Part shown: piece by piece, positions 1 through 64,000 of the stretch
Numbering within the stretch: position 1 is the first letter of the stretch
Layout: each line of letters opens with the position of its first letter
Assembly (NCBI RefSeq): GCF_020745735.1
Contig: NC_083425.1
Coordinates: 14,619,575-14,683,574 of the forward strand
DNA length: 64,000 nucleotides
Direction: 5' to 3'
DNA from: Hemiscyllium ocellatum
Taxonomy: Eukaryota
Translations under genes and position numbers: made by a program
Notes under the pieces: model-generated
The model's input: the letters and a program-made list of their open reading frames with translations, nothing else
What the model was told of the DNA's origin: nothing
Databases searched by the model: none

Positions 1-9815: not shown

Positions 9816-10350
9816 CCTCCTTTAAACCCTCCAGTGGGATGCTACCACTTATTTCGCTGCCTTCCCTTGTTAGCATTCTGCCGGGATTGTTTTGTCTGCG
9901 ACACTCTGGTTCTTCCTCCTCTACTTTCATCACTTCACCACTCTCCCACTTTCTCATTCTACAATTGTCTAATTGAAGGTCTAACACTTGTCCATTTACT
10001 TCTTCCCTTGTCACTATCCAAAGCTCAAGACCTGCCTTCCAGGTGAAACAGCGATTTATCTGCACTTCCCTCAATCTAATCTACCGTGTTTGCTCTTCAT
10101 AATGTGGTCTCTTCTGTCTTGCAAAGACAAAAAGCAGACTGGGTGACCGCTTTATAGGACACCTCCCCAATCTGTCTGTAAAAGTATTCTCAGGTTTCCA
10201 GTTGCCTGCCAATTCAGCATACCACTATATTCCCATATCAACATTTTTGCCTCCAGCCTACTGCTCCAGTGAGGCTCAATGCAAACTGGAGGAACAACGC
10301 CACCTAATATTTTACAGCCTTGGGGACACAACATTGAGTTTAACAATTTC

Positions 10351-10578
10351 CAGAGCTGAAAATGTGTTGCTGGAAAAGCGTAGCAGGTCAGGCAGCATCC
10401 AAGCAACAGGAGATCAACGTTTCGGGCATAAGCCCTTCTTCAGGAGGGCCCTCCTGAAGAAGGGCTTATGCCCGAAACGTCGATTCTCCTGTTGCTTGGA
10501 TGCTGCCTGACCTGCTGTGCTTTTCCAGCAACACATTTACAGCTCTGATCTCCAGCATCTGCAGTCCTCACTTTCTCC
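10351..10578. mobile_element. Near-perfect fold-back PLE insert with hammerhead cores on both strands
   Basis: ~98-bp arms (10351-10448 / 10449-10547) centred on CAGGAGGGCCCTCCTG. Flanking direct repeat TTTAA(C/A)AATTTCCAG at 10339-10353 and 10579-10593. Confidence 0.88.
10454..10481 (+). ncRNA. Minimal type I hammerhead ribozyme core (PLE-associated)
   Basis: CTGAAGA-A-GGGC-TTAT-GCCC-GAAA-C-GTC fits CUGANGA / stem II / GAAA / NUH. A mirror copy is on the minus strand at 10416-10443. Confidence 0.7.
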
Positions 10579-11350
10579 TTTAAAAATTTCCAGGCATAAA
10601 TATCATCCTCTGTCAAGTGCCCACCCCACACACTTGCTCCTGTCATAAAAAGGGTTGCTTTTACCTCAGCCAACCCATTTTCAACTATTCACACTTTCCG
10701 TTATCACCAACTCAATATTTATCTCCCTACCTGGCTTATCATCAGTATTGCCTTTTGTCTACTCCTTTTTTTTCTCAATTTCACTCTGTGCACCATATTC
10801 CTCTATCTGATTCATTCCTCTTCCAATCCACTGCCTCTGTCATCAGCATAAATATGACCATATCCCAACTGCTTTCAGTTCTGACGAGGAGGCAAAAGAT
10901 TCTCTATTTTCTTTCCACAGATGCTGCCAGACCTACTCAGTTTCTTTAGCACTTACTTTTTTTTTGGTTCAGATCTTGAACGTTTGCAGTTCTTCAGTTT
11001 AGCTAAGAGTCAACTACCATTCTGAGAATCTGGAGCTTTGTGTAGTGGCCTGACCAGGTAAAGATGATAGATTTCCTTCCTTTCAAGAATAATAGTGAAC
11101 CAGATTGGGTTTTAACAAAAAAAGGTAGTTTCACAGCACTGTTACTGAGACTAGGCTTACAGTTCAGATTTATGAATTGAAATTCAATTGTACTAGTTGC
11201 CATGGTGAGATTTTAAGCTGTGAATAGTTGCTGTACTATCTAACACAATGACATTACTACTACACTAAGTTATGCTCTTTTCTAAAACTGCAATGGAGAG
11301 CCATGGAATGAGGTTCAAATTTCGCAGGGACACTAGGTATGTGGACCTTA

Positions 11351-11524
11351 GGAGAAAGTGAGGACTGCAGATCCTTGAGAGCTGAGTCGAGACTGTGGTG
11401 CTGGAAAAGCAGAGCAAGCACAGTGAAATTCCTGATGAAGGGCTCACGCCCGAAACGTCGATTCTCCTGCACCTTGGATGCTGCCTGACCTGCTGTGCTT
11501 TTCCAGCACTCCATTCTCAATTTC
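11351..11524. mobile_element. Fold-back PLE insert with an intact + strand hammerhead core (11432-11459)
   Basis: CTGATGA-A-GGGC-TCAC-GCCC-GAAA-CGTC. 9-bp TSD TGGACCTTA at 11342-11350 and 11525-11533. Confidence 0.8.
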
Positions 11525-14500
11525 TGGACCTTAACACTGTGAGCTGTAGAAGTTACTGCTTCAGTGAGAATCTCTGGCCAATAACTGTTTTATATTTTAG
11601 CATCGTTGTTTGAGGACAACCAATACAGATGGATCAGACTGACCAGACACTATCAGGAAAACTCCGTTGTGCAGCTTACAGTGTGGAAACTGTAGTTGCA
11701 GTTTGCAGCATGCAAGGCTGCAGTCTGCATTGTACAGTTTGTAACATGTTGTGCTGCATGTTATAATGTGAAGCTGGCAACATACAAGAATGCAGATTAT
11801 ATTCGGTGGTGTTCAGTGTGTATCCTTTTTATTTCAAAAATATACTTAATTCATAGAAAATATCCTGATATGCATACATAGTCACTAAAGCAGTTTGGTT
11901 CCGTAGAGTAGCATATGAAGAAACAAACAAACATTGGAGTTTAACTCTATCCAACAAACAAACCAAAGGCATTTCTTACTTGTACAAAACTATGTTTACA
12001 TAATTTGACGCACCAGAACAGTCTGATAACTGAATGGACTCGCATTGCACTTTGGCAGAAAGACCTTAGATGGTGGTCTTTCCTCAGTGTGCCTTGGCGG
12101 CAGCTGTCCCGAGCTTTGGTGCATCCCTCAGCATGTAGTCCTGGACCTTGGAATGTTCCAGTCTGCAACACTCTGTTGAGGTCAATTCCTTTCTCTGAAA
12201 GACCAATACATTTTGGGCAGACCAAAGAGCATGTTTCACTAAGTTGATGATCCCACAAGCACAGTTGATGTTTGACTGAGTGTACATCCTGGGGAACAGA
12301 CAATCGATCACAGAATCCTGCATCACAGAGCTGCTTGGGAAAAACCTCGACAAAATCCACTGCGTCTCTTGCCAGACTTCCTTCACGAAAGCACATCCCA
12401 GAAGGAGATGTCTGACAGTCTCTAACCTCTCGAAGCTGCTTCGGGGGCAGTGTGCTGTGGTGCAGAGTCCAGGCATACATGAGGGTTCTCACACAGGAGG
12501 GTTCTCACACAGGAGGGTTTCTCACCACGAGCCGAATGATTTCTTGGTGCGTTTTGGAGTATTCTGGTGGTGAGGTGGTTCTCGCCAAATGACTTTGACA
12601 GTCTGCTCAGGGAAAAACCAATAGGATCCACCCTCTTCTTTTCCCACAGGGTCTTGAGGACGCTATGTACTGACCATTTCCTGATGGACTTGTGCTCGAA
12701 GATGTTTCTCTTTGCAAATTTCTCCATGAAGAATAGGTGATACAAGAACGGTCCAATGCTTTGGCATGTTATGAGGCTATGAGGTCAGTCCTGTCCTTTG
12801 CACTACTGGGGACAGGTACATAGTCACACATGGTGTTTGAGGCATTGGGTATGTTTTCCCCCCTCTTTTCCAGTGTTTTGTACATGAAGTCTCTGTAGAC
12901 ACAGTCCATGTTAGACCTGAAGTGAAAATGGCTCAGGTGACTGCAATTGCGCAGGTTCTGGGAATGGGCCAGACTTGAGTCATGTCCAATAACAGAGACA
13001 GAGTGCTTCACACATGATGAGAAAGTTTTTACCCATAATGGAGAGGGACTGGTGCTCCCCCGTTTCTACCTTAATTTGGCAATATGCTCCTCCCAAGATT
13101 TTGCTCATGCCCTGGCTCCTCCAAACCATATTCCCAGCACCTTCAGATAATCTGTCCTGATTGGTGAAGGGGATAAAGGATCGGTTGGCTCAGCTGTAAA
13201 AATCTGCAAATGAGAAGGTGACTACCCACCACTTCTTTAACCTTGGAAATGGTGAAGTTGCCTCCTTGCAGCAGAATATCTAGGCTGAAGGAATGGCTAT
13301 CGTTTCTGCCCGACCAAATCGAAGGCCTGTGGGGCCCCAGAAGTTTGACTATTTCCAGTAGCTGGCGAGGTGCAGTATCCCGCATTCCTGCAGAAACTGG
13401 AGGTCTGTTTTGATATTGGCCAGGTAGACCAACGTGGAAACACATCACATATTAGATTTAATGCTACGAACATCAATACTAGCAATAGGGCAGGCATCCA
13501 CCTCTGCTATCCTGCACATAGGTGATTGTATCCCTGAGAAGCACGAGGCTCAGAGATTGGATTGGTTGGGGTGAATCGCCAATCCGAGATCAGACTTGAT
13601 CCAATTGGTGATGACGTTAGACTGGATTCTGCATTCATTAGCGAAATTGGCTGCTAATTTCTAAATTCCTCCCTCTTCCCTTTTGGCTTGTTGATGAAGG
13701 TGATGATCCCTTTCCTCATGGATTCATCCATTCTACCTGGCAGAAACACATTGTTGTACACTGCAGCAGGTCCTGACCTATCAAGTCCCATCAAGCTTTT
13801 TGAAAGTTTATTGAATTAACTGCAGAGCCATTCTGTCCGTTCGCCTGCTGTCTTGTCACCGGGGGACTCCCCGCATCCCCATGAAGTGGGCAAAGTGATA
13901 GACATTCTCCACATTGAGGTAGCCATCCTGTCCGTCCCTGGGGGGGGGAATTGCCCTAATCCGGTATCATCAAGGTGAGAACGGATTCAGGAAGGTCTGG
14001 TTCGGAATCCGATAGAAGGATAGACGTGCTCTGCTCCTGATTCAGACTGTCACTATTCCCGGTTGCTGGGAGGTGTGGTGGGGTGGGTACCCCATGGTTC
14101 CTGATGGACGGACGTTGGGCTGCACTGGACCCCTTGAATTGTCCGGTGTTTCCAGATTGGGTGGGGTGCTCCTCTCCCTCTCTCCTGTGGTTCTGTTTGC
14201 CTTGCTTTGTTGGCGGCCATCCCTTCACAGGTCTTTGTCGTCAGAGGACTGCTGGTGTGTCCATCCTTCGGCTGCCTCTTTCCTTTTTGTTGTGGTCCTG
14301 TGAGGGGCCTGATGTGCTTTCCTTTTCTGGTTGTTTCTCGCAGGTATCCACACACCATGCCATCCTCATTTCTTCCTCCTCCATTGAGTCCGTCTGTTCA
14401 GATGGAGGTTGGATTGGTTACTGAACTCCATGCTGGATACCTTTTCCTGCTGTCCAGCCTGATCTTCTTGCTGGGTGCTCCTCTTTTCAGTTTTCTCGCT

Positions 14501-15117
14501 GGAAGGTGACACCTGATTATCCTTTGGGGCCCATGGCTCACATTTACACTTACGGCCATCTGAGCATATGTGCAGTGCCCCTCCAAACTTGAGCAGGCCT
14601 TGTCTAGGTGGCCTGCTTCCTCATGTAAGATGCAGCTCTTGGACCTTGGACTTCTTGCAATCTTTTGTCAGGTGGCCCTCCAGAGGTCCATTGCCCTCCT
14701 ACAGGTGAGACACACTCTAGGTTTTCCTGTAAGATAGCCTCGGCTCCGTCCGATCGCGAAGCTGGAGGGTGGGTGGAGGATGTTCCCACTAGCATCCACC
14801 TTTAGGGTCACCTTGACCTGCCGCTTGCTGGATAAGACGCCGATAGAATCCACTCGTCATTACTGCCTCCTTCTAGCTGTATGTACCTTCCTGGAAGGTC
14901 AGGGCATCTGCATCCCAGAGCATGAGGCTTGGACATGTGGATTGTAACAATCCGGCTCCTCTGTGCAGGTAGAATAAACAATGGTGCTGCAGACAGGATG
15001 GAGAGGGATCCCACACCTCCTTTCTCCTCAAAGTCCTTCAGGAGATTCTCACATTCCTTCACACTCCTGAAGGTCAAGGTCAAGTCCCGCTGAGGAAATC
15101 CTGAAGGCAGAAAATAT

Positions 15118-16010
15118 TTTTTATATCAAAAGTATATTTTATTCATAAAATTATTTTGGTATCTATACAATTGGTCATGCTATACATACGTATACATTCC
15201 ATTTCTTTATATAAAGAGATCGGAATTAATCATTCGTATGTACATGTCTGTACATTGACCATCCAGATATTTTGCTGAGGTGTCAGTGGGCCCCCTTTCC
15301 TCTTGGGCAGACAGACCTTACACTGTGGTCTTTCTCCAACGCGCCTTGGCGGCAGCTGCACCAAACTTGAGCACGTCCCTCAGCACATAGTCCTGGACCT
15401 TGGAATGTGCCAGTCCGCAGCACTCAGTCGGGGTCGGCTCCTTCAGCTGGAAGATCAACAGGTTTCAGACAGACCAAAGAGCATCTCTGACCGAGTTGAT
15501 GATCCTCTAGGCACAGTTAGATTAGATTAGATTACTTACAGTGTGGAAACAGGCCCTTCGGCCCAACAAGTCCACACCGTGCGGCCGAAGCGCAACCCAC
15601 CCATACCCCTACATTCACCCCTTACCTAACACTACGGGCAATTTAGCATGGCCAATTCACCTCTCCCGCACACCTTTGGACTGTGGGAGGAAACCGGAGC
15701 ACCCGGAGGAAACCCACGCAGACACGGGGAGAATGTGCAAACTCCCACAGTCAGTCACCTATTCATCTCAGTGTGCATCCCGGGCAACAGACCGTAGAGC
15801 ACGGAGTCCCGCAACATGGAGCTGCTTGGGACGAACTTCGACCAACACCACTGCATTCTCCTCCAGACTTCCTTTGCGTAGGCACATTCCAGAAGGAGGT
15901 GTGTGACAGTCTCGTCCCCTCCACAGCCGCTTCTAGGGCAGCGTGCGGTGCGGCAGAGAGTCCGGGTGTACATAAAGGATCTCACAGACGAGCCCTTCTC
16001 ATCACACCAC
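15118..16010 (-). mobile_element. Second, 5'-truncated Tx1/L1-clade LINE nested in ORF1 of the first
   Basis: Zinc-finger region CPRSGCGGDETVTHLLLEC, A-rich tail, exact 10-bp TSD CAGAAAATAT at 15108-15117 and 16011-16020. Confidence 0.88.
15516..15760 (-). mobile_element. 5'-truncated HE1-type SINE inside the nested LINE
   Basis: (TTAGA)n tail and HE1 core in reverse orientation. Confidence 0.85.
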
Positions 16011-16367
16011 CAGAAAATATCTGCTGCTTGGAACCCACAGCAATCCAGGAGGACTCTCTTCACGAAGGATCCTTCTTCCACTTCACTCTCACCCTGACTG
16101 TATTTCAGAACCCCCCCTCCCTTGTCCTGGGGTGTGGGCACTAGCAGAGACTGTGGCTCTGGTTGACTGGTTACTGAATTGAAGTTAGGCTGAAGTCAGT
16201 ATAAACATCCACCAATTGCTGTTCAGCCGAACCAAGTTCTGCTTTCAATCACTATCCAGCGATGATCTCGTGACCTTCTGAAGATGAAGGTTCTCAGCTC
16301 AGATTCGTCCTGGGAGAACCACCTACTGGATCACGGTTTCTCTCCGGACAGGTTGCAGTATGTACCC

Positions 16368-18480
16368 CAAGGTAGCACTGCTTGTCATGTGGCTCTATGT
16401 TGCATTTTGTACTTGGCAGTGTTTAAGGTTGCAGATTGCACTTTGTTGATGTGACAATTGGTTGCAATGCACATTTAGCAAAACATAAGGCTGCAGCTTG
16501 CATTGTGTAGATTGCAGCATGGAGGGTTGCTGTTTACGTTGCATAATTTGAACAATGTATGGCTGCAGACGTTATTGCACAATTTGCAGCTGTTAAGGCT
16601 GCAGGTTTCATGGTGCAGTTTGCATTTTATAATGTTGACAGAGTCTGCATTATGCACCTGACGACTAGAGGAAGAATGCCTCATCTTCCACCTTGAGACC
16701 CTCCAACCACACGCATCAATGTTGACTTCACCAGGTTCCTTATCTCCTCTCCCCCCACCTCATTCTGGATCCAATCCTCCAACTCATCACCGCTCTCTTG
16801 AACTGTCCTACCTGTCCGTCTTCCTTCCCACGTATGTGCTCCACCCTCTACTCCAATCTATCACTATTTGCCCCCACCTGAATTTACCTATCACTTTCCC
16901 AGCTACCTCTCCCTCCCTTCTATTTATCTCCCAGCACCCTTGCCCCACATTCCTGATGAAGGGCTTATGCGGGAGACATCAACTCTCCACCTCAGATACT
17001 GCCTAACTGGCAGTGCTTTTCCGGCACCACACTTTTTGACTGCTGTTACTATTGTGCAGTTTGTGATACCTGTGTCAGGATGATGTCTGGATTCCTGTAA
17101 ATATGGTTGCACCTTGCATTTTGTAGCTTGTAGCGTGTAAGGTTGTAAATTGCACATTTCAATTTGCAGCGGTTTGCACTTTGCAGATTGCAGCACGTAA
17201 GGCCGCAGCTTTTAGTATCCGTATTGCAATCTGTAGGGTTGCACAAGCAATTTCTAGTGTGTAGGACAGTAGACTTAATTGCACATTTATTAGTGGTATC
17301 CAAAGGCTGCAAACTTCACTGAGTTGCTTGCTGTGTGTAAAAGTTGCAGGTTTCAATATGCCGAGGTTTTATCATCCAGCTTGCATTATGCAGGTTGCAC
17401 ATCATTCAGGGTTTGCAAGGACTGCAGGTTGCATAGTGAGGTTTCCAACAACTCAGGTTTCAACCTACATTATGTAGTTTGCAGCTTGCAATCCCAGGTT
17501 TGCTTTATGTAAGGCTGAAAGTTGCATTGTGCAATCTGCAGCATGAAAAGTGGCAATCTGCACTGTGAGGATGTAGGATGCATTCTGCAGTTGGCAACAT
17601 GTAAAGCTGTACATTGCATTATCCAGTTTGCAGCATGTAAGGCTGCAGGTTTCATTTTCCTGTTTGCAAAATGTAAATCGTAGGTTGCATTATGTATTTT
17701 GTGCATGGAAATCTGCAGGTGCATTGTTCAGCTTAGAGCGAGGTTGCTGTTTACATTATGCAGTTTGCAATATTTAGAGCTGCAGTTTGCACTACGAGTC
17801 TGCGTTGTGCCATATGCAAGGCTGGAGTTTTCAATATGCAGGTCGCAATAAGTTCAATTGTGGTCAATATTGTGCAATTTACAATGTTTGGAGTTACTCT
17901 TTGATTCAGCATTGCACAATTTATAATGCATAGTCTGTATTGTGCAAAATGTGAGGCTGAAGTTGACAATGTGTAGTTTGCAAAGTGCTAGGCTGCAGCC
18001 TGCATTGTGCACTTTTCGGGGGAAATTGACAATGCGTAGTTTGTGATGTACAGTGTGTATTGTACGTGTTTAAAGGCTGAAGTTGACAATGTGCAGTTTG
18101 CAATGTGCCAAGATGTCGTTTGTATTGTGCAGTTTGCAATCTGAAACCTGCATAGTCCAGTTTTCAAAGCTGCAGTTTGCAATGTACAGTCTGCATTGTC
18201 AACTTCAGCTTTGAAAACTGCACAATGCAGACTATACATTGCAAACTGCTAATTGTCAACGTCAGCCTCTAAAAGGGCAGAATGTACGTTGTGCAGTTTT
18301 CATAGGTGAAGTTGACAATGTGCAGTTTGCAATTTGGAGTCTGCATAATGCAGTTTTAGAGGCTGAAGCTGACAATGTGCAGTTTGCAATGTACAGACTG
18401 CATCGTGCAGTTGTCAAGGCTGAAGTTGACAGTGTGCAGTTTGCAATGTGCCAAGCTGTAGTTGATGCTGTTGCCAATGT
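16368..18480. repeat. Degenerate TGCA-rich tandem repeat (~30-bp units) running up to the PGS1 start; also present at ~11660-11815
   Basis: Recurring GGCTGAAGTTGACAATGTGCAGTTTGCAATGT-like units that become more homogeneous toward 18480. One segment is inverted (18194-18274). Confidence 0.85.
16655..17040 (+). mobile_element. PLE 3' fragment
   Basis: RLEEECLIFHLETLQP, then a pyrimidine-rich UTR and a degenerate hammerhead (CTGATGAAGGGCTTATGCGGGAGAC). Confidence 0.75.
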
Positions 18481-18790
18481 GCTCATCGCAGCTCGAGCCT
18501 GTTGCTCTCTCCCAGGATGCTTCACTCCTCAGTCATGGCGGCTCCCGTCGCGCTGCACAGGCTGCTGGCGTCGGTCCTGAAACCTTTCGCTGCCGGTTTG
18601 ACAAGGATGAAAGTGGGGCTCCGGAGGCGGGAGAGGAGGTGAGGTTTTGACGAGGCTGACTGTGTCGTTTCCCGGCGGGGTTTATGTTTGTGTGTGTGTG
18701 TTTAGGGTCGGGGAAGGGGAGAGGGGGGGACACTCGGGCCCGGCCTCTGCCCAGAGCCAGAGACCGACCTGAAACCAGCAGCAGCAACAT
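18480..18790 (+). promoter_or_regulatory. PGS1: Small CpG island at the PGS1 5' end
   Basis: High CpG and GC density over exon 1 and the start of intron 1. YY1-like CATGGCGGC overlaps the ATG; CCAAT at 18474-18478. Confidence 0.65.
18535..18638 (+). CDS. PGS1: PGS1 exon 1 (mitochondrial targeting peptide-like)
   Basis: GTCATGG Kozak context; MAAPVALHRLLASVLKPFAAGLTRMKVGLRRRER; donor AG|GTGAGG; phase 2 matches exon 2. Confidence 0.85.
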
Positions 18791-20094
18791 TGTCATCACC
18801 ATCAGTTACTGTAAACCGCCTGTCCCTCTGTGCAACAACTTCCCAGCTCCCTCCCTGCCACCGTGGGAACTGCCGTTCAACTTCAGTCCTTTCACAACAC
18901 TGAAAACAGACACTTAATCTTTCTGTTCCCTCATTGCACCGACAACTTTTGTCAGTAACCACACACAAAAGCGCTTACCGGAAATTCCGTCTTTTGCACA
19001 ACCCAACACGAGAAACACTTCAAAAACAATAGTTACTGGGTTTCCAGAAAATGTGTTGGGAATAAAGGAGCTTTTCTCACAACAAAGTGACAATAATTTC
19101 ACATCTTTCTAAGAAAGAATAACTAATATTCAAGTAGTGATTTCTGACTTTTAACTAATTGGACAAATAAGTAGATGTACCTGTGCATGGTTACTTGTAA
19201 TTTTATATTGTACATACAAAAAAAAAGAAATTGCAAGAGAAATATCTAGCAGCATCAATGAAGATAAAATAGAGTTAATGTTTTGAGTTCGCTGACTGTT
19301 CTTCAGAACACAATTTAATACAGTTTTGAAAGAATTGTTAGCCTAATCTTTCTCATTGTTTGGAAAATGTAATTTTATATACTGCTTTGAAATTTTGAAT
19401 GTAAAGTACACGCAAATAGATGTGCCCCATGAAGATAATCTCGTATACCATTCTCCCTTGTATAATTTTGCATTTAAAATTGTAGATCTTTTCCTTTAAA
19501 ATTATGACTGTGATATATTTTAAATTGTATCATAAATTCATAAGAATATGAGAAATAGAAACAGGTGTAGTCCAGTCAGCTCTGCTCTGCCATTCTCGTG
19601 ATTTGGAAAATGTAATTATGACTGATCTTCTGCTTCACCATATGCTGCATATCTCATTGTTTTAACAATCACTCAATCCAACAATGAACATAATGACTAA
19701 ACCTCCACAGCACTCTGAATTCTAAAGAGTCATCACCCTTCCAATGAAGAATTTCCTCCTGATCACAGTCCTAAGTTGCCTGTCCCTTATTTTGAGACTG
19801 TATCTCCTGATTCTCAATTCCCAGTCAAGAGAAACATTCTTTCTGTATGTACCCTATTATCTCTGCCAGAATTTTGTATTTGTATGGAAATCCCCCTCAT
19901 TCTACAAAGCTCCAAAGCATATGGGCCCAATATATTGAACCTTTGCTGAAACAACAATCTTGTCATCCCAAGAATTAATTTGGTGAACTATTGTTTTACT
20001 GACTAGTATTCCTATCCTCTGACAAGCTGTCGCAGTCACAATATTTCTATGGATGGTCCAGTTCAGCTTATCTCTGGTCAGAGCTTACCCTGAA

Positions 20095-21305
20095 TCGGAG
20101 TCCTACAGCACAGAGACAGGCCCTTTGGCCTAAACTGGTTCATGCTGAACAAAATGTCCGTCCATGCTAATTCCATTTCCCTGCACTTGGCCCATATCCT
20201 TCTAATCCTTTGCTATCCAGGTATTTGTCCAAATGCCTTTTAAATGATGTTAATGTACCAGGCTCAATCATTTCCGCTGGCAGCGCATTCCATATGCATA
20301 CCACCCTCTGCTAAAAAGGTTGCCCCTCAGATTCCCTTTTATTCATTCCCCTCTAACCTTAAACTGATGCCCTCTCGTCCTTGATTCCCCAACCCTGGGA
20401 AAAAGACTGAATGCATTCACTCTATCTGTGTCTCTTGTAATCTTATACAACTCTGCAAGGTTCCCTCCTCAGTCTCCTGTGCTCCAAAGAAAAACTTGTC
20501 CAACCTCTCCCTGTAACTTAGACATTGAGTCCTGGCAACGTCCTTGTAACTTTTTTCTGCACTCTTTTCAATTTAATAAATCCTTCCTATAGCAAAGTGG
20601 CCAAAACTGAATATTATTCTCCAAGTGTGGCCTCACCAACACCCTAAACAACTGCAACATAACTTCCCAACTTCTATACTCAGTGTCCTGACTGATGAAG
20701 GCCAGTGCGCCAAAAGCCTTCTTCACTGTCCTATCTACCTGTGATTTGACTTTTAGAGAACTGTGAACCTGAACTCCAAGATCTCTCTGTTCCACTACAC
20801 TCCTTAAGGCCCTACCATTCACCATGAAACTCGTACCTTGATTTGACTTTTCAAAATGCAAGACCTCACATTTATCTGTGTTAAACTCCATTTGCCATGT
20901 CTCGGCCCACTTCTCCAGGTGATCAAGATCCTGCTGCAATTTCTGACAACCTTCCTCACTGTCCATGATACTGCATATTTTAGTGTCATCTGCAAATTTA
21001 CTAATCATGCCTTGTACATTCTCATCCAAATCATTGATATCAATAACAAACAGTAATGGCCCCAACACTGACCCCTGTGGCACTCCACCAGTCACAGGCC
21101 TCCAGTCTGACAAGCAACTATTACTGTCTGCTTCCTACTATCAAGCCACTTTTGTATCCAGTTTGCCAGCCTGCCCTGGATTCCATGTGATCTCAGCTTG
21201 CAGAGCGGCGTACCATGTGGATCCTATCAAAGACTTTCTGAAATCCATATAGACTACGTCTACCACCCTTCCCTCATCAACCTTCCAGGTCACTTCATCA
21301 AATAG
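20095..21305 (-). mobile_element. CR1 LINE, RT C-terminal part and 3' UTR
   Basis: [13 protein letters not shown]...SKFADDTK in ORF 20568-21113; [10 protein letters not shown] upstream. Confidence 0.92.
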
Positions 21306-21629
21306 CTCTTCACAAGTCTGAGGTGTTGATAATATGGAATCATTGATGGTAATGCCATTAAATGTTGAGGGATAATGGATAGATCCTTTCTTGTTGAAGA
21401 TGGTTGTTGGCTGGCACTTGTTTGGCAAGATTGTTACTTGCCCATGCAAGCCTGGAGATTGTCCACGTCTTGCTGCATTTTGACATGGACTGCTTCATCA
21501 CCTGAGTGGTCATGAATGGTGCTAAACATTGTACAATTGTTGGTGAACATTCCCACTTTTGACCTTCCAATGGAGGGAAGCTAATTGAAGCAGCTGAAGA
21601 TAGGGCCTACAACAATATCCTGAGGAATT

Positions 21630-22652
21630 AGGGCTATTGTGGTGCAGTGGTAGTGCCCCATCTCTGAGCCAGGAGACCTAGGTTCAAGTGCTACCTACTC
21701 CAGAGGTGTGTGATAATAGCAATACCATCCCTGATCAAGTTGATTAGAAAATATATTCTGAGGAATTAGGGCTTTTGCGGTGGTGTGATGGTGTCAGTAT
21801 CTCTGAGCCAGAAGGCCTGGGTCCAAGTCCCACCTGCTGCTTAATGTCTCTGAACAGTTGCAGTAGATGATATTTGTCTTGAGCAATTATGGGTCTTGTG
21901 ATACAGTGGTAGTTGTTTTTTTAATCTCTGAGCCAGAAGGCTTGGTTTGCAACCCTACTTGCTCCAAAGGTGTGTAATAACATACCTGAACAGGTTGATT
22001 GGAAAAATGTTCTGAGGGTTGGAGAGGCAATTTCTGGAGTACTGTGTGCAGTTCTGGTTGCCCTGCTGTAGGAAGGATATTGTAAGATGGGAGAGGGTTC
22101 AGAAGGTTTACCAAGATGTTGTTGGGAATGAAGGGTTTAAGTTATAAAAATAGGCTGGATAGCCAGGGTTTTTTCTCACTGGAGCGTAGGAGGTTGAGAA
22201 TGACGTTATAGAGGTTTATCAATTTATGAGGGGCATGGGGAGGGTATTTTCCTCGGGTGGAGGAGTTCAAACCCTGGGAACACATTTTAAGGTGAGAGGA
22301 GATAGTTTTATAAAAGGCATGAGGAGCAACATTTTTACACAGTGGTTTGTGTCTGGTATGAACTGCCAGAGGAAATGTTGGTGCAGGTACAGAGGCGTTT
22401 GGATAAGTACATGAATAGGAAAGATTTGGAGGGATATGGGCCAAACACTGGTAGATAGGACTAGTTTTGTTTGGGAACATAATCGGCATGGGCTAGTTAG
22501 ATTGAAGTGTTTCTTTCCATACAGTATGTATAAATTAGGGTTCTTGAGGTGCAGTGGTAGTGTCCAAACCTCTGCACCAGGAGTCCCGGTTCAAGTCCCA
22601 CCTAGTTCATATATATGCCATAACATCAGAGCACGTTGAAGTAAACAAAACC
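21630..22652 (+). mobile_element. Stack of four short tRNA-derived SINEs at one target, with a CR1 fragment (22018-22531) inside
   Basis: SINEs start at 21630, 21768, 21889 and 22537 (A-box-like TGGTGCAGTGG, B-box-like GGTTCAAGTCC), separated by copies of CTGAGGAATT. Confidence 0.8.
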
Positions 22653-23067
22653 CTGAGGAATTCTTTCAGTGACATCCTGGTGTTGAGAAGACTGACCTTC
22701 TGCAACTAGTCATGTTTATTTGTGCTCTTTTGTCCCTGATTCCCTTTGACTCTCGTTTTGCTAGGGTTCCTTGATGCCACATTCTTCAAATATGGTCTTG
22801 ATGTCAAGGGCAGTCATTCTCGCCTCACCAATGCTGTCTTGTTACATGTTTGAACTCAAGGCTATAATGAGGTAAGGAGCTAAGTGGCCCTGATAGAACC
22901 CAAGTTGAGTAGATGAATATTGGCTGTGAGTAGATTATTGCTAGGTAAATGCGGCTTGTAGCATTACTGATCACCTTTTCAATGATTGTACTCATGTTTA
23001 AGAGTAGTCTGATGGAGGATGGTGGTAACTGTCAGCATTACATCTGCCATTTTTATCTGTACAGGGA

Positions 23068-23777
23068 TATTATAACACTGCGGTGAACCCCACTTAATTT
23101 AACTAAACACCCAGAAAAGCCCACCTTGCCTCGTAATCTGTCAAAAAATAAGTGATAGAGAATCCCAAGTTCAACTATTTCACAAAAATAATATCAATTT
23201 ATTCTTTAACTCTAAAAGTGAACATTAAACAACAATTCACAACTCTAAGCCCCTCCCCTTTCTCTTAACTGCTTATTATCTGCCACCAACTCTATGACAA
23301 TATACTGTTCAATAAATTGCATCAACTCATTTTCAAAACCATACAGCAGCTGTCATCGTCGGTGTCTGTCTGTCTTCCGGCTGAAGATCTCCCTGGGCTT
23401 TGTCTTTCATTTACTGCGATTATTTTTATGTGAAAAGATACCATTGATACAGAGTGTTTCGATGTCAGTTACTCTATCTGCCTTTCAAACAGCCTGCTTT
23501 TTTAATCCCCCCCAACATTGAATCATCTCATTGGTTCGAGGTTGGAAGTCAATTGATTTTAGTATCCTGAAGCATAATTTAAACTGGTTAAGTTCAAATT
23601 GTTGTCAAAACAGCAACCAACTTAGGTATCCATTTCACAGCCAATTGTTACATATTTTCAATTTTTAGTACACTCTGGGACTGCTAGCTAGTCAAATGAC
23701 AGTGCTTGAAAGCTCTTAGTGCAAAACAGCATTCACACTCTCTTAAAGGTACAGAACACACCTTCAACTTCATAACG
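23068..23777. mobile_element. Solo LTR, ~710 bp
   Basis: Termini TATTATAAC...CATAACG (decayed TGTTAT...ATAACA) with 4-bp TSD GGGA at 23064-23067 and 23778-23781. Interrupts a LINE. Confidence 0.6.
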
Positions 23778-24020
23778 GGGAAAACCTGTTTCCACATTGT
23801 TGACTAGATTCTCTTATTGTAACTATATTTGAAGACTTGGTTAGGTTGCATACCCGTGTTATGAAGTACAAGTCTTGAGTTTAATTGCTACACTGTTGGT
23901 GCAATATTGGTAGAGCCCATGGCTCTTGTAGCATGCAGTGCTTTCTGTTGGTTCCTGATATCACGTGGAGTGAATCGAAGTGGTTGAAGACTGACATTGG
24001 TCATGCTGACACCGCAGGAG

Positions 24021-24948
24021 GGGATTGGTGATGATTCGCCACGGCAGATTTGCCGCCAATGATTAGCCACTGCCAGCGTTTCTCCACTGGGGTCGTTTGA
24101 CCTCTAGAGACTGATTGATTGTTTTCCCTCCCACCTATTCTTTCATTCTTCTCATTCCCCTTTATTTATACAACCACATACTACATATTGATTTAAAAAA
24201 AAGTAAAATAAATATCATTTTGTTGGTTTATATATAAAATTGAGTTACAAACTTTAACCAGAAAAAGGAAATATATTTTAAAAATCTTTATAATGGCAGT
24301 AAAATCTCACATTAATATTAAACAATGAAATTTTAGTTCATTTGATGGTTATGCGCTTTTCCTCTAAGATATTCCAAACAGTCTCTTTCACCGTATTCAA
24401 GAACAATTGTTTGTATTCTGTCATCTGCGTCTCCTATCATTCCTTTTTCGTCGAATTATTTTCTTCATGCTGCTTGTCGTTGGTAAAGATGCTAGGACTG
24501 ACTGAGGGACATCAGCTACACATTCATTAATAAGAGCACTACAAGAACACAATAAGAATGTTCACATAGCCAAAACTTAATACTCGAATCACTCTTGGAC
24601 AGTTTATCAAAAACATATAAAACCATCGTGGTAAAACTTCTTATTTTCACGTTTACTAATAATTGCTGTTTCCATTTTGGAGGTTTGAGGGTAAATGGAA
24701 AACAAAACAAACTTTAAAAAAATTCTCCTGTAACAAAAGTAAGTTGTTACTGAAACAACACAAACACTACCTTAAACAATATAACGACAATTTTATACAG
24801 TTTAGATATGCTTGTTCTCTAACATTTTAAACTTATTTGCGGTGGCGAATTGTCTTCAGTGGCCAATGGGCGGTGGCTAAGCACCCTCGGTAGTCAAAGG
24901 GCAGTGGCTAATCGTCGGCGAATCTGCTGCGGCGAATGTTCCCATCCC
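24021..24948 (-). mobile_element. Mutator-like (MULE, FLYWCH-type) DNA transposon deletion derivative
   Basis: GGGAT...ATCCC ends, imperfect TIRs of ~50 bp (ATTCGCC...GATTAGCCACTGCC), 8-bp TSD (C/G)GCAGGAG, and transposase relics at 24333-24675. Confidence 0.8.
24333..24675 (-). pseudogene. Fragmented FLYWCH-MULE transposase
   Basis: Frameshifted, fused pieces: METAIISKRENKKFYHDGF / YVFDKLSKSDSSIKFWLCEH; SALINECVADVPQSVLASLPTTSSMKKIIRRKR; DADDRIQTIVLEYGERDCLEYLRGKAHNHQMN*. Confidence 0.75.
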
Positions 24949-25124
24949 GGCAGGAGGATGCCAAGGCAGGTTGGCACTTCTGGCTGAAGATCACTGCGAA
25001 TGTTTCAGTATTATCTTCTGTACTAGTACTGAGCCTCCCTGTTAAGGATGGGGATATTTGTGAAGTTGTCTCCTTCTCCTGTGAGTTGTTTAGCTATTCC
25101 TTAGCAACTCTTAGCTCCAGGTCA

Positions 25125-26077
25125 TCCCTGCAGGAGTCCTTCAGGGTAGTGTCCTAAGCCCAACAACCTTCAGCTGCTTCATCAATGTCATAAAGCTCAG
25201 AAATGGTCAGTTTGCTGATGATTGCATAGTGTTAAGCACCATTCACGACTCCTCAGATACTGAAGCAGTCCGTGCTCAAATGCAACAAGATCTGGACAAT
25301 ATCCAGGCTTGGGCTGACAAGTGGCAAGTAACATTCGCTCCATACAAATGCCAGACAATGATCAACACCAATAAGAGACCCTCTAACCACTGCCCCTTGA
25401 CATTCAATGGTATTACCATTGCTGAATCTCCCTCTGTTCACATTTTGGGGTTATCAATGACCAGAAATTCAACTGGACTCACCACATAAACACAGTGGCT
25501 ACAAGAGCAGGTCAGAGACTAAGGATACTCTGGCGAATAACACATCTCTTGACACCCTAATGTCTATCTACCACCTTCAAGGCACAAGTCAGGAGTGTGA
25601 TGGAATACTCCCCACTTGTCTGGATGCGTTCAGCTCCAACAACACTCAGGAAGCTTGACACCATCCAAGACAAAACAACCCGCTTGGTTGGCACCACATT
25701 AACAAACATTCAGTCCCTCCCCCACCAGCACTCAGTAGCAGCAGTGTGTACTATCTACAAGATGCACTGAAGAAAATCACCAAAGATCCTTAGACAGCAC
25801 CTTCCAAACCCAACTAGAGGGACAAGGGCAGCAGGTACATGGGAACACCACCACCTGCAGGTTCCCCTCCAAGCCATTCACCACCTTGACTTGGAAATAT
25901 ACCACCGTTCCTTCACAGTTGTTGGGTCAAAATCCTGGAATTTCCTCCCTACCAGCATTATGGGTCAACCCAAGCAAGTGGACTGCAGCGATTCAAGAAG
26001 GCAGCTCACCACCACCTTCTTGAGGGCAAATAGTGATGGGCTCTCAATGCTGGTCAGCCAGTAAATGAATAAAAAAA
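25125..26077 (+). mobile_element. CR1/L2-group LINE 3' part
   Basis: [39 protein letters not shown]; ends AATGAATAAAAAA. Confidence 0.85.
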
Positions 26078-27530
26078 TGGATATGATAGGACTACAGAGC
26101 TTAAATCTAACCTGGCAGTTTGATAGGATTAATGAATGATTTCAGTGAAGGCACCCTAATGTGGCAGTGATTATAATATGATTGAATTTTACATTTTTTT
26201 AAAGGAGAGGAGAGTGCATTCAAGATTAGTATTTGAAACTTAAATAAGGGTAATTATGAAAGCAAGCTAACTAAAATGAGTTGACAATTTAGATTGAGAT
26301 TGTTCAACTTAGATGCAATGGCATAAGTATATAATTCAAGAAAAAAAAAATTCCTGAGGTGACTGAAAAATTCCCAGTAGCAGACCTGGTTACTTTGAAA
26401 AGTTAAAGATATTATCAAACCATAAAAAAGCATGTAATTGTGCAGACAGGTAGCAGATCAAAAGATTGGACAGAACAGAAAGCAAAGAATGATTGAAGAA
26501 TTAATAAGGAGGGACAAAATTAGAGTAGGGGAGTAATTTAGCTAGAAATATAAAAACAGATGGTAAGAGTTTGAATATATGTTCTAAAAAGTGTAAAGAC
26601 AATGATCATTGATTCTATAGAAAGTGAGCCTGTGGTCGAAATGGAAAATTATGAGATGCCTATTAATTTATCCAGTATTTCACATTGCCCTTCATGATAG
26701 AAGATATGAGTGAGATCCCATAAATAGCTTTAAATTAGGAAATATAAGGGGGAGCAGAGGAAAATTGTAAGCACCAGGGAAGTGATGTTGGACAACTGGC
26801 TGGAGTTGTGGTCTGATAAGGCCCTAAGTCCTGATGAACTTCATCCTAGAATCTGAATGGTTCTGAATGGTTGCTATATTTGGCTGATGTCAGAAATATA
26901 GGTTGAAAAATAAGCTATGTAGACAATATAATGAGGTTACAAAGGGATATTTCTCAGGAAGAATACAGAAGCATATTATCTAAACAGTGAGAGCTTGCAG
27001 AATTCTGAGATATGGAGGGGTATGGATGTCCTGATACTCGAATCACAAAAGGTTAGTATGCAGGGGAGTATGTAAGGGGAGTAATTAGGAAAGCTAATGG
27101 AATGTGATATATTAAAGTCGCCATTGTCCCAAAGGACTATAAGACTGTTGCTCTCGAATGACAGGAACAATTAGTGGTGAGTTTGAGCTGAGGGTCACCA
27201 TGCCTCAGGTGAGAGGCAAGGTTGGGAAGGTGGGGCCTTCATGGTAACCGGTGTTACCAGCACTGTAGCATCACTCTGCATTGCAAACCAGCCATCCAGT
27301 CACCTGTACTAATTGCTCTCCTTGATGGAATGCGATATATCGGTTTGGGGAGTAGACAAAACCTTGGCATATAATGTGGAGAAATCTGAGCTCATGTATT
27401 TTAAGATTCAGAGAGATGTACAGCATGGAAACGGACTCTTCAGTCTAACTCATCCGTGCTGACCAGATATCCTAAATTAATCTAGTCACATTTACCAGCA
27501 TTTAGCCCATATCCCTGTAAATCCTTACTA

Positions 27531-27706
27531 CAGAGGAACTTCGATTATTTGAATGACACGGGCGGGGAGTATTTTGTTTGGATAATGGAATGCCGGACAG
27601 TCAAATGCTGGACAACACAGTTTAGTCAAGCATTGGACCTTGCAATCTTGTTTGGATAATTCGAAATTCGGATGCTCGAATGCCAGATATAATCGAGGTT
27701 CTTCTG
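27531..27706. mobile_element. Tc1/mariner (Tigger-like) MITE
   Basis: TA TSD (27529-30 / 27707-08). TIRs CAGAGGAACTTCGATTAT vs CAGAAGAACCTCGATTAT (16/18). Confidence 0.85.
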
Positions 27707-28120
27707 TATTCATATATCCATCCAGATGCCTCTTAACGTTGTAATTGTACCAACCTCCATCACCACTTCTGGCTGTTCATTCTGTACAAGCATCACCCTT
27801 TGTGTGAAAAAGTTGCCCCTTAGGTCCCTTTTAAATCTTTGCCCTCTCACCTTAAACTTTGGGCTCCCCTACCCTGGCGAAAAGACCTCGACTATTCACC
27901 CTATCCATGCCCCTCATGATTTTATAAACTTCAATGACATCACCCCTCAGCCTCCCATGCTCCAAGGAAAACCACTCCAGTCTATTCAACCTCTCCCTAT
28001 AGCTCAAACCCTCCACCCTCGCAATTTTGTAAATCGTTTCTGAACACTTTCAAGTTTAACAACATCTTTCTGATAGAAGAGAGATGACAATTGAATGTTG
28101 TGTTCAAAAAGTGGCCTAAT

Positions 28121-28455
28121 CAGGGCAACGTGGTGTCTAACTGATTAACACTACTGCCTTGCAGTGCCAAAGATCCGGATTTGATTCCAGCCTCAGGCGA
28201 CTTTCTGCGTGGAGTTTGCACATTCTCCCCGTGTCTGTGTGGGTTTGCTACCACAATGCAGAGACGTGCAAATTAGGTGAATTGGCCATGCTAAATCGCC
28301 CATAGTGTTCAGGGATGTGTGGGTGAGGTACGTTGGTCAGGGGTAAGTGTAGAGTAATTGGGTTGGGGAATGGGTTTGGGTGGGTTACTCTTCAGAGGGT
28401 TGGTGTGGACTTATTGGCTGAAGGGCCTGTTTCCACACTAGGGATTCTGTGATTT
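28121..28455 (+). mobile_element. HE1-type SINE
   Basis: Full head, core and tail, similar to 7409-7742. Confidence 0.85.
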
Positions 28456-29442
28456 CAACAAATGCCCTATGCACCCGCGACATGACCTCCCAACTCCTAT
28501 ACTTGATATACCTGACTAATAAAGGCAAGTGTATCAAATACCACCTTCACTATCCTGTCTACCTACATCTCCATTTTCAAGGAACTATGAACCTGCACTC
28601 CAAGCTTTCTTTGTTAGCAATACTCCTTAGGATCTTACCATTAACTGTATAAGTCCTGCCCTGATTTGTTTTATCAAGATGTAGCAGGTCACATTTATCT
28701 AGATTAAACTCCACCTGCCAGTCCTCAGCCCATTGACCCATCTGATCAAGGTCCCATTGTCGCCTGAGGTACCTTCTTCACTGTCCACTGCATTTGAAGG
28801 AAGTAGAGGAACTAAATGTTGTTTACGTGGTGAAGGACTGCAGAAAGCTACCGCACAGAGGGATTTGGAAGGCTTCATCCATAAATCACAAGAAGTTAAC
28901 ATCTAAGTTCAGCGTGTAACAGGGAAAATAGATGGAATTTTGGACTTTATTTCAAAGGGAATCGAGGATAAAAGTAGGAAGATTTTTCCAAAACTATATA
29001 AGGCACTGGTCAGAGCACAGGATGCCTTTTCCAAGGAAAGATATACTGGCGTTGGAGACAGTCCAGAGAAGTTTCATTGAGGATGATACCCTGGGTATGG
29101 AGGGGTTGTTTGATGAGATCCTGCTCCTCAGCTGCTACCTGAACTGCTGTGCTTTTCCAGCACAACTCTAATGTAGAATCTGGTTTCCAGCATCTGCAGT
29201 AATTGTTTTTACCTACCTGAGATATTGAGAAGGTTGGGCCTGTAATGATTGGAATATAGAAGAGGTAACGTTGTTGAAACATACAAGATTTTTAGGGTGC
29301 TTAATAGTAATTGTGTGGAGGTGGTTTACTTTTGTGGGAGAATCTTGGACTAAGGGGCATAATTTCAGAATAAGGGGTTGCAAGTTAAAAAGATGAGGAA
29401 TTTTCTCTCTGAGTAATGAATCTGAGGAATTCTTTACTACAG

Positions 29443-30005
29443 AGCCTTGAGTACAGCAGTTGGGAGGTCATGTTGCGGCTGTACAGGACATTGGTTAGGC
29501 CACCTTTGGAATATTGTGTGCAATTCTGGTCTCCATCCTGTCAGAAGGATGTTGTGAAACTTGAAAGGGTTCAGAAAAGATTTACAGGGATGTTGCCAGG
29601 GTTGGAGGATTTGAGCTATGGGGAAAGACAGAACAAATGGGCTGTTTTCCCTGGAGAGTCAGAGGCTGAGGGGTGACCTTATAGAGATTTATAAAATCAT
29701 GAGGGGCATGGATAGGGTAAATAAACAAGGTTTTTTCCCTGGCGTCGGGGAGTCCAGAACTAGAGGGCATAGGTTTAGAGTGAGTGGGGAAAAATATAAA
29801 AGAGACCTAAAGGACAACTTTTTCCATGCAGAGGGTGGTGTTTGTATGGAATAAGCTGCCAGAGGAAGTGGTGGAGGCTGATACAATTGCAACACTTAAA
29901 AGGCATCTGGACGGGTACATGAATAGGAAAGGTTTAGAGGGATATAGGCTAAGTGGTCAGCATGGACGAGTTGGACTGAAGGGTCTGTATGTCTCTATGA
30001 CTGTA
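29443..30005 (+). mobile_element. CR1 LINE 3' fragment
   Basis: LYRTLVRPPLEYCVQFWSP and a CR1-type tail. Confidence 0.85.
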
Positions 30006-31036
30006 ATCACTTAAATAAAAATACAACTTTGGCTTAAATAATACTTACTGGCAGAGAGCTTACTCACTCGCACTCTCAACTGACTATTGGGACATTGCAG
30101 AGGTTGCGATAATATAGTAAACTTCTAGTATTTGAGGTACATAGTTTTGCTGGTTCATCGAGGGCGCTGGTTAAAACAAACTTCCTGTATAAGATCCTGA
30201 GGGAGTCTGAGAAGTTTGAGGTTGGGAGGGTGTACCCTCTGTGAGAGAATTGAGCACTAGGGGATGATGTTTCTCTAATTTTTCTTGCTGCTTCATGAAC
30301 ATCCTTGATTGTGCTGCTTGGAGAGAATATTGCTCGGGATCACTGTTTAAAAATTAGGCGAGGTTTGTCCGTTTAAGACAGAGGTGACAAGTTTCCTGAG
30401 AAACTCTCAGAACTTTCTCAAAAGGTGGTAGAAGCAGAAACTTTTAATATTTTTAATGCAGAGGTAGGCAAATTCTTCATAAGAGGGTGAAAGTTCACTG
30501 GGCGTAGGTGGGATTGTGGATTTGAGGTTACAAGCAGGTCAGCTTTGAGCTTATGAAATGGCACAGAGCAGGCTCACGGGGCTTCTGGCGTACACTTGCT
30601 CTTAAATTGTGTGTTTGTGTTTCTTGCACTGGGTGAGGTTTGCAGGATCCTCCCTTAGCAGCTTGCCCATAAAAAACATGAAGAAAGGCTGGTGGGGAGT
30701 TTTTTTTTGTTTAATCAGCATCGGAAAAATTAGTTCAGACTCTAATCAGAAGAGGGCCATTGAAAATGTAAATTACTGTTCAAAGAAAAATTACACTCAG
30801 CAGCTGCTTGGGTTTAATGACATGGCTCCATCTAGTGACAGATGTTTGCCAATGCAGAGAGCAGCTGAAGAGTCAGTGAAGGGAGCATGAGAGCTGGAGC
30901 AAGAGTAATAAAGGAAGAGAAAGTGAGGACTGCTGGAGACCAGAGTTGAAAAGTGTGGTGCTGGAAAAGCGCAGCAGGCCAGGCAGCATCCGAGGAGCAG
31001 GAGAATCGATCTTTCAGGCATAAGCCCTTCTTCCTG

Positions 31037-33800
31037 AACTTGCAGCGTGGGTTTGTACCTGGGATTTCGATGTTGTGGCTATTACGGAGACATGGGTAGA
31101 ACAGGGACAGGATTGGCTGTTGCAGGTTCCAGGGTTTAAATGTTTTAGTAGGGTCAGAGGTGGGGGTAAAAGAGGGGGAGGTGTGGCATTGCTTGTCAGA
31201 GATAGTATTACAGCGGTGAAAAGGACGATGGATGAAGCCTCACCATCTGAGGTAGTTTGGGCTGAGGTTAGAAATAGGAACGGTGAGGTCACCCTGTTAG
31301 GAGTTTTCTACAGACCTACTAATAGTCCTAGAGACGTAGAAGGAAGGATTGCGAGGATGATTCAGGAGAAGAGTGAAAGTAATAGGGTGGTTGTTATGGG
31401 GACTTTAATTTTCTAGATATTGACTGGGAAAGTTATAGCTCGAGTACGTTAGATGGGTCAGTGTTTGTCCAATGTGTGCAGGAGGATTTCCTGACACAAT
31501 ATGTAGACAGGCCAACAAGAGGTTAGGCCATACTGGATTTGGTTCTGGGTAACGAACCAGGCCAGATGTTAGAATTGGAGGTAGGTGAGCACTTTGGGGA
31601 CAGTGACCACAATTCGGTGACTTTTACTCCAGTGATGGAGACGGATAAGTGTGCACTGCAGGACAAGAGTTATAGCTGGGGGCAGAGAAATTATGATGCG
31701 GTGAGGCATGACTTAGGATGTATGGCTTGGAAAAGTAGGCTTCAAGGGAAGGGCGCAATCGATATGTGGACCTTGTTCAAGGGGCAACTATTGAGTGTCC
31801 TTGATAAGTATGTACCTGTCAGGCAGGGAGGAAAGGGTGGTGTGAGGGAGCCGTGGTTTAGTAAGGAATTGGAATCCCTTGTAAAAGGGAAGAGGGTGGC
31901 CTATGTAAAGATGAGGCGTGAAGGTTCAATTGGGACAATTGAGAGTTATAAGGTAGTTAGGAAGGATCTAAAGAGAGAGCTAAGAGCAGCAAGGAGGGGA
32001 CATGAAAAGTCCTTGGTTGGTAGGATTAGGGAAAACCCAAAGGCTTTCTGTAGGTATGTCAGGAATAAAAAGATTGACTACGGTAGGAATAGGTCCAGTC
32101 AAGGATAGTAGTGGGAAGTTGCGTGTGGAGGCTGAAGAGATTGGGGAGACACTGAATGAATACTTTTCGTCAGTATTCACTCAGGAACAGGACATTGTTG
32201 CTGATGTGAATATTGAGTCACAATTAATTAGAATGGATGGCTTTGAGGTATGTAGGGAAGAGGTGTTGGAAATTCTGGAAATGGTGAAAATAGATAAGTC
32301 CCCTGGGCCTGATGGTATTTATCCTAGGATTCTCTGGGAAGTAAGGGAGGAGATTGCAGAGCCATTGGCCTTGATTTTTATGTCCTCGTTGTGTACAGGA
32401 ATAGTGCCAGAAAACTGGAGGATAGCAAATGTGGTTCCCTTGTTCAAGAAGGGGAGTAGGGATAACCCTAGTAACTACAGGCCGGTAAGTCTCACTTCTG
32501 TTGTGGGCAAAGTCTTGGAGAGAATTGTAAGGGATAGGATTTATGAACATCTGGATAGGAATAATTTGATCAAGGATGGTCAGCATGGTTTTGTGAAGGG
32601 CAGGTCATGCCTCACAAACCTTATTGAATTCTTTGAGAAGGTGACTAAGGAGGTGGACGAGGGTAAAGTGGTAGATGTGGTGTATATGGATTTTAGTAAG
32701 GTGTTTGATAAGGTTCCCCATGGCAGGCTACTGCATAAAATACGGAGGTATGGCATTGAGGGTGAGTTGGAGGTTTGAATTAGGAATTGGCTGGCTGGAC
32801 GAAGACAGGGTAGTAGTTGATGGTAAAGGTTCATCTTCGAGTGCAGTTACTAGTGGTGTTCTGCAAGGATCTGTTTTGGGACCATTGCTGTTTGTCATTT
32901 TTTTAAATGACCTGGAGGAGGGGCCAGAGGTTGGGTGAGCAAGTTTGCGGATGATACGAAAGTCGGTGGAGTTGTTGACAGTGAGGAAGGATGTGGCAGG
33001 TTACAGCGAGATATAGGTAAGCTGGGCAGAAAGGTGGCAAATGGAGTTCAAAGTAGGTAAGTGTGAAGTGATTTACTTTGGTAAGAGTAACAAGAAGATG
33101 GGATACTGGGCTAATGGTCGGATACTTGGTAGTGTGGATGAGCAGTGGGATCTTGGTGTCCATGTACACAGATCTCTGAAAGTTGCCACCCAGGTAGATA
33201 GTGCTGTGAGGAAGGCATATGGCCTACTGGCTTTTCTTGGTAGAGGAATTGAGTTCCGTAGTCCTGAGGTTATGTTGCAGTTGTGTAAGACTCTGGTGCG
33301 GCCGCATCTGGCGTATTGTGTGCAGTTTTGGTCGCCATACTATAGGAAGGATGTGGAACGGGTGCAGAGGAGGTTTACCAGGATGTTGCCTGGTATGGTA
33401 GGAAGATCGTATGAGGAAAGGCTGAGGCACTTGGGGCTGTTTTCATTGGAGAAAAGAAAGTTTAGGGGTGACTTGATAGAGGTGTACAAGATGATTCGGG
33501 TTTTAGATAGGGTTGACCATGAGAACCTTTTTCAACGTATGGAGTCAGCTATTACGAGGGGGAATAGCTTTAAATTAAGGGGTGGTAGGTATAGGACAGA
33601 TGTTCGGGGAAGATTTTTTACTCAGCGAGTCGTGAGTTCATGGAATGCCCTGCCAGTAGCAGTGGTGGACTCTCCTTTATGGGCATTTAAACGGGCATTG
33701 GATAGGCATATGGAGGATAGTGGGCTAGTGTAGGTTAGGTGGGCTTGGATCGGTGCAACATCGAGGGCCGAAGGGCCTGTACTGCGCTGTATTTTTCTAT
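31037..33800 (+). mobile_element. CR1 LINE with near-complete but disrupted ORF2 (AP endonuclease + RT)
   Basis: AITETW...GGGVALLV...VFYRP...SDHN (APE); KSPGPDGI...NYRPVSLTS...QHGF...YMDFSK...LQGSVLGP...FADD (RT). Several stops and frameshifts. Confidence 0.95.
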
Positions 33801-33809
33801 GTACTCCTA

Positions 33810-35450
33810 TTTTCCTACATTTGGCCCATATTCCTTTAAACCTTTCCTATCCATGTACTTGCCCAAATGTCTTTTCGATGCTGTAATTGTACCCATCTCT
33901 CCCACCTCCTGGCATCTCGTACCATACATGCATCATCTTCTGTGTGAAAGAGTTTTCCCTCAGGTCATTTTTAAACCCTTCCCCTCTCGCCTTATACCTA
34001 TGCCCTCTAGTTTTGGACCTACTCCACACTAGGAAAAAAAAAGCCTTAGCTATTAACCCTATCCATGCCCCTCATGATTTTATAAACCTCAATAAGGTCA
34101 CCCCTCAGTGTCCAATGCTTCAGGGAAGAAAGTCACATCTTATTCAGCCTTTCCCTCCAGAAAATAATGTCTTCCAGTGCCAGCAACATCCTTGTAATTC
34201 TTTTCTGTGTGCTGTTTTGAGTTTAACAACATCTTTGCTATAGAAGGGAAACCAGAATCGTACACAGTATTTTAAAAGTGACCTTACCAGCGTCCTGTAC
34301 AGCTGCAACATAACATACCAACTCTTGTACAGAACAACCTTGATTATCTGAACTAGACGGATGGGGAGTATTTTGCTCAGATAACAGAGTTCGGCTGTTG
34401 GACCATTGGATAATGGGTAGCGTTTTTACCGGACCCTGAGATCTTGTTCAGATAATCTGAAATTTGGATAATTGAGGTTGTTCTGTATTCAGTATTCTGA
34501 CCAATGAAGGCAAGTGTGCTAAATGCCTTCATCACTGTGTCTGCCTGTGACTTCACTTCCAAGGAACTATGCATCCTGCTCGCTTAGGTCTCTTCCTTCA
34601 GCAACGCTCCCCAGGGCCCTACCATGAACTATATAAGTTCCATCCTGGTGTGACACCTTGAACCTATGCCCTTTAGTTTTGAACTCCCTTGCCTGGTTAA
34701 AAGACATTGGCGATTCACCTTATCTGTGACACTTGTGATTTTATAAACATCTATATTTATTAGATGTTTATAGCCTATAGCCTCTGATAATCCGGGGGAA
34801 AAAAGTCTGAGCCTCTCCTTATAATTCAAACTCTCCAGTCCAAGCAGCATCTTGTTAATCTTTTCTGCACCCTTTCCAGTGTAACAATAACTTTCCTGTA
34901 GCAGGGCAATCTCCAGAATTGTATGTAGTATTCGAAAAGTGGCCTAATCATTGTCCTGTACAACCACAACATGATTTCCCAAGTCCTAACGGTGCTCTGA
35001 CCAATGAAGGCAAGCATGCCAAATGCTGCCTTCATCACCCTGTCTACCTGCTACGCCACTTTCGAGGAACTGTGTACCTGCACCCTCGGTCCCTCTGTTC
35101 GACAACACTCCCCAGGGCATTACCATTAACTGCGTAGGTCCTGCCCTGGTTTGTCTTACCAAAATGCAGCACCTCTCATTTATTCAAATTAAACTCCCAT
35201 CTGCCACTTCGTGACCCGTTGCCCACAGATTTTGTTGAAATCTTAGATACCTTACTTCACTGTCCACTGTATCACCAATTTTGATATCCTCCACAAATTT
35301 ATGGATCATGCCTCCTACATTCTCATCCAAATCATTTGTATAAATGGCAAACAATGGTGGACCCAGCACCGATCCAGTCTGAATAACAACCCTCTATCAC
35401 CATCCTCAGAGTCCTCCTGTTAAGCCAGTTTTTTATCCAGTTGTTAAGTG
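33810..35450 (-). mobile_element. Composite of CR1 3' fragments, tail-to-tail with the preceding CR1
   Basis: Minus-strand translations AFGMLAFIGQ...RPLFEYYIQFW and LGPPLFAIYTNDLDENV. Confidence 0.8.
34330..34485. mobile_element. Tc1/mariner (Tigger-like) MITE, same family as 27531-27706
   Basis: TA TSD (34328-29 / 34486-87). TIRs CAGAACAACCTTGATTATC vs CAGAACAACCTCAATTATC (17/19). Confidence 0.85.
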
Positions 35451-38157
35451 AGTCAATGTTACGCTGTTTTCTTTACTCTTCTCGCATCCTGTCAATTGCA
35501 TTTACACTTCTATGATATTCCTTGCGTTGAATTTCTTGTATTTATTAATGACTTTGTTACATCTTTGTAAAAACTGATAATTTGTAACTTCAACTTGTAA
35601 CAGCAAATTCATAGTTTAACATGTAATGGTTAAGATTTAATTTAAATGTTTTACTGTACAAAGCAAGTAAAACCACCATTAGCTAATCATTGTTTTGTTG
35701 GCAATATATATTTTAAATTTAACTTAACACAACTGAGAAAAAAACATTTTTATGTTTCACTCACTTTTAAGTAGACAGTCAGTTCTCCTAGAGCTATTTT
35801 TTCATGTTGAGAATTTTTCTGGAGATTCCCTCGCATAAGCTGGGTGAATTTTAATGCCTCAAATTTAGTTATTTTTCAATTTAAGCCCAAGCTTCCTGCC
35901 TACACATCTGCATTATAACCACAGAGACTTTTGGATTCTAGTTGTGCTCTGTCTTTCTCAGACCCCAGTTGTCTAACTTTTTCGTGATATTTTAGCAAAC
36001 CTGATCTGACCATGGGTTTTTCTTAACCTCTCAAAACACATTATGAATCACATACATAACCATTTACAACCTGATATTCTTATCACTTTCCTGGGACTTT
36101 GGAAATACTGGAAGTCGAGTCACTGTCAATGTATTGCTACCAGCTGTGAACACCTTTTGCATTCTTTTGAACATAGCAGTCTGAGTCTCCCTTTAATCTA
36201 ATAGCTATGTCACTCACACCTGTTGTCAGACAGACTTTGGAACAGGTGACATGACATCCTTCATTTTAGTTATTTTATAGATGTATACATTTATAGACAC
36301 ATTCTCAGAACATAAACTTATAAACTTTATAACCATGTAATCATTTCTTACAGCACAGAAAAAGGCTTGTGCCCTATCCTATATTGATTTTTGTGTAAGG
36401 AACAAGTTTAACAATGAAATCAGAACAATTAGCCCACAGTCTGAGTATTAGTATCCTTTGGATTTCTAATTAATTATCTACTTTGAACTGTTATAATTCA
36501 TGTATTATTATAAAGCATAACAAAATAAATTTACGTGGGAGCTCACGCGCGGTGTGCCTAGTCTCCTGAATGAAGAGCAGAGTTTTCACAGAAAACTTTC
36601 AGCCCCAGGGGAAATCAATTAACCGAATAATCAATTATCCAAACGAAATAGTGTCCGCCCATCTCGTTTGGATAATATAGGTTCCTCTGTAATTGCAGAT
36701 TCCTGGCTGCTCCAATGTCAGGTAAACAACTATTGATCTTTTCCTCTTGTTACATCTTAAAAGACAACTATGTTTGAAAAATTCATTTTACCTTGAGGTG
36801 AAATAGGTGTTCTGGTGGGGTGGGGCAAATGTTCACACTAAACACCCCTTCTCAGAGATCTTGTGACAGTGGGAGAGAAGTCCAACTAAACTTATCAAAA
36901 TATTAAATGACAGTTTTTATGTCTTTCCACAGTAATTCTCAGTAAAGAAATAGCAGTTTTACCAAACACATGAATAGCAAGAAATAGTCAAGGCATATTC
37001 TACTGGGCAGCGAAGCAACAAAGCTGCTGTTGTGAGAGAAGGGTAAACTTGTGTTAATGATGTAAGATGTTCCAAAGAGTTGGTTTTCTATTTGAAAGAA
37101 AGGGGACTAAAGCAACAGGATTTTGGAGGTGGAAGGAACAGGAGTTGCTGAGGTGAGATTTGCTGATGGAAGTCAATTTGTAAGACTGAGACTCAGCAGA
37201 ATCATTTCCTTTAGTAAAGTGTTGCTTGTTATATAAATGTTTCATCTATGTTGGTTTTAGTTTTTGTTACATTAAAAATATTAAAAAGTGAAATTTTATC
37301 CTTCAGTAATATCCTTTGACCACTTACAGATTTATCTCTTAAAAAGTTACGGGCCTATCAAAGCATTATAGTGCATTAATTCCCAGAAAGTTATACGTGT
37401 ATAACAGTGGTTGGAGTGGAACGCACGTTTACAGAGCATCCAGCTTTTTGGTTGGAATCTGAAATATTCACACTGCAAATTATTAAAAGACTTGCTTGGG
37501 GGCTGAAGTGTGAAAATGTTACTTGTCTGTTTTTGTTTTTTGAGAGGTATGTGAGTTGTCACAGCCAAAATTTGTATTTCTTTTTACAGCTCTTGATTAG
37601 TAAATTAGTATGTAAGAGGAATGTGACTTTTTAAATTCATAAACATTGAGATTTGATACCTGTTGCATAGCCCATATCTGCTGTCTGTCCCTCATTACAA
37701 CCAGAGGGACCCTTTTGGCGAGCCACAGTGCATTTAAAACGTGTGTTATACTGAAAGAAGATTACATGTTGAAAAGGCTGCACTTGCTGATATCAAGGAA
37801 CATGTGCATTAACAGCAATATATCTCAGCTATTGTATTAACTAGGTTCAAATTAGTGATACAATTTCCAGGAAAAAGTACATTGGGCCACAAAAATCAAC
37901 TGTTAACCGTCCTAAGAAATTTTTAATTTGAAAGATAGGCTTAATATTGTTTGCATGTGTACACAAGCAGTCAGTAAGAATTGATTGTTTGAAATTGTCA
38001 AGAGCGACACTTAACTAGAAATTTAGGTTACGTATTATGGCTGTGTACTAATAAATGCAGATAGAGTCGCTGATTTCCAGCAATTGAATAATGATTTGCT
38101 TGGGTGTGACGATCTAGACAAGGTGAACTTGGTCAACTGCCCTCCCTGATCCACATT

Positions 38158-38620
38158 AGAGTCGTAGAGTCATAGAGATGTTCAGCACGGAAACAGACCC
38201 TTCGGTCCAACCCGTCCATGCCGACCATATATCCCAACCCTATCTAGTCCCACCTACCAGCATCCGGCCCATATCCCTCCTAACCCTTCTTATTCAAATA
38301 CCCATCCAGATGCCTTTTAAATGTTGCAATTGTACTAGCCTTCACTATTTCCTCTGGCAGCTCATTCCCTACAAGTACCACCCTCTGCATGAAAAAGTTC
38401 CCCATAGGTCTCTTTTATTATCTTTCCCCTCTCAACCTAAACCTATGCCCTCCACTTTTGAACTCCCCAACCCCAGGGAAAAGACTTTGTTTATTTATCC
38501 TATCCATGCCCCTCATGATTTTATAAACTTCTGTAAGGCCATCCCTCAGCCTCTGACGCCTGAGGGAAAACAGCCCCAGCCTTTTCAGCATCTTCCTATT
38601 GCTCAAACCCTCCAACCTTC
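38158..38620 (-). mobile_element. CR1 LINE 3' fragment
   Basis: LGLFSLRRQRLRDGLTEVYKIMRGMDR and a (TAGAGTCA)-type tail. Confidence 0.85.
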
Positions 38621-38688
38621 TCTACTATCTCAACTATTTCCATCTATCCTGTTGCTATATTTTTAATTGAGAACTTTTTTGTGCCTAG

Positions 38689-38884
38689 GTCATCGTACTT
38701 GCTGTTGGCTCCATTACTGTGTCAGGCCAAACCACAGGCTGAAGTGCCATCTCCTTCTTGCAGTGCATATGCACACAATATTCAGCGATTCCAGTGGATT
38801 GGGGAGTTTGTTCCAGCTTTTGGAATTTCAGGCAGCCAGGTGAAGGTGCTAAGTTCCCCCTCAGAGTTCTATGAAACAATGAAG
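38689..38884 (+). CDS. PGS1: PGS1 exon 2
   Basis: Acceptor CTAG|G; SSYLLLAPLL...RFQWIGEFVPAFGISGSQVKVLSSPSEFYETMK; donor AAG|GTAAGT. Confidence 0.95.
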
Positions 38885-40597
38885 GTAAGTTAATGTGCAA
38901 AATGGATTACCATTTGAGCATGTGAGCAATGTCATTTTGTGTATGCAAAAGGCTCAGAGCATTCTGGTTTTTGGTGTTGGCCTTTTTGTATGCTCTTCAT
39001 TTTTTATTCCTTCATCTACCTTGGAAAAATATGTAATGAATTTATATGCACCCGACCATTTCACATGCACAGGTACATATGATGGTTTTCAGTTTTTAAA
39101 CAGTTAGTTGACTGTTAGAATTGCAACTTAAGTGGTTCGTGTTCTTTTTAGTTCAGAGCATCAGAGCGTACAACTTTGTATGGTATTTTTTGCATCTAAG
39201 TTGGATCTGCTGTAGCAGTGATTTACCAGAAGTTGCAGTGCAGTTGCAGCAAATTTTGCAAAGCTGCACTCGCCAAGTTTTTGAGGAATTCAATGTAACA
39301 GTATAGGCATTCTCTTACTGTAATCTGGAGGCCTGGACTAATAATCCAGAGAATGATTTCAAATCTCAGTATACTAGACAGAGAATTTATACTATGAGGC
39401 TGTAATATTCTCATCGAAAATACTATTTTCTTTCACGCATGCCATTTGGAGGACACTTGGTACTTGTTATATATACAATTCCGTTCCTCTCCAGTAGGGT
39501 TGACTGTTAGAATGAGCACTTCAGTAGATAGATCACTGAACAGGTCTGTTATCATTTTCTCAGACCAGTTATGGCAGAGCCTTGTCCTATATCTTGAGAA
39601 TTATAAGTAAGATTAATTTAGTCCACAGATGTCCTTTGGAAGTTCTGCATAAAATTGCAGTTTTATTTTGTTGCTACCACAATCACATCACTACTGTAGA
39701 ATTATCAGTAGAACCTGTAAGTGGAGTGCATTGTATTCTTTCATCTGCGTGCTCTGAGATTCATTCCACATTGACTAAAGAGCTAAGAGCTACCCACTGC
39801 TGTTGTCGGTGCTGAGGTGCATGCTAATGAGACAAAGTGGCGCAATGGTAGTGTCTGTGTGAAATGTTCTGTGTTTAAATACCACCTGCTGCAGAGGTGT
39901 CATAACATGCCTGAATAGTTAATTAAAAAATAACTTTAAAAAATCTAAATTTCAATAGTGATTTGCAGTCTCACCAAAGGAACAGGATAGATGACAGATG
40001 GGAATAATGTAAATGCCACGTCAGAAATTTTTTTGGATGCTGATTTATAGGTTTAAGATGTGCAATCCTAGAAACTTCACTCTCCATCCAGTAAATTCTG
40101 TACCAAACATCGAATTAAAAAACAAGTTATGGAAATTTTTTATTTGCAGATTGACAGCATACAATTGACACATTGCAAAAGAAACAAGTAAGTTTATTAT
40201 CTTTGGAATTGTTGGAGAAATTTGTTTAGAAGGTTTAAATAAATTCCTTTAATTCTTAGGCATACTAAATCTGCAAAATTAATTAACCAAAAAATTACAT
40301 TAAAAACAATATTCATATAATACATTCATAATCATATAATTGTGTACCTCCAATTTAATGTCATTAAAAATGATTTATAATAAGAACAAAGATTAGAATG
40401 AGAGGTTGCCCACTTTGTCATCATCTTGATACATGTATAGGTAGTGGATTATAGTCTACACTCATGGCGATTAAAGCTTTCAACATTTCATGTATTCATT
40501 TTGACTTAGTTGTTGGTGTACAGCAATATAACTTTCATAAGTTTACATTATTGTTAACTGAATTGAAATAATGTTCTGTTTTGATTTATATAAATAG

Positions 40598-40675
40598 GAA
40601 CATATCAAAATGGCTAAGAAGAGAATCGTTATGGCTTCTTTATACCTTGGGACAGGACCTTTGGAGCAGGAGCTG
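40598..40675 (+). CDS. PGS1: PGS1 exon 3
   Basis: EHIKMAKKRIVMASLYLGTGPLEQEL; acceptor ATAG|, donor CTG|GTGGGT. Confidence 0.95.
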
Positions 40676-40774
40676 GTGGGTAACATACTGGAGGACCCCA
40701 GAAGTTAATTATTGAATGGTATTGTATTTTGTGTATTTTATTGGAATTAAACAATAATTTGGTATATGCAGCAC

Positions 40775-41825
40775 CATTACACCATATGATGTAAGAACAG
40801 AAGTAGGTTATTTGGCACATTGAAACTGCTCACCATTCAGTGAGATCGTGGATTCCCTTTCCCTACCTTTTCCCCATAATGCTTCTTTCTCATATTGATT
40901 AAAATTCTGTCTATCTCAGCCTTGAATACACTGAATGACCCAGTCTCGACAGTGCTCAGCAGTAAAGAGTTTCACAGATTCACTACTCTGTGAGAGAAGA
41001 AATACATCCTAACCGGGCAACCCCTTACTCTGAGATTATGCCGATCAATCCTAGACTCTGCCCAAAAGGGAAACAGCCCTTCAGCATCTTTTCAAGTCCA
41101 CTATGTTTCAAAATGTTGCCTTTCATTTGTGGAAACTCCTCTAAGTATAGGCCCAACCTACTCAATCTTTCCTCCATATCTAGGATCAACATAGTGAATT
41201 TTCTCTGGACTGACACCAATGCCAGCACAATTTTCCTTAGTTAAGAGGCCCAAAGCTATTCACGTATTCCAGATGTGGCTTAATGAGTTTATAGTTGCAT
41301 ACTTTTGGCAAGATTTCTTACTTTTATAGTCCATTCCCTTTGAAATAATTAGCAATGTTCCGCTTTCCTTGCTTATTACCTGTTGAGCTTGTATGCAGAA
41401 TTTATTATGATGTGTGCTCAAGGATTCCATTTAAATAATAGTCAGCTCCTCCTCCTCCAGCCAAAGTGCATTAACTCACATTTCTCCGCATTATATTCCA
41501 TCTGCTCAGTTTTTACCCAGTCATTTATTTATATCCTTCTGCAGAGTCTTTGTGTCATCCCCTCTATTTGCCTTTCCACTTCTTTTTGTTTCATTCACAA
41601 ACTTAGCTTAGTATATTCACATCTCTCTTCCAAGTCATTAAAATATACTGTAAATAATTGTGATCCCAGCACTGATCCCTGTGGTACTCTGCTGGATTCA
41701 AGTTACTCTCCTAAAAATGCCCACGTATTCCAGCACTCTGACTATCTAATAGAAGACGATCATCTAACAATATACTATGAATGTGGTGCCCCTAATGCCA
41801 TGGACTCTTGCTTTACTTTGATAAG
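40775..41825 (-). mobile_element. Old CR1 LINE fragment
   Basis: Degenerate VPQGSVLGS motif near 41660-41690 and LVSVQRKFTMLI. Confidence 0.7.
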
Positions 41826-43934
41826 TACTTGAATAGGAAAGTTCGGAGGGATATGGGTTAGGAGCAGGCAGGTTGGACTAGTTTAGTTTAAGATTATGTT
41901 CGGCATGGACTGGTTGGACTGATGGGTCTGTTTCTGTGCTGTGTGGCTCTATGACTCCATTAAGTAGCATCTGAGCTCAGTGAGTTGGCTCCTGCCCTTT
42001 GGGCTGGGGATAGGAGAAGGGGGATTGATGAGGGGTGAGAGTGTGGAAGGGAGAGGAATGAGTAGAGAGGAGAGGAAAGAGACTGAATGGAAGAGGTGGT
42101 GAAGGCGAAGGAGAGCAGAGGAGTGTTGGGAGAAAGATGTAGTGAGTAATTAGAAGGCAAAAGGCTTCCAACTTCTGTAGTAGGCAGCACCCAATGGATG
42201 GGGTGAGACTGCTAGTGGCAACAGCCCTGAGAACAGAGATGGGGAGGAGATACTGCTGAGCTTGGCACCCACTGTTCTGCCTCTGTCACATGGGACCTTG
42301 CACAGTGGTGAGGGATGTGGAGACATTGGGAGCGGCCACTAGTTTGAGAGGGAGCGTTCACTCCAAAATAAAACCATGTGGTCATGTAAGGTACTATAAG
42401 CAGATCATATGAATATTGCAGTGCTCAATAATATTTCCCATCCTATGAACATAGCGATATTAAGATGAAATGATACTCACAACTGCAAGATTAAACAAGA
42501 ACTCCCTGTGTATCTCAGCTCTGTGGAGACCTGTGAATAGATTATCCTGCTGTCACCTTTGTTTCTAGGATTTGGAAGGATAACAGAAAAGGAAGGGCAA
42601 TACTACATTTGAGTGTATATTAACAAACTTTTGGAACTCTGAAGTAAAATCAACAAATGCTGGAAAATCTTAAAGTAGCAGTATCTGTGGAGACAGAAAT
42701 GGTTTTAACTTCAAGTCAGATACAACTTTCTTTCCTCAGAACTGAGCCATGATGTTTGCTGAACCATGTCTATTTTGGTTAAGTTTTAAGTAGAGAGTGG
42801 ACTCAGGGCCATATCAATGAAATCAATTACTGTTGCAATGTGTAATTCTGGGCAGGATGATTTAAGTATTTCGGTGTGTGCAGTATAGATTCCTTGGAGT
42901 TTTGGACAGTTAGCTCGGTTGACTATAAATCTTTGTGCTGGCTTCTTTTTGATGCAAGTAGCGCAAGCAGGATTTGTGCTTGCTTGCGAAAGTTGGGCAA
43001 TATTTCCATGAATGCAGTGTTTGAACTTTTAAACTGTTATTTACTGTTTCTCAACTTCTGCTGAACTGGTCTGTTCATTCATTGGAATAAAGGTAGCTAT
43101 AGCTTGTTCGCAAATTAGTAATCTTTGTAAGTTTCAGTTTGATGTCTCTAATTTATTTGCATATCAGAAGATTCTAAAATTAAGTATTATTTCTAAAACA
43201 AAAATGTAAATTTTATAACAGAGTGTGACAGATGAGCAGTCAATATATTTTATGTGTAGATGTTTCAGCAACCCCTTTCAAGAGCTACAGCTTTTAAAAG
43301 AAATACCGATTTCCAGTGACCAATTTAAAGGACAGAGAGATTTGACGTTTTAAAGTTTTTACTGCAACAAGCAGATCAAAAGCAAGGTTGTCTAAACAGT
43401 ATTTTCATATGTTGCTTATATTTTAAAATACAAAGCAAAACTTTCTCCCTTTACTTTTAATGCAACTGAGGACCCCACTTCATATTTATGTGTAGCACTA
43501 TCCCATAAATAGATACTAATTTCTCTTGGAGCCAATCAAAAATAATTTTAGGCTCCCAAGGAGCTACTTACATTCTTTTGTTTTTCAGATCTGGAAGTTT
43601 TAGATCTCAGAACTAGCTTTTGCAGTGGCAGTTTCCCTCGAGATTCTCCCTCTATCTTGATGTGGGCGAATGTTCAAATCTTGTTTCAAATCCTCATGAA
43701 TGTGGGCTTTTCACTTTGAATACAAACTTCCACGCACACTCTTGTGTGGTGAACAATGTAGGCTTGTGGCCTCTGCCTTACCCCTGGCAGACTTAGCTAT
43801 ATGTGAAACTCCTGAATATCTTTTAGGAGAAACTTATAGTATGGTGGTACTATAGCTGCCAACGCATCTCAACCCCGTCTACATAGTAATGTGTATCACA
43901 TAGCCATTATATCCAGGTAGAAGTCTTGATTAAC

Positions 43935-44163
43935 GAGTTAAAAAGTGTGGTGTTGGAAACCACAGCCAGTCAGCATCTGAGGAGCAGCAGAGTTTACATT
44001 TCGAGCAAAGGCTCTTGTTTAGGAATGTCACATTCTTGATGAAGAGCTTATGCTCGAAACGTCGACTCTGCTGGTCCTCGGATGCTGCCTGATCTGCTGT
44101 GCTTTTCCAGCATCACAACTTTTGACTGATCTCCAGCATCTGCAGTCCTCACTTTCTCCTAGC
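43935..44163. mobile_element. Fold-back PLE insert
   Basis: Inverted arms around ~44030; 8-bp TSD TGATTAAC (43927-43934 / 44164-44171). The + strand hammerhead reads TTGATGA-A-GAGC-TTAT-GCTC-GAAA-CGTC. Confidence 0.8.
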
Positions 44164-44490
44164 TGATTAACTAGCTAGTCTAATTTGAAGTTAGTCTATT
44201 TTGTTCTATTAATTTGCAAATCTATGAAAATCCTGTACTAATTATGTCTGTTCCCACTGTTCTACTCTGCCATGTTACAATGCTAAAACAACAGAAGGTG
44301 GAAATTTAAGTCCGTTTTAATGGGTAAAATCCAAAAAAAGGTCTTTTTAAATTAGAGGGATCACTAAACTAACACATTTAGATTGCTAGGACTGAAAATT
44401 AAAGAGGGATTTAAAGTTTGATCAGTGCTAACGGCATTGATATTTAAATTTCAACTAATGAAATATGATTTGTAACCTTGATTTTATTAG

Positions 44491-44590
44491 GTAGATTGCA
44501 TTGAAGAAACACTGCAACGATCACAGGATGAAACTCCGAAATCTGATCTCAGAGTTTCTGTTCTGCTGGATTGCACAAGAGGGTCTAGAG
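44491..44590 (+). CDS. PGS1: PGS1 exon 4
   Basis: VDCIEETLQRSQDETPKSDLRVSVLLDCTRGSR(G); acceptor TTAG|, donor G|GTACGT. Confidence 0.95.
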
Positions 44591-45410
44591 GTACGTAGAT
44601 AGGAACAGTTGTTACCACCTAAAACATTAGATATTCCTCAAATAGTTTGATACGATTAGGGTTAAATAATGCAAATGTAGGTGAACTCAGTTTAAATGAA
44701 TAACATTAAATTTTATTGGTGATTTATGTTGTATGTCCAGTTGTCTATTGTATGCACTTTTATTGCTTTCTTACTTTGATAAAAACTTTGCATTCTAATA
44801 AACAAAATTGTACTTTATGTAGACATTTTGAATTTTTAAAACAATGTTCTTTCACGAGATAGCCAGCATTTACTGCCCATGCCTAATTGTCCTTGAGAAG
44901 GTAATGGTGAGGAAAATTCTTGAGCCACTGCATGTAGTTTTGGTACATCCATATAGTTCTTGGGAAAAGTGAGGAAATGAAAGATTTTATCTACCTTCTA
45001 TTAGGAAAGCAGAACTATTGAAGCATGCTGTTATTCTTATGGTTATTCTTACTGTAGGTTTTCAGGAGGTTGGTGTTAAGTTAACGCACTAATATTCTTA
45101 GATTTCTACTAGTGGCTTCTGTTATGATTTGTTTTTAATTTTGTGACTGAAGATCCCAGGTTCCTCTTTTTTGCCTTGAAGGAATAAGCTAATAAAACAG
45201 GGAACGAGAGCTCTGGCCTTTCCCAACAAAGGGACAAGAGAAAATGCAAATTGCTTCAATTTTTCTTCCTCCTGACTACACTCTTGTCTGAATACAGATG
45301 ATCTAAGTAGTGACCTCGGAATGTGTTCTGTCCAAGTTTTCAATCGTTTCTTAGTCTGTAGCGTGGGTGATGAATAATGGAGAAAATATAAGTTGGACTT
45401 GTCCCTTGTA

Positions 45411-46210
45411 AAAAATGAGGTCTGCAGATGCTGGAGATCACAGCTGAAAATGTGTTGCTGGTTAAAGCACAGCAGGTTAGGCAGCATCCAAGGAATAGGA
45501 AATTCGACGTTTCGGGCACAAGCCCTTCATCAGGAATGAGGAGAGTGTGCCAAGCAGGCTAAGATAAAAGGTAGGGAGGAGGGGCTTGGGGAGGGGCGAT
45601 GGAGATGTGATAGGTGGAAGGAGGTCAAGGTGAGGGTGATAGGCCGGAGTGGGGTGGGGGCGGAGAGGTCAGGAAGAAGATTGCAGGTTAGGAGGGCGGT
45701 GCTGAGTTGAGGGACCCGACTGAGACAAGGTGGGGGGAGGGGAAATGAGGAAACTGGAGAAATCTGAGTTCATTCCTTGTGGTTGGAGGGTTCCCAGGCG
45801 GAAGATGAGGCGCTCCTCCTCCAGCCGTCGTGTTGTTATGTTCTGCCGGTGGAGGAGTCCAAGGACCTGCATGTCCTCGGTGGAGTGGGAGGGAGAGTTA
45901 AAGTGTTGAGCCACGGGCTGGTTGGGTTGGTTGGTCCGGGCGTCCCTGAGGTGTTCTCTGAAGCGTTCCGCATGTAAGCGGCCCGTCTCCCCAAAATAGA
46001 GGAGGCCACATCGGGTGCAGCGGATGCAGCAGATGCAATAGATGATGTGTGTGGAGGTACAGGTGAACTTGTGGCGGATATGGAAGGATCCCTTGGGGCC
46101 TTGGAGGGAAGTGAGGGAGGAAGTGTGGGCGCAAGTTTTACATTTCCTGCAGTTGCAGGGGAAAGTGCCGGGAGTGGAGGTTGGGTTGGTGGGGGGTGTG
46201 GACCTGACGA
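45411..46210 (-). mobile_element. Penelope-like element 3' part (GIY-YIG endonuclease + terminal repeat)
   Basis: KFTCTSTHIIYCI...RCTRCGLLYFGETGR...ERFREHL...VAQHFNSPSHSTEDMQVLGL...RRLEEERLIFRLGTLQPQGMN. Confidence 0.92.
45502..45537 (-). ncRNA. Minimal type I hammerhead ribozyme, intact core
   Basis: ATTC-CTGATGA-A-GGGC-TTGT-GCCC-GAAA-C-GTC-GAAT: stem I AUUC/GAAU, stem II GGGC/GCCC, GUC cleavage triplet. Confidence 0.8.
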
Positions 46211-46383
46211 TTTCAAATCTACGAAGTGTGCTTCAAAGTGAAATATTTTTTAAATGCAAAGTGTTGAACATTTATTCTGTTTACAGTGTATTAAATCCTC
46301 CCATTAAGCATTTTGACATGTTCTTTTTAAACTGAGTGTTGGTCATCCTTCGAGGTATAATTGTGTTGTGTCACTCCCTATAG

Positions 46384-46573
46384 GCAAGAAGAATTCTCGA
46401 ACTATGCTGATTCCATTGTTAAAGAAATTTCCAAATCAAGTGCGTGTTTCTTTGTATCACACTCCGGATCTCCGAGGTATTTTTAAGTTCCTTCTCCCAG
46501 AACGGTTCAATGAGATAATTGGACTGCAACACATCAAAGTCTACCTCTTCGACGACAATGTCATTGTTAGTGG
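46384..46573 (+). CDS. PGS1: PGS1 exon 5 (first HKD motif)
   Basis: KKNSRTMLIPLLKKFPNQVRVSLYHTP...GLQHIKVYLFDDNVIVS(G); acceptor ATAG|, donor GG|GTGAGT. Confidence 0.97.
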
Positions 46574-47429
46574 GTGAGTATGAAAAAAAAGGCTGAACTT
46601 CTAAAAATTATTGCAGCAGGCAGGTGTTTGAGTAGAAGGTAACACGACCAGTGAATCAGGAATCCCTGGAGCTGTAGAGAATTTTAGTTAGAGGGGTTCT
46701 GTCACTTTTTAAAAAAAAATCTGTTTCCTGCCCAGCAGCTGGACAGTTTCCAGCCAGCAAATTTAACTGCAGGAGTTCAGAATTAATATTGATGGGGTCT
46801 TGTGTGAGGGTGCTGGTGTTGGGAAGTGGAGGCTGGTTTAGATGGATTGGAGATGTAGGGTGTTGGCAGATTGGTGATCAGGAGGTCAATGATAAAAGGT
46901 AATGAATGGGACACGGTAGAATGGGAATCAGCTAATTGTGGCATTGAGATGCAGTTGTGATTAATAAAGGATTGTTTGTTTGAGGGCTTGAGTGGTAAAA
47001 TAAAACTAATCTTGGCTCACAAGCAGAGCTCTTAAAAACTGCTTATTATCTGTAGCCTGCTGCACGTCTTTCTAGTTGCCAAGTTTCATGAGTCCCGGGA
47101 AATCTGTCTAGCACTGTACTGTAAAAACTTTGCTTAAATATTAGTCAGTGTCCCAGATGGCCCATGATGAGACACAGGCACATGTGCAAGCCCAGAATAA
47201 AATTTGCAGCAGCATTGGGTTCGAGTTATGTTTCCCAATGTTCATTTTTAAACCCGTTGTGACTCAGTTCTGCATATTGTAAACTGAGTACTAAATGTAA
47301 ACAACCTGAAATTCTTAAATTTCACGTAATCATGATCATAACTCATTTGTAAAGAAGTTGTGATTTACTGGCTGACTATTTGTCAGGTTTGCATGATTCA
47401 TATATATGAACAATGTATTGGGGCTTGCC

Positions 47430-48730
47430 AGGAGCAGCACAAGGCATATCTAAAAATGAGATGTCAACCTGGTGAATCTGCAACACAGGACAGGTAATGT
47501 GGCCAAGCAATCCCAAGCACAGCAGATCATGTCAAAGCTTTACAGTCACTGCACATCCAGCTGTGTTTCATGGTGTACAAGTAAACATCTGAAAAACAGT
47601 GGAGCGTCTACTGATATCTCCCATTCACCTCCATGGGGTTCCCAGCATATCAATGCTAAAGACAAGGCAGATGCATGTGCATCCGTTTTCAGCCAGAAGT
47701 GCTGGGTGGATGATGTATCTTGACCTCCACTGACAATCCTAGTATCATCGATGCCAGTCTTCAGCCAATTCCGTCATTCAACATGATATCTGTTGAAAGG
47801 CATAGGATGTTATAATGGCCATGGGCCCTGACAACATTCTGACAGGAGTACTGAAGAATTAACTGTGTCCGAAGCCAAGCTGTTCCCCTAAATTGCAAAA
47901 CATATTAATATTAGCATCGGCCTGACAATGTGCATAATTGCCTAGTTATATCCTGTACACACAAAGTGGGTTTATATTTTTTCGCCATTCATTCATGGGT
48001 GTGGGTTCTGCTGACTGGAGGAGCATTTATTGCCCATCCCTGCTCACCCTTGAGAAAATGCTGCAGTGTTTTTGTTGTAGTTAGCCCTAAAATCCCACTG
48101 AGGAAGGAGTTCCATGATTTTGACCCAGTGCTATTGAAGGGGCGATAATATATTTCCAGCTCAGGATGATGCATGGTTTGGAGGAGAACTTGTAGGCAGT
48201 GGTATTCCCATATACCTTGCTGCTTGTCCTTCTCGCTGGTGGTAGTTGTGGGTTTGGAAGGTGCTGTCGGAGGAGCTTTGTTGAGTTTCTGCAGTGTATC
48301 TTGTAGATAGTCCACCCTGCTGCTGTTGAGTGTCTGTGATGGAGGGAGTGATTGCTTGTGAATTTGGTGCCTATCAAGCAAACTGCTTGGTCTTGAATTG
48401 CATCAAGTTTCTTTAGGGGCTGCACTCATCCAGACATTCTGATTAATCACCGACTTGTCCCTTGTAAATTGTGAACAGGCTTTGGTCAGTTAGGAGATGA
48501 GTTACTCAATGCAGGATTCCTAGCATCTGACCTCTGCAGTTAGTCCATTTAATTTTCTGGTTATTACTAATCCCCAGGATGTTGATAGAAGGGGATGGTA
48601 ATGCCATTGAATGTCACTGGTTAGATTCTTTCTTGTAGGAGGTAGTCTTTGCTTGGCAAAAGTGAGGTGTGAATGTTACATGTCAATTTTCAGCCAAAAA
48701 CTGGAAATTGTCCTGTTATTGCTGCATTTG
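47430..48730. mobile_element. Two old CR1/L2-group LINE fragments in opposite orientation (+ ~47430-47960, - ~47975-48730)
   Basis: AKDKADACASVFSQKCWVDD on +; KLDAIQDQAVCLIGT on -. Matches the family at 25.1-26.1 kb. Confidence 0.7.
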
Positions 48731-50350
48731 TGTTTCCATCCTATCACTTTATACTCAGTCATTGGCAAAGTGAACGAAGGGGTTGTTGACAGCACTATCA
48801 AGCAGTACATACTCAGAAATTAACTGCTTGCTTGTGGTCTTATTTATTGTTAATGTTGAGAGTTCCACCAATCTTTCTGCCACAAGTATGTGGAGACCTT
48901 CTTCATTTCCAAAATAGACTGAACTGATATTGTGTTGTATCTGTGCAATTATGATGCAACTTATTGGTGTAGATTTTGTGGTCAACTGCAAATGAATAGT
49001 GATAGTTGTTAATTACACTTTTCCTCAGCCTTTGTGTGCTTTTGCACTGGAGTCTCCAGTTATGAGAATCAGAAACAGTGTGTTTGTATGATGGTTCCTC
49101 ACCACTGCTTCATCATGTTGTATAAGCTGTTTGATAAACTTGCTACTCTCATCTTATTTCCTGGAATAGACCAATACACTTACTTGGTTTAGGTAGTAGA
49201 GAAAAGCCACTTGGTAAGACAGGTTCTTGCCTTAATAAAGATGTACTTCCCTGTGAACAAACAAACAAACAGATTAGATGCAGGGGTAGGCCACTGAAAA
49301 TACCCTCTCAGGATCTCATGTTTTATTCAAGTTGCTTATTACTCCTCTAAAACCCCTGTGGATACAAGCCCAGCCTATCCAACCTTTCCTCAAAAGATGA
49401 CCAGAAGTCTTCTGCTTTCTGTCTCCCTTTTTGAATAAAGGAATTACATTTGTATCCTTCATATAAATAGAAACTTGTTTGCAAGAGAGAGATTTTGGAA
49501 AACTAAAACCAATGCAATCACCTCTCTCTCACCTGATAGCAGTCATGTACAATTTACATTAATGTGATAGACATTGCCACAGTGACTATGAGCAACACAG
49601 AAGTGATAGGATTTACTCGTTTGAGATTGTAAACTATTGTACAAAGGATCCTACGATATCATGTTTGTGGTGATGCTTATGGCTTTCCTTGGCATGAAGT
49701 CTTTCAGACCCTGACACCTTTGCAACAATGATCTTTACAGGGATCCAGGACCTTTGTGAACAGCATGCAGCACTGTACTTGTTTTACTAGTCAGATTGAA
49801 GAAGCCTTAGTGAACTATGCAGAGTTTAAATCAGGAAGTGAAACTTAGAATATATAGATAAATGTAAATGGATAGACAATAAAATGGAGAGGGAAAGAAA
49901 GATATGGTTTAGAGACATAAAGGAAAAATAGAAGGAAAGTTTTAAATTTATTTTTGAATAAACAAACCTCAACTTTTATACAGTTTACTTAGCATTTATC
50001 ATGTATGTAATCTTCTCATGCTGCTGCATGTATTTGCATGTGGAATCTTTTAACGTGATACTCCTGTAGTGAAGCTTCTGGAAGAATAGGATCTTGATTA
50101 GCAGTGTCCTGATTTCCCCAGGTGGTAGATGTTGTCATTTGATTTTTGTTAATAATTTGTTATTTCTATCTCAAAATCCTGCCCACTTATTCAGTGACAT
50201 CTTGAACCATTATGGATAATGATAGAACGCTATATCGAGATGAGTGCAGCTTTATAATGTTGAAGCTCCTAACACTTGGAGAGCTGAAATAGTATTGCAA
50301 TCTTCAGGGCTTGATTCCAGTAACAACTTTGATTTTTTTTATCTCTGTAG

Positions 50351-50529
50351 AGCAAATCTGAGTGATTCCTACTTCACAAATCGACAGGATCGTTACGTTT
50401 TACTCCAAGATTGCCATGAAATAGCAGATTTCTTTGATGACCTAGTCAATGCAGTCAGTGATATTTCACTTCAGTTACAGCAGGATGATACCACTGACAT
50501 GAATCAGGGAATGATCCACCCATTCACAG
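50351..50529 (+). CDS. PGS1: PGS1 exon 6
   Basis: ANLSDSYFTNRQDRYVLLQDCHEIADFFDDLV...GMIHPFT(G); acceptor GTAG|, donor G|GTAGAG. Confidence 0.97.
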
Positions 50530-50541
50530 GTAGAGTACATT

Positions 50542-51046
50542 CATTTTAGCAAGTTTTGAGAAGATTTGTAGCTCAGTTTGAGGTTCTGGATGTAGCTTGC
50601 TCACTGAGCTGGAAGGTTCATTTTCAGACGTTTCGTCACCATACTAGGTAACATCTTCAGTGAGCCTCTGGACAAAGCACTGCTGGTGTTTCCTGCTTTC
50701 TGGTTTCCTTGGGTCAGTGATGTCCCTGTGATGACATCATTTCCTATGGTGATAACATTTCTTTTTCTCTGGAGTGGTAAATGGGAATGGAGAAGTCCTA
50801 GAAGCATGGCATTCCAACCAGAACTCTATCAACAAACACATTGACTTGGACCCCATTTACTACCGTCTGATAAAAAAAACAGGAAATGACATCACAGGAA
50901 ATGACGCCACCGATCCAAGGAAACCCAAACTTATAAATAGAAAGCAGGAAACACCAGCAGTGCTTCATCCAGAGGCTCATTGAAGATGTTACCTAATATG
51001 GTGAAGAAATGTCTGAAAATGAGCCTTCCAGTTCAGTGAGCAAACC
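50542..51046. mobile_element. Penelope element of a second family, 5'-truncated with inverted terminal repeat
   Basis: Inverted arms ~50599-50765 and ~50875-51041; central EVLEAWHSNQNSINKHIDLDPIY (PLE endonuclease C-terminus); 8-bp TSD AGTACATT (50534-50541 / 51047-51054). Confidence 0.88.
50624..50663 (-). ncRNA. Hammerhead ribozyme core, second family
   Basis: TCA-CTGAAGA-T-GTTACC-TAGTAT-GGTGAC-GAAA-C-GTC-TGA: stem I UCA/UGA, 6-bp stem II with one G-U pair. Confidence 0.75.
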
Positions 51047-53999
51047 AGTACATTTGTTTGTCTGAAAAACAAATTGATCTGATTTGAAGCCTGTAGACTG
51101 AATATTGTTAGGTTTCAAAGCATGCATGTGAACAAATTGGTATGTTTCTGAAGATAAGTATCATCAAAATATGTGAGGGTATGCATTAGAAAAGTTGATC
51201 CTTTTTCATTGTCTGTGAAATATTCTGTCACCAGAAATTGCTCTTGATTCTGAGTTCATAAAATACACTTAATTTAGTGAAAGAAATTCTGTTTCTGTAT
51301 CATACAGAAGAATATATTTAAAGATGTAATGATCAATTTGACTGAATTTGATGGATGTCAGATTTAATTTTTCCACTGCAGATGTTTTTTGTTAACATGA
51401 GTTTCATGTGAAATTGGAATACCACTTATTGCTTTTTGCAATTCTGTCACCTTTTTAAAAAAGCTATTTAAACCTTGTATTTCTCCTGCAACCATTCTGT
51501 TTGCATCATATTTCTTCAGCTAACATTTTCTCGGCAAATAGACTCCCCTTCTCCCTTAGTGCGGTGAATGAATCATTGCAACTTCACTTCCTTGAAGCCT
51601 TTTGGGCCATTGAAAATTTCAATTTTTTTCAATCCTTAAATCTAGGCGTAGTTTCTCCCTGTCTTCACACCCATCAACTCTTGCCTCTTGATGGTTCAAT
51701 GTTAATCCCTCATTAATCAATGTTTTTAAACTCACGAGCCTTTCTGAGCTCAAATACAATTGCAGTCACTCTGGTCAGCCATTCTTATTTGCTCAAGTTT
51801 TCAGTCTTGATTTATTTATATTCCTAAACTTGAAGTATGCTCATTTTCAAATGGAATTTCTGTAGGCTACATTACAACAATTCTTTATTTGACCATTGTC
51901 AATATTTTTCCCCAATCTCAAATTGGTCAAAAGTTTAATATTCTTAAAAATCTGGAGGGATTCATTTAATATTTGTTGATATTGAGGAGAAGAAAATAAT
52001 TGACATGTAATGGATGATCCGTTGCAATGTCTGATCTCTGAATCAACAGTCAACATGACTTTTTTTTGAGTTTTAGAGTTATTTTTCACTATGGTTTTGG
52101 CTTTCTTGGTTTAAAAAAAATTGTTTCCTGCCTTTTTTTCTTAATTAAAAAAGCTGTCATGATGTAGCAGGGTTAGAGATTAGTGTTGTAATAATTGTAG
52201 TAAGGACTGCTACGTGATAGAAGGCTAAAAGGATGAGGGAAGTGAATAGTTAATGAGGAAGAGGGATGTGATTGCGGGGGTTGGGGAGGGTAGGACGGTG
52301 AAGAACGAGGAGTTCCCTTTACCCTTGCTCCAATGTTACAGCATAAAATTTCAAAAAGACCTCTGCTATGGGCACAGGCTGTACAGACATCACCACCATC
52401 AGCATACTAGCCTCGATGAACATCAACTGGTCGGTTGAGCTCATTATCAGAACAGAAGCAGCTGAGTGAGAGGGGAGGGAAAGAATTTTTCAGTTATGGT
52501 GACTATTGAGGACAGATGCACAGTCAGAAGGCAAAATATCTCTCAGACAATTGGTATCTTACCTCAAGCTGAAAATGGAAAAGTGAGAGTAATATTGAAT
52601 ACTAATTTTGTAAAAGTAACTAGATTTAAAATTAAATATACACTAAGCTCTCAGAAACCTTTCTTAACAGTACTGTAATCAATTTAAATGTTAAATTATT
52701 AGGAATTAACACCGGAAACTTATATTATGGTGGCAACTCCCAGGTTAACACCATGCTGGAAGTCTGACAAGTATGGTTAACATTGGCATTTTTGGGCATT
52801 TTGAAATCAAATATTTTGTTCCACTTTCCGGTTTTTGTAAATTATAAATGTTTATGAGAAATCTTGGGGTGCCTTCAGTGATCCACAGCATATATTTTAT
52901 TATAGATATCTTTGAATTCAATATACTAGGTTGATTATATAACTTAAGACAAATGATTAGTTTTTCTATACATTTCAAGTTTCATTATTTCATGTTTGCT
53001 TGGTTTGGAACGCTTGTTAGGGAATGACAGCATTTCAGTGATTTTCTAGTTGGTTGTAGGTCAAAAACGGGCTAAATTGTGATATGTAGATAATTTGTTT
53101 GTGAATAGTTTCTGGCAATTGTTTCTCGAAAAATACTTCACTGAAGCAAAGCTGCTTAGTAAATTAAACTGTCACTTCGAATACAGGAAAGTGGATTTTC
53201 CATGGTATTGATTTGTGAATAATCGTAATATCTTAGTCATAGGGCTATTGCCAGAACATTTAAGAACTGATCATTGCAATCCATTGACTACTAACTGAAC
53301 ACATTATCCTCACTAATGTTGACTATAGGGACTTTGTTGGAATTGAGTCTTGCCACATGGGCATCAATCCTGAGACATTCATTCTTGCAATTTATGTTCC
53401 AAAGGCCTTGTTTTAACAGGAGCTGAATGATCCCTATACATAAATGAGCACTAATGGTTTTGCTATGGGGCCAGACTGTATTATGAATGTGATTTCCTGC
53501 ACTCAGTTCATGTGACCTTAATTTCTATTAAATTACTGTAAATGAAAATTACCTCACTGTATAAAATTGGCACTAAATGTTGCATGTGATTCTGGATCAA
53601 TTGCCATTCACAGAAGATATTTCCAAACTTTAACCACGCTTTATATGTGGGAGAGTTCCTCTAGTTTCACTGGTTGTAAAGTTTAGCTGTAATTTGTAAG
53701 CTATACCCCAGTCCTGGATGGACCAACCAATGTAAATAGTTTCTGTCTATCTACCACAGTATGATTGAAGTAGGTGGGGTTGGGGGAAAGCCACAGCCAT
53801 TTACTATGACAGTTGCAAGTTGTGATCCTGTCATAGATATAGTCTTGGATTCCTTCATTGTCCCCGTTCCTTTCAATTCAGTTGTTCTTCTCTGTCTAGT
53901 ATCTAGTTATGATGATGATGAAACTTACTAACAATGGTGCGTGCTTATTAAATGACTTAAATATCAAGATCTTTGCACTTAACCTCAAGTGACCTTTGT

Positions 54000-54665
54000 A
54001 TCAATTTTAGAAAGTCTATTTGTGCTGAACCTTGCTGGAATAGTGCAGCAGGCCTGAGACAGAAATGTTGGGCGCAAACACGACGGTGTGTTGAAATGGG
54101 AGGCAACTGAAAGCTCAGGATCATTTGTAAGGACAGAATACAGGTTTGTTTTGTTTCCCCGTGTTGTGAGCAGCAAATACAGTAGTCCAGATTAAATGTA
54201 GTGCTGGTAGATTATTGCTTCACCTGGAAAGTGTGTCTGGGACCTGGGGTAGTAAGGAGGGGGGAAGTAAACAGCTGTTCTGCACTTGCACGGGAAGGTG
54301 CTGCATGGGTGTGAGGAGGTTTTGGGAGGGGAAGAGGAGGAGTGCACCAGGCTGACCCAGAGGGTGTTAACCTAGACAGAGCTGTCCCTGTGGAAGGCTG
54401 ACAAGGCATGGCAGGGGAGGGTGGTGGAAATGGCAGCTTGTGATCCTTTGGATGTGGAGGCTGGTCGAGTTGAAAGTGAGGACCAGAGGGACTCTGTTAG
54501 CGTTGTGGGAGGGAAGAGAAGGGTGCGGGCAGGGAAAAGAATTGGACATGGCTGAGGGCCCAGTTAACCACAGTGCTAGGAGTCCTCGATTGAGGCAAAA
54601 AGTAGACGTTGCTGAGACCCTCCCCCGCCCCCCAAGGAAGCATCAACAGAACAGAATGATGCATT
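54000..54665 (-). mobile_element. Degenerate PLE fragment
   Basis: NRVPLVLTFNSTSLHIQRI, HTFQVKQ, NDPELSVASHFNTPS. Confidence 0.7.
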
Positions 54666-54803
54666 AAAACTCCTTATTGTTAGGGATTACATGTACAACA
54701 AATGAACTATCTGCCTTGACTGCACTCATTCCTTTGCACCATCAAGTTGAAAAGTTTGATTCTAATTGCTGTAAGCTGACTATTTTTCAGTGGAAGTGAA
54801 ATA

Positions 54804-55157
54804 TAGCCTGGATGTTGTGGATGCAGTCTGATCTAGCCTGGATGCTGTGGATGCAGTCTGATCTAGCCTGGATGCTGTGGATGCAGTCTGATCTAGCCTG
54901 GATGTTGTGGATGCAGTCTGCTCTAGCCTGGATGCTGTGGTTGCAGTCTGATCTAGCCTGGATGCTGTGGATGCAGTCTGATCTAGCCTGGATGCTGTGG
55001 TTGCAGTCTGATCTAGCCTGGATGCTGTGGTTGCAGTCTGATCTAGCCTGGATGCTGTGGTTGCAGTCTGATCTAGCCTGGATGCGGTGGTTGCAGTCTG
55101 ATTTAGCCTGGATGTTGAGGTTGCAGTCTGAGGTGGCCTGGAGGTTGTCGTTGCAGC
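54804..55157. repeat. 30-bp minisatellite, ~11.5 copies
   Basis: Unit TAGCCTGGATGCTGTGG(A/T)TGCAGTCTGATC, degenerating toward the right. Confidence 0.97.
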
Positions 55158-55980
55158 TGTGTCCCCAAGGGAAGAAACCACATCTTAACCAACCCCGAGA
55201 AACCATTAGATTAAAAGAAGCCTTCACTCCCCCAAACAACCCCTTCCATTGCTGAGAAATGTGTTTCCCCCCCACCCACCCGCACAACACCACCACCAAG
55301 AACAGCAGTCCCTTGACCTCCTCCTAACAATGTTCAACCCCTCTCCTCTCTCTGGGTGTCGCTTGCCTGTAGAACACTTATCCTGGGCGCATAACATTAA
55401 CTCTGCTGCTCACTGTCAGATGCTGTCAGACCTACTGAGCTCCTCCAGCATTCTTTGTGTTTGTTTAAGACACAATCATATTTTCCATTAGTTATCAGAA
55501 TATTTTCTGGAATAGTGAGCAACATTTGTTACCCCCTGTTTTTCACTCAGATGTTTGATCACTTTTATTCATTCCAGGGTCTTCGACATTCTTGTCAATG
55601 TTAGAATTCATTACGATCATTAGTTGCCCTTGAGACAGTGATGGTGAGCTGTCTTTTAAAGCCTCTGTAGTCCATAGGGTGAAGCTACACCCATAGTGCT
55701 GTTTGTTTGGGAGTTTGAAGATCTAGACCTAATGACCACCGATTGAATGGAATCACATTTTTGCCAAACATTTTGTGAAGTTAACTTTCCTTCATTGCTG
55801 CATAAGTCAAAATTCGGTGGTTCTTCTATCCTTGAAAATAATACAGAATTTATAATGTTTTACGGAATGTCAACACACATGAATTCTAATATTTAATTGA
55901 GTATTATTCAAACGTCTGTTTTATTAAATTTAAAAATATGCCAGTCACAGATGCAGTATTATCTTAAAATTGTTTTTCAG

Positions 55981-56505
55981 GTAACCGAAAAGATTTCTGT
56001 GCAGAAGCAAATAAGAGGATCATGGCTGTGGTGAATGAAGCAAGAAGCAAGCAGCTGTACAGAAACCATATAAAATGCCTGAGTGAGAACAATTCTGAAC
56101 AGTTGTTAATACCCAGTGACAATGGTCAAGCTCTGAAATGCACAGATACCTGGATCTATCCCATAATACAAATGAAATCATTTGAAATTAGAATAGACGA
56201 GCAAGTGACTGAAACATTAATGACTAGAGCTGAGGCGGAGTCTAAGATGTACTTGACTTCGGGGTATTTTAACCTCACTAAAGCATATATGGATCTTATT
56301 TTGGGTACCAGTGCGGATTATCAGATACTGCTCGCATCACCAGAGGTAAATGGCTTCTTTGGTGCAAAAGGTGTGGCAGGAGCCATTCCTTCTGCTTATG
56401 TTTACATTGCCAGACAGTTTTACAGGAGAGTGTACCAGAGTGGCCTGCAAGATAGAATAAGACTACATGAATACTTCAGGGAAGACTGGACTTTTCATGC
56501 AAAAG
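55981..56505 (+). CDS. PGS1: PGS1 exon 7 (ends in the second HKD-like motif)
   Basis: NRKDFCAEANKRIMAVVNEAR...DTWIYPIIQMK...YLTSGYFNLT...LASPEVNGFFGAKGVAGAIPSAY...WTFHAK(G); acceptor TCAG|, donor G|GTGAGT. Confidence 0.97.
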
Positions 56506-56634
56506 GTGAGTGGTAATATTTTTTTGTAAACTTACCACTTTTTCCACAGCTGTGTTGGTGGTTGTATTGGTTTGGTTTGTCAGCTCTCATATCTGTTGTA
56601 TGAAGACATCCTAGATTTTACACAAATTCATTTC

Positions 56635-56960
56635 TACATTGGTAGATATGGGCTCAAGATCCACTCCAGAAATTGAGTACTTAATGTAGGGTCATCAGTT
56701 CAGTAAAGTATTGAGGGAGTGTGACACTGTCATAAGTATTCTTCAAATGAATGATTAAACTAGTGTCCTTTGGTGATTTTGCAGAAGAGCAGGAAATGCT
56801 CTCTGTCAACCTTCTTGCTTGACAGTAAGGACTATGTGAAACAAAATCGACCATTAATCTCAGCTGTTTTTGGGATGTGGCTCACACAGAAAGTGCATGT
56901 AACAACAGTCATTGAACTCCAAAAATAATTCAACATCTGAAGTGTCTTGAGTCATTTTAA
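56635..56960 (+). mobile_element. Ancient DeuSINE-like element (a related 3' piece lies at ~60450-60640)
   Basis: GTATTGAGGGAGTGTGACACTGTC...GAATGATTAAACTAG resembles the Deu-domain core. Highly diverged. Confidence 0.5.
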
Positions 56961-57764
56961 CATGTAAACAGCTTCACGTTATTCTGAGAACATTATTTTA
57001 AGCAGCAGATTTTGCATGGTAGCTGATTAGGTTAAAGTAACAGCACTCTGATTTGCATTTTTACTTGTGCCAATAGTGTAATGTCATACGTTAGTTGGTG
57101 GAGAGTAGCCTGTGACCACATTATATATGTCACACCTTAAACATGTAGCAGTTGCCATGGCGTAACTATGCAATTCCTTGTAACCTGAACTTAATGTAGC
57201 ATTTTTCACAAATGCCCCAAGTGTCACATTTGCTCACATCGTAATAAGTGCCTGGATGCAAAATGCTAAGTTATTTCACTTCACAGCTGGTGTGTGAATA
57301 TAGTTTAACAGCCGAGCCAGATCCCAGTACCTATAGCTCAGTGGCACTTCTCTAAAAAAAAACTTGGAAATGAAGAGTATGAAGAAGTTTGCAGTATGGG
57401 TGAATAAATAAAACATGTGATATTCCTTCACTGGTCTAACTTGCTTGTTTCTTTTGGAATTGCTTTATTTTCAGACTGTGTTCCTAAACACTGACCTTTT
57501 TTCAGTTTCCTGCTCTGTTAAATTTCACAACCTCCTATTCAGAACTCGAGTGCCTTTGTAGTTCATTGTCACTCCACCTAGGGAGAGGGCGTACAAAATG
57601 CCGATTTCCTCCTCCTATTGCTTTGTCATTTGGCTTTCCCTTTGGGATAAGATATTTAAAGAAAACAATGTCTTGTGTTGTTCTTAATGACCAGCAGTTA
57701 TCCCAGTTAATGTGCCTGGGACAAAACAAGCAACATTCATTGTATTAATGCTGAATTCTACGAA

Positions 57765-59300
57765 CCAAAACAAAAGTAGAAACTAGTGAAAATACTCAGC
57801 AGGTCAGGCAACATCTGTGGAGATGGAAGCTGAGTTAATGCTTCAAGAGTTTAATCTGTCATTAGAATTAAAATACATTAAAAATCTGATGAGTTGAGCG
57901 TGAAAGGAGAAAGACTGGGAAAAGAAAAAAAAGGGAAGGCTTGTGATGTGTGGAGGGTAAGTGGGATTATATGCCTAAAATGTTAATGAATCGAATGAAA
58001 AAATAAGAGATGTTATCGAGGAGGTCTGAATGTCAGGATAGTTGACATCTGCTTACAAAGTCACAAGAGGAATGAATGATTTTTGTCTCCCCATTGGCAT
58101 CTTGTTGTGGGAAGGGACTACACGATACTAAATTGAACAGTGTGCAAGGTGCTGGAAGGAATTGGTTTGTTTAAAGAGTGGACCAGGACGTTGTAGAGGA
58201 AATGGTCCCTTTGGGTGCTGAAAGGGGCGAAGGGAAGGTGCGATTAGTATTTTACCATCATGGAAATGTCAGAAATGGTGGGGGTAGTCTGTTGAATGTG
58301 GAGGTTTATAGGGCATTTAGAGGTGAGGGCAAGGAGAAACCTATTGTCATTCTGGGAAGCAGGGAAAAGTGAGAGAAATTTATGAAATTAAAGTGGATTT
58401 GATGGAGATCAACATGATCATATTAAATAATGGTGCAGTCTCAAGGGGCTGAATTGCCTATTCCTACTCCTAGCTATTAGTTCTTCCCTGGTTGCCTGTG
58501 AGGGTTTGTTACTGATGTAACTGTGGAAGTCAGTGGGCTTACAGTAAATATTCATTGATAACTTGTTCTCAGGAATAGATTCAAAGAATTCAAGGAAAGG
58601 GAAGCATTGGCGATGGACCATGTGAAATATGAGAAGGGTAGAAATTGGATCAAAGTCAATTAATTTTTTTCAGTTTGAGACAAGAGCAGGAAACAGCTGC
58701 AATGCAGTCATCAGTATAACAGGTGAAATTGGAGGCCTGAGTATAACTAGAATAAAGAATGACACACAGTTCCCAAAAATGGCAGGAAAAGTTCTGATCC
58801 ATGTGGGCAGAGATAACAGCATTATTTATTTTGAATAACTGAGTGGACTTGAAAGAGAGGCAGTTCAGTATGAAAAGGATGATCAACTGATTGCACCTCC
58901 CATCAAGGAAGATGCACAGGTCTCAGACGATCCTGGTGCAAGATGGAGGTATGCAGAAATGAAAGCCCATGGTGCAAGGAAGAGACTTAGTACCAGCAAA
59001 CTGTTCAAATGATGAGGGCATCAGAAGACTCCTGGATGGAGGGGGCTGGAGATCAAGCAAGTGGAGCAATAAGAGTTAAGATGATGATATTGTTTTGGTG
59101 GATGAAGAATAGGCTGAAACAGTGCTGTTTGTGTATTTTGGGAAGTAGGTAGCAGTTTGAGAGGCTGGAGCCCTTCACAGAAGGGCCACCAAAGAAAAAT
59201 GAGGTCGTTGAGAGTCCTAGAGTAAAGATTTGCTATTCACTGGTGGGCACATGGCCCATTGGGACTGAAGAGAAGTATTAGCAAGTTGGCATTTGTCAAT
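57765..59300 (-). mobile_element. Old Penelope-like element including RT remnants
   Basis: FTCYTDDCIAAVSCS (YIDD motif) and FPFLEF...NIYCKPTDFHSY. Confidence 0.7.
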
Positions 59301-59319
59301 ACATGACACAGCAGCAGCT

Positions 59320-59640
59320 TGGCAAAAGTGAGGACTGCAGAAGCTGGAAATCAGAGGCTAGATTAGAATGGTGCTGGAAAAGCACAGACAGTCAGGCAGC
59401 ATCCAAGGAGCAGGAAAATCGATGTTTCAGGCAAAAGCCCTTCATCAGGACTGAAGGCAGGGAGCCTCCAGGGTGGAGAGATAAATGGGAGTGGGGGGGG
59501 GAGGGGGCTGCGGCTGGGGAGAAGGTAGCAAAAAGTACAAAAGGTGGATGAAGGTGGGGATGACGGTGATAGGTCGGAGAGGAGGGTGGAGCGGATAGGT
59601 GGGAAGGGAGATTGGCAGGTCGGTCATGAGGATAGTCTGA
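59320..59640 (-). mobile_element. PLE terminal fragment with near-intact hammerhead (~59420-59448)
   Basis: Minus strand CTGATGA-A-GGGC-TTTT-GCCT-GAAA-CATC. Confidence 0.75.
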
Positions 59641-62600
59641 ACTGGAAGGTTAGAACTGCAGCTTGCTCAAGCATGTTTGAAACTATGAGGGAACAAAATG
59701 CAGCAACCTCAGGGATATTAATTAAGGTGATTGACAGGAGCAGGAAAATTGAGATGTCTATGAACAGGCTTTTATAACTTCAGAAATGTTCTTTAGTATC
59801 TACAGACTGTGACCATTTTGAATCTATATAGATTTGTTTGTTTTAAATGCAGCCCTGAATCATAAGTCAATTTCAAAATCCTTTTTGTTGAAGAAAAATA
59901 CTAGAGACCTGAATGTTGTGTAAGGGGATTAAATTTTGGGGTAGCCTTGTTATGATGTCATGGAACTGTATCACCAGGTATAAATAATACTGTGTGGGTG
60001 GAGTTACAGTACTTCAGAATAATGTGACAAGAAGATACACTAAAATGGGTGACCCTCTGGAAGACCCACTGAGAATGCATGATTAGTTATTTAACACTTG
60101 ATTAATTATTACCTAATCTAATATTATAGTTTACCATACGTAATAGTAGTTAGTTTGACGATATAACAAATAGTGTTACTTTGTGGTTTAAACCTAAAGA
60201 TAGTTCTTGACTTTGCTTATTCCCTGACCAGTCTGTAAGGAACCTAACCTCATTCTATGGCATCAAATACACAAAAGGGAGTGTCCAAGGTGGGATGCAC
60301 ACCAATAGAAGACTGAAATGTTTGCTAGACATTTAAAACAAAATATATGCTTAAAATGAAAGTATTTTTGTCATTTTAACATGTTTTGTATCATCAAAAT
60401 TTGCTTGTTAAAAGGGCAGTTGTTGTGATAGATGTAAAACATGTTAATATTCAGAGATGGGCTTTGGTGCTCTCCCTGTTGAAATTCTGGACAATTATTC
60501 CTCACTAAAATAGATTATCTGGTAGTTTATTTTTGTGTTGTTTGTGGGTTTTCTATGCACCGATTGGCTGCTGTGTTCCTTTACACAATGTCAGTAACTT
60601 GTCTTCAAAAATCAAACATTGTCTGTGAAACCCTTTGCCTCATCCTCCTTCCAAGTTTTTTTTCTTCCACGGACAGGTATGCTTTGGAATTGTAGGAGAC
60701 TTTTTACACTTTGTTGGGATGTAGAAATTTTTAAAAACCATCTGTCATTGAGGAATCCGGGTAAATTTTATCTGCTTTCAAGTAGTTGAGGTCAAGGCAT
60801 TTCATACGTTGGAGTTTTAGTCAACAGTTCTCCTTCTGAAACATGAAAAGGGCCTGTTACATTCCAGTAAAGTTCTAGGTAGCCTAAAGTGACCTTGTTT
60901 AAACTCCTAGCTAATTGAATTGATAGAAAGTTGCATCACTAGACATGGTGGCCAAACTGTTACCAAGTAAGCATGGTAACCTCAATTTAGACCATGTGTC
61001 AAAATCTGAAATGAAGGGGATGCTCAAAGTAAACCATAAGATGAATGGTAGTACATTAATGTTCAGGGGTTTCAGCCTTGTATGTTGACAAAGCCGAAAG
61101 ATCAAGGCTTCATTGTATTTGTACTCTACTCCCTGTCGAGTTCAGACATTTTCACAGCCAGTTCAACTTCAGTAGTAACTGATGTATTGGAGGATGTAGT
61201 TGCTAAAAAGTCATCCATAAGACATAGGAGCCAAAGTAGGCCACTCAGCCCATCGAGTCCTTTCCATCTTTCAGTGAGATCATGGCTGACCTGATTATAA
61301 TCGACTCCACTTTCCTGCCTTTTTCTCATGATGCTTGATTTTCTTACTGATTAAAAATCTCTAGATCATAATGAAAGCTGACACACGCATTTTTTAAACT
61401 AATGGGACCGGAATAATTTTGTAACAAATCCATGCTTTACAATTTGCACTTTAGAAACAGTGCCCCCAATTTATCAGTTGCGTTAACAGCGAATTTGCAT
61501 TAATGAAATCCGTATTATAGAAGAACGACCTGTGCATAGAATAATTCTCAAGTCATGAAAATAATCTACCCAAATTGGGCTAATTCTGAAAATATGAAGC
61601 TGAGATGCCAGCAGTGATCAGTCCAAATGGAAACTGATGACACCAGAGCAGTCACCATGAGCTGAAAGGACCGAAATAGTGTTACTGCCATAAGTCTTTC
61701 CTTCATGGCAGTATGTGAACTTTGAACTCAAATCAAATCTACAAAAGAATATTCAAACCTTTTCTAAATTTCTCGGTAGTGCATACGTGTAAAGCAATGG
61801 ACAGCATAGTCTTTTTGCTCCATCTTGACAATTAATTTAAGATACTCTTAGATGTCATAAAACTCCGCTAAACTGTCTCTGTTGAAGATCTTGCTATAGT
61901 TTCAAAAAGACAACAAATAAAAACAGGAAAGACTCAGTCACTGGACCACAGAGAATGGCTATCTCCACAGTTGCTCTGTTTAGATAGTCTAATGTCAGTA
62001 TAAACTGCATTCTTTATCCCATAGGTACAGGGGACTGAATCTTAAAATCAATGGATTCAGAAAGACAATCTAATATCTCTCAGCCAGCACAATCACCTGG
62101 GTGGTATTACAAAGAAAGTGCACTTGTTCAATCACCGTCACAGATTTTATGGTTTTGAGGGATTTGATACAAAGGATATTCTCCATACTGAAGTGTAAGA
62201 ACTTCTGAAATCATAGCATTTAGCAGAACAGTCAAAGATTTACATTTACACATATAACTTTTTTCAATGAAGTACTTTTAACAGATTGTCACTTCGCTTG
62301 TAACTTGGGCAAAGGTTTTGAAAACAAACCTAAAGAAAGTGCTCTTTAGTCCAGCAATTGTTCCACATTCCACCTATTTCTGACTGGACCATTGAGCACT
62401 TCCATCCCAAATCCTAGCTATGCTAGCTGGTATTTTTAACTTCCTCTGTTTGTAGCTCAGCACCCGACACACAGGAATTCTACTTGGTTGCCTTTTTGAT
62501 AGTACTACATTAACAGGGGAGGGCATAAACCATGTTTAGCACTGGTAGTTGAATAGGGCCTGATTAAGATAAACTTTCCTTGAGTTTTTGGGTTCTTCCT

Positions 62601-63169
62601 TTAATAAATTATCCAGATTGATCCTAGGCATTATGAGGCCGCTGGAAATTATTCGGCAAGAAAGCCTCTGTGACATGCAGCAATTCAACCTTTTATTTGA
62701 CCTGAAGTCAGCATAGTGCCAAATTGCACTACCCAGTTAAATCTGTGATTCTGGTCAACTAAAACAGATGTTGAGCAAAGACAGAGAGAGGATGGGCAGA
62801 GCATAAACTGATTTTAAAGAATTGCAATCAATTGTCCTAATGTGGATCAAAATTGTAAACTGAAGGTATCTAATTGTAAATTAGATTGCAAACACAAGTG
62901 TTAAGGTTTACCAAATGTATTCTAGGATGGAGGAAACTTGTATGTAGCACGGCACAGATAATTTCATGTTATGCCTGATAACAAGTGTGTCACTGGGTCT
63001 GTCAGCCACTATGTTGCTTTCTCAACCAACTTGGTTTAACTTCACCAAAGGAATGGAAAATGCTGAATGAAAATTGCATATTGTAATGCATGTGGTTGAT
63101 GAAAAAACAGTAAGATATTAAATTCACAGGAATTGGATAAACACAGAGATTCTGCTCATTCTTAAGGTC

Positions 63170-63420
63170 CGGGCCTCTGGCGACTGTCTGTGTGGAGTTT
63201 GCACATTCTCCCTGTGTCTGCGTGGGTTTCCTTTGGGTGCTCCGGTTTCCTCCCACAGTCCAAAGATGTGCAGGTCAGGTGAATTGTCCATGCTAAGTTG
63301 CCCAAAGTGATAGCTGCATTAGTCGGGGGAAATGGATCTGGGTGGGTTACTTTTCGGAGGGTCGGTGTGGACTTGTTGGGCTGAAGGGTCTGTTTCCACA
63401 CTGTAAGTAATCCAACTAAA
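63170..63420 (+). mobile_element. 5'-truncated HE1-type SINE
   Basis: GCGACTGTCTGTGTGGAGTTTGCACATTCTCCC... core and tail. Confidence 0.85.
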
Positions 63421-64000
63421 AAGCTAACTGAGGAGTTGGTTACAAGTGAAGCTGACTGGTTCTTAGCTAACTGAGCAGGTTGGAACTGGAAACGAGTTAC
63501 ACAAAGAAAGACCCTGTGGTCAACTGATCTCCCAGCAGTCTGTTCGCTGCAGCTAAAGAAAAAAAGCTAATTTTAAAGCTTGAAGAAAACGAGTCACTGT
63601 TCCTGCAACAGTGAGCTCTGACTTTTGAATCGATAATTCAGAGATATTTTCCAAGTGAATCATTGCTCTGTACTTCTTACAAACAAGTGGGTGCTTCCAG
63701 ACAAAGACAACTGAACACCAAGGGCCTGTCTAGTTGAAGGAGGAGCTTCTCAACAATTGGAATCTGCAAGCAAAGACCACTGAACAGACTGTCAAGTTTA
63801 CCTCTACCTCTGCTAACAATCCATTTTCCTTATTTGTTTGTCTGTAGAGTGTGTGTGTAAGAGGAGTTTATAATGGGATTAAAGTTTTAGTTGTTATATG
63901 CCAGTAGTTTCTACCTGTTTACAGGCTATTCTGCTGTAAGGTGCATTCCGTTAATGTGAATTCACTGTGACACGATTGACGAATTGGGGATAGTGTTTCA

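Follow-up and report, generated by a model that had tools for sequence, protein, structure and literature searches.

How did four copies of one SINE come to stand head-to-tail at a single site in a decayed LINE, each separated from the next by a copy of the same short target: through separate insertions into a site that was regenerated each time, or through a single insertion that was then multiplied by tandem duplication? The question arises in a window of 64,000 nucleotides from chromosome CM036683.1 of Hemiscyllium ocellatum, the epaulette shark (~14.62–14.68 Mb). Separate insertions would show that a SINE lacking site specificity is able to return several times to a regenerated target, which would bear on the origin of retroposon tandems and of some satellites, and on the safety of SINE insertions as homoplasy-free phylogenetic markers; if the units are duplicates, the locus is a routine small tandem array. 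The structure itself is of a known general kind, a head-to-tail SINE tetramer whose units are spaced by copies of a single target-site duplication, and it is real, ancient and decayed. As to its origin, we lean, without great assurance, towards independent insertions, at least two, whether or not exchange between the units followed.

The four SINE copies (A–D), each of ~115 nt and on the plus strand, lie exactly at the PQ codons of the reverse transcriptase (RT) of the host LINE and are bounded by five target copies (T0–T4; ATCCTGAGGAATT, with 0–3 changes each when compared as 13-mers). In order along the window, the stack consists of:

21617–21629, plus strand: T0, the original target copy (ATCCTGAGGAATT), with its LINE context kept; the minus strand carries I-P-Q-D codons.
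21630–21754, plus strand: SINE copy A, full length; it has a 9-base insertion of its own and is the least decayed unit, 10–12% from consensus.
21755–21767, plus strand: T1, target copy ATTCTGAGGAATT, 1 change.
21768–21873, plus strand: SINE copy B, with full-length ends and two internal deletions; 23–28% from consensus.
21876–21888, plus strand: T2, target copy GTCTTGAGCAATT, 3 changes.
21889–22008, plus strand: SINE copy C, full length; 17–19% from consensus.
22009–22017, plus strand: left part of T3 (GTTCTGAGG); T3 as a whole has 2 changes.
22018–22532, plus strand: old 3' fragment of a CR1 element, 5'-truncated, 515 bases, inside T3 and in the same orientation as the SINEs.
22533–22536, plus strand: right part of T3 (AATT).
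22537–22649, plus strand: SINE copy D, full length; the most decayed unit, 27–30% from consensus, chiefly in its 3' half.
22650–22662, plus strand: T4, target copy ACCCTGAGGAATT, 1 change, running on into LINE sequence.

A preliminary description of this DNA had placed a repeated 10-mer at 21620, 21758, 21879, 22012+22533 and 22653, and all of these positions can be read directly in the sequence: CTGAGGAATT is exact at 21620, 21758 and 22653, degenerate at 21879 (TTGAGCAATT), and split at T3 into CTGAGG (22012–22017) and AATT (22533–22536). On the plus strand of the whole window the exact 10-mer occurs five times against ~0.06 expected, with three of the five occurrences in the stack, and the repeated target is best read as 11–13 bases, (AT)CCTGAGGAATT. 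The later CR1 insert that had been proposed to split one target copy is the fragment listed above, which shares 64–75% identity with the window's other CR1 3' ends and reads LEYCVQFW... in its plus-strand frame. The SINEs between the target copies are mutually diverged, as described earlier, with pairwise identities among the four units of 62–74%. TRF reported no array on the stack, owing to the strong divergence of the units and the interruption of the array.

The target also holds two short palindromes, CCTGAGG (of the CCTNAGG type) and GAATTC, which can be seen at 21619–21634 and 22652–22666; in a paper on Bov-A2 in TP53 (PMC4324840), short palindromes are proposed as entry points for SINEs.

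The host of the stack is recognizable on both sides of it:

21300–21629, minus strand: downstream part of the host LINE RT, reading DIVVGPIFSCFN..MFTNNCTMFSTIHD..; it adjoins a CR1 copy below about 21300.
22653–23000 (upper limit approximate), minus strand: upstream part of the host LINE RT, reading ..ALDIK..GQSSQHQDVTERIPQ.

On the minus strand the flanks of the stack read through as ...GQSSQHQDVTERIPQ followed by DIVVGPIFSCFN*LPS..., which is the VPQGSVLGP region of the LINE RT, so the earlier assignment of the target to the PQ codons of this decayed motif stands. The duplicated bases are the I-P-Q codons of the dead minus-strand RT, the spacer between units is LINE sequence, and with a single spacer copy the RT frame of the decayed host LINE is continuous across the site. 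The equivalent site in the plus-strand copy of the host LINE had been reported as empty with a point change, and the motif there (25127–25160) is indeed uninterrupted, with CTT instead of CCT. This second copy matches the repeated 10-mer at 8 of 10 bases and, in an alignment made by eye, its positions 25134–25149 differ at 4 of the 16 bases found at the insertion site (plus strand). The CR1 copy adjoining the host LINE has a 181-aa open RT frame (20568–21300, minus strand), and since it abuts the LINE that holds the stack, at least three retroelement layers are nested at this place.

Copies of the same SINE elsewhere provide the comparison set, which consists of four outside loci (E, F, G and H), and the outside consensus used below rests on these only. 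The two within the window, previously noted near 4698 and 39835 as lying outside the target, are real and sit in other sequence:

4697–4811, minus strand: SINE copy E, outside the stack; its target is unrelated, and the copy occurs in both Chiloscyllium species.
39828–39936, plus strand: SINE copy F, likewise outside the stack; it is decayed, and its target is also unrelated.

A profile built from the six window copies led to two further loci, G and H, on another chromosome (L010), in DNA reached with a V-ATPase G retrocopy as the query, which led to the parent locus in three species. Copy H (L010:22415–22484) is 5'-truncated and has a clean 13-base target-site duplication (CTCCAAGGACAGG) in unrelated sequence. 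Copies G and H set the true 3' end of the SINE, ...GTTGATTAGAAAATAT; in both it reads ..GATTAGAAA(A/G)TAT, also written ..GTTGATTAGAAA(A/G)TAT. Across the four outside loci, in ~120 kb of hemiscylliid DNA, the element is dispersed with a fixed 3' end and target-site duplications, at a density outside the stack of ~1 copy per 30 kb. We also considered whether D might belong to a separate SINE family; this was ruled out, as the 3' half of D still aligns with E. The head of the consensus contains two Pol III-type motifs, CAGTGGTAG, which is A-box-like, and GGTTCAAGTCC, which is B-box-like, ~30 nt apart. ARAGORN found no tRNA and Rfam returned nothing at E up to 1, and because neither calls a tRNA, the label 'tRNA-derived' given to the family is plausible at most. 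No LINE whose 3' end resembles the SINE tail (..GGTTGATTAGAAAATAT), and which could thus be its partner, was found in the window or the fetched shark loci (~230 kb).

Copy G is common to H. ocellatum, Chiloscyllium punctatum and C. plagiosum, as is copy E, and the family therefore predates the split between Hemiscyllium and Chiloscyllium. Orthologous DNA of the two genera is 92.6–95.3% identical over most long blocks and 87% identical over the longest, and the stack, at 10–30% decay, is much older than that split. Loci reached through a SOCS-like gene upstream of the window held no copies beyond orthologues of E, and a C. punctatum locus reached through a CR1 piece held no copy of the SINE. 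A scan of metagenomes with a 20-base SINE core gave six matches, all of them chance resemblances and none a SINE.

The outside loci bear directly on why the stack lies where it does. The preliminary description had read it as target-preferring insertion into a conserved motif of another retroelement. Stated in full, the endonuclease of the partner LINE would recognize CCTGAGGAA, the PQG-coding stretch of other retroelements, with the stack as one hit among many; we regard this reading as very improbable. Four SINE units and a CR1 fragment do lie at a single motif, and at all five loci compared, with boundaries that we set ourselves, the bases after the presumed nick are a C followed by pyrimidines (CCT, CTC, CTC, CCC and CTT). 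However, the sequence around each of the four outside loci is unrelated, none has the motif and they share at most T|C at the nick, so that the SINE lacks the distribution of site-specific elements of the R1, R2 or Tx1 type, in which most copies occupy one defined target. None of the ~14 RT PQG motifs (two host-LINE copies, the rest CR1) in the window and loci L001 and L009–L011, ~230 kb of shark DNA in total, was occupied, no SINE is inserted at the exact 10-mers at 4420 and 29422, and the motif copy that was actually struck is a decayed variant. The proposed preference thus found no support, and because the outside loci are unrelated and the PQG motifs unoccupied, the place of the stack at the PQG codons looks incidental, a coincidence of position. 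The 10-mer at 29422 lies in a stretch (29393–29431) that carries an exact CTGAGGAATTCTTT, 14 bases identical to the right edge of the stack; the stretch codes for NLWNSLP in a CR1 3' region and was rejected as a second target, the match being a chance resemblance.

Separate insertion and tandem duplication yield identical anatomy, and for this reason only the unit sequences can decide between them. No alignment column has a state common to A–D but absent from the four outside loci, and the states shared by pairs of units are few and mutually conflicting (AC 2, CD 2, BC 1, AD 1, BD 1), which favors separate insertions. The maximum-likelihood tree of the units and the outside copies is a star, in which the stack forms a single clade in 0 of 200 bootstrap trees; copy A is 76–78% identical to E, G and H and 70–74% identical to B, C and D, and the pairs B–C, B–D and C–D are at 62–63%. 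That the tree is star-like, and that no unit is nearer to its neighbors than to outside copies, again favors separate insertions. The preliminary description had taken a clade of the four copies as the mark of tandem duplication, and its expectation was borne out in part: the tree contains no such clade, but the AU test does not reject one (p 0.24). This result counts against separate insertions, as at ~110 sites an early duplication would leave no trace, and the case for them is weakened in addition by a consensus drawn from four outside loci only.

The alternative, in which a single SINE was inserted and all units derive from it by early tandem duplication followed by separate decay, is one that we take seriously while holding it somewhat doubtful. 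As a first step, illegitimate recombination or replication slippage between two target copies of 13–16 bases would produce a dimer; as a second, the 125-base units, still nearly identical at that time, would reach four by unequal exchange. The first step would be the reciprocal of a known process in which SINEs are precisely deleted by way of their target duplications. Precise SINE loss by recombination between target-site duplications is reportedly documented in primates, in work by van de Lagemaat et al. from 2005 in Genome Res, and its reciprocal would be a tandem dimer with one middle target copy, as tandem duplication would give here; what that work describes, unlike the shark stack, is deletions, and in primates. 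We are aware of no survey in which the duplication product of such exchange was examined for SINEs.

Duplication is the simplest account of the register of the array. All units are full length, with their first base at one and the same position after AATT and an entire target copy behind each; the 5' junctions of all four are in one register to the base (AATT|AGGG or AATT|ATGGG), and the 3' junctions agree within 1–5 bases. Separate insertions are disfavored in this respect, because both nicks must recur three times in exact register, and this recurrence weighs the more because copy H has its clean 13-base duplication in unrelated sequence and the SINE shows no strong site preference; the lack of target specificity elsewhere likewise fits duplication, as does the clade that the AU test leaves standing. 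Against duplication, no derived state is common to the four units, and therefore all duplications would have to fall within roughly the first tenth of the life of the array; nor is any pair of units clearly closer than the others.

The amount of decay provides a second line of evidence. Measured from a leave-one-out consensus, decay is 10% in A, 19% in C, 23% in B and 27% in D, and against the outside-only consensus the values are 12%, 17%, 28% and 30%, respectively. Homogeneity of decay among the units is rejected (p 0.019 and 0.008), Tajima's relative-rate test separates A from D (p 0.0005 and 0.007), and terminal branches measure 0.065 versus 0.26 and 0.31. Descendants of one insert are of equal age, whenever they were duplicated, and should not differ in this way, so that the unequal decay argues against a single insert. 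The heterogeneity is, however, confined to the 3' ~40 bases (p 0.0007), whereas the 5' part is homogeneous (p 0.48), as duplication predicts, and the excess changes in D are clustered, a GT-rich run having turned into ATATATAT; these changes may represent a few complex events. Both the confinement and the clustering weaken the argument for separate insertions. Decay in the target copies is similar to that in the 5' halves of the units (7/65 versus 46/259, p 0.19), which agrees with duplication and is compatible with either model.

The target copies themselves carry conflicting signals. T2 and T3, on either side of C, both have a derived G at position 1, as expected if C entered an already mutated target copy. 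A derived T at position 3 is common to T1 and T3; it contradicts the shared G and fits duplication, specifically of a two-unit block. Because decay alternates along the array, we considered such a block duplication, in which a dimer of a young and an old unit (AB) gave rise to CD, and rejected it: A–C is the closest pair but reaches 74%, B–D is at 63%, and the 2–3 supporting characters are matched by conflicting ones.

Returning to repeated insertion, which we favor, the stack would have started when two or more independent retro-insertions struck one regenerated target, a course known as 'double insertion'. LINE-type machinery would place its nicks directly ahead of (AT)CC on the bottom strand and directly behind AATT on the top strand, and each insertion would duplicate 11–13 bases, leaving an intact site on both sides that could be used again; further copies were possibly added later by unequal exchange between units. 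Under such a scheme the decayed site would have been re-used since, once struck, it was offered again, and its PQG coding would not be the reason. From their decay, D and B would be the oldest insertions, followed by C and then A. That a different element, the CR1 fragment, also landed inside a target copy speaks for separate insertions as well.

The stack has counterparts in other animals. In Drosophila, tandems of non-LTR elements with a target duplication between units are attributed to double insertion followed by unequal exchange (McGurk and Barbash 2018, PMC5932611), with the R1 array on the X chromosome and dimers of the P-element and jockey as examples (PMC5932611). Separate insertions gain support here because double insertion is thus the published account of non-LTR tandems spaced by target-site duplications (PMC5932611). 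The shark stack likewise consists of head-to-tail units of non-LTR type in one orientation, with exactly one target-duplication length of LINE target sequence between them and the site regenerated. Unlike the Drosophila tandems, it is made of a ~115-nt SINE and is ancient (10–30% decay), and unlike R1 or P, the SINE has no evident preferred target. The truncation test used for jockey dimers is inapplicable to the stack because all units have the same 5' end. We consider it unlikely that the partner machinery, without a fixed target sequence, preferentially returns to its own junctions, which would make any struck site a self-renewing landing pad; if true, SINEs could seed tandem arrays through a 'site memory' free of sequence specificity, unlike the targeting of Tx1 or R1.

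A comparable arrangement is found 15 kb upstream in the same window, where a stack of Tx1-type LINEs occupies the TATA region of an LTR (5601–7049), with same-direction units and a repeated target of ~12 bases. The target of that stack, ..TTCTGTTTA.. on the plus strand, is unrelated to CCTGAGGAATT; a link between the two stacks was therefore rejected, and the earlier statement that the SINE stack is independent of the LTR array was upheld.

The gene in which the stack resides is PGS1 (phosphatidylglycerophosphate synthase), whose exons were placed by comparison with another shark's PGS1 locus, to which they are 82–90% identical:

~18498–18683: PGS1 exon 1.
38650–38895: PGS1 exon.
40571–40748: PGS1 exon.
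55964–56513: PGS1 exon, large.

Given these matches, the window spans PGS1 from exon 1 onward, and with the exons so placed the SINE stack lies ~3 kb inside intron 1, in sense orientation. A 66-kb PGS1 locus (L012) from a shark outside this family, found with the exon at 56022–56516 as the query and encoding a protein that clusters at 90% with Scyliorhinus PGS1, contains PGS1 intron 1 but neither a copy of the SINE nor the host LINE. Nothing suggests that the stack serves either PGS1 or the host LINE; it is a decayed intronic relic.

A gene for a 205-aa SH2/SOCS-box protein lies ~1 kb upstream of the window start, with the same synteny in L012. In C. punctatum, a ~3.1-kb insertion relative to H. 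ocellatum (L009:18903–22004), at the gene beside ATP6V1G1, contains a CR1 RT. Two long open frames in the window consist of tandem repeat units, ..TAHTLYQSSLLT.. at 7974–9670 (plus strand) and ..IQARSDCNHS.. at 54787–55299 (minus strand), and are probably minisatellites rather than genes.
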